This document shows, piece after piece, positions 1-64,000 of a stretch of 64,000 nucleotides of DNA. The position numbers and the translations under genes were made by a program. The DNA comes from Phycisphaeraceae bacterium (GTDB lineage: Bacteria > Planctomycetota > Phycisphaerae > Phycisphaerales > Phycisphaeraceae): positions 3,456,001 to 3,520,000 of the forward strand of contig OY771506.1 in assembly GCA_963674705.1 (NCBI GenBank), in the 5' to 3' direction. Positions within the stretch are counted from its first letter, which is position 1. Each line of letters starts with the position of its first letter. Below the pieces are notes generated by a model, which saw only the letters and a list, made by a program, of their open reading frames with translations, did no database searches and was not told where the DNA came from.

Positions 1-27
1 CGTAAGAATAAATAGCAGGGTTCGCAT
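1..27 (-). CDS. 5' end of a gene running off the window (MRTLLFILT..., possible signal peptide)
   Basis: Minus-strand ATG at 27 preceded by GGAGG (32-36); hydrophobic start. Confidence 0.5.
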
Positions 28-109
28 AGGGCCTCCGGATTGGAGAATGAATACGTATTATAGCTGGTGGTACTTCAAAAACAATAAAACAATCTTCACA
101 ATTCGGCAA

Positions 110-373
110 TTACGACAGCAGCAGGTAACAACTGCAAGCTACCTGTAGCACCACAATTCCCCAGTAAACCAACTGAAACGACCGCTTCACCGTCTTGTGT
201 CGGAACAGTTGTTGTGCAACCAGCGCTGCGGGTGATCCGCCGATCAGTGCTAAAACATGCAGCGTCGACTCACGCACGCGCCACATCTTTTTACGCGCAG
301 CATACTTGTCATAGCCGAACACTAGAAACGTGGCTGTATTGATGATGAGTAGGTAGATGAAAAGGTAATACAT
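110..373 (-). CDS. DUF1294 (YsdA-like) membrane protein
   Basis: Motifs GYDKYAA..WRVRESTLH..ALIGGSP..QQLFRHKTVK typical of DUF1294. Confidence 0.9.
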   Translation of the reverse strand: MYYLFIYLLIINTATFLVFGYDKYAARKKMWRVRESTLHVLALIGGSPAALVAQQLFRHKTVKRSFQLVYWGIVVLQVACSCYLLLS

Positions 374-480
374 TTATGATTCAGGATGCATGGTTCATGA
401 TATTTTCAGTGTCAAATGTTCATAGGCGTCTTCGCTACAAATTAAATCATAAAACAGAACCTCACAAACCATAGACAAAC

Positions 481-509
481 AAAAAACCCGCCGAATGACC
501 AGCGGGTTT
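481..509 (-). terminator. Intrinsic terminator downstream of PEP-CTERM gene
   Basis: AAACCCGC-N10-GCGGGTTT stem; the A-run at 481-486 is a U-tract on the minus strand. Confidence 0.75.
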
Positions 510-536
510 ATCGATTCCGGATGTTGATCATTTCCA

Positions 537-1337
537 TCAACGCCTTCGCGAAATGATCAACAGCCCCGCCAGGCCCGACAGTGCGATCGAAGCCGGTTCA
601 GGGACCAGAGAATCTACCGAGCCCACATCAACCGACACGCTACCGGTAAACGTGCTGAAGGCGTCTGCGTAAGCGGGGGCCCAGCCCGAGCCGGTGCTCA
701 GGCTCATCGCGATGTGCACGATATCACCATCATTGACGATCACACTGAGGCTATCCGTCTGAATCAGTGCGGGGTCCGTGAGGGTGGAACCCAGTTCTGT
801 GCTGGCTAGTACTCCACCATACTCGTAGTAGTTAGCGAGATAAGGATCAAAGATGATGTCTTCTTGAAGAATCATCGCTGCGCCGTAGACGCGCGCCCAT
901 GTATCGCCGGGGCGATAAAGGTCGGCGGTCAATGTCATGTCGAACGTGAGTGTCGCGCCATCCGGGCCGGAATATTGCAGCGGGATAATACCCATCGCCG
1001 TACTACTGGCTGCGGTCTGGCCCGTGGCCGGCGTGCTGATCGACTTCAGCAGCGGCGCCAAACCCGACAGATTGGAGAACGACTGACCCGTTCCCCGGTT
1101 ATCCGAAAAATACGCCATCGATGTGATCCCGCCCGGATTCTCATCTGTCATACCGATGTAATCCGTCCAGATGCCTGAACCTAGGTAAGCGGTATACGTA
1201 CTGGCGGAGCAGGCTGAACCCCACGAAGGCAGCGCTATCATCGCTTCGCTTGCTTGTGTGGCCGTAACCGATGCAGCCATGAACACTGCTCCACACACAA
1301 ATGACTTGCATAACTTCGAAGTGATCGACATGTTCAT
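537..1337 (-). CDS. PEP-CTERM sorting domain-containing secreted protein
   Basis: Signal-like N-terminus; C-terminal VPEPASIALSGLAGLLIISRRR; AGGAGG upstream. Confidence 0.9.
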   Translation of the reverse strand: MNMSITSKLCKSFVCGAVFMAASVTATQASEAMIALPSWGSACSASTYTAYLGSGIWTDYIGMTDENPGGITSMAYFSDNRGTGQSFSNLSGLAPLLKSISTPATGQTAASSTAMGIIPLQYSGPDGATLTFDMTLTADLYRPGDTWARVYGAAMILQEDIIFDPYLANYYEYGGVLASTELGSTLTDPALIQTDSLSVIVNDGDIVHIAMSLSTGSGWAPAYADAFSTFTGSVSVDVGSVDSLVPEPASIALSGLAGLLIISRRR

Positions 1338-1646
1338 CCTCCTTGTAGTTGATAGGCGATAACCAGACGTCTCAATACCGTCTGCACGTAAAAACCAATG
1401 GACCGAAGTCCAAGGTACTACTGCACGTCGTAATGAAACTGCTGGTGTCCCTCGATATGACTTTCGGGAGGTCCACCCCTCACTTTGCCGATTAAGGCAG
1501 CAATCAGCGTAACAGATGAAGACTGAATGTCCACAATATTCAGCATCAATATGTCTGAATATTCAAATATAAGCTGCCCCCTCACGGCCCGGATACGCGC
1601 ATGCAACAGCTAGCCGGCTTATTCCTCAATCATTTAACTAAAAGAA

Positions 1647-2219
1647 TCAGCTAAGCCCGATCGTCACCGGCACGGGCTGCGGCTTTACTTCGTGGGTCGG
1701 CTGTACGGCAATATTCAGCGGGACGCGTTTGCCATCCGGGCCCTTCGGCGGGATGCCGTCGTTGTCGATGATGCGCTGGATCGCCATGATCCCTTCGATC
1801 AGCGTCTCCGGCCGCGGCGGGCAGCCCGGCACATAAACATCCACCGGCACAAACTGGTCGATCCCCTGGACCACGGCATAGGTATCAAACACACCGCCGG
1901 TGCTCGCACACGCACCCATCGAGATCACCCACTTCGGCTCGGTGATCTGCTGGTAGATCCTTTGCAGAACGGGCAGCATCTTCACGCTCACGCGGCCGGC
2001 CACGATCATCAGGTCAGCCTGACGCGGGCTGAAACGCATGACCTCTGCGCCAAACCGCGCCAGGTCGTACCGGCTGGACGCCGTCGCCATCAACTCGATC
2101 CCGCAGCAAGCGGTCGCAAACGGCATGGGCCAGACGGCCGAGCGCCGGGACCAGTTGATCAGCTTCTTGATTTGCGTCGTATAGATCGCGTCTGTGGGGA
2201 GTGCTGCTTCGATGCCCAT
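1647..2219 (-). CDS. nuoB: NADH-quinone oxidoreductase subunit B
   Basis: [35 protein letters not shown]. Confidence 0.97.
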
Positions 2220-2413
2220 AGGGTCGGGTCCGGGATTCGGGGTTCACGTTGGATCAGGGCCAAAACCAATACTACCGCCCGGAAGTTATCGGCCCAATCT
2301 CGGCGTCGTATAAACCGCCCGCCAATCGTCAAAATAGTAGGCGATCACAGCCTTTAAGTAAAAGGCCAAGGTTTTGGGACCAATCCATCCGCCAATCCAG
2401 CCATTGACCGCAC

Positions 2414-3709
2414 ATGGTCGATATTCAGACTATGCGCCTGCCTTACCAGGACAATACGAACAAGCTGCCCCTGAGTATCCCGACCCGGCTCGCGGTCTTC
2501 AGCGACGATTGGGGGCGCCATCCTTCCAGCAGCCAGCACCTGATCCGTGAACTGCTCTGGTACAACAAGATCTGCTGCCGGCAGGGCTGTGCGGGATGCC
2601 GGGAGTACCAGGTCGTTTGGGTGAACACGCTCGGTACCCGCACACCCGAACTCTCTCGAGCCGACCTGGTCCGGGCCGCAGGCAAGCTCCGATCCTGGGT
2701 TAATCCCCCGAACGCAAAACCTCAGCAGGACAGCGAATTCGGCAGCGACCTGAAAATCGTCAGCCCCAAGATGTGGCCCGGCTTCCGACGCCCCTGGCAA
2801 CGCAGGCTCAACGCCGCGACCATCCAGTGGCACGTCGAGGATGCCCTCGGCCGCCGCAGCGATGAAGAGCGTATCGCCATCACGACAATACCGATCACCG
2901 CAGACCTCGTCGGCCGGCTCGATGTCGACCGCTGGATCTACTACTGCGTCGATGACTTCTCCCAATGGCCCGGCCTCGACAGCCAGGTCATGCAAGCCAT
3001 GGAAGCGGAACTGGTCGCGAAGGTGGACGACATCATCACCGTGTCGCAGACGCTTCAGGACCGCATCACCCAGCTTGGCCGCGAATCCACCCTCATCACG
3101 CACGGCATCGACACCAGCCATTGGAAAAAAACACCTGCCCCCGCAAACCGGCCCGCCAGCTTCCCGGCTGCAAACAAGCCCGTGGCTCTTTTCTGGGGCC
3201 TGATCGATCAGCGTCTGGATATGGCCTGGTGCAAGGAACTCGCCCAAGCTATGGCCGTGCACGGCGGATCGCTCATCCTCGCAGGCCCGCAGCAATCGCC
3301 CGACCCTGCGCTTGCCAATCTCCCGGCCACCATTTTCCCCGGCAGGATCGCCTACGAAGACCTGCCGAACTGGGCCGCCCACGCTGATGTACTCGTCATG
3401 CCTTACACGGATGCCCCGGTTACCCGTGCGATGCAGCCATTGAAGCTTAAGGAATACCTCGCGACGATGAAGCCCGTCGTTGTCCGCGATCTGCCTGCTA
3501 CCCGCTTATGGTGCGATGCAGCAGATGTCGTCTCGGATAGCGCTACCTTCACACAGCGCATCATCGATCGGCTCGATACAGGCCTGCCCGAGCAGCAAGC
3601 CCATGCTCGCCAACGTCTTACGCAGGAAAAATGGTCGATCAAAGCCGATCAGCTAAAAGCCGTCCTCAATACCAAGCTACTACCCAAGCAAGCAAAGCTC
3701 GCAGCATGA
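2414..3709 (+). CDS. GT-B fold glycosyltransferase (TuaH-like); start may be 2432
   Basis: VFSDDWGRHPSS, YYCVDDF, MQPLKLKEYLATMKPVV. Confidence 0.85.
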   Translation: MVDIQTMRLPYQDNTNKLPLSIPTRLAVFSDDWGRHPSSSQHLIRELLWYNKICCRQGCAGCREYQVVWVNTLGTRTPELSRADLVRAAGKLRSWVNPPNAKPQQDSEFGSDLKIVSPKMWPGFRRPWQRRLNAATIQWHVEDALGRRSDEERIAITTIPITADLVGRLDVDRWIYYCVDDFSQWPGLDSQVMQAMEAELVAKVDDIITVSQTLQDRITQLGRESTLITHGIDTSHWKKTPAPANRPASFPAANKPVALFWGLIDQRLDMAWCKELAQAMAVHGGSLILAGPQQSPDPALANLPATIFPGRIAYEDLPNWAAHADVLVMPYTDAPVTRAMQPLKLKEYLATMKPVVVRDLPATRLWCDAADVVSDSATFTQRIIDRLDTGLPEQQAHARQRLTQEKWSIKADQLKAVLNTKLLPKQAKLAA

Positions 3710-4338
3710 CAGCACAAGCATCATCCAACCCGGCTTCGATCGCCAAAACCGTCGGCCGCACTGCCGGGCTGTTCCTGGCGATCCCGACGATGCTTGGTTA
3801 TGCCGTAGCGTCACGTTTGCTGGGTAGGCAGCGTGCCTTCGCCTTGGCGAGTGAACGCCTCGCCGTCCGCAGTGGACAACTCGGTATCTACATCCGCCAG
3901 GCTTTCTACCGTCACACCACCGCAGGCATCGGCCGGGATGTTTGCTTCGGTTTCATGAGTGTATTCAGCAAACCAACAGTCCGCATCGGGCAGCGCGTCT
4001 ACATCGGCAGGTTCTGCTCCATCGGCTGGGCCGACATCCACGACGACGTCATGCTCGCCGACGGCGTGCAGGTCCTGTCAGGCAGACACCAGCACGGTTC
4101 AACTGCCGAACAAGGCCAACTGCTCCGCGACAACGCTCAGCAATACCAGAAAATCACCATCGACCGGGGCGCATGGATCGGCGCCGGCGCGATCATCATG
4201 GCGGATGTGGGGGAGGGGGCCGTCGTCGCTGCGGGAGCGGTCGTTGTCAAGCCTGTCCCGGCCTATGCCAAGGTCGCCGGCGTACCCGCCAGGCCGATCG
4301 AATCTCAGGCTGATTCGCACATCCACCTCGCCGCCTGA
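3706..4338 (+). CDS. Hexapeptide-repeat (LbH) O-acyltransferase
   Basis: IGQRVYIG, WIGAGAIIMADVGEGAVVAAGAVV, VAGVPARPI; ATGA overlap with the glycosyltransferase stop. Confidence 0.88.
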   Translation: MTAQASSNPASIAKTVGRTAGLFLAIPTMLGYAVASRLLGRQRAFALASERLAVRSGQLGIYIRQAFYRHTTAGIGRDVCFGFMSVFSKPTVRIGQRVYIGRFCSIGWADIHDDVMLADGVQVLSGRHQHGSTAEQGQLLRDNAQQYQKITIDRGAWIGAGAIIMADVGEGAVVAAGAVVVKPVPAYAKVAGVPARPIESQADSHIHLAA

Positions 4339-4474
4339 TCGGCTCGCAAACGTCCGATAGCCTTTGTGTTATCTGACCCAAACCTACCGCTTACTTTTTA
4401 ACCCCGACTCCGCCGATACCAATAAGACGCGGTATTGCGCTATCCTTGCGCAGCGGATTGAGAGACAGCAGTTT

Positions 4475-5548
4475 ATGAACCAGACCCGGGTCATCCATCA
4501 CGTTGACGAATCCCTCGCTCAGGAGGTCCGCCGGTTCCTCGATAATGCCCCCGCACACACCGGTGCCTGCCACGAGCACGACCCCGGCTGGCTGACCGTT
4601 CTGCAAGAGGCGATGGGCCACCGCACATTTGTCATCATCGCCCGATCGCAACAGGATCAATCTATCACTGGTTACCTGCCGCTGGCACTGGTCAGCAGTC
4701 GCCTGTTCGGCCGGTTCCTTGTCAGTCTGCCTTACCTCAACCGGGCCGGCATCGTCGCGACCGATCCGCAGGCCCGCGATGAGCTTCTCAATGAAGCCAG
4801 GCAACTCGCGGACAAGTTCAAGGTGCAATACCTCGAATTGCGCAACCACGAATGCACGCTAAACAGCCCGATCATTTCGCATAACCGTGATGAGAAGCAC
4901 CGCATGGTCCTGAAGCTCCCGGCCGACGCCGAGCAACTCTGGGCCGGTTTCAACGCCAAGGTCCGTAACCAGATCCGCAAGGGCGACAAGGCAAACCTCG
5001 CCATCCGCTTCGGCGGTTGCGACCTGCTAGACGACTTCTACAGCGTCTTTTCAACGAATATGCGCGACCTCGGCACACCGGTCTACCCACGCAGCCTGTT
5101 CGAGTCGGTACTGCAAACCTTCGCCGATACCGCCGAACTCGCTGTTGTGCATCACGAAGCTGAACCTGTCGCCGGGGCGCTGCTGATCCACAGCAATCAG
5201 TGCCACTTGCGTGAATCGCAAGTCCCCTCAGCCAGCAGCCTCCGCAGCGCCAAAAGCACCAACGCCAACATGTGGATGTACCACAAGCTGCTGGAACGAG
5301 CGATCGAGCGCGGCGCAACGTCTTTCGACTTCGGCAGATCCAGCCCGGACTCCGGCACGTACCGGTTCAAAAAGCAGTGGGGGGCTGAGCCTTTGCCCAC
5401 CGTCTGGCAATACTATTTGAGGTTCGGCGATGTCGGTGCGGTACGCCCGGACAACCCGAAGTATCAACGCCGTATCGCGGCCTGGCAACGCCTGCCCGTA
5501 TGGGTGACCCGGTTGGTCGGTCCCAGAATCGTTAGAGGTATCCCTTGA
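4475..5548 (+). CDS. FemAB-family PEP-CTERM/exosortase system-associated protein
   Basis: LFGRFLVSLPY, YLELR, NMRDLGTPVY, FDFGRSSPDSGTYRFKKQWG; adjacent to exosortase. Confidence 0.9.
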   Translation: MNQTRVIHHVDESLAQEVRRFLDNAPAHTGACHEHDPGWLTVLQEAMGHRTFVIIARSQQDQSITGYLPLALVSSRLFGRFLVSLPYLNRAGIVATDPQARDELLNEARQLADKFKVQYLELRNHECTLNSPIISHNRDEKHRMVLKLPADAEQLWAGFNAKVRNQIRKGDKANLAIRFGGCDLLDDFYSVFSTNMRDLGTPVYPRSLFESVLQTFADTAELAVVHHEAEPVAGALLIHSNQCHLRESQVPSASSLRSAKSTNANMWMYHKLLERAIERGATSFDFGRSSPDSGTYRFKKQWGAEPLPTVWQYYLRFGDVGAVRPDNPKYQRRIAAWQRLPVWVTRLVGPRIVRGIP

Positions 5549-7230
5549 GCGAACTCGACAACAACCAGCCCGAGCTGAACGCCCAGAGCGAACGCACACC
5601 GCTGACGCCTGCTGCGATCCTCGGCCTGCTCATCACGCTGCTGCTGCTCGCAGGCGCGTGGTACGGCACGTTCACACGCATCTGGTCGCAATGGTTCCCC
5701 GGCTGGTGGATGCGCGACCTGCCGTTGCTCGACCGACTCACCACCGGCGATTCCTACTACACCCACGGCCCGCTGGTCCCGATCGTCTCGCTTGCCGTCG
5801 CTTACTACATCTATGCTCGTGTTGGCATGCCGACCAAACGCACGCGAGCTTCAGCTTTCATTGGCTGGGCGGTCTTCCTCTTCTTCCTGCTCACACACCT
5901 GCTGTTCACCTTTGCCAGCGTGACCTTCGCCTCAGGCTTCGCGCTATTGGGCGTCATCACCGGCCTGGTCATCATCTGGGGCGGTAAGCCGCTGCTCAAA
6001 GCCTACGCGCTGCCGATCGCGCTGCTGTTTTTCATGATCCCGCTGCCGCTGGCGTGGATCGATGGGATCAATTTTGAACTCAAGGTTTTCGCCACAAAGA
6101 GCGCGCTGTGGCTGGCGATCCATGTCTTCCGCATCCCCGCCGTGGTTGATGGCAGCTATGTGCTCTTAGCCCCGGATGCCGACGGCCTGCCCAAGACGCT
6201 CGTGGTTGAGAATGTCTGCGGTGGCCTGCGCAGTATCATCGCGCTGACCTACTTCGCGGCCCTCTTCGCGGCGCTGTGTCGCGTAACCGGCCTCTGGCGG
6301 TGGGTCTTGCTTGTCCTCGCGTTCCCCGTCGCTATCGCATGCAACATCACACGCATCACTTCGCTCGTCGTCGCGGCGCATCATCTTGGCACCGATGCGG
6401 CGGGTGAGCACGGCTGGTTCCACGATATCTCCGGCATCCTCGTCTTCGCTCTGGCGCTGGGTTTTATGTTCGCGCTGGAGTCGGCGATCCTCTACACAGG
6501 CAAATTCCTCAAACGTGATTGGTCCGATGCCCGCCTGCTCGGTTACCTGAACAATATCCATGGCGTCAAAGGCTTTACGCCCAGCACGCGCAATCCGGTG
6601 GTACTCGGTGTACTCGCGTTGTCCGTGGTGCTGTGCATGTACTGGGTCAACCGTCCAGAGCCGGCGCCGATGGGCGGCGTCGCCAAGCAGGTCCTGCCCG
6701 CCTCGATCGATCTGGGGGATGCGACCTACACCAGCAGCGAGTTAATGCTGGAGGATCAGGTCCTGGCGATCCTCGAAACCGATGACTACTTCTACCGACG
6801 GTTTACCCCCGAGTATCAGTCCGACCGGCTGAACTTCGACCTGCTGATCGTCTTCAGCAAAAACAACCGCCGAGGCACGCACTCGCCCGAGTTGTGCATC
6901 CAGGGCAGCGGCGAGCGCATCCTCGACAAGGGGCCCATCACCGTGGAACTGGCCGACGGCCGGTCGCTGGACATGCGTGAAGTCGTCAGCCAGGACAACC
7001 GGCGGATGGTCTACTACCTCTACGTCTTCAAGTCCGGCGACAGCTACACCACCAACTACACCATGCAGCAGGCGATGATCCTTCTGCACGGCCTGATCAA
7101 CCGCGAAACCTCCGGCGCGCTGATCCGACTCACCGTCCCGGTACGCAACGACGACCTCGACGCCGCACGACAACTGGCATTACAGGCTGCCTCGCAGATG
7201 ATGCCTATCATTGATAAGAACCTGCCTTAA
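5545..7230 (+). CDS. Exosortase (EpsH family) fused to a C-terminal EpsI domain
   Basis: YYTHGPLVP, multiple TM helices, catalytic Cys (ENVCGGLRS), Arg (NITRI), His (WFHD); EpsI-like HSPELCIQGSG. Confidence 0.9.
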   Translation: MSELDNNQPELNAQSERTPLTPAAILGLLITLLLLAGAWYGTFTRIWSQWFPGWWMRDLPLLDRLTTGDSYYTHGPLVPIVSLAVAYYIYARVGMPTKRTRASAFIGWAVFLFFLLTHLLFTFASVTFASGFALLGVITGLVIIWGGKPLLKAYALPIALLFFMIPLPLAWIDGINFELKVFATKSALWLAIHVFRIPAVVDGSYVLLAPDADGLPKTLVVENVCGGLRSIIALTYFAALFAALCRVTGLWRWVLLVLAFPVAIACNITRITSLVVAAHHLGTDAAGEHGWFHDISGILVFALALGFMFALESAILYTGKFLKRDWSDARLLGYLNNIHGVKGFTPSTRNPVVLGVLALSVVLCMYWVNRPEPAPMGGVAKQVLPASIDLGDATYTSSELMLEDQVLAILETDDYFYRRFTPEYQSDRLNFDLLIVFSKNNRRGTHSPELCIQGSGERILDKGPITVELADGRSLDMREVVSQDNRRMVYYLYVFKSGDSYTTNYTMQQAMILLHGLINRETSGALIRLTVPVRNDDLDAARQLALQAASQMMPIIDKNLP

Positions 7231-7270
7231 ACAAAACCGCCGACCCGGATACCCCGGTCAGGAGTGATTC

Positions 7271-10200
7271 ATGACGACGTTTGACCGCAAACAACCGCAG
7301 CAACATACACACACACTGTTAGCCGGTGTCGTGCTCATGTTCTGCTTCCTCGCGCTTGCCGGCTGCGGTGAGAACGACGACCTCAAACTCGAACAGGCAA
7401 GAATCGCCCTGGCTAACGAAAAACCCGACCGCGCTATCCTGCTCGTGGACCAGGTGCTGGTTAACGATCCGGCCAACTTTGATGCACGGCTCATCCAGGC
7501 AAAATCACAGATCGCGTTGGATAGACTCGGACCCGCCAAGCTCACACTCGACCGCCTGCAACGCGAAAAAGCCGATGACCCGCAACTCGCCGAAGCACTG
7601 CTCGATTGGTCAACCAAGACACTTGATACGGTACTTGATAATCCCGCCTTTGCGATCACCCAAGCCGACCGCGAGACTTACGAAGAGGCGATGCAGACCG
7701 CGTCTGCCCAGCTACCGATCCTGCAAAAACTCGGCGGTTCGGAAGCGGACGTCCTGTTTATCAAGGCGCAACTGACCAACGGCGAGTTACGCCACGCCCG
7801 GATCATGATCAAGCATACGCAGCGTATGATCGATCAGTTCGGCCCCGATGCGGTAGTAGAAAGCGCTACGGCAGATGGTCAAGACAATCCCGAGCAAGAA
7901 CCCGTCACCTACGCCGATCAGCTTAAGCAATATCAAGCGGTAGAGGAAAACGCGCTTGATCGGATGCTCAGTGAACTCGAGGGCGTGCTCAAGATCAAGC
8001 CCGATCACCTTCAGGCCGCGAGTCTTTTCCTGCGCACCGCCGCACTCGAATCACGCTGGGAAAGGCTGCTGACTCAAATCAAAGCCTTCAGTGAACAGGC
8101 GGACCTGCCTGTCCCAATCGCCTCGCGCTCGGTCACCATGCTTCTGGCAATGCCGAACGAATTGATAGCACTTGATGAGCGGATCAAGCTTGGTGAAGCG
8201 GTCCTGCGGGCGACCCCTGCGGATCAAGCCGACGCCGAGGGCAGACTGATCTCAAGCGCTCACCTCCTGTTTGCTTCCAACCAGGTTGAAAAAGCGCTGC
8301 CCATCCTCGCCAAGTTGGTTGAGGGAGGTACCGAAAACGCAAACGCCTACATGCTCTATGCACAGGCACTCTACGACACCGGAGATTACGAAACCTGCCG
8401 AAAGATCGTCGAAATGATGATGCCCGAAATGGCGGGTGTCTCGGAAGTTCAACGGCTCTACGGCCTGACGCTCTGGCGGGTCGGTGAAATCACCCAGGCA
8501 AAAACCGCTCTGCGCGAAGCCTGCCGGCTCGATCCGGATAACACACTCGCCGTCGACGCCTTCACCAGCCTCATGGCGCAGCAGGGCATGCTCAGCGCAA
8601 GCGGTGAAGATGTCGAGGCCTTGTATAAACTCGATCCGGACAACCCGCGCGCCATCCTCTTCAAATTACAACACGCAGCGACCAGCGGTGATCCGCAGCA
8701 GGCCGTCGGCATGATCGACGCGCTGGAAAACAAGGCCGACCATACCGATGAAGAATTGTCCCTGCTCTACACCGCTAACACGATGCTCTCAAGGCATCAC
8801 GCCGCCGAGCAGTGGGCCAAGCGATACATCGAGCGTCATCCGGACGACCAGGAAGCCTGGATGCGCCTCGCCGCCGCACAACTGCGTCAGAACAGCGAAC
8901 TGAGACTCAACCAGACCCTCCAGGCGATCGTGGAGCGTTTCCCGGGGTTGTCTTCCAAAGCGCAACTGACCGGCGAACTCTACCTGCAGACACAGCAGTA
9001 CGAACGGGCCGCCGCCTCGCTTGGTATGGCCTTGGAAGATGACAGTGACAACATCAAACTGCGGATCGAACTCGCACGAGCCTTCGCGGCGATGGCACGG
9101 TTCAACTCCGCGATGGATGAAGTCAATAAGGTTCTCAACGTGGAGCCCGACAACATCCAGGCATTAGCCCTGGCCGCTCGCATCACCGAGACGCGCGGCG
9201 AAAAAGCCAAGGCCGACGAATATCTCAGCAGGATCGACCCGGATAATCCGGACGTCCAAAATGACCCGGCCCTGTTGGCTCAGGTTTATGTCAGTCGTGA
9301 CCAACTCGATGACGCCGAGGCCGTCTGCACCAAGGCCCTCGCCGCCGGCAACGCCTCACCCGTATTACGCCTTGTCCTTGCCGATATTTATCAGCGCAAG
9401 AATGAACCCGAGCGCGCCGAAGAGCACCTTGTCGCTTTGGTTCGCCACTACCCCAACAGCGCCGAAGTCTACGCCTGGCTCGGTCAGTTCTACGCCTCTG
9501 CCGGCAAATTCGATCAAGGGATCGAGAAGCTCAAGAGCGTCGAGGTCTACAACGAATCGCTCGCGATCCTCGCACAGGCCGGCCTGTTACGCGCCGCCAA
9601 CCGGCTCGATGATGCGATCCAGGCATTGGACGCACTGCTTGATCGGCTGATCAGCCGGCGCGACCCGATGGCCCAGACCGTCGCCGACGCCATGGCCAAG
9701 CTCTATGAACAGAAGGGCGATGAACTGGCCGCAGAAGCCGTCTATGATCGGCTCTATCGCCAGCAGGCCGCCGCCACATCCGAGCTGCTCGGTGATGTCA
9801 TCACCTCATGGGACACCGACTCCCCGGCCCAGCGCCTGACCAAACTCGACGCCGCGGCTACACGTGTGCCTTCCGACGACACGCCCGCCATGATCGAACT
9901 GAGCCGGCGCTACACCCTGCTTGGTCGGACCGAAACAGCCCTGTCCATCGTGCAGCGTGCATTAATACAGGCGCCCAATAATATCGAACTGCTCGCCGCC
10001 AAGGCAGGCATCCTCGTGATGACCGGCAAACCCGATGAAGCGCTTGACACCTATCAATTGGCGATCAAACAGGCGCCAAGCGACAAGACATTGCGCATCC
10101 GTTACGCACGCGCATTGTCCGCGAATGGCCAGCGGCCCGAAGCCGAGGACGAACTGTCGCTGCTGATCCGAGAAGGCGGTGACGCATCCCTCAAAGCGCG

Positions 10201-11806
10201 CACCGCACTGATCGAGTTATACACGCAGCTCGGTCTGCACGAACGAGCCTTGAGTGCCGTCATGGCAGTCATCGATAAACTGCCCGCCGGTCAGGATGCT
10301 TCGCTGGACCTTGCCATCGGCAATGTTCTCATGCGTAACGACCGTCATCTGGAAGCGCAAGGCCGACTCGCCGCCATTAATGATGATTCGCCTTACTACC
10401 CGTTGGCCCGTATCGCATACGCACAGAGCCAGGCAGCCAGCGGTGACATGACCGCCGCCAAGGCCGAAGTCGCCGCCATGGTGTCCGACCCCGGCTACAG
10501 CCGCAGGTCGATCCCCGTACTGCTAGCGATGGACCCTAAGGATCCAACCGACCGCACGCTGCTGATCGCTGCCGATGATGCAGTCGACACTCAGCAGTTG
10601 CCTTTCGATCTGGCGCAGCGCTGGCTTTCGACGCGACTGCGATTGGCGGACCTGACCGCGGACTGGCAACGCGCTGATGGTGCGCTGGAGCAGATCGCGC
10701 AGACCTCGCGAGACGATCAGGTCACCGCCTTGCGCATCGTGCTTAAGTACCAGCAAGCCAACACCGCCGACGCCTCGAAGCTATTGCGTCAAACGCCCAT
10801 GCTCGAAAGCTCGGCTACCGGCTCGCTGCTCAAGATCACGCTGGCAACCAGGGACCCGGGAGCAGGCCGCGTTCATCCGATGGCCGAAGTCCTGACCGCG
10901 CTGAACCGTGGCGAACCCGAAAGGCTCAAGCAGGTCATGGCTGAATACTACGGCATCCGAACGCTCTTCCTCGACGACCTGCTGACCGCATGCAAGCAGG
11001 GCGAGCAGGCTGACGAAGCACACATCCAGACGTATCGTGACCTCGCCGCTGCGACCGTCGCCATGGAAAGCAATTTGCCCGGCCTTGCCGCCGCTTTGTG
11101 CGACACGGCCCTGAAGCGCACACCCGACAGCCTGCCCGCATTCGCCATTCTCGTCGGTGCGAATATCGAAAACGATGCCGATGCCACCCAATTCATCGAA
11201 CGCGCCAGACAGCTTTCGCCCGATGGTTCGTTGCTGTTGATGATCAACCTGGTTACCAGCACCGCGAAAAAGGATCACGAAAGTGCAATCGTCGCGTTGA
11301 GGCAACTGACAACACGCAACCCGAACGATCCGTACCTGACTTATCAACTGGCTCAGGAACTCGGCGCCGCCGGTCATTATGAAGAAGCGGCAGCGATCTA
11401 CCAGCCCATCACCGAGACGGCCGGGCCTTACCAGATGGCTGCGAAAAACGACCTCGCCTATCTGCGCGCAAAGCAGGGCGGCCAACTCGATAGCGCGATC
11501 ACATTGGCGCGTGAAGTGTATGCCGCGTTGCCCGACGTACCACCCGTGCTGGATACCACCGGCTGGATCGAACACCTGCGCGGCCGCAATCAAGTTGCGC
11601 TCGAGCTGCTGGCAAAAGCAATCCCCAGCCTTTCCGACATCCCCGAAGCGCATTATCACATCGGTGCTGTCTACCACGCCCTCGGCCAGGAACGCTGGGC
11701 CGGCTACCACCTCCAGCAAGCCGCCGCCGCACCCGACGACGAACCCGGCGTCAAAGAAGCAAGAAAACTGCTCGAAGAAGTCAACCAGAACATCGCGCTG
11801 CCTTAG
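7271..11806 (+). CDS. Large tetratricopeptide-repeat lipoprotein (PrsT-like)
   Basis: Lipobox LAGC; many TPR-like helical repeats; C-terminal NDLAY..LDTTGWI..HYHIG; follows exosortase. Confidence 0.8.
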   Translation: MTTFDRKQPQQHTHTLLAGVVLMFCFLALAGCGENDDLKLEQARIALANEKPDRAILLVDQVLVNDPANFDARLIQAKSQIALDRLGPAKLTLDRLQREKADDPQLAEALLDWSTKTLDTVLDNPAFAITQADRETYEEAMQTASAQLPILQKLGGSEADVLFIKAQLTNGELRHARIMIKHTQRMIDQFGPDAVVESATADGQDNPEQEPVTYADQLKQYQAVEENALDRMLSELEGVLKIKPDHLQAASLFLRTAALESRWERLLTQIKAFSEQADLPVPIASRSVTMLLAMPNELIALDERIKLGEAVLRATPADQADAEGRLISSAHLLFASNQVEKALPILAKLVEGGTENANAYMLYAQALYDTGDYETCRKIVEMMMPEMAGVSEVQRLYGLTLWRVGEITQAKTALREACRLDPDNTLAVDAFTSLMAQQGMLSASGEDVEALYKLDPDNPRAILFKLQHAATSGDPQQAVGMIDALENKADHTDEELSLLYTANTMLSRHHAAEQWAKRYIERHPDDQEAWMRLAAAQLRQNSELRLNQTLQAIVERFPGLSSKAQLTGELYLQTQQYERAAASLGMALEDDSDNIKLRIELARAFAAMARFNSAMDEVNKVLNVEPDNIQALALAARITETRGEKAKADEYLSRIDPDNPDVQNDPALLAQVYVSRDQLDDAEAVCTKALAAGNASPVLRLVLADIYQRKNEPERAEEHLVALVRHYPNSAEVYAWLGQFYASAGKFDQGIEKLKSVEVYNESLAILAQAGLLRAANRLDDAIQALDALLDRLISRRDPMAQTVADAMAKLYEQKGDELAAEAVYDRLYRQQAAATSELLGDVITSWDTDSPAQRLTKLDAAATRVPSDDTPAMIELSRRYTLLGRTETALSIVQRALIQAPNNIELLAAKAGILVMTGKPDEALDTYQLAIKQAPSDKTLRIRYARALSANGQRPEAEDELSLLIREGGDASLKARTALIELYTQLGLHERALSAVMAVIDKLPAGQDASLDLAIGNVLMRNDRHLEAQGRLAAINDDSPYYPLARIAYAQSQAASGDMTAAKAEVAAMVSDPGYSRRSIPVLLAMDPKDPTDRTLLIAADDAVDTQQLPFDLAQRWLSTRLRLADLTADWQRADGALEQIAQTSRDDQVTALRIVLKYQQANTADASKLLRQTPMLESSATGSLLKITLATRDPGAGRVHPMAEVLTALNRGEPERLKQVMAEYYGIRTLFLDDLLTACKQGEQADEAHIQTYRDLAAATVAMESNLPGLAAALCDTALKRTPDSLPAFAILVGANIENDADATQFIERARQLSPDGSLLLMINLVTSTAKKDHESAIVALRQLTTRNPNDPYLTYQLAQELGAAGHYEEAAAIYQPITETAGPYQMAAKNDLAYLRAKQGGQLDSAITLAREVYAALPDVPPVLDTTGWIEHLRGRNQVALELLAKAIPSLSDIPEAHYHIGAVYHALGQERWAGYHLQQAAAAPDDEPGVKEARKLLEEVNQNIALP

Positions 11807-11854
11807 CGCTGCGCGTTTGTATAAAAGTACAACTAACCAACCACCTATCCCACG

Positions 11855-13504
11855 CTACCTCGGATTACGCGGATTCCCCGACATTACCTCCGGCATCAAT
11901 GGCGTCGACGTGTTCTCGCTTAATTCAATCGGGATGATCAAGCTGAACGTCGCGCCCTTGCCCGGCACACTATCCAGATCGATCTGCCCTTGTAGCAGTT
12001 GCGCCAGCTCCATGCTGATGGTCAGGCCCAATCCTGTTCCGCCGTGCTCCTTGGTCACGCCAGGATCAAGCTGCACAAACTTATCAAACACTCGGTCCTG
12101 ATCCTCAATCGGGATGCCTGGGCCCGTATCCTTCACGCTGATCCGCACATGCGTCGGTTTCTTACCTTTCTTGGGCTCAACCAAGGCCGCTTCGACACTT
12201 ACCTCACCACTCGGTGGTGTGAACTTCACCGCATTGGCCAGGAAGTTAAACAGGATCTGCTGCAGCTTGCCCGCATCGGTCACCACCTTCGGTAAGTCCG
12301 GCTGCACCTTATGGCGTATCGTGATCTCTCGCTGTTCAGCAAGCGGCCGCATCAGGTTCAGTAATCCCTCAAGCGTATCGCTGATACTCACCGGCCCCGT
12401 ACGCAACTCCATCTTGCCCGCCTCGATCTTCGCCAAATCGAGCAGGTCATTGATCAGGTCCAGCAACCGCCGACTCGAAGTGATGATGTTCGCCGCGTAA
12501 CGCCGACGCTTCTCATCCTTCGGATCGTCTCTGCCCGATAGCGCTTCGCCCAGCACTTCCGCAAAACCGATGATCGAATTCAACGGCGTCCGCAATTCAT
12601 GCGACACGTTCGCCAGGAATTCGCCTTTGATCTTGTTCGCTTCGTAAAGCGCGACGTTCGACTCCGCCAACTCACCCAGCTTCAGGTCCAGGCTCTTGTT
12701 GATCGATCGCAACTGGTCTTGGTTGTTCTTCAGGTTCTCGAGCATGGTGTTGAACATGTCCGAGAGGTTTTGGAACTCGTCGCCGGTGTTGATATCCGAG
12801 CGGATATTCATGTCGCCCTCGGAAACCTTCGCCGCATAACCATGCAACAAACGAACGGGCGAGAGGATGATCCGCGTCGTGATAAACCAGAACGCGCCGA
12901 TCGCCAGCAGGCCCGAGACAAGCCCCGCCGTCACGAGATAGATCACGTTCAACGCACGCTCTTTTGGCGCATCGTCATCACGCAAATGAATCAGCAGCAC
13001 CATCTCAAGCGGGTCCGACAACGCCGATGATCCCACCGTCGGGCTGAAGCCGGCTTCCGTGCCGCCGCGTATGCTGTCCAGGTCCGACTTTCTGATCGCC
13101 CTCGCGTAACGGTAATACGTCTGGCCTTGTGCATCGATCGCCGGCTCGAACATCTCCACACTCTTGGGCCGCGTCTGGAAAAGCTGGACCGCCTTGCTGA
13201 AGAATTCGTCCGATTCCGACTGACGTTCCAACTGATCGTGATAGATGATCGAGACCGCCTTATCCACATCCGGCGGCAACCCGCCGGCGTCCTGCTGGAT
13301 CTCGTTCAACTCCCCGCCGAACCGGATCTCATCCGCCAGCCACCACTCCGCCAGGTCCTGCGCGCGTTGGAACGGCCCACGCTCCACCAGCGCCTGCATG
13401 CGCAACGCGACCACCGTCAGCGCAGCGCTTAGGATCAGCACCACCGCTGCGCCAAACATCAGTTGGCATTTGCTGGCAAGGCTGATCCGTAGGCGTAGCT
13501 GCAT
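11855..13504 (-). CDS. Membrane sensor histidine kinase (2 TM, HAMP, HisKA, HATPase)
   Basis: H box FLANVSHELRTPL; N box NFLANAVKFT; G1 DTGPGI; G2 GGTGLGL. Confidence 0.95.
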   Translation of the reverse strand: MQLRLRISLASKCQLMFGAAVVLILSAALTVVALRMQALVERGPFQRAQDLAEWWLADEIRFGGELNEIQQDAGGLPPDVDKAVSIIYHDQLERQSESDEFFSKAVQLFQTRPKSVEMFEPAIDAQGQTYYRYARAIRKSDLDSIRGGTEAGFSPTVGSSALSDPLEMVLLIHLRDDDAPKERALNVIYLVTAGLVSGLLAIGAFWFITTRIILSPVRLLHGYAAKVSEGDMNIRSDINTGDEFQNLSDMFNTMLENLKNNQDQLRSINKSLDLKLGELAESNVALYEANKIKGEFLANVSHELRTPLNSIIGFAEVLGEALSGRDDPKDEKRRRYAANIITSSRRLLDLINDLLDLAKIEAGKMELRTGPVSISDTLEGLLNLMRPLAEQREITIRHKVQPDLPKVVTDAGKLQQILFNFLANAVKFTPPSGEVSVEAALVEPKKGKKPTHVRISVKDTGPGIPIEDQDRVFDKFVQLDPGVTKEHGGTGLGLTISMELAQLLQGQIDLDSVPGKGATFSLIIPIELSENTSTPLMPEVMSGNPRNPR

Positions 13505-13546
13505 TACGTTAGTTTAACCGCAGTTGACGAGCGACCGCTGTGAACT

Positions 13547-14158
13547 TTAGCCCGGGGGCAGATCGCCCGGATCGATGTCCGGCTGACGGCCCGTGTCGCT
13601 GCGCGTCGTCGCGGCCTTGTTCAGGCCCGGCTTGCGCGTCCCGCCGGCGCCACGCGGCATCGCGATCACACCTGTCCTCGCCAGTTCCACGATCCCGTAA
13701 GGCCTCACCAGATCGACGAATGCTTCCAGTTTGCCTTCCGTGCCGGACAGTTCGATCATCACCTGCTCTTCACTGACATCCACGACCTTCGCGCGGAAGA
13801 CGTTGGCCAGCTCGATCAGCTCATTGCGGTGATGGCGCTGTCCGGGTTCCTTCCCGCTTGTGGATACCTGCACCAGCATCAGGTCACGCTCGACAAAGTC
13901 GACCGTCGAGTAGTCCACGACCTTGACCACCGGCACGAGCTTCGCCAACTGCTTGCGGACCTGTTCGAGCATGGCCGAGTCGCCGTTGACGACGATCGTC
14001 ATGCGAGACAGTTCGGGGTTTTCGGTTCGGCCGACCACAAGCGAGTCGATATTGAATCCGCGTGCCGCGAACATGCCCGCGACTTGGGCGAGCACGCCGG
14101 GTTCATTGGTCACGAGGGCGGCGATCACGTTACGCATAATGGGGGTATCTTCACTCAT
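13547..14158 (-). CDS. ilvN: Acetolactate synthase small (regulatory) subunit
   Basis: NEPGVLAQVAGMFAARGFNIDSL, SRMTIV, ELARTGVIAMPRG. Confidence 0.95.
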   Translation of the reverse strand: MSEDTPIMRNVIAALVTNEPGVLAQVAGMFAARGFNIDSLVVGRTENPELSRMTIVVNGDSAMLEQVRKQLAKLVPVVKVVDYSTVDFVERDLMLVQVSTSGKEPGQRHHRNELIELANVFRAKVVDVSEEQVMIELSGTEGKLEAFVDLVRPYGIVELARTGVIAMPRGAGGTRKPGLNKAATTRSDTGRQPDIDPGDLPPG

Positions 14159-14302
14159 AACCGGGCATCATATGTTCGAGCGGCCCGGACCCCAAATCGG
14201 ACGGCTTGGGATGATATTTTCTTGCTCGCCAAAGTCGTAACAATCGGCTGACAAAAGCGTTGTCGCTCTGATGTCGGGTCGAGCGATCCGCCCTGAGCGG
14301 GC

Positions 14303-14534
14303 TGTGGAAAACGTGTGGGAAAGCCTGCAACGGGTGGGGGGGCAGATTACTCACAGGTGCTTAAAAGACATGGATTCAAAGCGATTGAGTAAAATCGGCC
14401 CGAATCCCGTTTATCGTTGTTTTAGATGCAGTAACGACTTGCATAAAACAGATGGCAATATCCGAATAGTTAATGGCGTTAAGGCTCTATTTCTTGGCCC
14501 ATGCATAGGCAGCGCCTTTCCACGTTGTGGAAAA
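14303..14534. promoter_or_regulatory. Cluster of DnaA-box-like 9-mers around an AT-richer core; candidate replication origin
   Basis: TGTGGAAAA 14303-14311, TGTGGGAAA 14314-14322, TTACTCACA 14347-14355, CTTTCCACG 14516-14524, TGTGGAAAA 14526-14534 in a 420 bp intergenic gap. Confidence 0.45.
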
Positions 14535-14578
14535 GGTGCGGGCTGATCATTAAACCATTGTTAAATATGAGCGTTAAG

Positions 14579-16354
14579 TTAGTGAATGAACCGCATGTCG
14601 CCGAAGTTCGGGATCACGCGGTACCCGTCTGTCTTCCACGCGTACGGGGCTGGGAAGTACACGAAAAACGCTCGGCCCATCATTAATTCACCCGGCACGA
14701 CACCATCTCGACTGGTGTCATTGAGGGCCTTGCCGAAGTAACGTTGACGCACCCATAACGCGTTCGGATCGTTCGGCGGCATCGGCTCCCAGTACCGACC
14801 GTCGCTGCTGAGCGGGTTGTTGTCGCCGATGCAGAAGTATTCGTTGTCATACAGCCGCATCGGGATGAAGTCTCGCAGATCGACCTCGCCCACGGCATTA
14901 CGATTGATACCGCCACGGGCTTCAGCCCCGCCTTTTTCAAGCTCCATTTCACTGGCGTAGTACAGGTCACGATCCAGTTCGACCTGGTGAAGCGTCGCCG
15001 CGCCACCACTCAGATCGATCTGAATGCGTGGTCGCTTCTGTGGCATCGGCCGATCGATCAACTGCTCAAACGTCAAATCAGAGTCGTACACATAGCGAAG
15101 CTCACGCCGGCCGTTGATCCAGACACTCAGTTCCTGATCCACAGACCAGAACTCGATTGTCGTCGCACCCGAACCGTCCAGCGGACGCGTTTTTTGCGGC
15201 TCCATCAGCTTGACCACGGTATTGGTCAGCGGATCGATCGTACTAAGCGTGATGGTCCCGTCCGGATCAACCTTCGCGATGACGGTTTGTGTCGGGCCGG
15301 TCAACCGCGTCTGCGTGGTGAATTGGATGGATGTGTCAGCGTTTTCAGATTCCAGCGACGCGGCGATGCGGATGTCCTCGATCTGGTCCGAGTACATCGT
15401 GCTGTCCAGTTGGTTGTACGCGTAAATACTGGCAAGGCTTGTGTTCCCGCCACGGTTGAAGTCGAACGCGATTGTTCCTTCGCCACCTGCAAATGCGTAG
15501 CTGCGTCGGTTCTCAAGCTCCCACTGACCCTCGGCCACGACCCACGGCACCTCCCAGCGGTGGTTGGCGTTTCGCTCGCCCGGACCCTGCAATTCTCCGT
15601 GATCCCGCGGAATGTACTGGCTGTGATAGATCGGCTGCCACACCGCTCGCTGGACCTTCGGCGAATCACCCTTACGCGCGATGTGCCAAAGCTTTTCGCC
15701 TTCCTTCTGGTAGTAAACATTCCCGTCCAGCAGGCGGATGGACTCATTCGGCAAACCGATCAACCGCTTGATGTAGTTTGTCTCCGGCTGTTGGGGGGCT
15801 TTGAACACCACCACATCCCACCTCCTGGGTTCGGAAACCTGGTAGATATACTTGTGCACCAGGATACGGTCGCCGGGCCCGTATCGGTAGAAGTTCGTCT
15901 TCGGGTTCGTCATGTCGATGTTGTAATTGCACATCGGACAGGCTACGCCGTGTTCCCAACGTGCTTTACGAACGATCTGTCCGCTGGTGTTTCGTTGAGG
16001 CGGGTGACTGTCAGCACTGAAGTTGACCTTGAATTCGTACCCGCACTGCTCGCACTCGACCGTGTAATGCGCTCCCAGCAGGGTCGGGGCCATCGATCCG
16101 GTCGGAATCACGAATGCTTCGACCACGTAGGCCCGGAACACGAACGCCAGGATGAACGCGATGATGATCGACTCGAAGGTTTCTTTGATCGTCTCATCAG
16201 CCGGTGGGGGGGGCTTGGGTTGGGATACGCTCGGTTCCGGCGAGGCCGGGGCTTCTGAGGATTCCGAAGGGTCCGGAGAGGCTGCGGAGTCGGGGTTGGT
16301 TTGCTTCACGAGTGTGCTGGCCCTAATCTTTGTTGCATGATGCCGGTCAACCAT
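14579..16354 (-). CDS. lepB: Signal peptidase I, long planctomycete type with CxxC insert; start uncertain
   Basis: FVIPTGSMAPTL (Ser), YIKRLIGLP (Lys), GDNNPLSSDGRYW; CEQC and CPMC. Confidence 0.92.
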   Translation of the reverse strand: MVDRHHATKIRASTLVKQTNPDSAASPDPSESSEAPASPEPSVSQPKPPPPADETIKETFESIIIAFILAFVFRAYVVEAFVIPTGSMAPTLLGAHYTVECEQCGYEFKVNFSADSHPPQRNTSGQIVRKARWEHGVACPMCNYNIDMTNPKTNFYRYGPGDRILVHKYIYQVSEPRRWDVVVFKAPQQPETNYIKRLIGLPNESIRLLDGNVYYQKEGEKLWHIARKGDSPKVQRAVWQPIYHSQYIPRDHGELQGPGERNANHRWEVPWVVAEGQWELENRRSYAFAGGEGTIAFDFNRGGNTSLASIYAYNQLDSTMYSDQIEDIRIAASLESENADTSIQFTTQTRLTGPTQTVIAKVDPDGTITLSTIDPLTNTVVKLMEPQKTRPLDGSGATTIEFWSVDQELSVWINGRRELRYVYDSDLTFEQLIDRPMPQKRPRIQIDLSGGAATLHQVELDRDLYYASEMELEKGGAEARGGINRNAVGEVDLRDFIPMRLYDNEYFCIGDNNPLSSDGRYWEPMPPNDPNALWVRQRYFGKALNDTSRDGVVPGELMMGRAFFVYFPAPYAWKTDGYRVIPNFGDMRFIH

Positions 16355-16532
16355 CGTCCCGTAAGGGTTTACGACAGTGAATCGGCGGATTGTAACGGCA
16401 TCCGGGCGATGATGCCGACGTTTGCCCCCGGGAGACTCGTGGATATCCTCGGATATCCCGGAAGGCATCAAGCGATACCGGTATCATCGGCCGAGGCGGG
16501 CTCCTGAAAACACTACGAGCGGACAGTTAAAC

Positions 16533-17894
16533 ATGTTCCCCCTACCAGCACAGTTCTTCGTCAGCATGATCATCATTGCTGTGGTCGTCCACATGATCCT
16601 GGGGGCGTGTGCGTACCTGATCTTCCTCGAGCGTAAGGTCGCCGCCTGGACGCAGGACCGTATCGGGCCCAACCGGACCAACTTCTCCTTCGGCCAGGAC
16701 AACATCTGGAAGGCGCTCAAACTCGACTTCATGAACAAATGGTTCTTCTTCGGCCTCGGCCAGGCGCTTGCCGACGGACTGAAGCTGATCTTCAAGGAAG
16801 ACTACACCCCGCCGCACGTCGACAGGCTTCTGTTCTGCCTTGCTCCGGTGCTCGTCGTCGTCCCCGCCATGATCGGCTGGGCCGTCGTCCCGTGGGGCGG
16901 TACGTATGACTTCCCGGGCCTGACGCTGTTCGGCGGGGAAATCGCCCAGGCCGGCCAAGTCGTCGTCGCAGTGGCCCCGATCTCCATCGGTGTGATCTTC
17001 ATGCTCGCCGTCTCCTCGCTGGCGGTTTACGGCGTCGTCCTCGGTGCGTACGCTTCCAACAACAAGTACTCCTTCCTCGGCGGCTTGCGTGCGACCGCAC
17101 AGATGCTCAGCTACGAAATCCCGATGGGCGTGTGCGTCCTCGTCGCCATCCTCTGCTTCCGCTCAAGCGACACGACGATCATCGTCAACCAACAGGCCGG
17201 CGGCGCGTGGGGCATCTTCATGCACCCGCTGCTGGCCGTGATCTTCTTCACCTGCGTGCTCGCCGAATGCAACCGCGCCCCGTTCGACCTCGCGGAAGCC
17301 GAGCAGGAACTGGTCGGTGGCTTCCACACCGAATACAGCTCGATGAAGTGGGCACTGTTCTTCCTCGCAGAATACATGCACATGATCACCGGTTCCGCAT
17401 TCTTCACCATCCTCTTCCTGGGCGGTTGGGACATCGCACCATTTGCCAGCTACAGCGGATACGAACTGCTCCCGACGCTCGCGGGCGGCGATCAGCCGTG
17501 GCTCTTCTTCGGCGAAGGCGGCCAGCCCTGGTGGATGGCGCTACTGATCGTCTTCATCAAGTTCAACGTCTTCGTCGGCAAGATCACGACGCTGCTTTTC
17601 ATCATGATGTGGATTCGCTGGACGCTGCCCCGCTTCCGCTTCGACCAACTCATGAAACTCGCATGGCGCGGCCTGATCCCCATCACCATCGCGGTCATGC
17701 TCGCCACAGGTATCATGATTTTCGTCAAGATCGACCCGATCAAGTACTGGTGGGCCTACACGCTGGCAAACATCGGCATCGGCATTGCCGCCGCCATGAT
17801 CGGCCCATACCTGCCGGGCCCGAACGTCAACCGACGAATCCCCCTGGAAGGCTCCCGCTTCAATCCACCCGTCAAAGCACAACCCGGCAGTTGA
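16533..17894 (+). CDS. nuoH: NADH-quinone oxidoreductase subunit H
   Basis: ERKVAAWTQDRIGPN, ADGLKLIFKED, NRAPFDLAEAEQELVGGFHTEYSS, RWTLPRFRFDQLM. Confidence 0.97.
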   Translation: MFPLPAQFFVSMIIIAVVVHMILGACAYLIFLERKVAAWTQDRIGPNRTNFSFGQDNIWKALKLDFMNKWFFFGLGQALADGLKLIFKEDYTPPHVDRLLFCLAPVLVVVPAMIGWAVVPWGGTYDFPGLTLFGGEIAQAGQVVVAVAPISIGVIFMLAVSSLAVYGVVLGAYASNNKYSFLGGLRATAQMLSYEIPMGVCVLVAILCFRSSDTTIIVNQQAGGAWGIFMHPLLAVIFFTCVLAECNRAPFDLAEAEQELVGGFHTEYSSMKWALFFLAEYMHMITGSAFFTILFLGGWDIAPFASYSGYELLPTLAGGDQPWLFFGEGGQPWWMALLIVFIKFNVFVGKITTLLFIMMWIRWTLPRFRFDQLMKLAWRGLIPITIAVMLATGIMIFVKIDPIKYWWAYTLANIGIGIAAAMIGPYLPGPNVNRRIPLEGSRFNPPVKAQPGS

Positions 17895-17916
17895 GTACTT
17901 ACATGCAACACCACTT

Positions 17917-17947
17917 AGCCCGACCATCCTGGTCGGGTTATTTATTT
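17917..17947 (+). terminator. Intrinsic terminator after nuoH
   Basis: TAGCCCGACC-ATCCT-GGTCGGGTTA followed by TTTATTT. Confidence 0.7.
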
Positions 17948-17972
17948 GGCGAGTAGGCAGATCTCTATATTT

Positions 17973-18077
17973 TAATCGCTAATCGCTAATCTTTAATCGC
18001 TGATGTGCCGGCAATGAAAACGATCGCCGAATGTGAAGTATCCACATTAACGATTAGCGATTAACGATCAACGATTT
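17973..18077. repeat. Inverted pair of heptamer arrays (TAATCGC)x4 / (RCGATTA)x4
   Basis: Degenerate units at 17973-18000 and reverse-complement units at 18050-18077, between convergent genes. Confidence 0.8.
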
Positions 18078-18092
18078 AAAATCAGCAATCAA

Positions 18093-18611
18093 TCACTTCC
18101 CCTCATCACCCTTATCCTGGCGATAAAGGTCGAGGTAGAACTCCAGCAGGTCTTTGCCGTGCATGCTCTTGGTGCGTGTGTGCTGGAAACCGACGTGATC
18201 GAACAGCCCGACCGCCGCGTCTTTCTCGAAGCGTGTATCAAGTCGGATCTTCAGGTACCCGTGATGCTTGCAGTGTGCTAAGGCCACTTCCAGCAGCCGC
18301 GCCGCGATCGGTGAATCATGATGCCCCGGCTCGACGCGCAACCGGCGCACCTCCGCCGTGTGCGCCTCGTCACTGGCAACCCCGATCATCCCGACGACCT
18401 TGCCGTCCACCTCCGCGATCCAGAAGTGGTGGCGATCGCTGTCGAAGTACGCTTCACGCAGGTTGTCGATGTCAGCTCCGGAATCATTGGGCGCGACCTG
18501 GCCGGCAAGACGGCCGTGGTCATACAGGTGAAACACAGCTTGGTGATCCCGGTCTTCAAACGTCCTGACAATCAGGTTCGAGTATGCGTTGTCTGATCGC
18601 GGATCGGTCAT
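18093..18611 (-). CDS. GNAT family N-acetyltransferase
   Basis: FWIAEVDGKVVGMIG, AEVRRLRV, IRLDT..AVGLF..VGF. Confidence 0.88.
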   Translation of the reverse strand: MTDPRSDNAYSNLIVRTFEDRDHQAVFHLYDHGRLAGQVAPNDSGADIDNLREAYFDSDRHHFWIAEVDGKVVGMIGVASDEAHTAEVRRLRVEPGHHDSPIAARLLEVALAHCKHHGYLKIRLDTRFEKDAAVGLFDHVGFQHTRTKSMHGKDLLEFYLDLYRQDKGDEGK

Positions 18612-18692
18612 AGAAAGCCATCCCTGCGGCGTTCGACCTCCAACAGCCGAACGCCTCTTTTCTGCGCACCCTATTGTAACACTACTGACGGT

Positions 18693-19223
18693 TTAGCGAG
18701 CCCCGACGTTGAGAAAGGTTAATTCATCTTTGTCAGTGTCGAGAACCGCGACCGTATATCGATGGGCCCTGCACAGCGCCCCGGGGTTGATCACCCGTGT
18801 ATCCCCGGACCTTGTATCCGATGCCTGATGCGTGTGCCCGTGGCACAGATAACGCACCGGTTTTGCCAGTTCCTGCTTCATCACGCTCGCCTGGTGCCCG
18901 TGGCAGAACGCCAACTCACCGCCTCCCACGTCCAGATGCCCAACAGGATGATCGATGACCATCCCCAAGTGCTCCGCATAATCACCTAACGCCTTGGCAT
19001 CCCAGTCTGTATTGCCGAAAACCAGGTGCGTCGGGATCGCCTCACCAGCCCCGGGGCGCTGCACAGCCAACTCGTCGATCACCTCTACGGTGCCGACGTC
19101 TCCCAGATGAATGAGCACATCGATCCCCTCGCCCAGCAGGGCTTGAACGCCCAGACGGGTAGTCACGGCTCGACCGTGCGAATCAGACAGCAGACCGATC
19201 CTTGGCAAATCGGAAATCCCCAT
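18693..19223 (-). CDS. YfcE-like metallophosphoesterase
   Basis: LSDSHG, HLGDV, FGNTD, CHGH, HGHTH, INPGA. Confidence 0.9.
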   Translation of the reverse strand: MGISDLPRIGLLSDSHGRAVTTRLGVQALLGEGIDVLIHLGDVGTVEVIDELAVQRPGAGEAIPTHLVFGNTDWDAKALGDYAEHLGMVIDHPVGHLDVGGGELAFCHGHQASVMKQELAKPVRYLCHGHTHQASDTRSGDTRVINPGALCRAHRYTVAVLDTDKDELTFLNVGAR

Positions 19224-19367
19224 ACAACGATCACAAGCCGATATTCTAGAAGTGTACCGTACAATCTGTCCGGGGAAAACCCCTGTCCCGAGTTTTTTCC
19301 ACACCTCCGCCGTCAAACCGCTATGCTTTTGGCCTGTAGAGACTTCGTACCAACGCAGGATGGACCC

Positions 19368-20174
19368 ATGAGTGACGTGCTGGCCCGGATTATCGCAGAT
19401 AAACGCATCGAAGTGGACCAGGCCCAACAGACCCGACCGCTGGAGCAGGTCAAGCAGCAGGCCTTGGCAAACGAACCGCCACGCAATTTTTTCTCAGCCG
19501 TGACCCGTCCCAAGGGCGAACTGCGTGTCATCGCCGAGGTTAAAAAAGCCAGCCCCTCAGCGGGTCTGATCCGCGAGGACTTCGACCCCGTCGCCATCGC
19601 CCGGGCATACCACGACAACGGCGCAGCCGCGATCAGTTGCCTGACGGATGCCAAATACTTCCAAGGCGACCTCGCCTACATAGCTCAGATCAAGCAGGCC
19701 GTCCCGCTGCCCGTCTTGCGCAAAGACTTCATAGTCGATCCCTACCAGGTCTACGAAGCCCGTGCCGCCGGTGCTGACGCCATCCTGCTCATCGCTGAAT
19801 GCCTCGGCGAGCCGCAGATGATCGACCTGCTCATCCTCGCCACCGAACTGAAGATGACCGTCCTGCTTGAGGTCCACGACTTTGAAAGCCTCATCCAGGT
19901 CAAGAGCCACGTCGGTTTTCCACATCCGGGCTATCAGTTACTCGGTATCAACAACCGCAACCTCAAGACCATGACCACCGACCTGAGCCACACACTCGAC
20001 CTGCTCAGTGAAGTCCCCGACAAAGACATCCTCGTCAGCGAGTCCGGCATCCGCACCAACGAGGATATCCAACGCCTCCGCAAAGCCGGCATCCACCGCG
20101 TCCTCGTCGGCGAACACCTGATGAAACAACCGGACGTCGGCCAGGCATTAAAAGAACTCATGGGCGCTAACTAA
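19368..20174 (+). CDS. trpC: Indole-3-glycerol phosphate synthase
   Basis: IAEVKKASPS, LRKDF, GINNRNL, VSESGI. Confidence 0.97.
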   Translation: MSDVLARIIADKRIEVDQAQQTRPLEQVKQQALANEPPRNFFSAVTRPKGELRVIAEVKKASPSAGLIREDFDPVAIARAYHDNGAAAISCLTDAKYFQGDLAYIAQIKQAVPLPVLRKDFIVDPYQVYEARAAGADAILLIAECLGEPQMIDLLILATELKMTVLLEVHDFESLIQVKSHVGFPHPGYQLLGINNRNLKTMTTDLSHTLDLLSEVPDKDILVSESGIRTNEDIQRLRKAGIHRVLVGEHLMKQPDVGQALKELMGAN

Positions 20175-20181
20175 TCCCGCC

Positions 20182-20239
20182 CGTTTAGCGGGGCAACTCG
20201 CTGCCCCATCCCAAGTTTAGCGGAGCAGTTTACTGCTCC
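20182..20239 (+). repeat. Two GTTTAG-headed REP-like hairpins (family C)
   Basis: CGTTTAGCGGGGCAACTCGCTGCCCC and GTTTAGCGGAGCAGTTTACTGCTCC; related inverted copy at 48388-48412. Confidence 0.6.
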
Positions 20240-20293
20240 ATTCGCCGCAACGTGACGACTTCAATGAATCTGGCACTCACTTTGAGGAACCAT

Positions 20294-21685
20294 ATGCCCA
20301 CCTCACCAACCCGTCGTGACTTTCTCCAGACCACCGCCGCCCTAGGCCTCGGCGCATTCGCCACCACCATCCCGGCCTTCGCACAATCAAGCACCAGACC
20401 CGCCACCAACGACACGCGTCTGCGCGTCCTTTCCATCGGTGTCACCGGCACCATCGGCGGCACCGATCGCATGAAGGTCCACGAACACCCCAAAGCAGAT
20501 ATCGTCGGCCTGTGCGATGTCGATTCCCAGGCTATCGCCGAAGCCGTCAAAGCGCATCCTTCCGCCTTCACCTGCGCCGATTACCGCGAAGCCTTCGATA
20601 AACACGCTAACAAATTCGACGCCGTCATCGTCGCCACGCCCGACCATTCGCACTGCGCGATCATGACCCTCGCACTCGCCAAGGGTAAACACGTCTACGG
20701 CCAAAAACCCCTCGTCCACCAGCTCGAAGAACTGCACACCCTCGGCCGTGCCGTCAAAGCGCGACCGCAACTCGTCACACAGACCGGCAACCAGCGCATC
20801 GAATCCCCATGCCGACGCGCTGCAGTCGACATCCTCAAGAGCGGCACACTCGGCAAGGTCATCGAAGTCCACATCTCTTTCGGCGCAAGCGCCATCTCCG
20901 GCGGGCATTACTTCACCGACGGCGTTCTCCGCGACCCGATCGATCCACCAGCCCACATCAACTATGACCTATGGCTCAACGGTGCGCAGTACGAATCCTG
21001 CCGACCTCAGATGGTCCAACGTCAATGGCGTAGCTGGTGGAACTACGGCGGCGGCATGATCGCCGATTGGATCGTCCACCTTGTCGACGTCATGTTCTAC
21101 GCTTTCCCCGAACTGCAAAGCCCGACCCAGGTCTGCTCCCGCACCCGTTCGCGCGACCTGACACACTTCCACGCCGACCGCGTCTCCTCCACACTCACCT
21201 ACCCCGTCAACACCGACAACTTCGCCAACAGTAATTGCAACTTCTACCTCTACGACAGCGGCATCCGCCCCGACCGCAAACAACTCGGTATCGGTGAGGG
21301 CGACTGGCCCGCGAATAACTTCACCGTCATCGTATGCCAAGCAGGCACAATCGTGCTAGGTCCAAGCGAACCTATCGAAGTCTGGCGCGATGGCGAAAAA
21401 ACCGACGGTCTACAAATGCCCGGCCTGCCTAACTACGAATCCTTCAACCACTGGCACGCGTGGGTCGACAAAGCCCTCGGCATCGACACCCCACACCACT
21501 GGACCCCTTTCGACATCGGCCTGCGCTGCACCGAAGTCGGCCTGCTCGCTATCAAAGCCGCCAAATACCCCGGCCAAATCCTCGAATGGAACGCCGACAA
21601 ACGCGCTTTCACCAACCACAAGCAAGCCACACAAACCATCGTCCGCCGCCACTACCGCAAAGGCTTCGAACCGGTAAAGCTGTAA
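20294..21685 (+). CDS. Tat-exported Gfo/Idh/MocA family oxidoreductase
   Basis: TRRDFL twin-arginine; DAVIVATPDHSH, GKHVYGQKP, GGGMIADWIVH; GAGG RBS. Confidence 0.92.
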   Translation: MPTSPTRRDFLQTTAALGLGAFATTIPAFAQSSTRPATNDTRLRVLSIGVTGTIGGTDRMKVHEHPKADIVGLCDVDSQAIAEAVKAHPSAFTCADYREAFDKHANKFDAVIVATPDHSHCAIMTLALAKGKHVYGQKPLVHQLEELHTLGRAVKARPQLVTQTGNQRIESPCRRAAVDILKSGTLGKVIEVHISFGASAISGGHYFTDGVLRDPIDPPAHINYDLWLNGAQYESCRPQMVQRQWRSWWNYGGGMIADWIVHLVDVMFYAFPELQSPTQVCSRTRSRDLTHFHADRVSSTLTYPVNTDNFANSNCNFYLYDSGIRPDRKQLGIGEGDWPANNFTVIVCQAGTIVLGPSEPIEVWRDGEKTDGLQMPGLPNYESFNHWHAWVDKALGIDTPHHWTPFDIGLRCTEVGLLAIKAAKYPGQILEWNADKRAFTNHKQATQTIVRRHYRKGFEPVKL

Positions 21686-21696
21686 ACACATCGCGC

Positions 21697-21720
21697 AGCC
21701 ACCCTGGTCGGGTGGCTTTC
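21697..21720. terminator. Hairpin terminator between convergent genes
   Basis: AGCCACCC-TGGTC-GGGTGGCT then TTC. Confidence 0.55.
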
Positions 21721-21767
21721 ATTCTACACCCGAACGCGGCGAGCAATCCGAACCTGTGCAATACCGG

Positions 21768-22682
21768 TCAACGAGCCCGTCGTCTGACCAGTACAAACAG
21801 TGATCCGATCGCCGACAGTGCAAACGTCGTCGGCTCGGGACATCCCGTGTAAGCCTCCGGGGTTGCGACGCTCATAAAATCATCAATGTTGGTTTCGCAA
21901 ACGACCTGGCCGACGCCGCCGCCTAATGGCACATCAGCGCCGGATGGATCACCGATGAACACGAACGAGTAATCGGGGTCGGTATAGAAACTGGGTGGTG
22001 TATCGTCGCCGGGCCAGACGCCCATGCTGTAGAAGATGCCTGTCGCATCGGTATCGACATCGGGGCCCTCGAACGTCAGATCGCACGACTTGACCTTGAG
22101 TTGCTCACCCTTAGGCCCGAAGAACTTGTAGCATTTACCCGCTGTACCGGGGATCACACCGCCGGCCGCGGGGACGGGCACCATCGCGCCGCCGCCGCCG
22201 GGACGCACCTGCTGCATCTTCCAATTACCTGTGTTGGGCTTGATCTCCAGATCGTGTGTCTTACTCTTATTCACACGGAAGCGGTAATAGATGACGACCT
22301 GACCGCCGCCGCCACCTCCGCCACCACCCGCATTGGGATTACCACCGGGGCCGATGATCGGATCGATCGGATGTACGGTCGGCGGATCGCCCGGCACCTC
22401 AGGGCTGCAAATCGTCAGTTGAAAACCCGGGTCCAGCCAGACCACATCGGTCCAATCAGGATCGGAACCGACGTTGATAGGTAGCGCGTAGTTATAAATC
22501 GGATCGCCAAACTCATCTTCCTCGTACCAGTTCTGATACGTGGTGCAGTACCGCTGCGCATCCTCGTTCCACTGCCGCGTGACAACATACTTCACATCGT
22601 ACGACGCATTTGCCGTTTGGATCGGCAGGCTGATGATCAAACCAACCAACGCAAGCATCAATCCCTGCAATAACCGTTTCAT
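21768..22682 (-). CDS. PEP-CTERM sorting domain-containing protein (CPEP variant, poly-Gly linker)
   Basis: Signal peptide ending TANA; C-terminal CPEPTTFALSAIGSLFVLVRRRAR. Confidence 0.85.
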   Translation of the reverse strand: MKRLLQGLMLALVGLIISLPIQTANASYDVKYVVTRQWNEDAQRYCTTYQNWYEEDEFGDPIYNYALPINVGSDPDWTDVVWLDPGFQLTICSPEVPGDPPTVHPIDPIIGPGGNPNAGGGGGGGGGQVVIYYRFRVNKSKTHDLEIKPNTGNWKMQQVRPGGGGAMVPVPAAGGVIPGTAGKCYKFFGPKGEQLKVKSCDLTFEGPDVDTDATGIFYSMGVWPGDDTPPSFYTDPDYSFVFIGDPSGADVPLGGGVGQVVCETNIDDFMSVATPEAYTGCPEPTTFALSAIGSLFVLVRRRAR

Positions 22683-23313
22683 CTTTCTTTCTCCATGTTA
22701 TGCGTTCAATTCGGAACCACCTTGTTTGCGAACATGGGCAGTCAATAGAAGTCTCCACGCATCGTGATTGACATACGCAATCACCTGACGTTGGGGGGAG
22801 GCAGACCTGCCATCTGCGGCTGATGTTTGAGAATAAAGCGATAACTCTCCCCACCTGCCTGTGTAGGCACCCATAGATTTAATACATTTTTATCTCTTGT
22901 TGTGGCAATGTCAAGAGTTAAAGGTTGATATGGCTGAAATCGCTCAGTAGCCGGTGTCTGTGCGAATGCGTAGGAATATATGTCCTGATGTCTTGACCAA
23001 GCAGGAACATATGTCACACGTTATACCGTAAATCCTTGCGGATAATGACAGTTGTGTAACCCAACAACGACAGCATCAGGCGACGGTAAGTACACCAGCA
23101 ATATCTAGCGGATTGCGGACTGTTGTGTTTCCGAAATGTGCAGCGACTGATCAGCATTGATCATCGAATCCGGGATTGCCGGCAAACCCAGTAGCGACAG
23201 CGAAAGATTCCCCCGGCCGGATGCACGCTTCCTGCTTTCACAAAACCCTGATTAAACGATGGATTTCAGTCTACAGGCTTTCCATCAAACACACGATTAA
23301 TTCACAAACAATT

Positions 23314-23411
23314 GTATAGCCGCGACCATTGGTCGCGCTCCGGGATGTGTTCGCAAGGTAGGTGTAAGGTTTTCCATGTACATGAAGAGCGCGACCAATG
23401 GTCGCGGCTAT
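23314..23411. repeat. REPIN-like doublet, family A copy 1
   Basis: GTATAGCCGCGACCATTGGTCGCGCT ... AGCGCGACCAATGGTCGCGGCTAT; further copies at 43485 and 49961. Confidence 0.9.
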
Positions 23412-23452
23412 TCAAAAAAACACCCAGGCAGGTCGGGCGATAGGCAGGTCAT

Positions 23453-24262
23453 TCACTTACCCACTTCAACAACCAACCCGTCATACGGCAGCCTCACACC
23501 TTCCGGCAACCGAGGCTCCAACTCCGCATGAGACACATCATGAGCCAGGTGCGTCAGGTACGCACGCTTGGGTTTGATCTGCTCGATCTCGCTAAGCGCC
23601 TGGTCGATCGTGAAGTGGGTCGGGTGATGACGGAAGCGCAGACCGTCGATGATTAACACATCAAGATCCTTGAGTAGCGCATAACTCTCCGGCGGGATCG
23701 ACGACACATCCGTGCAATACCCAAGCGACCTGCCCGCGATATCAATCCGGAAACCGAGTATCGGCAACCGCCCGTGCATCAGCCTGATCGGCGTCCACGT
23801 CGCACCGAACAGGTCCAGCACTTTGTCCGGTTCCAGCAGGTTCGGGATCAGCGTCGGGATGAATGATTTATTGACGTTGTGTTCCGAAGCAAAGATGTAC
23901 GGGAACATATGCCGTAACGATTCAAGCACGCGCTCTTCCGCGTAGATATCGAGCGGCTGTTTCATCACCGCGTTAAACCGACGCAGATCATCAAGCCCGA
24001 AGACATGGTCCGCATGGGCGTGGGTATACAACACGCCGTCGATCCGCTTGAGGTCCTCGCGCAGCGCCTGCTGCCGAAGGTCCGGCGAAGTATCGATCAG
24101 GTACGCTCTGCAGTTGCCGTCCGGATCGTCATACCGGATCAACACGCTCGTGCGGTCACGTTTGTCTCGCGGATCATCCGACCGGCAGACCGCACACTCG
24201 CACCCGATCATCGGTACGCCGGCGCTGGTACCGGTCCCTAAAAATAGAACTTCAAACTTCAT
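23453..24262 (-). CDS. MBL-fold metallo-hydrolase (PhnP-like phosphodiesterase)
   Basis: LGTGTSAGVP..CECAVC, THAHADHVFGLDDLR, YCTD, LTHLAH. Confidence 0.92.
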   Translation of the reverse strand: MKFEVLFLGTGTSAGVPMIGCECAVCRSDDPRDKRDRTSVLIRYDDPDGNCRAYLIDTSPDLRQQALREDLKRIDGVLYTHAHADHVFGLDDLRRFNAVMKQPLDIYAEERVLESLRHMFPYIFASEHNVNKSFIPTLIPNLLEPDKVLDLFGATWTPIRLMHGRLPILGFRIDIAGRSLGYCTDVSSIPPESYALLKDLDVLIIDGLRFRHHPTHFTIDQALSEIEQIKPKRAYLTHLAHDVSHAELEPRLPEGVRLPYDGLVVEVGK

Positions 24263-24300
24263 GGCTCCGATTCTAGGGCAATGGGATGCTCTTGTCCTGA

Positions 24301-24330
24301 TTGACGCAACACGGGCAAGTCGGTTAGGCT
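24301..24330 (+). promoter_or_regulatory. Sigma70-like promoter of leader peptide/methyltransferase
   Basis: TTGACG (24301-24306), 18 bp, TAGGCT (24325-24330); ATG 7 nt after the -10. Confidence 0.55.
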
Positions 24331-24337
24331 ACGCGCC

Positions 24338-24415
24338 ATGAGTCACTACGCCACCCCGGCTAACGGTAATGCCTTCAACCGCTTCTATGCGGCAAGGTAT
24401 CCGCACGCGAGGTAG
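24338..24415 (+). CDS. Putative attenuator leader peptide MSHYATPANGNAFNRFYAARYPHAR
   Basis: 25 codons between promoter and terminator; its 3' end is complementary to the terminator 5' arm/loop. Confidence 0.6.
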   Translation: MSHYATPANGNAFNRFYAARYPHAR

Positions 24416-24449
24416 GCAAACCAGACTTCTATTGACAAAAGTCGAATCG

Positions 24450-24478
24450 GCCCGTCTCGTGTGAGACGGGCTTTTTTT
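24450..24478 (+). terminator. Leader (attenuator) terminator
   Basis: GCCCGTCTC-GTGT-GAGACGGGC plus T7, lying upstream of a same-strand gene with no long ORF before it. Confidence 0.85.
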
Positions 24479-24515
24479 ATTGGGACTTTTTGGATTACTT
24501 TGCAGGAGATATGAC

Positions 24516-25322
24516 ATGGACGCGCGTTGGGAAACAGCCATTCCCTACTACAGCCGATCGGGATTGCACATCGAGGTCTACGACACACTGACCGAGTTCT
24601 GGGCCAACCAGGATATCGGCTTCATGATCGAACAGGCACGCGAAGTAGGCGGCCCGGTATTGGAACTGGCAAGCGGCACCGGCCGAGTCGCCTGGCCGAT
24701 TGCACAGGCGGGATTTGATGTGGTGGGCCTGGATATCAACCCGGGCATGATCGCCGCCGCGGAGGCCAAACGCCCGCAATATCCAAGCGAAGTCAGTGAT
24801 CGCATGCGCTTCGTACACGGCGACATGACAAACTTCGACCTCAAACAGCAGTTCCGCCTGGTGTATATCACGTACCGTTCTTTTATGGCATTGATGACGC
24901 CTGAAGCACAGCAGAAGTGTCTACGCTGTATCCATCAACACCTCGAACCCGGCGGCAGGTTGGTGATCAACCTCTTCGATCCAAGGTTGTCGCGTTGCGA
25001 TGAGCAGATCGAAGACCCGACGGAAGAAATGACGGTAACAAACCCCGTAACCGGCTTGCAGGTCGAGCAACGCGCAGTCGATCGCATCAACGATCCGCTG
25101 AGCCAGTCCTTCAAGATGCTATGGATCATCAGTGAACGCGACGCACAAGGCAACACCGTACGCGAAGAACACGAACGCCTGGACCTCCGCTGGACCTATC
25201 GCTTCGAGATGCGATACCTCCTGGAGTTATGCGGTTTCGAAGTCCTGGCAGAGTTCTCAGACTTCGAAAAGTCCGCACCCGCCTACGGCGAAGAACAGGT
25301 GTGGGTCGCACAAAAGCGTTGA
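24516..25322 (+). CDS. Class I SAM-dependent methyltransferase
   Basis: VLELASGTGR, VVGLDINPGM, GDMTNF, LEPGGRLV; AGGAG RBS at 24504-24508. Confidence 0.92.
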   Translation: MDARWETAIPYYSRSGLHIEVYDTLTEFWANQDIGFMIEQAREVGGPVLELASGTGRVAWPIAQAGFDVVGLDINPGMIAAAEAKRPQYPSEVSDRMRFVHGDMTNFDLKQQFRLVYITYRSFMALMTPEAQQKCLRCIHQHLEPGGRLVINLFDPRLSRCDEQIEDPTEEMTVTNPVTGLQVEQRAVDRINDPLSQSFKMLWIISERDAQGNTVREEHERLDLRWTYRFEMRYLLELCGFEVLAEFSDFEKSAPAYGEEQVWVAQKR

Positions 25323-25347
25323 GTTACATATGAGGATGCAAGGGCAA

Positions 25348-26505
25348 TCAAATCGAACCCGACGCAACCGCGGGCAGGTCCAGTTCGTCGAATTCACCGG
25401 CCTCGTACTTCGTGTACGCAAGCCCGGCGATCATCGCGGCGTTGTCTAAGCAGTAAGCAAACGCGGGGATGCGTACTTGCAGACCGAGTTTGTCGCCGAG
25501 TTCGGCGATGCGCTTGCGCAGCAGTGAATTGGCGCTGACGCCGCCACCGATAACGATGGAATGTGGTGCTTTCTCTTTAGCCGCCATCTGCTTGACGGCG
25601 CGCTTCAGCTTCGTGATGACCGCATCAACCGCCGCCGCCTGGAAACTCGCGGCGATGTCGGCGATCTGTTTCTCGGTCAAGTCGTCAGCGCTGCGTTCAA
25701 ACCTCGCGTTCGGCCCGCGGCCAACAGGATGACCTCGCACGGTGTACAACACCGCGGTCTTCAATCCGCTGAACGAGAAGTCGAGGCTGTCGCGCTTCAG
25801 CATCGAGCGCGGCAAATCGTGTGCATTCGGGTCGCCTGTCTGCGCGAGCTTGTCGAGCTTCGGTCCGCCGGGATACCCGACCTGCAGGATGACCGCAACC
25901 TTGTCGTAGGCTTCGCCGACCGCATCGTCGATGGTCGAGCCGATGAGATTCAGGTCGGTCGAGTTGGTCATCTGGTAGATGCTGGAGTGACCGCCGGAGA
26001 CGACCAGGCCGAGCGCGGGGAAGTCGATCGCGGGTGGGGGACTGACCTTACCCGGATCGTGCGCACTGCGGCCGATCACGACAGAACTGTGCGCCGGTAG
26101 AGTGGTGGATAACGTGGGGGGCTGTTTGACAACGTCGCTCAAACATGCTGCATGCAGGTGGGCGCGGACGTGGTCGACGCCGATCAGTGGTTTGCCCGCC
26201 GCCCATGCGAGTGTCTTGGCGGCGCTGACCCCGACCAGCAGCGACCCGATGAGCCCCGGCCGATGCCCGACCGCGACGGCGTCGATGTCGTTCAAGGTCA
26301 CGCCCGCCTGCACAAGCGCCTCATGAACCACCGGGTTCAGGTTCTGCAAATGCGCTCGGCTTGCGATCTCGGGCACCACACCACGGTAACGCTCGTGCAG
26401 ATCGTGCTGCGCCGCAACGACATTTGATAACACCAACCGGCCGTCTTCTACGACAGCGGCAGCGGTTTCATCACAACTTGATTCGAGGCCGAGGATCCGT
26501 GTCAC
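25348..26505 (-). CDS. tsaD: tRNA N6-threonylcarbamoyladenosine transferase TsaD
   Basis: LGLESSCDET, HVRAH, VSGGHS, DDAVGEAYDK, FSFSGLKT, DNAAMI. Confidence 0.97.
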   Translation of the reverse strand: MTRILGLESSCDETAAAVVEDGRLVLSNVVAAQHDLHERYRGVVPEIASRAHLQNLNPVVHEALVQAGVTLNDIDAVAVGHRPGLIGSLLVGVSAAKTLAWAAGKPLIGVDHVRAHLHAACLSDVVKQPPTLSTTLPAHSSVVIGRSAHDPGKVSPPPAIDFPALGLVVSGGHSSIYQMTNSTDLNLIGSTIDDAVGEAYDKVAVILQVGYPGGPKLDKLAQTGDPNAHDLPRSMLKRDSLDFSFSGLKTAVLYTVRGHPVGRGPNARFERSADDLTEKQIADIAASFQAAAVDAVITKLKRAVKQMAAKEKAPHSIVIGGGVSANSLLRKRIAELGDKLGLQVRIPAFAYCLDNAAMIAGLAYTKYEAGEFDELDLPAVASGSI

Positions 26506-28142
26506 TTCTTCTCCGCGGGCTCGGATTCTAGGGCGGGCTCGGTCTTGGGTTCGACAGCTTCCTCTACCTCTGCCGGACCGTCTTTTACCGGCTCTTGCTT
26601 GTCAAGCTTCAACTGCTCTTCGGTCGCTTCGCCCGATTCTTGCAGAAGCTCCTCGGGCAGCTTGACCGAATTCGGCTCCATGGCTTCTTCTTCGGCTTTC
26701 CCGTCGGCGAGTTCGGTTTCGACGCGCTCGAGTTCTTCCAGCAGCAGCGATCGACGGCGTTGCAATAGCTCGCGTTCGTGCTGGCGTACCAGTTCTTCGG
26801 CATCCGACAAGCCTACGACGGGCCAGTCGTCGGTTTCGATCTTGCCACGCACGGCACGCAGCGCCGCGGCCAGTTGCGGGTCTTTCATATGATCTTTGAT
26901 GTATTCCGGCGTGATCGTAACCATGTCTGCGTGGCCGTTCTCATCACTGATGACGTCGGCGTCGCGGCGTGTGATGATCATTTCTTCGTATTCATCGAAC
27001 GTCATCGGGACGTACGCGCCCTCGTCCGGATCAACACCCCAGACTTCGGAATTCGGTCGGCGGTGGATGTTTCGGCCGTTCGGCAGATAGTAGTAAGCGT
27101 TGGTCATCTTCAACACGCCCAGCCCGTTCTCCAACTCACGCACCTGTTGCACGCTGCCTTTACCGAGTGTGCGTGTGCCGACGAACAAGGCGCGGTCGTT
27201 GTCTGTCAACGCACCGGTCACGACTTCCGAAGCCGAGGCGCTGCCTTCATTGGCGAGGATCACCAGTGGTGTGTTCGGCAGGATCGTATCGGCGGATGCG
27301 TTGTAAACCTGCTCGGGCGCTTTGCGTCCTTTAGTCGAAACGATGCGTTTGCCCTCGGTCAGGAACATATCGCTGACCGCCACGGCCGAACTGAGCAGCC
27401 CGCCCGGATCGAAGCGCAGGTCGATGATCAGACCCTTCACATCCTGAGCTTTGAGCACTTGAAGCGCGGCCCGCAGTTCGTCGGCTGTCGGCTCGGTGAA
27501 CTGCGAGATACGGATGTAGCCGATCTTGTTGATCGGATCGAGCATGTAGTCGAAGCTCTGATCGGCCTGGCGGCGAAAACCGCGGACGGTCTGGACGTTG
27601 ATGTGGTCGCGGGTGACGGTGATGTCCAGTTCCTCGCCGGTCTTGCGGCGGACGGTGAGGACGACATCGGTGCCGGGTTCACCCTTGATGTTCTGGATGA
27701 CGTCGTTCTGGCTTTTATCCTTGGTGGATTCGCCGTCAACTTTGAGGATGACGTCGCCTGCCATGATGCCTGCTTTCCAGGCGGGTGAGTCTTCCAGCGG
27801 GGTGACGATGCGTGGCCGACCTTCGTACATGTCGATCTCCGCGCCGATGCCGGAGAACGAGCCGGTGAGTCGGTCGGTGAACTGTCGGGCCTCTTCAGCG
27901 GGGACGAACACGGTGTATGGGTCGTCAAGTGACGCGATCATGCCCGCCACAGCCGACTCGACCAACTGCATCTGGTCGGGCTCTTCAACATAGCTGTCGA
28001 CCAGCTCGTGGCGTATGTCGACCAGCACATCGAGCTGCTTGTAGGCATCGGCCTGCTTGGAAGCGAAGGCATCGGTAAGAACTAACAGGGCGGTGGTTAT
28101 GGCCAGTATCGGTACCAGGCGCCAGGCGTAGGATTTTGTCAT
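26502..28142 (-). CDS. ctpA: S41 carboxyl-terminal processing protease (PDZ)
   Basis: LDDPYT, FSGIGA, DLRFDPGGLL, SASASE, GKGSVQ. Confidence 0.93.
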   Translation of the reverse strand: MTKSYAWRLVPILAITTALLVLTDAFASKQADAYKQLDVLVDIRHELVDSYVEEPDQMQLVESAVAGMIASLDDPYTVFVPAEEARQFTDRLTGSFSGIGAEIDMYEGRPRIVTPLEDSPAWKAGIMAGDVILKVDGESTKDKSQNDVIQNIKGEPGTDVVLTVRRKTGEELDITVTRDHINVQTVRGFRRQADQSFDYMLDPINKIGYIRISQFTEPTADELRAALQVLKAQDVKGLIIDLRFDPGGLLSSAVAVSDMFLTEGKRIVSTKGRKAPEQVYNASADTILPNTPLVILANEGSASASEVVTGALTDNDRALFVGTRTLGKGSVQQVRELENGLGVLKMTNAYYYLPNGRNIHRRPNSEVWGVDPDEGAYVPMTFDEYEEMIITRRDADVISDENGHADMVTITPEYIKDHMKDPQLAAALRAVRGKIETDDWPVVGLSDAEELVRQHERELLQRRRSLLLEELERVETELADGKAEEEAMEPNSVKLPEELLQESGEATEEQLKLDKQEPVKDGPAEVEEAVEPKTEPALESEPAEKK

Positions 28143-28227
28143 CGGAGATTACTCGGGTTTGATGCTGCTGTTATGGATCGAACAAGGGATTGTAGGCTGG
28201 GTGGGGAGGGGGTTCAAAAAGGGGAGG

Positions 28228-28362
28228 GGGGGGAAGCAGGAAACGCAGGAAATAGAAAAGCCATTAGCCGTTAGCCGTTAGCCGTTAGCACAAATCCTAA
28301 ATCATCAATCCTAAATCATAAATGCAATTCCCCACACCCCACACCCGTCTCCTGCTCTCCTG
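28228..28362. repeat. Mosaic of short tandem arrays (GCAGGAAAC, TTAGCCG x4, AAATCMT, CCCACAC, CTCCTG)
   Basis: Seen directly in the ctpA-radA divergent gap. Confidence 0.75.
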
Positions 28363-28369
28363 ATCAACC

Positions 28370-28429
28370 TTCACCGGCTCTAACCGGCCCGGCCCTTCAC
28401 TGCGCTCAGAACCGGCGTTGGGGGGGGAG
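28370..28429 (-). repeat. ~60 bp palindromic dispersed element, inverted relative to 55197-55258
   Basis: Reverse complement CCCCCCCCAACGCCGGTTCTGAGCGCAGTGAAGGGCCGGGC matches the copy at 55201. Confidence 0.85.
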
Positions 28430-28468
28430 GGGTTTGGAGCGCTGCTGTTAACTGCGTATGCTGCTGGG

Positions 28469-29893
28469 ATGGCTAAGACGCATGTGAGTTTTATTTGCAA
28501 TAGTTGTGGGGCGGTGCAGGCGCGATGGATGGGCAAGTGCCCGGACTGTGGATCGTGGGATACGCTTGAAGAACACCGCGAGTCGGCGGGGGCGAAGTCG
28601 GCCAGTGAGTTACCTGAGTCGGGGGCGACGGCGGCGGTGCCGATCGGGCAGGTGGATACGCAAGGCTCAGGCGTGAGGCGGATGGGGACAGGGATCGGCG
28701 AACTGGATCGCGTGCTTGGGGGAACCAGTAACGGCCAAGTTACACAGGGGCAAACTTCCGGGGGGACAACCTCCGGGGGTGGGGGTGGGGGATTGGTGCC
28801 GGGGAGTGTGGTGTTGATCGGGGGGGACCCGGGGATTGGTAAGTCGACGTTGATGTTGCAGGCGGCGGATGCGCTAGCGCTAAACCGCAAGCGGGTGTTG
28901 TATGTGAGTAGTGAAGAATCGGCGCAGCAGCTTAGATTGCGGGCGCGGCGGTTGGGTGCGGATGGGGCGGATGACTTGTTTGTGCTGGCGGATACGAACC
29001 TGGCTCGGATCATGGAGCAGGTGCGTAAGGTTCAGCCAAACGTGGTGGTGATCGACTCGGTGCAGATGATTTATAAGGGCGATCTCGCGGCGGCCCCCGG
29101 CAGTGTGACGCAGTTACGCGCCTGTTGCCAGGAGCTTGTTTACTTGGCCAAGGCGACAGGCGTGGCGATGGTGCTGGTCGGGCATGTGACGAAGCAGGGG
29201 CAGCTTGCCGGACCGAGGCTGCTTGAGCACATGGTTGATGCGGTGCTGTATTTTGAGGGCGATCGGTATCACAGCCATCGCGTGATCCGTGCGATCAAGA
29301 ACCGTTTCGGGACGACGCTTGAGGTCGGCTTGTTTGAAATGACGGACAAGGGATTGAACCCGGTTCTGGACGGCTCGGGGTTGCTGGCGGCGGAGTATCA
29401 GAATCGGCCGGGCAGTGTGGTATGTCCGGTATTGCAGGGGTCGCGATGTCTGCTGGTCGAGTTGCAGGCGTTGACGGCGACGGGTTTCCTCGGCGCAGCG
29501 AAACGCAAGGTCAGCGGGGTGGATTCAAATCGACTCGCGATGTTGATCGCGGTTTTGGAAAAGCGTGGCGGGTTACGGCTTGCGGATCAGGATGTATTCG
29601 TCAGCGGTGTGGGCGGCGTGAAGGTCGCGGAGCCCGCGGCCGACCTTGCCTTGGCGATCGCGATTGCCGGGGCGCACTACGATAAACAGACTGAAACCGG
29701 CACGTGTGCGGTCGGCGAGATCGGGCTGGGCGGGGAGGTGCGGCACGTGCAGCAGCTAGGCCAGCGCATCATCGAAGCGTCACGGCTGGGGTTTAACAAG
29801 ATCATCTGTCCGAAGACGGATACGAAAGCGCCGAACGGGGCGCAGTTACTGCCGGTGAAGACGTTGGATGAGGCGATGGGGTTGTTGGATTAG
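28469..29893 (+). CDS. radA: DNA repair protein RadA/Sms
   Basis: CNSCG..WMGKCPDC zinc finger, GDPGIGKST, KNRFG, Lon-like C-terminus. Confidence 0.97.
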   Translation: MAKTHVSFICNSCGAVQARWMGKCPDCGSWDTLEEHRESAGAKSASELPESGATAAVPIGQVDTQGSGVRRMGTGIGELDRVLGGTSNGQVTQGQTSGGTTSGGGGGGLVPGSVVLIGGDPGIGKSTLMLQAADALALNRKRVLYVSSEESAQQLRLRARRLGADGADDLFVLADTNLARIMEQVRKVQPNVVVIDSVQMIYKGDLAAAPGSVTQLRACCQELVYLAKATGVAMVLVGHVTKQGQLAGPRLLEHMVDAVLYFEGDRYHSHRVIRAIKNRFGTTLEVGLFEMTDKGLNPVLDGSGLLAAEYQNRPGSVVCPVLQGSRCLLVELQALTATGFLGAAKRKVSGVDSNRLAMLIAVLEKRGGLRLADQDVFVSGVGGVKVAEPAADLALAIAIAGAHYDKQTETGTCAVGEIGLGGEVRHVQQLGQRIIEASRLGFNKIICPKTDTKAPNGAQLLPVKTLDEAMGLLD

Positions 29894-29928
29894 TAGCGTG
29901 ATTGGCTCGATTGGATGGATTAGGTGTA

Positions 29929-30064
29929 AATGTCGAATGCACGAAGTTCGAATGACGAAAGAATGTATAAATGACGAATGACGAATGACGAATGATGGTT
30001 TACTGTATTTGTCATTGGGGATTGGTCATTGATTCGTCATTCGTGGATTCGACATTCGTGCATT
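29929..30064. repeat. Inverted pair of degenerate heptamer arrays (AATGACG)n / (CGTCATT)n
   Basis: Left arm 29929-29995, right arm 30009-30064. Confidence 0.85.
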
Positions 30065-30078
30065 AATATGGCATACGG

Positions 30079-30111
30079 CCCTCACCCCGGCCCTCTCCCG
30101 AGGGGAGAGGG
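30079..30111 (+). repeat. CCCTCACCCCGGCCCTCTCCC-type REP-like hairpin element
   Basis: CCCTCACCCCGG then CCCTCTCCC-GAG-GGGAGAGGG hairpin; widespread small palindromic repeat type. Confidence 0.7.
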
Positions 30112-30137
30112 AGATAGGCGAAAGGTTCAGGTTGCGG

Positions 30138-31409
30138 ATGGTCCAGGGATGGATGAGGCAGGTTGTGGTTGGGGTGGTGATGTTTGCGTGTTGCGCGAGT
30201 TTGAATGCGCAGATGTTGGCTGGGCCTTGGGTGGTGGAGTCGGAGAAGCGGATTGATGAGGCGCGCAAGACGGATCTGCGTGTGATTGTGTTCGGGGCGA
30301 ACGGCAAACCTGCGGCGGGGGTTGAAGTCAAGATCGAGCAGACGCGGTCGTTTTTCCCGGTGGGGGTGGTTTTGCCCGGCGCGGATTCGCAGGCGGATTG
30401 GCCTGAGAAGATCGGGACGGATGGGGAGCTGTGGCGATGTATTAATGCGATTTCGCTGGAGCGGATTTCAGATTGGCCCGATCTTCAGCCGGCGATGGGT
30501 GAATCGTTGAATTACGACTTTGCCACGCGGATCGACAAGGTACTGGATAAAGCCGATGCGGATCGGTTGTTCGTGCGTTGGGGTTCGCTGGTGTCGGCCG
30601 ATGCGGGGCGGGTTCCGCCTTGGGTTGCGCCGCTTGAGGGTAAGGCGCTGGCGGATAGCGTTGAGAACTATGTTGAGCAGGTGTGGGATCGCTACGGCGG
30701 GCGCGTGGATCAGTACGATGCTTATACGGAAACGCTCGGACACAACATGCTGGACAGCCGAACAGGGATGACGGCGGTGCGGCGTTTGTATGAGGCGCTG
30801 CCGGCCAAGTGCGACGGGGCGGTGGCGGTGGCGGCGTTTGATGATGGATTGTCATTCGAGCGTGTGCAGTTGATGCAGAAGCAATTGACGAAACTGCAGC
30901 AGGCGTTCGTGCCTGTGGGTGCGGTGGCGGTGTCGCAGCGATTCAGCGGGACCATCGAACGGGGGGCGCTTGAACGGATGTTGTCCCGGCTGGACCCGAT
31001 CAAGCATCCCATCGTCATCAGTTCGCTTACAGTTGGAGGCGACAACGACCTGGACGCGGCGATCAACCTGGAAACCGTGCTGCGGACGCTGATGGAGCGG
31101 CCGAACATCTCGGGCATCTGGTTCAGCGAAGTGTCGCCTAACGAGGCGATCGACCGGACAACGGTGCTCTTGGATGAAGAAGGCCAACTCACGCCGGCGG
31201 GGCGCGTGGTGGATAGTTTGTTTTACGAGCTTTGGCAGACGCATGTACAGGCGAAGACGGATGAATTGGGTAACGTCAGGCTGCGGGCATTTGCGGGTGA
31301 TTATGTGATTACCGCGACGCTCCGGGATGGGACGGTGTTGCAGAGCGTGTTAAGGTTGGAGAAGTCAGTTGATCCGCGGGTGGTGTTGGTGGAGCCTATG
31401 AAAAACTAG
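30138..31409 (+). CDS. Secreted GH10 (endo-xylanase)-like protein, catalytic motifs degenerate
   Basis: RIDEARKTDLRV..VEVKIEQTR..FPVG N-terminus, RYGGRVDQYD, TDELG..RAFAGDY C-terminus typical of long GH10 proteins. Confidence 0.7.
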   Translation: MVQGWMRQVVVGVVMFACCASLNAQMLAGPWVVESEKRIDEARKTDLRVIVFGANGKPAAGVEVKIEQTRSFFPVGVVLPGADSQADWPEKIGTDGELWRCINAISLERISDWPDLQPAMGESLNYDFATRIDKVLDKADADRLFVRWGSLVSADAGRVPPWVAPLEGKALADSVENYVEQVWDRYGGRVDQYDAYTETLGHNMLDSRTGMTAVRRLYEALPAKCDGAVAVAAFDDGLSFERVQLMQKQLTKLQQAFVPVGAVAVSQRFSGTIERGALERMLSRLDPIKHPIVISSLTVGGDNDLDAAINLETVLRTLMERPNISGIWFSEVSPNEAIDRTTVLLDEEGQLTPAGRVVDSLFYELWQTHVQAKTDELGNVRLRAFAGDYVITATLRDGTVLQSVLRLEKSVDPRVVLVEPMKN

Positions 31410-31490
31410 AAAGCTGAAAAACTAGAAAACTGGAAATAAGAACAGATAAATGCGGGAATACAATTTGATTCGGCTTTCACGCTATATGAT

Positions 31491-31592
31491 TTTCCAGCTT
31501 TCCAGCTTTCCAGCTTTCCAGCTTTCCAGCTTTCCAGCTTTCCAGCTTTCCAGCTTTCCAGCTTTCCAGCTTTCCAGCTTTCCAGCTTTCCA
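31491..31592. repeat. Perfect octamer tandem repeat (TTTCCAGC)x12.75
   Basis: 12 perfect units plus TTTCCA; four degenerate inverted units at 31405-31436. Confidence 0.97.
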
Positions 31593-31600
31593 ATCCGAAT

Positions 31601-34552
31601 TCACTTCCCATTCTTGGTTTTCAATAACTCAACAATATGTCTGGACTGTTCGTTGACGCCGTCTTTGATCTGGTGGCGGCAACTGAAGCCGCAGGCGACG
31701 ACGGTGGTGTCGTTTGATTTTTCGCGGATAGCGGGGAAGAGGCGTTGTTCGCCGATCTTCATGGACAGGTCGTGGTGTTCGTAGCCGAAGGAGCCGGCCA
31801 TGCCGCAGCAGCCGGAGTCGACTTCGTTGACGTTGACGTTGAGCTGTTTGAGCAGTTGCTTGATGCCGTCGGTGCCGAAGAGTGATTTTTGATGGCAGTG
31901 GCCGTGCAGCAGGACGTCCTTGGCGTCGCAGGCGAGTTTGCTTGCATCGAGGTTGCCTGCGGTGATTTCTTCGGCGAGGAACGTGTCGATCATCTTGATC
32001 TGTTTGGCGACGCGCTTACCCATCTCGGTATCGTCTACAAGATCGGGCAGGTCGTCGGCCAGCGATGAAGCGCAACTTGGTTCGAGCGCGATGATGGGCA
32101 GGCCTTGCTTGGCGAAGACGTCGAGGTTCTGCATCGTTTGCGTGCCGAGGCGCTTGGCTTCCTTGACCAGTCCCTTGGAGATGCGAGGTCGTTGGCAACA
32201 GCCTGCCTTGGCGATAGTGACCTTATAACCGAGGCCTTCGAGCAGTTCGACGGCGGACAGGCCGACGTTGGGTTCGTAGTAGTTGGCGTACGTATCGTCG
32301 AAGAGGACGACGTGCTTGTTCGGTTCGGGCTCGTACTTCTTACGGCTTTTCAGTAGCGTCGCGAGCTTCTTGCTGGCGAGTTTGGGATAAGGCCGACGTC
32401 GGTCGATGCCGGTGAGTTTTTCAAAGAGGACTTTGAAAGGCGGTAAGGACTGGACGAAGTTGGCGATCGGTGCGAGCGGGCCCGATGCGAGTTTGGCGGA
32501 GTCGGGCGAACCGCCGATGAGTTTTGCGCCAAGCGGTGTGCCGTGCTTGTCGTAATGCATCTGCATGACATCGCTTTTGAGCTTGGCCATGTCGACGGCG
32601 TTGGGGCATTCGCTTTTGCAGGCTTTACAGGAAAGGCAGAGCGAGAGGACATCCTTGACACGGTCGCTGGTCAGCGCGTCTTCGCCGAATTGTCCGCTCA
32701 TGGCGAGGCGCAGCGCGTTGGCTCGACCGCGCGTGACGGCTTCTTCATCGCGGGTCGCCATGTAGCTTGGGCACATCGTGCCGGCGCCGTTCTTTCGACA
32801 TGCGCCGATGCCGTTGCATTGTTCGACCGCGAGCGGGAAGCTGCCGTGTTCGTGGTAGTGGAAGTTGGACTTGACTTCGTGAACGTGCTGCTCGTAGCCG
32901 GGCACGCCGTGACGCAGGTATTCGTGCATCTTTGGCGTGTCGATGATCTTGCCGGGGTTGAGCAGGTTTTCAGGATCGAACAGGTGTTTGACCTGTTTAA
33001 ATGCGTTGTAAAGTTGTGTGCCGAAGAAGCGTTCGAGGAATTCGCCGCGGACCAGGCCGTCGCCGTGCTCGCCGCACCATGAGCCTTTGTATTCGATGGT
33101 CATGGCGAAGGAAGCTTCGGCGATCTTGCGCATTTTTTCGACGTGGTCTGGCTTGTGCAGGTCAAGTAATGGTTTGGGATGCAGCACGCCGACGGAAGCG
33201 TGGGCGCAGAGCGAGACGGGGACTTCAAGTTCGTTGCAGACTTTCAGCAGCCGGTCGATGTATTCGGCGAGATGCTCGACGGGAATGGCTGCATCGTCGA
33301 TGAAGTCCAGCGGTTTGGCGGAGCCTTTGACGTTGGAGGCGAGTCCCACGCCGAGGCGGCGCAGCTCCCAGATGTTGGCTTTGCCTTGCGGCTCGGTGCG
33401 AAGCACGTGGGCGTAGCCGACGTTGCGCTCACGCATGGCGGTGATGAATGCGTCGGCGCGCTGGTTGGCCTGCTCCTGCGTATCGCCCATGAATTCGACG
33501 ATCTGCACGGCTTCGGGATTGCCCTCGAAGAAGTCGGCCATATGCGCGGTCGATGAGTTATGCCGACCTTCATCGATGATCTGTTTATCCAATAGTTCAA
33601 CGGTGGACGGGCTGTGCTCGAGCATCAGCGGGACGTGGCGCAATGATTCGATGATGTCATCGAAGTGGACGACGCAGACAGCGGTTGCCTTGGGATTGTC
33701 GACGAGTTTGACGGTGGCTTCGAGCAGGATACCGAGCGTGCCTTCACTGCCGACGATGAGGTTGCTGAGGTTCCATCGATTACCGTCGTGGTCCGGTCCA
33801 CTGTGTGAATTCGATTTGAACTCATCGAGGTTGTACCCGCTGACGCGGCGCATCATCTTGGGGAAGCGTGCTTCGATCTCATCGTAGTTGGCGCGGACGA
33901 CTTCGCCGACGGTGCGGTAGAGTTCGGCCTCACGTGATGAGCCGGCACTGCGGTCGGACCATGTGTCGGCATCGCAATCATCGAAGGTGAGGATTGTGCC
34001 GTCGATTAGCATGACCTTGGTGGCGATGACGTTTTCGATGGTTTTCCCGTAGATCAGAGAGCGTGTGCCGGAGGAGTTGTTGCCGATCATCCCGCCGATG
34101 GTGGCGCGGCTGCTGGTGGCTGGGTCCGGCGCGAAGTGCAGGCCGAGCGGGGCGAGCTGTTTGTTGAGCTGGTCGCGAACGACGCCTGGCTGGACGCGTG
34201 CCCATTTTTGTTCGGCGTTGACTTCCAGGACATTGTTCATGTACTTGGAGCAGTCGAGGATCATGCCGTGGCCGAACGTCTGGCCTGCAAGGCTGGTGCC
34301 GCCGCCGCGCATGGTGATGGGCATCTTGTATTGCGAGGCGATGCGTACGGCTGTGGCGACGTCGGCTTCGTCTTTAGGCACGACGACGCAGGCGGGCATC
34401 ATCTGGTAATGGCTGCCGTCGGTGGCGTGGATGCCGCGACTGACGATGTCGGTGTAGACCTCGCCTTGGACCCCGGCGTTGAGGGCGTCAGCCAGTGCGT
34501 CCATGTCTATTTTCGTTTGCGTTTCCGGGCTCGACATACCAGGTGTTTCCAT
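31601..34552 (-). CDS. FAD-linked oxidase / 4Fe-4S / CCG fusion (GlcD-GlcF, YdiJ-like hydroxyacid dehydrogenase); start may be 34537
   Basis: RGGGTSLAGQ, GSEGTLG, GEHGDG, CNGIGAC, CLSCKACKSECP, HGHCHQ, CCGMAGSFG. Confidence 0.92.
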   Translation of the reverse strand: METPGMSSPETQTKIDMDALADALNAGVQGEVYTDIVSRGIHATDGSHYQMMPACVVVPKDEADVATAVRIASQYKMPITMRGGGTSLAGQTFGHGMILDCSKYMNNVLEVNAEQKWARVQPGVVRDQLNKQLAPLGLHFAPDPATSSRATIGGMIGNNSSGTRSLIYGKTIENVIATKVMLIDGTILTFDDCDADTWSDRSAGSSREAELYRTVGEVVRANYDEIEARFPKMMRRVSGYNLDEFKSNSHSGPDHDGNRWNLSNLIVGSEGTLGILLEATVKLVDNPKATAVCVVHFDDIIESLRHVPLMLEHSPSTVELLDKQIIDEGRHNSSTAHMADFFEGNPEAVQIVEFMGDTQEQANQRADAFITAMRERNVGYAHVLRTEPQGKANIWELRRLGVGLASNVKGSAKPLDFIDDAAIPVEHLAEYIDRLLKVCNELEVPVSLCAHASVGVLHPKPLLDLHKPDHVEKMRKIAEASFAMTIEYKGSWCGEHGDGLVRGEFLERFFGTQLYNAFKQVKHLFDPENLLNPGKIIDTPKMHEYLRHGVPGYEQHVHEVKSNFHYHEHGSFPLAVEQCNGIGACRKNGAGTMCPSYMATRDEEAVTRGRANALRLAMSGQFGEDALTSDRVKDVLSLCLSCKACKSECPNAVDMAKLKSDVMQMHYDKHGTPLGAKLIGGSPDSAKLASGPLAPIANFVQSLPPFKVLFEKLTGIDRRRPYPKLASKKLATLLKSRKKYEPEPNKHVVLFDDTYANYYEPNVGLSAVELLEGLGYKVTIAKAGCCQRPRISKGLVKEAKRLGTQTMQNLDVFAKQGLPIIALEPSCASSLADDLPDLVDDTEMGKRVAKQIKMIDTFLAEEITAGNLDASKLACDAKDVLLHGHCHQKSLFGTDGIKQLLKQLNVNVNEVDSGCCGMAGSFGYEHHDLSMKIGEQRLFPAIREKSNDTTVVACGFSCRHQIKDGVNEQSRHIVELLKTKNGK

Positions 34553-34685
34553 CGACAGTGCGGCCCAAACACTGACTGCACTGACAGCGTCGGGTCGCCA
34601 TTTTTGAGTCGCGCATTTTAACGGCTATGCCCGAGACCTGCCGGAGGGGCATTTGCTTATATGAGACGCGGAGTCAGCAAGGGAT

Positions 34686-35054
34686 TCAGCGGACGATCTG
34701 GCGGTACTCGGCCCGATACGTCGTCGAGGAGACGTTGTCGTACACCCGGCCGTTGGAGAAGTACTGGTGATCGCGGGTGTAGGTGACGCTGGACTGCACG
34801 GTGGGCAGTTCGTAGCCACTGGTGGCGGCGAGCGTCTGGTCGTTGCGGGAGTCGTACCAGGCCAAGCCACGATCGATGCCGCGGGTTTCACGCAGATACT
34901 GAAGCAAGGGGGTATCCAGTACGAGGGATCGCGGCACGCCGTCGGTATCCAGTTGCGGGCCGAGGTCGGTCATGGGCTGAGGCTGCTCACAGCCAACCAG
35001 CGCCAGACAGCCGCCGAGGCCAAGTACCAGGACAAGAGGGCGTATAGCACGCAT
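34686..35054 (-). CDS. Hypothetical lipoprotein
   Basis: MRAIRP + hydrophobic stretch + LVGC lipobox; TACAGT 6 nt before ATG. Confidence 0.7.
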   Translation of the reverse strand: MRAIRPLVLVLGLGGCLALVGCEQPQPMTDLGPQLDTDGVPRSLVLDTPLLQYLRETRGIDRGLAWYDSRNDQTLAATSGYELPTVQSSVTYTRDHQYFSNGRVYDNVSSTTYRAEYRQIVR

Positions 35055-35279
35055 CGCTAAACTGTAGTGCGAAGTGCGTGCCGGGGTGGACATATGTATC
35101 AGTTATGGGACGTTGATTTGTAATTTATTCATGGACCTATATTTATGAATATGTAATTTGCGCATAAAAAGCCTCGGCAACAACCGGTTGTGTCGGCTGT
35201 AGCTTTGAGGCAACGTGTGTGTTGTATGGCGGTAACCGGGGGGGAAGACCGGGGGCAGGGTGGATCGGCAGTGACCCGC

Positions 35280-35810
35280 TTAGCCGACGGTCACGTGGTC
35301 CTCACCGGGGCTCCAGTCGCAGGCACACAACTCGCCGGACTGCACGGCATCGATGACGCGCAGGGCTTCTGGGACGCTTCGGCCGACGTTGAGGTTGTTG
35401 GCGCAGGCCCACTGGATGATGCCCTCCGGATCGACGAGGAAGGTCGCGCGCAGGCAGACATTTTCTTCCGGATCGAGGATGCCCAGGTCCTGAGCGAGCT
35501 TCTGCGCGGCGATCAGCGGATAGGGCAGGTTTTTCAGGCCGCCGTGCGCCTGGCGCCATGCGAGGTGGGAGAATTCGTTATCCGTGCTGCCGCCGATGAT
35601 GACGACGTTCTTCTCGTCGAACTGGGCCGCCGCCTTGCCGAACTCGATCAATTCGGTCGGGCAGACGAAGGTGAAGTCCTTGGGGTAGAAGATGAACAGC
35701 TTCCAGCGTCCTTCATAGTCGCCGGTCTGGATAGTGGTCAGGTCATCGATGGTGAGGCCCGAGCAGGCGTTGCATTTGAAGGCAGGAAAAGCTTGGCCGA
35801 CAGTCAGCAT
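35280..35810 (-). CDS. ahpC: 2-Cys peroxiredoxin
   Basis: FYPKDFTFVCPTE, RATFLVDPEG, VGRS, GELCACDW. Confidence 0.93.
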   Translation of the reverse strand: MLTVGQAFPAFKCNACSGLTIDDLTTIQTGDYEGRWKLFIFYPKDFTFVCPTELIEFGKAAAQFDEKNVVIIGGSTDNEFSHLAWRQAHGGLKNLPYPLIAAQKLAQDLGILDPEENVCLRATFLVDPEGIIQWACANNLNVGRSVPEALRVIDAVQSGELCACDWSPGEDHVTVG

Positions 35811-36079
35811 CGTAGGAAACTCCGTACTGGTGGTGTGGATAAGGATTTTGGTTGGTTAAGCACAAGCCAAGGGGTCAATTTGCCCCAAGTCACAGGAGCG
35901 TAGGCGGTGAAAACACGGCAGTCAAACAGGTCTGATGATCGTAACTTCTTGCTAACAGTTAATTTTCCTTGTATTCAGGGCAATTGGTCGATAGATTGAT
36001 TGATTAGGAACCCGGATCCTCGCCGGGTGATGATTACACCATAGATGCCTGTTTAGTACCCACGGCATCAAACACCACC

Positions 36080-38644
36080 ATGCAAGGGGGCAAGATCATG
36101 AAGAACGCTGCATGTTTCGCGATTGCTGTGTCTGTAGCTGTAGGTCTGAATACGTATCCGGGAGAAGCTCAAACAACGCTCAATGTCAATGCCGGCCAGA
36201 CGCTGACCGGAGCGGATTTGCTAGCGGGGGAATTTAACGGCCAAACCTTCACGCTCGGGTCCGACCTGACGATCGAGATCAATGATGAGGGTGAGTTGGA
36301 GTTAAAGATGGGCAGCCCGGACGTTTCGTTTGCTGGAACGACGGTCAACATCAATGATGGTGGATTATTCAGCCAAACTTTGTCGGTTGACTTTACCGAT
36401 GCGACGCTGAATATCCTTGAAGGTGGATATGCCTATATCCATAGCCTTGAAAACAATGTCGCTGTCAATGTGCAAGGCGGGTTACTCGTCTCACTTAGCG
36501 ATATCAATGGCGGTTCAACTGTCAGCATGTCTTCAGGCAGAATGAAGTTTTCCTCTTTGTCAGGTGATTCGACCGGCATGGTGAACATGACCGGGGGCAC
36601 ACTGTTGCGATGTTCGAGAGTACGTGACGGCGCATCGACGACAATCTCCGGAGGCTTGATTGCGGAGAACTTCACCGCCTCGACAGGCGGCCAGGTGATC
36701 TTTGTCGGTGATGAATTTCAGTTGAATGGTGTTGATGTGACGGACCTGGAAGCGGGTTTGCCAGAGAACGGTGTGTTTACAGGCACGCTGGCTGACGGCT
36801 CGGTTTTCATCTTCAACAAACAAGCGGGTGACGATGATTTATATGGTTCCGGGACGGCCATCACGGGGGATTCTGTCTACGTTATAAGTAACGACATCAG
36901 TGACAAGATCGAGGCGGGCACAGTTACACTTCAACAAACCGCGATTGCACCTGCCGACACGACACCGATGACAATCAGCACCGCTTCCGATTTACATGGC
37001 CTGCGCAGCGGACAGGACTTGATGCTTGTCAGTGGTGGTGCATTGGGCGAACATTTTGCAGTGGTCGGCGCGACGCTGAGTATCAGCGGGGGAACGATCG
37101 GCAATGACCTGCAAGTCGCGTACAGCGATGTCACTATTTCAGGCGGTCAGGTTGGCGACTCCAACAGCATGGTCGGCGACTTTTTTGCTGTGTATGACGG
37201 CAGCAATGTGACCATCAGTGGCGGACACTTCGGCGATCGGTTGCAGGCTTTTACTGGCAGCTCGATCGACATCTCGGGCGGTGGGTTTGATGACGGTTTA
37301 TGCACATGGTCGGGCAGTTCAGTTACGCTGCATGGCGATGATTTTCAGCTTAACGGCAGCTCCGTTTCGGATGTGGATGCGGGAGTTACAGCAAATGATT
37401 TGTTCACCGCCACCTTGTCAGACGGGACGGTGGTTATCCTCAGTGGTCGTGAGTATAGAACAACAATCTCCGATGGCGTGACATCGATATCGACAGTTGT
37501 TAATGCATATGATCCGATAGCAGCCGATACCACGACACTGTCCACCGGGTCGCTCGGCGGAATTGATACGACGCCACAGTATGTATCCAGCGGTGTCGGT
37601 CCAAGAGGGTTGAGGCCCGGTCAGACGTTGACGCTTAGTGGAACGGGGCAGCTTCAAGATCACTTCGGTCTTGTGAACGCTACGCTGAACATTGATGGCG
37701 GTACTGTCGGTGATTACATGCGCGTGGCTCACGGCGACATCCAGATGTCAGACGGCCTGGTTGATGGGCGTGTGTTTGTTTATGACGGGGGCACGTTCGC
37801 AATGACCGGCGGTGAGGTTGCACAACAAATCAACGCCAACTACGGCGGCCGGGTTGTGATTTCAGATGGGATCGTCGAAAAGGTTTATGCTTATGAAGGC
37901 GGTGATGTGCAGGTCAACGGCGGCTTGATTGAATACATCACGATTGATGAGGGCGGGTCGCTTGATATGGCTGGGGGCGAGACGACCTACGGTGTTGATG
38001 TAAACAGTGCAAACGCCTCATTCAGCGGGGGCACGATAGGATCCATATTGAGCGTCAGTGGCAGCATACAGTCGCCTGGCCACGCGGTTATTACGGGTGG
38101 AGAAGTTTCAACTGTAAGTAGCAACGGATACGCCAATGTGGAATTATCAGATGGTTTTGTTACGACGGTAGCGAAGGCATCGGGGGATTCCCAGATCGAT
38201 ATAACAGGCGGGCAGATAGCCAAGCTGAGAACGGAGAATGGTGGGACTATCAATCTTTATGATGCCCAGATACTGGGAGATGTCTCTGCTCAATTTGCGG
38301 GGGTCATTAATATCTGGGGTGGTGATATTGCCGGAGAGTTTCAGGTCAGAATGGGGGGAACTATTAATCTGTACGTTCAGCAATTGATGCTGGACGGTGA
38401 GTTGGTTGATCTGACACTCGATGAGCCGTACATCATTACCGAACGGGACAGCATCCTGCTGAACGCGATACTGTCGGACGGCTCGTTGCTTGATATCACG
38501 CTCAACGCCATGCCAATATCGGGTGAAGATTACTTCTTGCCGCAATCGACCCTCACGGTAACGCTGGTGCCGGAGCCGGCTTCGTTGGTGCTGCTTTCAA
38601 CGGGCATCGGGGTGTTGTGTTTGAAGCGGCGAAGTGTGTGTTGA
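36080..38644 (+). CDS. Large Gly-rich repetitive PEP-CTERM surface protein; start may be 36098
   Basis: Signal peptide; many V/I-x-I-S-G-G repeats; C-terminal VPEPASLVLLSTGIGVLCLKRR. Confidence 0.9.
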   Translation: MQGGKIMKNAACFAIAVSVAVGLNTYPGEAQTTLNVNAGQTLTGADLLAGEFNGQTFTLGSDLTIEINDEGELELKMGSPDVSFAGTTVNINDGGLFSQTLSVDFTDATLNILEGGYAYIHSLENNVAVNVQGGLLVSLSDINGGSTVSMSSGRMKFSSLSGDSTGMVNMTGGTLLRCSRVRDGASTTISGGLIAENFTASTGGQVIFVGDEFQLNGVDVTDLEAGLPENGVFTGTLADGSVFIFNKQAGDDDLYGSGTAITGDSVYVISNDISDKIEAGTVTLQQTAIAPADTTPMTISTASDLHGLRSGQDLMLVSGGALGEHFAVVGATLSISGGTIGNDLQVAYSDVTISGGQVGDSNSMVGDFFAVYDGSNVTISGGHFGDRLQAFTGSSIDISGGGFDDGLCTWSGSSVTLHGDDFQLNGSSVSDVDAGVTANDLFTATLSDGTVVILSGREYRTTISDGVTSISTVVNAYDPIAADTTTLSTGSLGGIDTTPQYVSSGVGPRGLRPGQTLTLSGTGQLQDHFGLVNATLNIDGGTVGDYMRVAHGDIQMSDGLVDGRVFVYDGGTFAMTGGEVAQQINANYGGRVVISDGIVEKVYAYEGGDVQVNGGLIEYITIDEGGSLDMAGGETTYGVDVNSANASFSGGTIGSILSVSGSIQSPGHAVITGGEVSTVSSNGYANVELSDGFVTTVAKASGDSQIDITGGQIAKLRTENGGTINLYDAQILGDVSAQFAGVINIWGGDIAGEFQVRMGGTINLYVQQLMLDGELVDLTLDEPYIITERDSILLNAILSDGSLLDITLNAMPISGEDYFLPQSTLTVTLVPEPASLVLLSTGIGVLCLKRRSVC

Positions 38645-38710
38645 GCCGTGTGATGTCGTGAAATAAGAGGATTTGAGCGCTTCAGGGGGCGTTTGGCGTA
38701 CAATAGGGGG

Positions 38711-39571
38711 ATGACGTTATCTGATGGGATGAAAACCGAGGCTTCGGCACTGCTTGCGCGGCTGGAAGCTGTCGTGCGCAAGCGGGGGCGGATGATTACG
38801 GCGTATTCCGGCGGGGTGGATTCGACGCTCGTGGCGGCGGTTGCGCGGCGGGTGTTGGGTAAGGAAAATGCGCCGGCGGTGATCGGGGATTCACCTTCGC
38901 TGCCTCGTTTTGAGCTGGAACAGGCGCGGAAGATCGCCAAGGACCTGGACCTTGAACTGATCGAGGTTCGGCCCGGCGAGCAGGATGATGAAGGATACAA
39001 AGCCAACGCGGGGAATCGCTGCTACTATTGCAAGACACATCTCTACGATGCTCTGAAACACTTGTCGAGTGAGTTACAGATCAAGTACATCGCCAACGGG
39101 ACGAATAAGGACGACCTGGGCGACCATCGGCCGGGACTGACGGCGGCTGAGGAAGCGCAAGTGATTTCGCCTTTGATCGATGCCGGATTCGGCAAGGAAG
39201 AAGTGCGTATCGTCGCGCAGGAGCTTGGGCTCGAGAACTGGGACAAGCCTGCAGCGGCGTGCCTGGCGAGCCGGGTGCCCTATGGCAGCGAGGTGACGCC
39301 GGAGTTGCTTAAGCAGATCGAGCGAGCAGAGGATGTGCTGCGTGCGATGGGGTTTGTCGGATTTCGCGTCAGGCATCACGACCAGGTCGCGCGGATCGAG
39401 CTGCCATTGGATCAGATTGATCGGTTGATGGATGACGAGGTAAGGCAGGCTGTCGCCGAAGGGATACGCGGCGCGGGGTATCTGTATGTTGCGCTCGACC
39501 TGGAAGGTTTTAGAAGCGGCAGCGGTAACCTGGCGCTGACGATCAGCGCCAATAATCGACGGGGTAAATAA
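38711..39571 (+). CDS. larE: ATP-dependent sacrificial sulfur transferase LarE
   Basis: AYSGGVDST PP-loop, NRCYYCK, DHRPG, WDKPAAACLASRVPYG, GFRSGSGN. Confidence 0.93.
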   Translation: MTLSDGMKTEASALLARLEAVVRKRGRMITAYSGGVDSTLVAAVARRVLGKENAPAVIGDSPSLPRFELEQARKIAKDLDLELIEVRPGEQDDEGYKANAGNRCYYCKTHLYDALKHLSSELQIKYIANGTNKDDLGDHRPGLTAAEEAQVISPLIDAGFGKEEVRIVAQELGLENWDKPAAACLASRVPYGSEVTPELLKQIERAEDVLRAMGFVGFRVRHHDQVARIELPLDQIDRLMDDEVRQAVAEGIRGAGYLYVALDLEGFRSGSGNLALTISANNRRGK

Positions 39572-39592
39572 GAACAACAAGCATCATGGAGG

Positions 39593-40549
39593 ATGATGAT
39601 GCGATACGTGCTAAGTTCGTTGATCTGCTGTGTTGTGTTGTTGAGTGGTGCAACGGTTTCGTTTGCTGACATGCATGGTCTTGATGCGAGGGACTATCAG
39701 CTTTGGGAACGGCACTGGCGTTTCTTTGCTCAGCGTTGCGCCAAGTTTGAGGATGAGTTCATCTGCTGCCCGTCATATCAGCAGCGTTATCCGAGTTCGG
39801 CGGGGATCACGCTTCGCGAAGCGCAGGCGAAGCTGACCGAGAAGGTGGATGTCGGCGGTCCTGGGGTGGTGATCACGAAGACGATCAATATGCCAAAGGC
39901 TGAGGCGCAGGCGATGGCGCTACCGCTGCCGCGGATGGCGGTGGGGGAGTACGGCTACCTGGAGTCGGTCGAGGTGGAGGAGGTACTTGGCACGACGTCG
40001 ATGTTCGTGACTGAGCCGACGCTGATCGATACGAGCACGGTGGGCAAGGAATACAAGGCGGACCGCGCCAAGGCCAGGCAGGCGGATGACCCGGACGCGG
40101 CCGAAGCGCTTCTTGAATACATGTACAGCCAGCGTGAAGCACTGGCGGAGCGGCAGAAACACAGTTCATTTAAGAAGGGTGAGATTCGGCTTGAAGGTTT
40201 TTCGACCAAGGGGCTGAGCGAGGGGGTTCGTTGGGATGGGCCGCGCGGCGGGGGATTGCAGGTGCTGATGGTTCGGCAGGAGGTGTACGGCCCGGAGCGA
40301 AGGCCGAAGCTGCGGTTTGTCGCGGTTGCGCTGGACAAGGTTGAATGGGGATTGGATGAACAGCAGTTCGTAGCGTTACTCAAAGAACGGGGGATGAACC
40401 CGAAGGGGTTTGTTGACCTGGTGATGGCGGAGATGGCCAAGGCGGACCCGGAGCCGGCACAGTTGGAGGTGTTCCAGCATCTACTGCCGCCGGTGCCCGA
40501 TCCATCGGAAGAAAAAGACTCGAAGGATTCAGCCAAAGATGAAACCTGA
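39593..40549 (+). CDS. Hypothetical exported protein
   Basis: Long ORF with signal peptide (..VSFA) and GGAGG upstream; no recognised domain. Confidence 0.7.
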   Translation: MMMRYVLSSLICCVVLLSGATVSFADMHGLDARDYQLWERHWRFFAQRCAKFEDEFICCPSYQQRYPSSAGITLREAQAKLTEKVDVGGPGVVITKTINMPKAEAQAMALPLPRMAVGEYGYLESVEVEEVLGTTSMFVTEPTLIDTSTVGKEYKADRAKARQADDPDAAEALLEYMYSQREALAERQKHSSFKKGEIRLEGFSTKGLSEGVRWDGPRGGGLQVLMVRQEVYGPERRPKLRFVAVALDKVEWGLDEQQFVALLKERGMNPKGFVDLVMAEMAKADPEPAQLEVFQHLLPPVPDPSEEKDSKDSAKDET

Positions 40550-40668
40550 TTTTCGCGTCCTGAGGGCGGTTTCGCCGGTGGGGTATTTACCCGGTTAAAC
40601 AACCCTATTGAAGTGAGAGGCGTGCGGCCCTAGAATCGAGCGCGTTCGCGAAGCGAAAGGGTTTTAGT

Positions 40669-41184
40669 TTGAAACGTAAGTGCGACAAATGCTCACGTCC
40701 TGCCACCCACCACTCGGTGGAGATCATCCAGGGGCAGAAGATCGTGAAGCATCTGTGCGAACAGCACGCGGCCGAGGAAGGGTTGGCGATCAAGTCGATC
40801 CACACGCCGATCAATGAACTACTGACGAATTTTGTGAAGGTCCACAGTGCCGCGCCTCCGACGGCCGCGGATATGCCGCTTCAGGGCCAGGTCTGCCAGG
40901 AATGCGGGTTGACGTTCAGCCAGTTCCGCAAAGATTCGCTGTTGGGCTGCCCGGATTGCTACAAGGCATTTGAAGATGCGCTATCGACGATCATCGAGCG
41001 TGCTCATGAAGGCGGGACGCACCATATCGGCAAGGTGCCGCGTCGTGCGGGGGCCGGCGAGCAACGCCAGGCGCTACTGATGCGGATGCGCAAGCAGCTT
41101 GATGATGCGGTGCTGGGCGAGGACTACGAACGAGCGGCACAACTGCGTGACGATATCCGTAAGTTCGAGGGGGAACTGACTTGA
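40669..41184 (+). CDS. mcsA: McsA protein arginine kinase activator (CxxC + UVR domain)
   Basis: CDKC, LCEQHA, CQECG, LGCPDCY, HIGKVP, EDYERAAQLRD. Confidence 0.92.
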   Translation: MKRKCDKCSRPATHHSVEIIQGQKIVKHLCEQHAAEEGLAIKSIHTPINELLTNFVKVHSAAPPTAADMPLQGQVCQECGLTFSQFRKDSLLGCPDCYKAFEDALSTIIERAHEGGTHHIGKVPRRAGAGEQRQALLMRMRKQLDDAVLGEDYERAAQLRDDIRKFEGELT

Positions 41185-42254
41185 ACCTGAACAGCTACAC
41201 CGACCACGCCGGTGAATGGCTGCGCGGGACCGGGCCCCACAGCGACATCGTGATTTCAAGCCGGGTGAGGTTGGCACGCAACCTCGCGGGCTTTCCTTTC
41301 GTGAATCGTGCTACGACCCGACAGCGGTACGAGATGCTGGCTATCTGCAAGGAGCGGATCGTCAGCGATCGACTGGCGCCGAATATCCTGTGGGTCGAGT
41401 TAAGCGACAGCCCGAAGATCGATCGGCAGTTGCTGGTTGAACGACACCTGATCAGCAGGCAGCACGCCAACGCGCCGGACGATCAGCCCCGGGCCGTGGC
41501 GGTGGGCGCGGACGAGACGTTTGCGATCATGGTCAACGAAGAGGACCACCTGCGGATGCAAGTGCTCCGCAGCGGGATGCAACTGAGCGAAGCGTTCGAC
41601 CAGATCAATCGGATCGACGACATCCTCGAAGACCGCATCGACTATGCCTACGGCAAGCGCTACGGCTACCTGACCGCGTGCCCGACGAATATCGGCACGG
41701 GCCTGCGCGTCAGCGTGATGCTGCACCTGCCTGCGCTCAAGATGACGGGTGAGATCGACAAGGTCCGCCGGGCTGCACGGGATATGCATTTAGCGGTGCG
41801 CGGGCTTTTTGGCGAAGGCTCCGAAGCTTTGGGCGATCTCTACCAGGTGTCCAACCAGACGACGCTGGGGCGCAGCGAGGAAGAAATACTGGCGGACTTC
41901 CAGAACACGATCGTGCCGCAGATCATCGCGTATGAGCATCAGGCGCGGCAGGCGCTGATGAAGCACCGCGAAGCCCAGTTCGATGACAAGCTGTGGCGGG
42001 CGTGGGCGATCCTGACGCATGCCCGGGTGATGGGCGGCGAAGAGGTGTTGTCGCTGCTGTCGCAGCTTCGGCTGGCGGTGAACCTTGGCCGCATTAACCG
42101 CACGGACATCCGGACGATCAACGAGCTGTTCCTGCTGACGCAGGCGGCGCATTTGCAGAAGATTTCCGGCACGGAGATGGATGCCCCGACACGCCGGGCC
42201 GCCCGGGCGCGGCTGCTGCGGCAGCGGCTCGGTGGAGATGCGGAGCATTCCTGA
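41181..42254 (+). CDS. mcsB: Protein arginine kinase McsB
   Basis: SSRVRLARNL, NEEDHLR, YLTACPTNIGTGLR, YQVSNQTTLG. Confidence 0.95.
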   Translation: MNLNSYTDHAGEWLRGTGPHSDIVISSRVRLARNLAGFPFVNRATTRQRYEMLAICKERIVSDRLAPNILWVELSDSPKIDRQLLVERHLISRQHANAPDDQPRAVAVGADETFAIMVNEEDHLRMQVLRSGMQLSEAFDQINRIDDILEDRIDYAYGKRYGYLTACPTNIGTGLRVSVMLHLPALKMTGEIDKVRRAARDMHLAVRGLFGEGSEALGDLYQVSNQTTLGRSEEEILADFQNTIVPQIIAYEHQARQALMKHREAQFDDKLWRAWAILTHARVMGGEEVLSLLSQLRLAVNLGRINRTDIRTINELFLLTQAAHLQKISGTEMDAPTRRAARARLLRQRLGGDAEHS

Positions 42255-42449
42255 GTCCTGCGGCCGTGTTTTTTCGTGTTGATTTACCGTAAAAACAGCA
42301 GGGGAAAGCTTTTCCACAATACGCCGGTCTCCTTTTTCCCTTGCTAACATGCTTAAAGTCCCTAGACTGTTTTGCGATGGTACCTCTTGTCGGGGTCATT
42401 CAGGGTAAGGGGATGCTGGAGGTCCCCGGGGCGGAAAAGGAACTTGCCT

Positions 42450-42923
42450 ATGGGTCTGCGCGAATTCATCAGCTATGAAACTGTTGCCGATCTTCACCTG
42501 AGGCCGGCGTTGACCGCTGTGCCGGAGGTGAGCCTGCGTCAGGCGATCGAGTTGATGCGGGATAATAAGCTGGGCTGCATCTTCGTCGTCGACAGAGACG
42601 GAAAACCACTGGGTAAATTCAATGAACGGCAGGTGCTTCGTGTGACGCGCGACAAGGTCTCGCTTGATGAACCGGTGGGCAATCACACCGTGCCGCTGCC
42701 TAAAAGCGGCATCGTGCGGTTGGACACGCCCGTTGAAGAGGCACTGTTTGGCATGCGTGAAAACCGTATGCGGTTCATGTGCGTCGTCGATCACGATGGC
42801 AAGGTCATCGCTTTGACCGGCCAACGCGGATTGATGGAGTACGTCGTCGATCACTTCCCCAGACAGATCAAGGTCCAGATGATGAGTACGAAACTGCACC
42901 TGAATTCACGAGAGGGGGCATAA
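42450..42923 (+). CDS. CBS domain-containing protein
   Basis: AIELMRDNKLGCIFVVD..PLG and MRFMCVVD..VI CBS pair. Confidence 0.85.
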   Translation: MGLREFISYETVADLHLRPALTAVPEVSLRQAIELMRDNKLGCIFVVDRDGKPLGKFNERQVLRVTRDKVSLDEPVGNHTVPLPKSGIVRLDTPVEEALFGMRENRMRFMCVVDHDGKVIALTGQRGLMEYVVDHFPRQIKVQMMSTKLHLNSREGA

Positions 42924-42925
42924 GC

Positions 42926-43414
42926 ATGGCACGTAAGCGAAACCCTGTTACTCCCGGTGAATTTGAAGACCCGCTGAACAACTACGACCCGCCGATGTAC
43001 CAGGACGAGTTGGAACGGCTTTTGTGCGAGACGGAAGTCAAGTCGATGCGCATCACGCCGGTGCATTGCGTCAGCAAAGAAATGACGGTCAGCGCTGTGC
43101 TGGACCTGATGTGGGCGAAAGAGACATCGTGCGTCGTCGTGACCGACGAAGCGAACAAGCCGTTGGGCGTGTTCTCGTCGAAGGATGTGCTGTACAAGAT
43201 CGCGGGCAACGATGCGTTGTATAGCCAGCCGATCGAGGCGGTGATGTCGCCGAACCCGCGGACGGTGTACGCGACGGATTGCCCGGCCAAAGCCTTGAAC
43301 CTGATGGCGATCGGCGGCTTCCGACATATCCCCGTCGTAGATGTCGACGGCAAAGTCGTCGGCATGCTCGCGCCACGACGGACGACGGAGTTCCTCGAAG
43401 CGCATATGCATTAG
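42926..43414 (+). CDS. CBS domain-containing protein
   Basis: SCVVVTD..PLGVFSSKD, VMSPNP, GGFRHIPVVD. Confidence 0.9.
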   Translation: MARKRNPVTPGEFEDPLNNYDPPMYQDELERLLCETEVKSMRITPVHCVSKEMTVSAVLDLMWAKETSCVVVTDEANKPLGVFSSKDVLYKIAGNDALYSQPIEAVMSPNPRTVYATDCPAKALNLMAIGGFRHIPVVDVDGKVVGMLAPRRTTEFLEAHMH

Positions 43415-43484
43415 ATTGAGGATTGTTTTAATTGAGTGATTAATAAACAGCCCCATGCAGAAGCGTGGGGTTTTTATGTTTAAT

Positions 43485-43560
43485 GTATAGCCGCGACCAT
43501 TGGTCGCGCTCTTTGAATAACGCAAAACATGAAGAGCGCGACCACTGGTCGCGGCTATAC
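43485..43560. repeat. REPIN-like doublet, family A copy 2
   Basis: GTATAGCCGCGACCATTGGTCGCGCT ... AGCGCGACCACTGGTCGCGGCTATAC. Confidence 0.9.
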
Positions 43561-43608
43561 CGTTGGTCGTTCAGCAGTTCGACGGTTTTGTATTGGGGGT
43601 TGGGTAAG
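43558..43608 (-). pseudogene. Degenerate duplicate of the mutY 3' end
   Basis: 43 of 51 nt identical to 46690-46740 (manual count); LPNPQYKTVELLNDQR vs LPNPQRKAVELLNDER. Confidence 0.85.
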
Positions 43609-43687
43609 CAAGTAGCATGGGTTTCCATCTGACGTAGGGAGCGCTTCGCTTAACGCCACCCTGCCCGTCAATAATGTACTTATCCCG

Positions 43688-45171
43688 AACGCCACCAACT
43701 TAAGCGGCAAGTGATTCATCGTCAATGACTTCGGCGTGGTACTCACTGCGGGGTTTGGTCATCAGGCGATGGCGGTCTTTTCTTCGTTTAATCACGCGCG
43801 GCTGATCGCGGTCCGGCCTTCGGGGATTGATCAATAGCTTCGACAGCGGTGCCTGCGGCGCTCGGTAACGCAGCACGTCCAACGCATCGATAAAACTCAC
43901 ACGCTCCGGCTGCACGCCTTGACTGCGCGCCGCTTCGAGCATCAACAGCCTCACCAGGTTGTACACGATCATGTACGACCACAGCTCCTTGATCACGCCG
44001 TCACGGCTCCTGCAACGCAGCACATCCATCTTCATCGTCGTCTTCAGGTAACCCAGATTCGTCTCGATCTGCCAACGCGCTTGATAAAGATCGGCCAGTG
44101 CTTGCTTGCCATACTTCCGGGGGTCGGTCAACGTCGTCACGAGCGTGACCTGTTGCGTGCGATAACCTCTGCGCTTCACGGCGTAGCGCAACTCACGCAC
44201 GACCAGCGCCCCCGGAAGTTCGGCGTACTGTTCGGCGCTCATCCATGTCGGGCGCTTGTTGGGCTTGATATATTCGACGAGTTGATCGGACCTGCCGAAC
44301 CGTTTGAGGTAGCGCGACGCCGGCACACCCTTGCGTTGATCCTTGCGTTTCTGCTTTTTGTGTTTGCGTCTGGGTGTGAAGCTGACGATCGAACGCTGAT
44401 GCACGCGGAACAGGCCGTGCAATCGGGACTGATATAATAGCGCCAGGTGCGCGTACGAGCCGAACGCGCGGTCGCCGACCAGCACGTCGCCTTCTTGCAT
44501 CGATGGGTGAAGCCGGTGGGCGTCGGCCAGGTCGTAGCGGTTCCACTTCGCCTCGATGAAGTCAACGATCAGACCCGTCGCCGCGTCGAACACCCACAAC
44601 ACATGCATCACCGGGAAGCCGCAGCCGGCCTTGACATTGCCCGGCTGACCGAACGCGCGTTGCAACCCGGACGTATCCGGCATCGACACGCCCGTGCCGT
44701 CGATCAGCAACACACGATGCCCGTGCCACAGGCCGATTGCTTGCGTGTGTTCACGCGCGCGGTGGGTGAGCATCGCCGCGAGATAACCCAGCACATCCAC
44801 CGGCAGCCGCGCGCGGGCCTTGCAGTAAGCCGTGACGCTGAATCGCATCCCCGCCACCCGCGCCAGACACCGGCACGACACGTTGGCGAACAACACCTGC
44901 AGCAGCATCAGACGGACGGTGACGATCGGGTCCAGCAGCCGCCGACGCCAGACATGCCCCGCCGCCGCGCAGGCCTCGAGCACCAGCCGATGATCCAGAT
45001 GTTCTAAAGGATTATCCTTGAAACGCGCGACGGCCCATGCGATACTGGTCATCCGTGACCTCCTGTGATGTTGTTGTTAGAACACCACCATCATCGCAGG
45101 AGGTTCATTATTGCGCCAGTGCGGCGTAACGCGCGCTACAGAAATAACTTACGGCTTAAGTTTGTGGCGTT
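43688..45171 (-). mobile_element. IS4-family insertion sequence
   Basis: Terminal IRs AACGCCACCAACTTAAGC / GCTTAAGTTTGTGGCGTT (1 mismatch), extendable by CCCG/CGGG; exact ends uncertain. Confidence 0.88.
43700..45052 (-). CDS. IS4-family DDE transposase
   Basis: IDGT, GDRAF, LY..RWQIETNL..LK (YREK motif); stop codon lies in the IR. Confidence 0.95.
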   Translation of the reverse strand: MTSIAWAVARFKDNPLEHLDHRLVLEACAAAGHVWRRRLLDPIVTVRLMLLQVLFANVSCRCLARVAGMRFSVTAYCKARARLPVDVLGYLAAMLTHRAREHTQAIGLWHGHRVLLIDGTGVSMPDTSGLQRAFGQPGNVKAGCGFPVMHVLWVFDAATGLIVDFIEAKWNRYDLADAHRLHPSMQEGDVLVGDRAFGSYAHLALLYQSRLHGLFRVHQRSIVSFTPRRKHKKQKRKDQRKGVPASRYLKRFGRSDQLVEYIKPNKRPTWMSAEQYAELPGALVVRELRYAVKRRGYRTQQVTLVTTLTDPRKYGKQALADLYQARWQIETNLGYLKTTMKMDVLRCRSRDGVIKELWSYMIVYNLVRLLMLEAARSQGVQPERVSFIDALDVLRYRAPQAPLSKLLINPRRPDRDQPRVIKRRKDRHRLMTKPRSEYHAEVIDDESLAA

Positions 45172-45186
45172 CGGGTCTGACCCCGT

Positions 45187-45768
45187 TTATTCTCCGTTTC
45201 TTCCCAAATCAACTCGATTGAGTACACTCACAAGATAATCCCCTTCATTGGGTGTAAGACCACGGAATAACAAGTGCCTTTTAATACCGCCCGAAAACCG
45301 AATACAGTCTAATCTGCCGAGATATCTTGGGTAATATCTTGGTGTATATTCTATATTTTTGATAGTACTTCTCTCGAATCTATGCTTGAATATAACTTTT
45401 ATTTCGAGATACCGCTCATTTACCATGAATTCTGTTCTCGACCGGTAAATCCAAACGCCAACAACAAACAGTGGTATTATCGGGATGATTAATCCTAGAG
45501 TCGCCAACAGCCATTCCAAATTTAAGCGATGCAATTCTAGCCACTCGTATAAGTAATCCTGAATTATTTCAGATTTATTGAATGTCATCAGAAGCCATCC
45601 TAAAACAAATGCAATCAATACCATAATGGATATAACAAATATATATTCAAGGCAAAATGATGCACGTGATACTGTGATTTTCAAGTCATTTCCACTTCTA
45701 GTGATAACAATGCAAGAAGGTGGGTGCAGGTCATCGCTTTGGATCGAATCATACATACTGGTTTCCAA
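45187..45768 (-). CDS. AT-rich hypothetical membrane protein (2 TM)
   Basis: 193 aa ORF, two hydrophobic segments, much lower GC than host genes. Confidence 0.65.
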   Translation of the reverse strand: METSMYDSIQSDDLHPPSCIVITRSGNDLKITVSRASFCLEYIFVISIMVLIAFVLGWLLMTFNKSEIIQDYLYEWLELHRLNLEWLLATLGLIIPIIPLFVVGVWIYRSRTEFMVNERYLEIKVIFKHRFERSTIKNIEYTPRYYPRYLGRLDCIRFSGGIKRHLLFRGLTPNEGDYLVSVLNRVDLGRNGE

Positions 45769-45823
45769 TATCAGAATGTGATCTGTGGGTTATATTCTTT
45801 TTTGCCCCCACATTGGTAACTGA

Positions 45824-46097
45824 TTAGTCCCTCGTATCTATGTATGTTATGTTATCTTCAAATGGATTCACAGCTAGGGCTGTAGTTTCGTATGTAATTT
45901 TCTCATCAATTATAGTATCCCATCCATTATTATTATTTCTAACTAATTTTTGCACACGCAGTTCATATCTACCTTCAATATCTGATTGTTTGACAACGTC
46001 ATACCGTACAAGTACATTTCCGGGTTTCGGATTTAACGATGGCATATTACTATTATATGGCACTGTGATGGCGTTCTTAACATTATCATCAGGGCAG
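45824..46097 (-). pseudogene. AT-rich C-terminal gene fragment starting at a repeat motif
   Basis: Open frame from the 46098-46120 motif to the stop at 45824; composition switches at the motif; no convincing own start. Confidence 0.45.
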
Positions 46098-46115
46098 AAA
46101 AGGGGATAAGTACAT

Positions 46116-46339
46116 TTATTGAGGTGTATTTTTGGGGGGTCTGCCTCTTGGACGCAGGGTTGATTCAAGTCCCAGTCGCAAGGCGGTACGTCGTTGCCAA
46201 GATTCGTCGCCCCAAGGTCGGCCACGTCGGATACATTCACGGATGGCTTTGAGTTCCTTATTGTTTTGTGGCAGATTCACCAGACGACGCCAGTGTTTCG
46301 GGCGACCCACCGGCCAATCCGCCTTGCGACGCGTACCAT
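46116..46339 (-). pseudogene. Internally deleted REP-associated (Y1/HUH) tyrosine transposase
   Basis: GGAG + MVRVAR start joined out of frame to DWPVGRPKHW..VN.P..EL..RGRPWG..LGLESTLRPRGRP, a C-terminus typical of RAYT-like proteins; HUH core missing. Confidence 0.7.
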
Positions 46340-46688
46340 GGGCGTGTCTCCGTTGGGCTTCGAGGACGATTAGACAACGCCATCGTAGCCGCGACGGAGA
46401 CTTTTCATTGATAAACTATGGATCGCTGTTTTGGACAAGAGTGGGTGGTGATATTTCTTATCCATACTTGTAAGACGGAATTGGGCAAGGAGCGCTTCAG
46501 ACTAATATCCGTCCTGTTCGAAAACTCCGTTCCGCATAAAACCGGCGAGGAAAGGGGACATTCTGCTTTATTAACGATTTCATCGGCCTTCCCCGCGGTC
46601 AAAACAGGGCACCCACCAGCAGTTTTTGAAGATGGAGTCATTCGTAAACAGCCCTGCGCGGAAGCGTGGGGTTGGTATTATTTATGCT

Positions 46689-47813
46689 TTACCGTTCGTC
46701 ATTCAGTAGTTCGACGGCTTTGCGTTGGGGGTTGGGCAGGGGCAGGTCGTCTAGTTGGATGAGTTTGCGCCATTGGCCGGCGCCCCGTTTGAGGCGGCCG
46801 GTGGCGGCGGTTGCGCGTAAGAGGTGGAAGTGGATGGTGCGGTGGGTGGTCTGGTGTTTGAAGTGGGTGGTGTTGGTGAGGTCGGCGATGGTCAGGCCCA
46901 GTTCGTTTTTGATGTAGCGTCTGATGGCGGCGGCGTCGGGTTTGGCGGGTTGATCTTCGAGGGTGGGCAGTTGCCACATGTTGGACCACAGCCCGGTCTC
47001 GGGGCGTTGCTGGAAGAGGAATTGGCCTCGGCGCTGGATGGCGAGGATGTGGTGGTGAACAGCGACGGGGGCTTTACGCTTAGGCGAAACGGGGATGTCA
47101 TCGGTTCGGCCTTGGTCGAACGCATTGCAACACTTTGCTAACGGACATCTCAGGCAGGTGGGATTGGCCTTGGTGCAGATAAGCGCGCCCAGTTCCATCA
47201 GTGACTGGTTGAAGTCGCCCGGGCGCGACTTGGGGACAAGCTGCTGAGCCAGTTGCCAGAGCTGGTCGCGGGTGTTGGGTTGGTCGGTTGGTTTATCGAT
47301 CAGGAAGAGGCGCGTCAGGACGCGGGCGACGTTGCCGTCGAGGATCGGGGCGGGGCGGTTGTGGGCGATGGAGGCGATCGCGCCGGCGGTGTATCGGCCG
47401 ATCCCCGGGAGTTTTAGCAGGGCTTCGACGGTGTCGGGTACTCGGCCGTCATGCTCATCAATAATCATCTTCGCGGCAGCGTGCAGGTTCCGTGCCCGGC
47501 GGTAGTAGCCCAGGCCCTGCCAGAGCCGCAGCACCTGCTGTTCGTTGGCCTGAGCCAGGTCCCGGAGCGTCGGCAGCTCTTGCATGAAGCGATTGAAGTA
47601 GGGGATGACCGTGGCGACCTGCGTCTGCTGGAGCATCGCCTCGCTGACCAGCACGTGGTACGGGTTCGGCGTCCTGCCTTTACTGGCACGCCAAGGCATC
47701 ACACGCTGGTGCTTGTCGTACCACGCGAGCAGACGCCTGCGGATAGTCGCAGCACGCGAGCCGGCGTCGATCGAGCTTTCTGAGTCGATGAACTTTGTTC
47801 GTTTGTGTGGCAT
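46689..47813 (-). CDS. mutY: A/G-specific adenine glycosylase
   Basis: SEAMLQQTQV, WQGLGYYRRARNL, LPGIGRYTA, DGNVAR, CTKANPTCLRCPL..C. Confidence 0.97.
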   Translation of the reverse strand: MPHKRTKFIDSESSIDAGSRAATIRRRLLAWYDKHQRVMPWRASKGRTPNPYHVLVSEAMLQQTQVATVIPYFNRFMQELPTLRDLAQANEQQVLRLWQGLGYYRRARNLHAAAKMIIDEHDGRVPDTVEALLKLPGIGRYTAGAIASIAHNRPAPILDGNVARVLTRLFLIDKPTDQPNTRDQLWQLAQQLVPKSRPGDFNQSLMELGALICTKANPTCLRCPLAKCCNAFDQGRTDDIPVSPKRKAPVAVHHHILAIQRRGQFLFQQRPETGLWSNMWQLPTLEDQPAKPDAAAIRRYIKNELGLTIADLTNTTHFKHQTTHRTIHFHLLRATAATGRLKRGAGQWRKLIQLDDLPLPNPQRKAVELLNDER

Positions 47814-47944
47814 ACAGTGTGTGTTTGTGAGTCCTGTCTACGGATTGGAGGCGAGTACAGCGAACGTCCGATCATCATAAGGCCCCCGCGTGTAGGGGGG
47901 AGATAAGCAGTATAGGTCCACCCGTTCACATAAGGCCGATACGT

Positions 47945-48334
47945 ATGGTAGCCAACCGTCAAGCTTTGCCGCCTGTCCGTAATTCAGTGACACACAAGTT
48001 CCAGATCATGGGTGCCGAGGGGTACCTGACGGTGGGGCTGTTTGAGAATGGCGACCCGGGCGAGGTGTTCATCAAGATGGCGAAGGAAGGCTCGACTCTC
48101 TCCGGGCTGATCCAGGCGTTCTGCCGGGCGTTCTCGCTGGCGATCCAGTACGGTTTGACGCTGGAAGAGGCCTGCAGGCGGTTCAAGGGCATGCGTTTTG
48201 AGCCGATGGGGCCGACATCCAATCCCGACATCCCCGAGGCGCTTAGCATCATCGATTACGTCGCCCGCTACCTGGAAATGAACTTCGGGCAGCAGTCTGA
48301 GCGACGTATGGGGCAGCGTGATCGGTTGCTATGA
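47945..48334 (+). CDS. Stand-alone TSCPD-like domain protein (NrdJ C-terminal region homologue)
   Basis: THKF..EGYLTVG..PGEVFIKMAKEGSTLSG..SLAIQYG..RFEP..SIIDY. Confidence 0.85.
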   Translation: MVANRQALPPVRNSVTHKFQIMGAEGYLTVGLFENGDPGEVFIKMAKEGSTLSGLIQAFCRAFSLAIQYGLTLEEACRRFKGMRFEPMGPTSNPDIPEALSIIDYVARYLEMNFGQQSERRMGQRDRLL

Positions 48335-48387
48335 GTCGCAAATCTCGGGGGTCATTTATATTTCTGGACGTGTTTGGTGCTATTCGT

Positions 48388-48412
48388 CGGCAGCAAGCTG
48401 CCTCGCTAAACG
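48388..48412 (-). repeat. GTTTAG-headed REP-like hairpin (family C)
   Basis: Reverse complement CGTTTAGCGAGGCAGCTTGCTGCCG. Confidence 0.6.
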
Positions 48413-48522
48413 TGCGAAAGTGCGCTGTTGCGTTGCAGTTTCAGACGGGTAAAACAACGCGCCTTGACCGGGCGGGGCGGGGCCTGTAACTTTCGGCTTT
48501 AGTCCACAGGCCCGGTCCTTCA

Positions 48523-49947
48523 ATGGATGACCAAACCAAACATAAGTGTGGCGTCTTCGGCATCTGGGACGACCCTGACAGTGCGCATAAGTGTTACACC
48601 GCGCTCTATGCCCAGCAGCACCGCGGGCAGGAGTCAGCGGGTATCGCTGTGGTCGAGGATGGGATCCTCAACGCTCACACCGGCATGGGGCTCGTTGCCG
48701 AAGTCTTTGACGATCAGACACTGGCCAAGCTGACCGGTAGGGCGGGGATCGGGCACAACCGATACTCGACGACCGGTTCCAGCCGTAGCTGCAACGCACA
48801 GCCGCTGTTGCGTGAATACGTCGGTGGGCAGGTGGCGCTGGCGCATAACGGCAACCTGATCAACGCGGACCTGTTGCGGCGGGAGTACGAATCACGCGGG
48901 CATATGTTCCAGACCTCGACCGATACCGAGGTGATCCTGGTATTGCTCGCATCGCATCACCTGGCGAAGGACGACCCGCTTGCGGAGGTGCTGCCGCACC
49001 TTCAGGGGGCGTACTCGCTGGTATTTTTGTTTGAAGATCGGATCGAGGCGGCGCGCGATCCGTGGGGCTGGCGTCCGCTGGTGCTGGGGAAGACCGAAGC
49101 CGGAGCGCCGTGTGTCGCGAGCGAGACGGTCGCGCTTGATGCGATCGGCGCGGAGTTTGTGAGGGAGATCGAGCCGGGCGAGATCGTAACGCTTTCGGAT
49201 AAGGGCGTTGAAAGTCGGCGCTTTGCCGAGCCGCAGCCGCCCGCTCACTGCATCTTCGAGCACGTATACTTTGCCAACCCGTCGTCGATGTTGTTCGGCG
49301 ATACGGTGCAGGTCGTGCGGGAACGTCTGGGCGAGAAACTGGCGGAGGAAGCGCCGGTGGAAGCTGACTGCGTCATCCCGATGCCGGACTCCGGTCGCAG
49401 CGCGTCACTGGGTTATGCCCGCAAGAGCGGTCTGCCTTACAAAGAGGGCATCGTCCCGAACCGTTACGTCGGCAGGACGTTTATCAAACCGAGCCAGGCG
49501 CAGCGCGAGGTTGCGGTTCGGCTGAAGCTGAACGTGGTCTCCGACATCGTCAAGGGGCATCGGTTGATTGTCGTCGATGACTCGATCGTTCGCGGTACGA
49601 CAACGCGCTTCAAGATGGCGCAGCTTCGACGAGCGGGCGCAAAAGAAATCCATCTGCGGATCAGTTGCCCGCCGATCCGGCACGGTTGCTACTTCGGCGT
49701 GGACTTTCCAGACCCGCAACACCTGATCGCCAACGGCAAGAGCGTGGAACAGATCGCGCAGTTCCTCGGTGTTGATTCGCTGCACTTCCTGTCTTTGGAA
49801 GGTATGCTCTCCTGCGTGAGTTTGCCTGCAGACAAATACTGCACCGCCTGCTGGACCGGCAAGTATCCGATCGATGTGGATCATCCGGTCAACAAGCTGG
49901 ACCTGGAACGACATCAGTTGCGCATGTTCACGCCGGGTAAGGGGTAG
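48523..49947 (+). CDS. purF: Amidophosphoribosyltransferase
   Basis: Short propeptide then CGVFG, QHRGQE, HNRYST, HNGNL, VVDDSIVRGTT. Confidence 0.97.
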   Translation: MDDQTKHKCGVFGIWDDPDSAHKCYTALYAQQHRGQESAGIAVVEDGILNAHTGMGLVAEVFDDQTLAKLTGRAGIGHNRYSTTGSSRSCNAQPLLREYVGGQVALAHNGNLINADLLRREYESRGHMFQTSTDTEVILVLLASHHLAKDDPLAEVLPHLQGAYSLVFLFEDRIEAARDPWGWRPLVLGKTEAGAPCVASETVALDAIGAEFVREIEPGEIVTLSDKGVESRRFAEPQPPAHCIFEHVYFANPSSMLFGDTVQVVRERLGEKLAEEAPVEADCVIPMPDSGRSASLGYARKSGLPYKEGIVPNRYVGRTFIKPSQAQREVAVRLKLNVVSDIVKGHRLIVVDDSIVRGTTTRFKMAQLRRAGAKEIHLRISCPPIRHGCYFGVDFPDPQHLIANGKSVEQIAQFLGVDSLHFLSLEGMLSCVSLPADKYCTACWTGKYPIDVDHPVNKLDLERHQLRMFTPGKG

Positions 49948-49960
49948 ACGGTTCTTGGTT

Positions 49961-50038
49961 GTATAGCCGCGACCATTGGTCGCGCTGCTTGTGTTCCGTG
50001 AACATATCTCGGAGCGCGACCAATGGTCGCGGCTATAC
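49961..50038. repeat. REPIN-like doublet, family A copy 3
   Basis: GTATAGCCGCGACCATTGGTCGCGCT ... AGCGCGACCAATGGTCGCGGCTATAC between convergent genes. Confidence 0.9.
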
Positions 50039-50053
50039 AGGAATCGAGTTCGC

Positions 50054-52222
50054 TTATTTGATCGGATTCTCGGCGGCGGTCAGGGGGCCGCGCAGGCGGG
50101 CGATGGTTTCGCGGGACAGTTGGAACCAATCCTTGTCATTCGCATCCTGTGAGTTTTGCATGGAGACGGTGACCAGGTCCGAGGCCATGCGGACGATTTT
50201 CAGTGTGATCGTTTGGCCGTCGGTGGTGGTCAGTTCGATGGAATAGTCAATGTCCTGCGGCAGCAGGCTCATCGGTTGCGTGTAGCGGTCGGCTTGCAGG
50301 CCCGAGAGCGTGTCGAACACGGCGGCGGCTTGCGGCTGGTCGACTTCGCCGTTGTCAATGGTGTATTGCCTGCCGGTGCGCGTGAGGGTGACGGCTGTGA
50401 TGTCGCTGGCGAGTTTGACGGAACTGATCTGGTCGATGTTCAGGTTGATGACGGTGCGGCCGCGGAACTCGGCATTGAGTTTTTCGATCACATCCTGCGG
50501 GAGGACGAACGCGGTATCGATGCCGGTCATCAAGGCTCTACCGGTGTTGGGCGAGGCTTTGAGAGTGATCGGTGCGCCGCCGACCGGTTCGATCGTCCAT
50601 TCGATCCAATCGCCCATGGGTTCGACCGGATCGCTGAGCCAGGTTGAAGCTTTGAGTGGGTTGAGCAACTCGGGCAGGGCATCGATCGCGTCCTGTTCGA
50701 CGCTGTCGAAGCCCATAAGTTTCCATGTGATGGATTGATCGTCGTTGGTGGTTGGCTCAAAGGTGAAGACCTGGCCGTCATCGCGCTTGAGCGTCATCTT
50801 CGTGATGGATGAAGGTTCGATATCGAAGATGGTCCGGTCGCGCAGGGCGAGTGTTGAACCTAGGAGGGTGTCGAGTTCACCTGCGGGGACGAGGTAGGCG
50901 ATGGCTTCGCCTTCATTGACGATAGCACGTTTATCGCCTTGATCGTAAACTTTGAACACGACGTCGCTGTCTTGCTCAGCGAGTTTGATGCGGACGGTTG
51001 CGGTGGGTGTGCCGAGGGTGCTGAGGTCGGTTACGTAGTCGGTGGATTGCAACTCGCATAGTTTTTGGACCATGTCTTGCGAGGCGATGTAGTCGGCGTT
51101 GTAGCCGGGGGCGGGATCGCCGAAGACGTAGCCGGTTTGCAGGTCGCGGACCAGGTGCAGCGTGGTTCGACCGTTCTTCTCGACTGTGAGTTCACGCACG
51201 TCGTAGGTTTGAGCCGGCACGGCTTGCGTATCGCAGAAGTCCATCTGCGTCCTCATCAGGCTGTCGATGGTGGCAGCGTTGACCGTAAAGATGACACCGA
51301 TGGGATCATCCGTCGTAGAGATCGCGGCGTAACGGTTCTTGCCTTCCAGGTCTTCGCCGCCGATGTAGAGCGTGTGTTTGACTTCGGTGTCATTTGCGCC
51401 CGGCTCAACGATCTGTAGCCGCATGTAATCCGTATCAAGGCCGTACAGCGCGAGGTTTTGAGGATTATCTTCAACGAAGTCGTTGATCCAGATACCGCCG
51501 AGTGACGAGAACCACTGCTGGATAGCGGCTTGGCTGACGCGATGCGATATCTTCGAATCGATCTGCCATTTGCCGTCTTTCTTTTGCAGATGGATATTGT
51601 CAGCACTGGTCAGGAACAGGTCAGCGGACGTCGCTTCGGCGGCATCGGGCAGGTCGAGCGAACGCGAGCGCCAGTCATCAACGCTCTGGTCGAGCACCGC
51701 CCCGTGCAGGTTGTTCTCGACGATGTAGGCGTCGGGCTCGCCATCAATCTGGATGTAGGCGTGGCCCCCGAGTGTGTGTTTGCCGAGTTTGAGTGTGGTA
51801 TCGGTGTCGCCGTGGTGGAAGCTGAGCGTGGCGCGCGGGGTGTCCAGGCCCATCTGTTCGGGCGTCGGTGCGTCTTCATCATCGGGCGAGACACGTTCGA
51901 CATAACGCAGGTTCGCCAGGTTGTATGTGATGTTGTCAGGCGCATGCGTATCGAGCGGGAAGCGAACGGGCTCGGTCTGGAACCAGTTGTCGGCTTCCTT
52001 GGTCAACGTGATGCTGTTTTGTCCTCGATCAATCGTGATGCGATCGATCGTGTCGGCATCGAGGTCAGTGAAGATAAGTTCGCCCTCGGGCTGGTCGTTG
52101 GTTTGTTTCTGCTTTTGTTGGTGTACTTCGTAGCTGCTGACCTTGCCGAACTCTGCGAAGTAGAAGTACCCACCGACTACCGCGAGCAGGATCAGGAGTA
52201 TGAGCGTGGTCTTGTAGTTCAT
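50054..52222 (-). CDS. Multi-DUF4340 membrane-anchored protein
   Basis: N-terminal TM; repeated modules (W..P..FP.D, MGLDTP, YGLD, L.IG); follows GldG-like gene. Confidence 0.8.
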   Translation of the reverse strand: MNYKTTLILLILLAVVGGYFYFAEFGKVSSYEVHQQKQKQTNDQPEGELIFTDLDADTIDRITIDRGQNSITLTKEADNWFQTEPVRFPLDTHAPDNITYNLANLRYVERVSPDDEDAPTPEQMGLDTPRATLSFHHGDTDTTLKLGKHTLGGHAYIQIDGEPDAYIVENNLHGAVLDQSVDDWRSRSLDLPDAAEATSADLFLTSADNIHLQKKDGKWQIDSKISHRVSQAAIQQWFSSLGGIWINDFVEDNPQNLALYGLDTDYMRLQIVEPGANDTEVKHTLYIGGEDLEGKNRYAAISTTDDPIGVIFTVNAATIDSLMRTQMDFCDTQAVPAQTYDVRELTVEKNGRTTLHLVRDLQTGYVFGDPAPGYNADYIASQDMVQKLCELQSTDYVTDLSTLGTPTATVRIKLAEQDSDVVFKVYDQGDKRAIVNEGEAIAYLVPAGELDTLLGSTLALRDRTIFDIEPSSITKMTLKRDDGQVFTFEPTTNDDQSITWKLMGFDSVEQDAIDALPELLNPLKASTWLSDPVEPMGDWIEWTIEPVGGAPITLKASPNTGRALMTGIDTAFVLPQDVIEKLNAEFRGRTVINLNIDQISSVKLASDITAVTLTRTGRQYTIDNGEVDQPQAAAVFDTLSGLQADRYTQPMSLLPQDIDYSIELTTTDGQTITLKIVRMASDLVTVSMQNSQDANDKDWFQLSRETIARLRGPLTAAENPIK

Positions 52223-52234
52223 GATTCAGTGCCT

Positions 52235-54334
52235 TTATGCTCTGCGTCGGACGCTCCAGACGATCACGCCAAGGATTAGTGCTGACATGGGCATGCCTAC
52301 GAGCAGGCCTGACTGGTACCAGGCAAGTTTGCTGTCGGACATCGGTTGAATACGCGGTACGTCCTGCGATCGCGGGCTGGCGGCGATCATGTCTTCCATC
52401 CCGGCCAGCCAGAACACGCTGTTGACAAAGAGTTCGCTGTTGCCGGGGACGACAGCGCCGGTTAATTCAGCGGTGCCTTGACCGAACAGGCCCCAGCCGG
52501 TGATGTCATCCGTCGCCCAGACCTGTTCCGCGATCGTGACCAATCGCGCGCCGTCTTTTTCGGAGGCATACGCGATGGTGTAAGACGGGGCGCTGTTTTC
52601 TTCATCAAACTTGGCGTTGCGGACCGCGTCGGGCGTAGAGAGATCGGTGGTGGTCCAGAGTTTGTCGCCTTTGATCTCGACAAGCAGGTAGTGCGCTGCG
52701 CCTTTGTCATCCTCAACCAGGATCGGGCTGGGGCTGTAGAACATCGCCTGCATGCCGTCGAGCGCGGTGGTGATCGGCAGGGCGCTGGGCCAGGTATCGA
52801 CCGGCATCTGCAGGGATGTCATCGAACGACGGTTTGCCAGTTGTACTTCCTCGAGGATGAGCCGGTCGGTCTGTGGTTTGATGCCCCAGGTGTTGAGCTC
52901 GTCGACGATGGGATTGGGCATGCCGTAGAGTGATGTTGGATCGGCGGGGACCATGACAAGTGCTGCATCACCTGCGGCCAGACGTTCTTTGAGCAGGTCG
53001 CCGATGTGTTGGCGCGGGTTCATGCCCATCATCATGGGTGTGCCCATCGGTTGGCCGTAGGCGGGCGGGACGATCCAGATGATTTTCTGCCCGGGCTTGG
53101 GTTCGGGGCGCGGCAACGGTGGGGTGGGTTGACCCATCGAACTGATCTGGCCGGTGGGATTCCACTGCCTGACATCGAAGTCGGCGTTTTGCAGGCGCTG
53201 GGCGACGTTGTTGTAGTTGCCTTGTGCGCCGAGTGCTGCGCCGGAATTGGAAAGAACGAAAACGACCAGCGGCGGCTGATCGATGGTCATGCTCAATAGC
53301 GCGCCGGTGAGTTTTTCTTCGATCAGGTATTGCGGCTGGGTTTGGCCGGTCTGCTCGATGTTTCGCAGGTCCTGCCGCCACATCTCGCTGATCGGGATCA
53401 CCTTGACCTTGTTCGGCCCAAGCGCAACGACGGATGCCCCACGGTTTAACGTCAGGAACACCTGGTTGTACCGCGGCGAATCCTTTGCCTCATCCATCTT
53501 CTGCAGGGGTTCAGCCAGCAGGGTCTTTGCCTGCTTGCACAGTTCGATCGCTTCAAGCAGGCGTTCTTTTTCTTCGTTGCTCGTGCTGACGTTTCGGATC
53601 AGCGGGCTGCCGCTTTGCGTGATGACGTCAAGCAGCGTGTTGTAGTCGGTGATTACCCCCTGGAGTTGCTCTTTAACACCGGCGTAGTTAACCAGGACCT
53701 GGTCCATCAGTTCCTCGGCCTGCTCGTCGACTTGATCGACTCTCTCATCGAATTCCTTGGAGCGTGTGGCAGCGGCGCGGAAGAATTTTTGAGTACCTGT
53801 TTCGGGTGTGTTGGGGTCGTTATTCACGCCGGCGGTGAGCGCTTGGGTGAGTTGGGTATTGATCGGACGGACCTGGTGCATGGCATCGAGGCCGAGCGCA
53901 ATCGCTTCCTTAACGGGCGTCAGTTCGTCGGCGAAGGCATCGACGATCGCGTTGTTCAGGGCCTCAGCTTTTTTGATGCTGCTGCGCGGGTCCATGTGAT
54001 CGACCGCCAGGTTTTTACTGAATCGGCCGTACACATCGGTCAGGTCTTTCACGTCTTCGTAGACGCGGGCGGTATCTTCATCCGGCGCGCTATCGGGGAT
54101 AAGCGTGACGAGTTTGTATTCGCCGTCTAGCTTGTTCAGGACGGTTTCGGTCTGCTGCGAGAGGCTGTATCGTCCGCCTTGCGTCGTATCGAATCGGATG
54201 TACTGCCGCGCAGCGATCCAGTTAATCAGGATGGTGATCCCGACGGATGCGAGGATGGCGACGACGACGTTTGTGCCGTACTTGATCCTGCGGATCGTGT
54301 GGGTGTTAACGGATTTGTGTGGTTTATCTGTCAT
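52235..54334 (-). CDS. GldG-like ABC auxiliary component
   Basis: RFDTTQGGRYSLSQQT..L, IEEKLTGALL, GNSELFVNSVFWL, C-terminal TM + RRRA. Confidence 0.85.
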   Translation of the reverse strand: MTDKPHKSVNTHTIRRIKYGTNVVVAILASVGITILINWIAARQYIRFDTTQGGRYSLSQQTETVLNKLDGEYKLVTLIPDSAPDEDTARVYEDVKDLTDVYGRFSKNLAVDHMDPRSSIKKAEALNNAIVDAFADELTPVKEAIALGLDAMHQVRPINTQLTQALTAGVNNDPNTPETGTQKFFRAAATRSKEFDERVDQVDEQAEELMDQVLVNYAGVKEQLQGVITDYNTLLDVITQSGSPLIRNVSTSNEEKERLLEAIELCKQAKTLLAEPLQKMDEAKDSPRYNQVFLTLNRGASVVALGPNKVKVIPISEMWRQDLRNIEQTGQTQPQYLIEEKLTGALLSMTIDQPPLVVFVLSNSGAALGAQGNYNNVAQRLQNADFDVRQWNPTGQISSMGQPTPPLPRPEPKPGQKIIWIVPPAYGQPMGTPMMMGMNPRQHIGDLLKERLAAGDAALVMVPADPTSLYGMPNPIVDELNTWGIKPQTDRLILEEVQLANRRSMTSLQMPVDTWPSALPITTALDGMQAMFYSPSPILVEDDKGAAHYLLVEIKGDKLWTTTDLSTPDAVRNAKFDEENSAPSYTIAYASEKDGARLVTIAEQVWATDDITGWGLFGQGTAELTGAVVPGNSELFVNSVFWLAGMEDMIAASPRSQDVPRIQPMSDSKLAWYQSGLLVGMPMSALILGVIVWSVRRRA

Positions 54335-54367
54335 GTCAATCCCGTGTCGGTCGATCGTTCATTCAGC

Positions 54368-55087
54368 TTAGCGCCAGCGTTTGCTGTGCAGGGTTTGTGT
54401 CGCGAGGAAGAGGAAGAGGCTGATCCCGCTGACGAAGAAGACGATGCGGCTGAGGTCGATGACGCCCATCGCAAAGTCCTCGTATTGCTGGTAGATGTTG
54501 ATGTAGTAGAGCGGTTGCTGCGCCCACTGCGGGAGCCAGTCTGTGCCGCGCAGGAAACGTGAGGGCAGCACCATCGCGAGGATGATGGTGACGGTCACGA
54601 TAAAAGCGATGATCTGGTTCTGCGTGGTCGCCGAGGCGAACGCGCCGATCGCGAGGTAAAGCCCGCCGACCAGCAGCAGGCCGAGGTAACCGGTGAGGAC
54701 CGGGCCGGGGTCGGGGCTGGCGTTGAGGGTGAGGATGAAGGTGAGGATCAATAGCGGCACCATGAGCGTAAGCAGGAAGCCCATCGCGCCGAGCCATTTG
54801 CCTGTGACGACCTGCGTATCGCTGACCGGCAAAGTCATGAGCGATTCGATCGTGCCGGCCCGGTATTCTTCGCTTAATAGTCGCATGCTGATCGCGGGGA
54901 CGAGGAACATCATGAGGATCGATACGGTGCCCATGAGGTTGCGCATCTCCGCGGGTGTGCCGGGCTTGAATTCGATCAGGAAGAACACAGCCGTGCCGAA
55001 CCCGAACACGCCCAGCACGACATAAGCGATCGGGCTGAAGAACAGGCTGGACAGTTCACGTTTCGCGATGGTGAGGGTTTGGTTCAT
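54368..55087 (-). CDS. ABC-2 permease (GldF-like)
   Basis: IAKRELSSLFFSPIAY, PAISMRLLSEE..GTIE.L.T.P, TQNQIIAF. Confidence 0.92.
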   Translation of the reverse strand: MNQTLTIAKRELSSLFFSPIAYVVLGVFGFGTAVFFLIEFKPGTPAEMRNLMGTVSILMMFLVPAISMRLLSEEYRAGTIESLMTLPVSDTQVVTGKWLGAMGFLLTLMVPLLILTFILTLNASPDPGPVLTGYLGLLLVGGLYLAIGAFASATTQNQIIAFIVTVTIILAMVLPSRFLRGTDWLPQWAQQPLYYINIYQQYEDFAMGVIDLSRIVFFVSGISLFLFLATQTLHSKRWR

Positions 55088-55090
55088 GCG

Positions 55091-55198
55091 AGGGTGTAGG
55101 GTGTAGGGTTTAGGGTGTAGGGTGTAGGGTTTAGGGTGTAGGGGATTTTATTTTCTGCTTTTCTGCTTTTCTGTTTTTCTGCGTTTTCTGCGTTTTCT
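55091..55198. repeat. (AGGGTKT)x7 heptamer array followed by (TTTTCTGC[G])x5
   Basis: Seen directly between the ABC ATPase and permease genes. Confidence 0.92.
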
Positions 55199-55258
55199 CC
55201 CCCCCCCCAACGCCGGTCCTGAGCGAAGCGAAGGTCCGGGCGGTTTTAAGCAGGTGAA
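55197..55258 (+). repeat. ~60 bp palindromic dispersed element (inverted copy of 28370-28429)
   Basis: CCCCAACGCCGGTCCTGAGCGAAGCGAAGGTCCGGGC...GGTGAA. Confidence 0.85.
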
Positions 55259-55288
55259 CAGTAGATCACACTCATCTATTCTCCTGCT

Positions 55289-56233
55289 CTATACACCAAC
55301 CGCCTCCGGTTCGCGGAACAGTTGCAGGTAGTAGTCTTCGAGGTTGGGTTTGCGTGTGGTGACTTCGCGGACGGTCCAACTGTGTTCGTTGGCTTTGTGT
55401 TGCAGTGTTGTAGCTAAATTATCGTTGTTTGTCGGGGCGACTTCGGCGCGGCACCAGCCGGCGTGGGGGGTGACGTCGACATAGCGCACACCGGGCACGG
55501 CCCGCAGCGTTGAACTCACAGCTTCCGGGTCGGCTTCGATATCCATGATGATTCGGTCGCCGCCTTCAACTTTGACGCACAGTTCGTCCGTCGTGCCGTC
55601 CGCGACAAGCTCGCCTTCCTTGAGGATCAGCACGCGGTCGACGGTCTTTTCGATTTCATGCAGGATGTGGCTCGACAGTAGGATCGTGTGTTTGCTGCGC
55701 AGTTCGGCAAGCAACTCGCGGAAGTGTTTGATCTGGTTCGGGTCGAGCCCGGCAGTCGGTTCGTCGAGGAAGAGCACTTCCGGTTCGTGCAATAGCGCCT
55801 GGGCGAGTCCGACACGCTGACGGTTGCCTTTGGAAAGCTGTCCTATCAGGCGACGTCGGATTTTCGTCAGGCCGCAGCGGTCGCAGACATCGCCGATACG
55901 GCGGGTGCGGTCGGTCTTGGTCATCTTCAATAGCTTGCCGCGGTAATTCAGGAATTCCTCGACGCGCATCTCCGGATACAGCGGCGTCGACTCGGGCAAG
56001 TACCCGATGCTGGAGCGTGCGGCATCCGACTGCTTAAGGATGTCATGCCCGGCCACCGTGGCCGAACCCGACGTCGGCGGCAGGTACCCCGTGAGCATCC
56101 GCAGCGTCGTGCTCTTGCCCGCACCGTTAGGCCCGAGGAAACCGACGACCTGACCCTTCTCGATAGAGAAAGTCAGTTCACTGACGGCACGGGTAGGCCC
56201 GAACCACTTGACCAACTGATCAGCTTGAATCAT
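55289..56233 (-). CDS. ABC transporter ATP-binding protein (GldA-like)
   Basis: GPNGAGKST, LSKGNRQR, LFLDEPT, SSHIL. Confidence 0.95.
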   Translation of the reverse strand: MIQADQLVKWFGPTRAVSELTFSIEKGQVVGFLGPNGAGKSTTLRMLTGYLPPTSGSATVAGHDILKQSDAARSSIGYLPESTPLYPEMRVEEFLNYRGKLLKMTKTDRTRRIGDVCDRCGLTKIRRRLIGQLSKGNRQRVGLAQALLHEPEVLFLDEPTAGLDPNQIKHFRELLAELRSKHTILLSSHILHEIEKTVDRVLILKEGELVADGTTDELCVKVEGGDRIIMDIEADPEAVSSTLRAVPGVRYVDVTPHAGWCRAEVAPTNNDNLATTLQHKANEHSWTVREVTTRKPNLEDYYLQLFREPEAVGV

Positions 56234-56408
56234 TTACATACCCCTGCCCCCGGAATCATATTCCGGAGCCTATCCCCGGCTGGTGTCTTTGTTTACTCAT
56301 TGCGAGCCATATAGTCTCCCCTACGCAGGCAGATGGGTCAAGGTTCGGCAGGATCAGGGGTTAGTGGGGGTTTATATCGGAGATAGGTGTGCGTTTTGGC
56401 GACGAGCA

Positions 56409-56611
56409 GGCTCCGAAGGAGCCAAGGGTTGTAGCCACGGGTGAAGCGCAGCGCAACCCGTGGAGGGTGAATCATAATCATTGACTCGCTCCGGCAGGTG
56501 CGAAGGGGCATCGCCTCCGCCCCTGCCGGGGCGGGATATTCTGTGCGTCCTGTTTTCCACGGGTTGCGCTGCGCTTCACACGTGGCTACAGTCCGTCGCC
56601 CCGATGGGGCG
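56409..56611. repeat. Nested palindromic REPIN-like unit, family B (left of transposase)
   Basis: GTAGCCACGGGTGAAGCGCAGCGCAACCCGTGG and inverted copy, with CGCCCC-N3-GGGGCG hairpins. Confidence 0.9.
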
Positions 56612-56636
56612 TAGGAGGACCTACTGCTACACGCGT

Positions 56637-57089
56637 TCAATCAAATACGTATTGCTCATCGAACTCGATCCCGTGTGCTTGTAGCATCCGGATCAGTTCA
56701 GATTTGAAGTCTTCATTGGCGTGATGCTGTGCTTGATTCGCGATGTATTTTTTGACTGCAGGTTCTTGTGATTTACTGACCGAAAAGGCGCTGTAACCTT
56801 CCTGCCACGCGAAGGTACCGAGCGTGGGAAATGTCTCGTGCACCCATCGTGAAGATCGTGACTTCACGGTTCGCATCAGGTCAGAAATCGATGCGTCAGG
56901 TCGCCAGCGTAGAAAGAGATGTACGTGATCGGCTACGCCGCCGATGTCGTACAGTGCGCCCTTTTCGGCGCGGATAATACCGCCAAGGTAGGGGTACAAA
57001 CGTTCTGCGAGGTCGGTTGTTATCCATGGTTCGCGGTGTTTGGTTGAAAATACGACGTGTAAGAGAATCTGAGTATAAGTCCCCGGCAT
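56637..57089 (-). CDS. tnpA: IS200/IS605-family Y1 (HUH) transposase, REP-associated
   Basis: HVVFSTKHRE, DHVHL (HUH), WQEGYSAFSVS, KKYIANQ..HH. Confidence 0.93.
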   Translation of the reverse strand: MPGTYTQILLHVVFSTKHREPWITTDLAERLYPYLGGIIRAEKGALYDIGGVADHVHLFLRWRPDASISDLMRTVKSRSSRWVHETFPTLGTFAWQEGYSAFSVSKSQEPAVKKYIANQAQHHANEDFKSELIRMLQAHGIEFDEQYVFD

Positions 57090-57185
57090 ACGGCTACCCT
57101 TCGTAGATTGTGAGTATATGGATAGATAGGTCACGATACTTCTTCTGTGAATGTAGCGTAAACAGTGGTTGATGCTGTTGCAAAA

Positions 57186-57394
57186 CACCCCGAAGGGGGT
57201 GATGGACTGTAGCCACGGGTGAAGCGAAGCGCAACCCGTGGAAGATGAGGGGTGTAGATAATTTTAATTCGCCCCGGCAGGGGTGAAGGAAACACTCCTC
57301 CGCCCCTGCAGGGGCGGGATATTTTGTGCATCATATTTCCCACGGGTTACGCTGCGCTCCACCCGTGGCTACAACCCGACGCCCCGATGGGGCG
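57186..57394. repeat. Nested palindromic REPIN-like unit, family B (right of transposase)
   Basis: Same module order as 56409-56611, in direct orientation. Confidence 0.9.
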
Positions 57395-57485
57395 ATGACT
57401 GTTGACATTTAGTTTCATGCTGAGGTTACTGAACTGAAGTGTGTGATACAAAATCTACTTGGAACAGATATGATGCTAAAAGCAT

Positions 57486-57770
57486 ATGAAGTCACAACAG
57501 GCTAAAAGCAGATCCGCTTCGTTCACGTTATGGGTCAGTGTATCTATCGTTGTAATGCTTGGCCTTATTGCTGCTGACATATTCTGCCTTTACTGTGCGT
57601 ACGACAACATTTCAACTGCAAGGAATACAGATGATCTGTTTGCCCTTACGCTCTATACGACTGGTATTAAATGGTTAATAGCTACTGGAGTATTGGGGGC
57701 ATGTACTTTAGCAGCGATATTAATTGGATTTACGTATTTCTATTACGGCCGGTCAAGCATGCAAAAATGA
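57486..57770 (+). CDS. AT-rich small hypothetical membrane protein
   Basis: 94 aa, two hydrophobic segments, low GC. Confidence 0.55.
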   Translation: MKSQQAKSRSASFTLWVSVSIVVMLGLIAADIFCLYCAYDNISTARNTDDLFALTLYTTGIKWLIATGVLGACTLAAILIGFTYFYYGRSSMQK

Positions 57771-57801
57771 AGTAAAGTCTGGCCAGTATGGCCTCACTCG
57801 A

Positions 57802-59670
57802 CTAATCCGTTGTTCTGACGACATCCATAAACACCTCCCCGTACCGCTTCAGCTTCGTCTGACCAACACCGGGGATCTGCAAGAACTCTGCGTCGGTGGT
57901 CGGGCGGTTGCGGGCCATGGCTCGTAGGGACTGGTCGCCGAAGACGACGTAGGGGGGGACGTTCTGGTCGGTGGCGAGTTTTCTTCGCAAGGTGCGCAGG
58001 GATTCGAATAGCTCTTGATCGGCGTCGGTTAATGGCGTGTCGTCGGATGAAGCTGCTTTTGTGCTTGATCGCGACTTCAACGGTTCGGCGGCGGCGCGGG
58101 ATTGGGCGATTTCGACTTTGGTTTCGCCTTTCAGGATGGCGAGGCTTCCGGGGGTGAGGTGGGCGGTGCGGTATTCGTCGGCGGTCAGCGCGAGTTGGTC
58201 GTGTTTGATGAGGGTGTGGGCGATGAGGTTCCAGTAGGCTTTGGGTTTGTCCTTGCCGATGCCGTGGACAGAAAGTTCATCGTGGTGGTTTTCGAGAACG
58301 CGCTGGGCGCGTGAGCCGCGCAGGACGTCGGTGACGTAGGTCAGGCCGAAGCGTTGTTCGGTGCGGGCGATGGTGGAAAGCAGTTTTTGGGCGTCTTCGG
58401 TTGCATCTGACAGGACCGGGGGCTTTCGACAGTTATCGCAATGGCCGCAATCGCCGGGGTGCTGCTCACCGAAGTGGCCCAGCAGGGGGATGCAGCGGCA
58501 CCTGGTGGTGTGGGCGAATTTCGCAACTTTTTCGAGCTGTTCGTAGGCGTGTTCGCGTTCGCGTTCATCCTGTTTCTGCTCGATGAAGTATTCGATCTTC
58601 GCGCGGTCGGCGTGAGAGTAGAACAGGATGCAGTCGGCTTCGAGCCCGTCACGACCAGCGCGGCCGGTCTCCTGGTAGTAGCCTTCAAGGTGGCGAGGCA
58701 TGTCGGCGTGAATCACAAATCGCACGTCCGGTTTATCGATGCCCATGCCGAATGCGATCGTTGCGACGATGACGCGCGTGTCGCCGTAGATGAAGTCGTG
58801 TTGATTGCGTTCACGTTCTTCAGTTTCGAGCCCGGCGTGGTAGGGCAGTGCGGCGATGCCTTGATCTCGCAGCTTCTGAGCCATGCGGTCGACGCGTGCC
58901 CGGCTCTGACAGTAGATGATGCCTTCATCGTCGGGATGCGTCAGCAGGTAATCGACGATCTGTCTGAAGGAGTGTTGTTTGGGGCGGACTTCGTAGTAGA
59001 GGTTGGTGCGTTCGAATCCGCCGTGATGCTCGGCCGGTTCGCGAAGGTGCAGCATGTTCTTGATGTCATCAGCGACGCGCGGCGTGGCAGTGGCGGTGAG
59101 CGCGATGAGGGGCGTATCTTTGAAGCGTCCGCCGAAGTTCGTGCGGAGCGTACCGAGTTGGCGGTATTCGGGGCGGAAGTCGTGGCCCCACTCGCTGATG
59201 CAGTGTGCTTCGTCGATGGCGAAACGTGCGACGTCGAGCCTGGCGAGCAGACGACGACCGGCGGCACTCATGAGGCGTTCGGGAGCCATGTAGATGAGGT
59301 CGTATTCGCCGGCGAGGGCCTGTTTCTCGCGGTTGGCGGCTTCATGTGGATCGAGCGTGGAGTTGAGCAGCGTGGCCCGTATGCCGTTAGCGCAGAGCAG
59401 TTCGACCTGGTTCTGCATCAGGGCGATGAGCGGGCAGACGACGATGGTGGTGCCTTCAGTCAGCAGGGCGGGAAGCTGGTAGCAGAGGCTTTTACCGCCG
59501 CCGGTGGGCATGACGACGAAGACGTCCCGGCCGGCGATGACGTCGGCGATGGCCTGATCCTGGATGGGGCGGAGCCTTTCGTGGCCGAAGAATTGCTTCA
59601 ACGGACCGGTGAGGCTAGCCGGATCGGGGCTATGGCTGGCATCCTGCACTGTGCCATGGGTTTGCGTCAT
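57802..59670 (-). CDS. recQ: ATP-dependent DNA helicase RecQ
   Basis: MPTGGGKSLCYQ, DEAHCISEWGHDFRPEY, QETGRAGRDG, CGHCDNC, HRDC domain (VPPYVVF). Confidence 0.97.
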   Translation of the reverse strand: MTQTHGTVQDASHSPDPASLTGPLKQFFGHERLRPIQDQAIADVIAGRDVFVVMPTGGGKSLCYQLPALLTEGTTIVVCPLIALMQNQVELLCANGIRATLLNSTLDPHEAANREKQALAGEYDLIYMAPERLMSAAGRRLLARLDVARFAIDEAHCISEWGHDFRPEYRQLGTLRTNFGGRFKDTPLIALTATATPRVADDIKNMLHLREPAEHHGGFERTNLYYEVRPKQHSFRQIVDYLLTHPDDEGIIYCQSRARVDRMAQKLRDQGIAALPYHAGLETEERERNQHDFIYGDTRVIVATIAFGMGIDKPDVRFVIHADMPRHLEGYYQETGRAGRDGLEADCILFYSHADRAKIEYFIEQKQDEREREHAYEQLEKVAKFAHTTRCRCIPLLGHFGEQHPGDCGHCDNCRKPPVLSDATEDAQKLLSTIARTEQRFGLTYVTDVLRGSRAQRVLENHHDELSVHGIGKDKPKAYWNLIAHTLIKHDQLALTADEYRTAHLTPGSLAILKGETKVEIAQSRAAAEPLKSRSSTKAASSDDTPLTDADQELFESLRTLRRKLATDQNVPPYVVFGDQSLRAMARNRPTTDAEFLQIPGVGQTKLKRYGEVFMDVVRTTD

Positions 59671-59813
59671 AAGCTAGAGCGTACACGATTGCGGAGGGGT
59701 GCACAGATGGGGGTAAAAAACGCCGATGATTTGAATAGATACCCCCCGCCTTGCCGCGAGGCGTAAGCACGGGTATTCTTCCCAATTCGTTTGTACTCAG
59801 GAGTATGTGAGGA

Positions 59814-60287
59814 TTGACCGTGCGGCTGACTGATATCCTGCAACCAGATTGCGTGAAAGTGCCGTTAGAGGGAGACTCCAAGCAGTCGTGCATCTACGAG
59901 TTGATCGATCTGTTGGTCGATCACACGGAGGTGCAGGACTCGGATGCCCTGAAAGAGGCGGTTTGGCAGCGTGAGTTGACCCGGACGACCGGGATCGGCC
60001 ACGGGATCGGTATCCCTCACGGTAAAGCCGCTTGCTGCGATGAGTTACGCATGGCGATCGGTCGGCCGAAGGAACCGCTGGAGTTCGGGGCGATCGACGG
60101 CAAACCGGTCAATCTCATCATCCTGCTCGCATCCCCGCTGGATAAGACCGGTCCGCATATCCAGGCACTCGCCAAGATCAGCCGGCTGCTGGTCAGCGAG
60201 GACCTGCGCGATGCCCTGCAGGAAGCGCCCACCGCGCAGGACCTGTACGACCTGCTGCTGCGGCATGAGAACCAGGCGGCTGTTTAG
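59814..60287 (+). CDS. PTS EIIA (Ntr/fructose-type) domain protein
   Basis: RE..TTGIGHGIGIPHGK, FGAIDGKPV, HIQALAKISR. Confidence 0.92.
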   Translation: MTVRLTDILQPDCVKVPLEGDSKQSCIYELIDLLVDHTEVQDSDALKEAVWQRELTRTTGIGHGIGIPHGKAACCDELRMAIGRPKEPLEFGAIDGKPVNLIILLASPLDKTGPHIQALAKISRLLVSEDLRDALQEAPTAQDLYDLLLRHENQAAV

Positions 60288-60380
60288 GGTTCTGGTATCA
60301 GCAGCTTCATCAAAAACTGGTGAGTTACACAATCGCTATCCGGAAGCGATCGCTGTTCATTTTATTTGGCGAGAGATTGC

Positions 60381-63300
60381 TTACGGCTTTGAATCCGGCG
60401 GGTAGATACGAATGGGGCCACGTATATCGCGTAGCATCTGGGCTGCGGATGAAGCGTAGCCTTCGTAGTCTTGCGGGGGGTGAATACCGGGGATATTGCT
60501 GACCTTTGTGTCAATGAGCAAACGATGTTGCTCGGTTTTTTCCGTAAAGCGGTGGGTGAAGTAAGGTGAATCTTGCGATTGCTCGGGGCGTGCTGCCTCG
60601 AAGCGCCAGCCGTCGGGGGGCGTGATCGATATACGGCTTTCCATGGTGAGGCCCTCTTCAAAGGTGAAGGGGGTGGTGCGTGTGGCCATGGCTACGGGCT
60701 CGAAGTAATAGCGTTCCCACAGAGCGGGGAGTCGACCGATCAAGTGGCCGTCGACAAGATCGAACATGCGATCGATCTGGTAGTTCATTTTTACGATGAG
60801 CGGATTATCGGCTTCATGCAGGTGCTCGATATCTAGCGAAGTTAAGCGTAATGGAGCGTATGACTGCAAGAGGGATTGCAAGTATCGCAGCCGTTCTTCC
60901 GGGCGATCCGGCTCGAAGTATTGCCGCATGTAACCGGCTTTCCAGCCCCGCATCGTGAGAGTTTGCTGGATATGCACATCACCGTCTGCTGTGACTTGTA
61001 AAACGCTGTCGGACTGGATGTGATTGTCAGCGGGTTTTGTTTCGTCTGTTTTGATCAGGCGTGGGTTGTCCGGATCAAGGACAAAGATCCACATGTTGGC
61101 TAGGCCTGGCGGGATGGTGCCGACCATTGGGCAGTATTTGCTGGTGCAGTCCAGGAATTGGCCGCCGTTGATATCGGGGACGTAGACCACCATGTGATTG
61201 AACTGATCGAGTGACGGTAATTCGGGCATCAGTTCGTTGTCGGTGTCTACCAGCGCCAGGTGCGCCTTGATGCCCGCGGCTGTCAGCAGTTGCCAGAGGA
61301 GCAGGGCGTGGTCTTTGCAGTCGCCATACTTGTTGGTAAGGGTTTGGTCAGTCGCATTTGGCATTCGTCCGCGCGAGCCGAACTCGATGGCCGTGTAGCT
61401 GATGTTGTCGCGGACGTATGCGGCGAGGCGGTCGGTTTTTTGTTCGTCATCCGTGGCGGTTTGGAAAGATTCGGAAACGAGCTTGGTGACATCCTCGGTG
61501 ATGGGAAGACGATCTTCGATCTTTTCCAGGTATTCACGACCGAGTTCGGGCCAACTGGCTGACGCGTCGTTGAGCGTGAGGGTTTCGATCCAACGGCTTA
61601 GCGGTGGTTGCAGGACTTCCCATACGTACAGCGGGGCATTATGAATGGCCCATGCTTTGGCTTCGGGGGTGTTCGTGATGTACTCGTAGGCTCCCGTGTC
61701 GTGATAACTGATCGTATCCACATCACCGCTGACGTAGAGCAGCCAGTATCGGCGGGGTTGAGTTGCGATCGCGTAGGAACGTTTGAAGGGGAAGCTGTCG
61801 TAGTCGGCCAGCGTTTCGGTGGTCACCTGGAAACTCAACTCACAACCCGCGACAAGACCCGGTACGGGGACAACGAGCTTCTTGTCATCGGTGCCCATCT
61901 CGTCCTGATGTGTGTCGACGGTGTAGTATGCTTCGAGGTCGCCTGTGGCGAGGAGCTTGCCGTCGGCATCTCGGACCTGCACGTTATTGACGTATAGTTT
62001 TTCCGCTTGCGCATCGAATTCGAACTCCAGCGTGCTGTAGCTTTCGATGCCTGCCCGGTTATTGATCTTGATGACGCGTTCGGTGGTTATCCGCAGGGGC
62101 TCGTTTTTCTCGTAGTGGTACCCGATGATGTAAGACAGGTCGTAGGTGTCCGCGTCCTGCGGTGGTTGCCAGTCGCGAGACTCCAGATCGGCGATCGCAT
62201 TCTTGACATCAGCCGGGGGTGTGACGGGATCGATCGGGCTGCGAACGAGCGTGTTGTCACCTTCGCCCAAAATACTCGAGACGTAGTCGAGGTACTCTTT
62301 GGTGCTGTCGTCTTTTTGTAATTCATAGGATTTGGCGAATGAACTTTTCGCGCGGCGGTACCAGCTTAAACCGAGCTCCGCTTCCCCCTTCAGGTAGTAG
62401 ACGCGGGCGGTGGTATAGCCTCTTTCGATAAGGTCCTCGATGACAGCGATCGCCTGGCGGTCCTGGTCGGCGTCGATGTGGATAGAAGCCAGTTCCATGT
62501 GCAGGGTTTCATCGAACGGGCCTTGCCCGGCGGCGTCATGGATAAGAGCGATGGCTTCGTCGTATTTTTCCTGATCGCAGAGCAGCCATGATCGCAGCAA
62601 TGTGAAGTGTTGATTCTCGTGTTTCGCTTCGTATTCTTCGAGAGCGGCTACGGCCTCATCGGTCCTGTCCAGTGCCCTGAAAGTCTGGATGTAATCCACG
62701 AAGTAGTCTTCGTCTTCGTAGTCTGTATCGAAGACTACTTTGTAAAGTTCGATGGCCTGCTCGTAGCGGTCTTCTATCTGGCCCAACTGAAAAGCGTAGT
62801 TGGCCTTGAAAGCGGGTTCGTCCTGATAGTCATCGAGATGCTGCTCGGTGAAAAGGCGTGCTTCTTCGGCACGGCCCTGATTTTCAAGCGCGTGGATGGT
62901 GTTTTCTGCGTATAGATAGTAAGACGGGTCGGTCTTCATCGCGGAACGGAAGGCGGCCTCCGCCAATTCGTATCGGCCGTCGTTGTAGGCACGCAGACCG
63001 ATCTCGTTCAACAGGTACGATTCGGCTTCAACAAGCCGCTGCATTGTTGCGCGGTCTTGTGTGGGTTCGGCGAATCGGAAACGATCCATCGCGTCGCGGA
63101 TTTTCGGTAGATACTTTTCATCATCGGATGTCACCCAGCCGACCAGCATGTACGCCCGGTATTGATTGCGAAGAACCCGGATGTGATAGATGTACTCGGT
63201 ATCCTCATTGACTCTTCTGGCATCGAGGGCGAAACCTTTTGTGCCGTCGGTTTCAATCGGTCCGGCGTCCGTGATTTCCTTGCTGGGGTAGTCAAAGCCG

Positions 63301-63989
63301 TAGGCGCTGGTTAAGACTGTGATCAGGTCGCGGTCGGTGGGGTTGATATCCTTTAGCGGGATCGTGATAACGGATATCGCGCCGTACTGGCCGTAGAACG
63401 CGGATGCGGAGGAGTTGGGATCGTCTTCGGCGACCGATTCCCACGTGTGCCAGGGGCCGCTGGGCAGATTGACCGAGACACCAATCTCCGGTGCGTCGAT
63501 ACGGCTGATCTTGTGAACGATCCCGGAATCCAGCTCTTGCAGCTTATTGACGGCTGCGGTCAAGGCTCCGCCTATGAATATCAGCAGCATCAGGCTTGAT
63601 AGCGAGATCCCCCAGATAGCTTGTCCACGGCCTTGGACCCAACGCCCTTTTTTAACGGCATACTGAATCAGTCCAACGATGCCCAGGATTAAGGAAGTCA
63701 GGAATAAACCACAGATCAGAAAAAGAAGTATTCCGATGATAACCTTTACCGAGAGGTTGTCGATATCTCTTAGTGCGTTGCAGACCGTCGACAGCAACCA
63801 GCCGATCAGAACGAACATCAGCGAGAGCACGCAAAGCGTGTTCGTTTCCTGGCGTCGCAAAATCATCACACATTTAATGATGCCTGCGAATATCAACAAC
63901 CCAAGCACGAGGGCGACGATATTGCTGAATAAAGCCCCTGAGTCGGCGGTCGCGGCGAGGGACCCGGAAGTACTGCCGGAGTAGAGCAT
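60381..63989 (-). CDS. Membrane-anchored TPR + DUF3857 + transglutaminase-like protein (may extend beyond window)
   Basis: 4 N-terminal TMs, TPR-like repeats, PVPGLVAG, triad GDCKD / FNHMV / FLD; frame stays open to the window edge. Confidence 0.85.
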   Translation of the reverse strand: MLYSGSTSGSLAATADSGALFSNIVALVLGLLIFAGIIKCVMILRRQETNTLCVLSLMFVLIGWLLSTVCNALRDIDNLSVKVIIGILLFLICGLFLTSLILGIVGLIQYAVKKGRWVQGRGQAIWGISLSSLMLLIFIGGALTAAVNKLQELDSGIVHKISRIDAPEIGVSVNLPSGPWHTWESVAEDDPNSSASAFYGQYGAISVITIPLKDINPTDRDLITVLTSAYGFDYPSKEITDAGPIETDGTKGFALDARRVNEDTEYIYHIRVLRNQYRAYMLVGWVTSDDEKYLPKIRDAMDRFRFAEPTQDRATMQRLVEAESYLLNEIGLRAYNDGRYELAEAAFRSAMKTDPSYYLYAENTIHALENQGRAEEARLFTEQHLDDYQDEPAFKANYAFQLGQIEDRYEQAIELYKVVFDTDYEDEDYFVDYIQTFRALDRTDEAVAALEEYEAKHENQHFTLLRSWLLCDQEKYDEAIALIHDAAGQGPFDETLHMELASIHIDADQDRQAIAVIEDLIERGYTTARVYYLKGEAELGLSWYRRAKSSFAKSYELQKDDSTKEYLDYVSSILGEGDNTLVRSPIDPVTPPADVKNAIADLESRDWQPPQDADTYDLSYIIGYHYEKNEPLRITTERVIKINNRAGIESYSTLEFEFDAQAEKLYVNNVQVRDADGKLLATGDLEAYYTVDTHQDEMGTDDKKLVVPVPGLVAGCELSFQVTTETLADYDSFPFKRSYAIATQPRRYWLLYVSGDVDTISYHDTGAYEYITNTPEAKAWAIHNAPLYVWEVLQPPLSRWIETLTLNDASASWPELGREYLEKIEDRLPITEDVTKLVSESFQTATDDEQKTDRLAAYVRDNISYTAIEFGSRGRMPNATDQTLTNKYGDCKDHALLLWQLLTAAGIKAHLALVDTDNELMPELPSLDQFNHMVVYVPDINGGQFLDCTSKYCPMVGTIPPGLANMWIFVLDPDNPRLIKTDETKPADNHIQSDSVLQVTADGDVHIQQTLTMRGWKAGYMRQYFEPDRPEERLRYLQSLLQSYAPLRLTSLDIEHLHEADNPLIVKMNYQIDRMFDLVDGHLIGRLPALWERYYFEPVAMATRTTPFTFEEGLTMESRISITPPDGWRFEAARPEQSQDSPYFTHRFTEKTEQHRLLIDTKVSNIPGIHPPQDYEGYASSAAQMLRDIRGPIRIYPPDSKP

Positions 63990-64000
63990 ATTTTTTCTGC

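Follow-up and report, generated by a model that had tools for sequence, protein, structure and literature searches.

A putative uORF-based transcription attenuator ahead of an orphan methyltransferase gene in a Phycisphaeraceae bacterium

In a Phycisphaeraceae bacterium, a methyltransferase gene is preceded by a short upstream open reading frame (uORF) and a terminator-like hairpin, which raises the question of whether translation of the uORF decides if the gene is transcribed, which signal would be read, and what the enzyme might do. We analysed the window (64,000 nucleotides of contig OY771506.1, positions 3,456,001 to 3,520,000) and compared the locus with its counterparts in related genomes. 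Judged from sequence comparison and folding models, the element is very probably a genuine transcription attenuator. With moderate confidence, we regard it as ribosome-controlled, with a broad translation stress, possibly alanine-weighted, as the trigger and an enzyme that N-methylates an amine.

Layout and distribution of the leader

The locus has the following features (window coordinates):

24301..24330, plus strand: putative sigma70-type promoter TTGACG-N18-TAGGCT (TTGACG box 24301-24306, 18-nt spacer, TAGGCT box 24325-24330), from sequence and homologue comparison
24338..24415, plus strand: uORF without Shine-Dalgarno (SD) sequence, 25 codons and a TAG stop (24413-24415), with frame, length and stop kept in seven of seven genomes
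24340..24428, plus strand: anti-antiterminator rod spanning the whole uORF, predicted by folding
24404..24417, plus strand: antiterminator 5' strand (codons 23-25, stop and 2 further nt), from pairing across homologues
24424..24443, plus strand: small spacer hairpin within the antiterminator loop, predicted, its sequence varying among homologues
24449..24478, plus strand: intrinsic terminator, 10-pair stem and T7 run (24472-24478)
24450-24463, plus strand: antiterminator 3' strand, identical with the terminator 5' arm and loop
24504..25322, plus strand: ribosome-binding site (RBS) AGGAG (24504-24508) and methyltransferase gene (ATG at 24516; 268 aa, class I SAM)
23453..24298, minus strand: divergent MBL-fold hydrolase, context only, its adjacency not being kept in all homologues

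The promoter-like sequence lies where the original prediction had placed it, and its -10 box is kept in all seven genomes with the leader, TTGAC-N18 in five of them. The ATG 7 nt past the -10 box without an SD sequence was likewise described correctly: the SD is absent in all seven genomes, and the box sits 6-9 nt before the uORF ATG in each, from which we infer a transcript start at or just before the ATG, i.e., a leaderless uORF. A consensus promoter scan returned two sites (2.5 expected), and the promoter at 24301-24330 is not among them. Leaderless starts appear to be common in the source genome, where, on crude ORF calls, 143 of 1431 long ATG-first ORFs have a -10 box at the leaderless offset versus 76 at a control offset. 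The MBL hydrolase is probably leaderless too (-10 box TAGAAT 7 nt before its ATG), and back-to-back promoter-like sites in window positions 24262-24330 would serve this gene and the leader. At two homologous loci (L004, L006) the MBL hydrolase and the leader are separated by an additional gene, with the promoter boxes retained; the additional gene of L004 is thioredoxin/AhpC-like and in the same orientation as the leader. The other flank is occupied by a convergent tsaD; a link to it was dropped, because tsaD is not adjacent in two of the genomes (G006, G130). Elsewhere in the window, 21768-22682 (minus strand) encodes a 304-aa protein with a signal-peptide-like start and a glycine run, which showed a weak PEP-CTERM match below the cut-off and no other family.

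Database entries close to the enzyme carry the names Phycisphaerales, Phycisphaeraceae or Planctomycetota in their titles. Orthologues in five other genomes of the genus are 67-90% identical, and the search upstream of orthologues that the original prediction had proposed recovered the conserved uORF and pairing in seven of seven genomes: six of one genus and one (G130) of another genus, whose enzyme matches a database protein 51% identical to the source enzyme. In a profile search (E<=1e-60) the subfamily was found in seven of 401 genomes of the order, and these are the very genomes that carry the leader. A DNA pattern reaching from the stop to the terminator matched eight of 144 family genomes, namely the six, G130 and one (G159) dropped as a chance hit, since it falls within a different reading frame and has neither a methyltransferase nor a terminator; a stricter pattern matched only the source genome (G000) among 401 class genomes. 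With a covariance model built from the seven leaders, no other full-length copy was found in the 144 family genomes and no second one in the source genome, and the hits in relatives were weak and mostly to the terminator part (E>=2.5e-5). In none of the 144 family genomes was the leader found apart from the methyltransferase gene. Among 79 further homologue loci (one of 80 being too short upstream), 77 have no leader or terminator upstream, so that the enzyme is usually not under the control of the leader; only the two closest have the motif or a terminator, and these may duplicate counted genomes and were not added. A metagenome scan yielded only distant methyltransferases (18 loci, none close). 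The restriction of the leader to the subfamily genomes marks it as a local acquisition tied to the methyltransferase gene. One of the genomes also contains a second, partial methyltransferase C-terminus (G006, contig C292, 20859-20969, minus strand; 81% identity over residues 231-267), which is a remnant or an assembly duplicate.

Exclusive pairings and a modelled ribosome

The terminator had been described as a 9-bp stem followed by seven T residues; the hairpin and the T run are present, but the stem has 10 pairs when the closing G-U is counted (24449-24472; -19.0 kcal/mol). The hairpin occurs in seven of seven genomes, with the U-tract interrupted in two, one being G130. The competing pairing between 24404-24412 and 24455-24463 is complementary as proposed, but its true extent is longer: 24404-24417 with 24450-24463, 13 pairs and one A-C mismatch. 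Across the seven genomes 89 of 91 cells of this antiterminator are paired, versus 24-63% when it is slid. The A-C mismatch at the A of TAG persists in all seven genomes and is the only mismatch kept in all; its confinement to this base points to selection on a translated stop, and a conserved A-C is the expected cost of holding a stop codon within the helix. Of the pairs, four have changes in a single partner and one has changes in both, and the covariation score of the seven leaders does not rise above shuffles (81 of 500 reach it). In the source genome the duplex of terminator arm and upstream sequence ranks 53rd among 285 predicted terminators; taken alone, this pairing is not exceptional, and for several parts of the element chance would suffice. 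The fold of the 186-nt region is more stable than that of each of 200 shuffles (z -3.1), there is no Rfam match within the window, and it is by its conservation among genomes that the element stands above chance.

The unremarkable pairing in a single genome, together with a second TTGACA at 24433-24438, would fit an unregulated leaky terminator or a small RNA, with another promoter driving the gene. This TTGACA is not conserved, no promoter-like sequence is shared between hairpin and RBS, and the mutually exclusive pairing lies at the same place in all seven genomes, which makes such an arrangement highly improbable.

As the original prediction had it, the uORF has 25 codons and ends at TAG (24413-24415), and its length, frame and stop are identical in the seven genomes, as is the ending GCG-AGR-TAG-G. 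The peptide is variable and under weak constraint, as far as the sequences tell: uORF pN is 0.16-0.31 versus 0.14-0.19 for the enzyme (six divergent pairs), and peptide pN exceeds enzyme pN in six of seven pairs. Synonymous sites are near-frozen in the closest pair (uORF pS 0.06 versus 0.30 for the enzyme), and a relative differing at 35 of 701 contig sites has one change in the 78 nt of the uORF. Contigs from four sequencing runs yielded sequence variants only.

An RNA structure within the uORF is consistent with these rates. The hairpin TGCGG:CCGCA, put forward earlier as the protector of the antiterminator, has the complementarity (-5.7 kcal/mol) but not the role: its probability in ribosome-free RNA is 0.00, its pairs are kept to 5, 5, 2, 5, 3, 4 and 1 of 5 across the seven genomes, and in folding it arises only with a ribosome at about codons 5-13. 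In the models the antiterminator is protected instead by a rod that extends over the uORF as a whole. The first 92 nt are folded into this single rod, with the start region paired to 24424-24428 at its base and inner helices 24369-24375:24394-24400 and 24379-24382:24389-24392, and 7-12 of the 14 antiterminator bases are paired in it. Against dinucleotide shuffles the rod scores z -1.6 to -4.7 in six genomes and -0.9 in G130; against synonymous recodings (uniform codon choice, not GC-matched) it scores z -2.2 to -4.8 in six of seven and 0.0 in G130. The inner hairpin of the rod moves by exactly 3 nt between lineages, and because of this shift in register RNAalifold recovered the terminator alone from all seven leaders; with four leaders free of indels it detected the rod, though weakly.

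We then modelled a ribosome that was assumed to cover -14/+15 around its P-site, using an RNA ending just after the terminator loop and equilibrium folding. In this model, with and without blocked codons, the structures predicted for the nascent RNA change with ribosome position. With the P-site at codons 3-13, equilibrium folding gave a mean pairing of the arm with the antiterminator of 0.70-0.98 in all seven genomes, remaining high up to codon 19 in five of them, and at codons 22-26 a mean of at most 0.08, again in all seven. For ribosome-free nascent RNA the prediction is ON in four genomes (0.78-0.98) and OFF in three (0.00-0.22). With the full-length RNA of the source genome, equilibrium folding favours the terminator wherever the ribosome stands (<=0.03), so that the decision of the switch would have to be kinetic.

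A mechanism may be proposed in which the nascent RNA of the uORF first folds as the rod and so hides its own 3' end. A ribosome at codons 22 to stop would cover the antiterminator strand, and the terminator would form. A ribosome held in codons 3-13, and in five of the seven genomes as far as codon 19, would melt the rod and leave 24404-24417 free to capture the terminator 5' arm, whereupon RNA polymerase would read through; slowed or stalled uORF translation would thus turn the methyltransferase on. A ribosome-mediated attenuator with its antiterminator under the last codons and the stop was the core of the original prediction, and both conservation and modelled-ribosome folding support it. 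The attributes by which such an element can be judged from sequence, i.e., a conserved short uORF that overlaps with a mutually exclusive antiterminator, and an intrinsic terminator ahead of the gene, are all present.

The constraint on the uORF appears to be dominated by RNA (pS 0.06 versus 0.30, the z-scores of the rod, a single change in 78 nt), and this would also be expected if a protein or a ligand such as SAM or SAH bound the rod and the uORF were a by-product. We regard a translation-independent switch of this kind as improbable, since the ATG, the open frame, the fixed length and the TAG are kept in seven of seven genomes, including the A-C that weakens the helix, the inner hairpin moves by exactly 3 nt, the window lacks an Rfam match, and the layout equals that of evident amino-acid attenuators.

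Codon content and the possible signal

These evident attenuators come from the same genomes. A genome-wide scan of the source genome for a leaderless uORF, terminator and gene gave 28 candidates, the best-pairing hits including leuA, the methyltransferase gene and a DAHP-synthase-like gene (aroF; leuA and aroF were named by reading of the protein sequences), and an ileS leader surfaced in the ranking of predicted terminators. The leuA, aroF-like and ileS leaders (G000, contig C1, 2716422 on the plus, 3551583 on the plus and 1451174 on the minus strand; loci L180-L199) have a leaderless start, a TAG stop, a terminator and a stable length like the methyltransferase leader. In relatives (two loci being without upstream DNA) the lengths and the clusters of Leu, aromatic or Ile codons are retained, and for leuA and aroF this extends to G130. 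Attenuators with leaderless uORFs rich in Leu, aromatic residues or Ile seem to represent a lineage-wide design that the methyltransferase leader shares. A fixed length of 25 codons as a "ruler" was dropped for the same reason, the leuA (26-27), aroF (23) and ileS (19-20) leaders being equally length-stable. The source genome also has an array of 30 tRNA genes (C1, about 622400-634800, minus strand); a leader shared with this array was considered and dropped, as its upstream region is laid out differently.

The original prediction had placed a stall at F-N-R-F-Y and named Phe/Tyr limitation or a ribosome-targeting antibiotic as the signal. The motif is not conserved among the seven leaders, and no special stall there is needed, since in folding a P-site anywhere in codons 3-13 frees the antiterminator in all seven. 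Codons 2-19 hold 4, 4, 3, 2, 3, 3 and 0 aromatic codons (1.5 expected) and 3, 3, 2, 3, 4, 3 and 1 Asn codons in the seven genomes. A sensor of Phe/Tyr (or Asn) limitation stalling at F-N-R-F-Y could draw on the codons of the six leaders from one genus, each with 2-4 for aromatic residues and 2-4 for Asn; G130 has no aromatic and one Asn codon, and the genome's own aromatic sensor, the aroF leader, has eight aromatics in nine consecutive codons, which are retained in relatives. The leuA leaders, too, carry 1-3 Asn codons. We consider sensing of any of these amino acids very improbable, and an antibiotic or translation-stress signal the better idea. Sensing through Asn or NAY codons (queuosine) was likewise dropped (absent in G130, not significant), as was an arrest motif AR-stop, the bases of which are fixed by pairing.

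No conserved run of control codons for any one amino acid was found in the seven methyltransferase leaders, and the control-codon cluster of trp/his/leu-type attenuators is therefore missing. Alanine is, however, the commonest or tied-commonest residue in each of the seven uORFs, with 41 of 168 codons (24%) versus 33 of 267 (12%) in 12 parsed control leaders (three aroF leaders were left out by the filter) and 9.2% in the proteome, the seven sequences being kin. In-frame GCN in codons 2-19 totals 33 versus 11.1 in shuffles, again in sequences that are not independent, and the other frames have 0-3 per leader. Codon 8 is Ala in all seven leaders through three different codons, and G130 has four consecutive Ala codons (6-9).

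Such a bias would suit a dedicated Ala-tRNA sensor, in which a sufficiently long ribosome stall arises only when charged tRNA-Ala runs short and the enzyme would contribute to the supply of alanine or detoxify a compound that mimics alanine or inhibits AlaRS. We think this rather unlikely. The six same-genus leaders lack an early alanine run (the longest is 2, and none occurs before codons 18-19), whereas the control codons of aroF and ileS are clustered, and no alanine-pathway gene is a neighbour. Ala codons 8, 18 and 24 fall inside predicted RNA helices, and part of the alanine bias may come from this pairing; leuA leaders contain up to six alanines.

Our preferred reading, a broad translation stress, would be set off by ribosome-targeting drugs and charged-tRNA shortage, with a weighting to alanine codons as in the whiB7 uORF. 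According to the accessible text of one report, a penultimate alanine favours arrest by linezolid (10.1101/2021.08.10.455846). More specifically, the leader might sense antibiotics and the enzyme N-methylate the free amine of compounds that target the ribosome or a tRNA synthetase, amounting to inducible resistance; we put this forward tentatively, as a possibility that is not the likeliest outcome.

The methyltransferase and the comparison with known systems

The enzyme reaches the cut-off of no NCBIfam family; the best is the daptide methyltransferase model NF041820, with 114 bits versus 175. It has 534 relatives at E<=1e-30, and the nearest Atlas cluster has 704 members. Among solved sequences, 9SOT is the closest (E 5e-40); this is CorZ, which according to the accessible text methylates the N-terminus of the RiPP myxarylin (PMC12951456). 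The structure model (pLDDT 93.8) matches CcbJ, CypM, YunM, CalS10, MtfA, PsmD, TylM1 and DesVI (TM 0.6-0.8, 16-24% identity); most of these listed matches N-methylate amines of small molecules or peptides, two are C-methyltransferases, and none is an rRNA methyltransferase. The model thus suggests a class I SAM methyltransferase of the CcbJ/CypM/MtfA/CorZ amine N-methyltransferase fold; by analogy, the amine that it may N-methylate would belong to a small molecule or peptide, plausibly a translation inhibitor. A Pfam scan of 130 neighbouring ORFs at 37 homologue loci revealed no widely recurrent partner, apart from purine genes that a few loci from Chloroflexota have in common, and a stand-alone, patchy gene under stall control would fit a detoxifying or stress role.

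Because the closest solved relatives, CorZ and CypM, methylate the N-termini of RiPPs, the 25-residue peptide itself might be a RiPP-like substrate N-methylated by the enzyme, the terminator setting a high ratio of peptide to enzyme. This is the least probable of the explanations that we weighed. The peptide changes faster than the enzyme in most pairs and its N-terminal residues differ, the window contains no adjacent co-oriented P450, protease or transporter, the peptide is not conserved as a precursor would be, and the 37 loci show no recurrent neighbours that could be maturases; the daptide model falls short, and the antiterminator would be left unexplained.

Ribosome-mediated attenuation is a principle decades old, and the classical trp/his/leu/ilv attenuators have a three-state geometry. 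The planctomycete leader shares this geometry; unlike them, it has no codon run for a single amino acid, and its gene encodes neither a biosynthetic enzyme nor a synthetase. What is new would be the target gene, the mechanism being a classical one. The genes of CcbJ, CypM, MtfA and TylM1 sit in biosynthetic clusters. In overall architecture and class I SAM fold our enzyme resembles CorZ/BytZ, CcbJ, CypM, MtfA and TylM1, but the gene stands alone, whereas CorZ, in the accessible text, sits in a biosynthetic cluster (PMC12951456). In the mostly open-access literature that was covered, PMC4833913 included, we found no attenuator for such a methyltransferase class and no paper on transcription attenuation in Phycisphaerae. 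Since stall-sensing attenuators mark translation-stress genes, the leader offers a functional lead for an orphan methyltransferase family. The interest of the locus lies mainly in this handle, and also in the leaderless-uORF design shared with aroF, leuA and ileS; if the antibiotic reading were true, the enzyme would be the first member of a widespread, uncharacterised family that inactivates such compounds, amounting to inducible resistance in planctomycetes found via an RNA switch.

Among drug-responsive systems, as far as the accessible parts of the sources describe them, the bmrCD, vmlR, tlrB and ytbDE attenuators of Bacillus subtilis are induced by drug-stalled ribosomes, and bmrCD and vmlR use the same logic of anti-antiterminator, antiterminator and terminator; their targets are efflux, ABCF and the rRNA methyltransferase TlrB, with no small-molecule N-methyltransferase among those described, and vmlR and tlrB add SD sequestration (PMC13689557). 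The toiL leader of E. coli senses five drug classes via stalls at different positions, comparable to the many positions that would be effective here, but it frees an RBS and involves Rho-dependent termination (PMC12121999). Mycobacterial polycysteine sORFs are leaderless regulatory uORFs like ours, but act by freeing the ribosome-binding site, where our leader has an intrinsic terminator and antiterminator (10.1101/834739). A close counterpart in design is mycobacterial whiB7 (wblC), again from partial texts: its uORF is variable yet alanine-enriched, as are the seven leaders (which are not independent sequences), and lies over a terminator/antiterminator; many starvations induce it, and loss of the uORF start codon raises expression (PMC10274678). 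Translation of this uORF decides between terminator and antiterminator under translation stress and amino-acid shortage (PMC10274678; 10.1101/2025.10.10.681568). The likeness considered here is one of design, and there are differences: whiB7 encodes a transcription factor and is preceded by a uORF of variable length, whereas the planctomycete uORF has a fixed 25 codons, is predicted to be leaderless and precedes a single enzyme.
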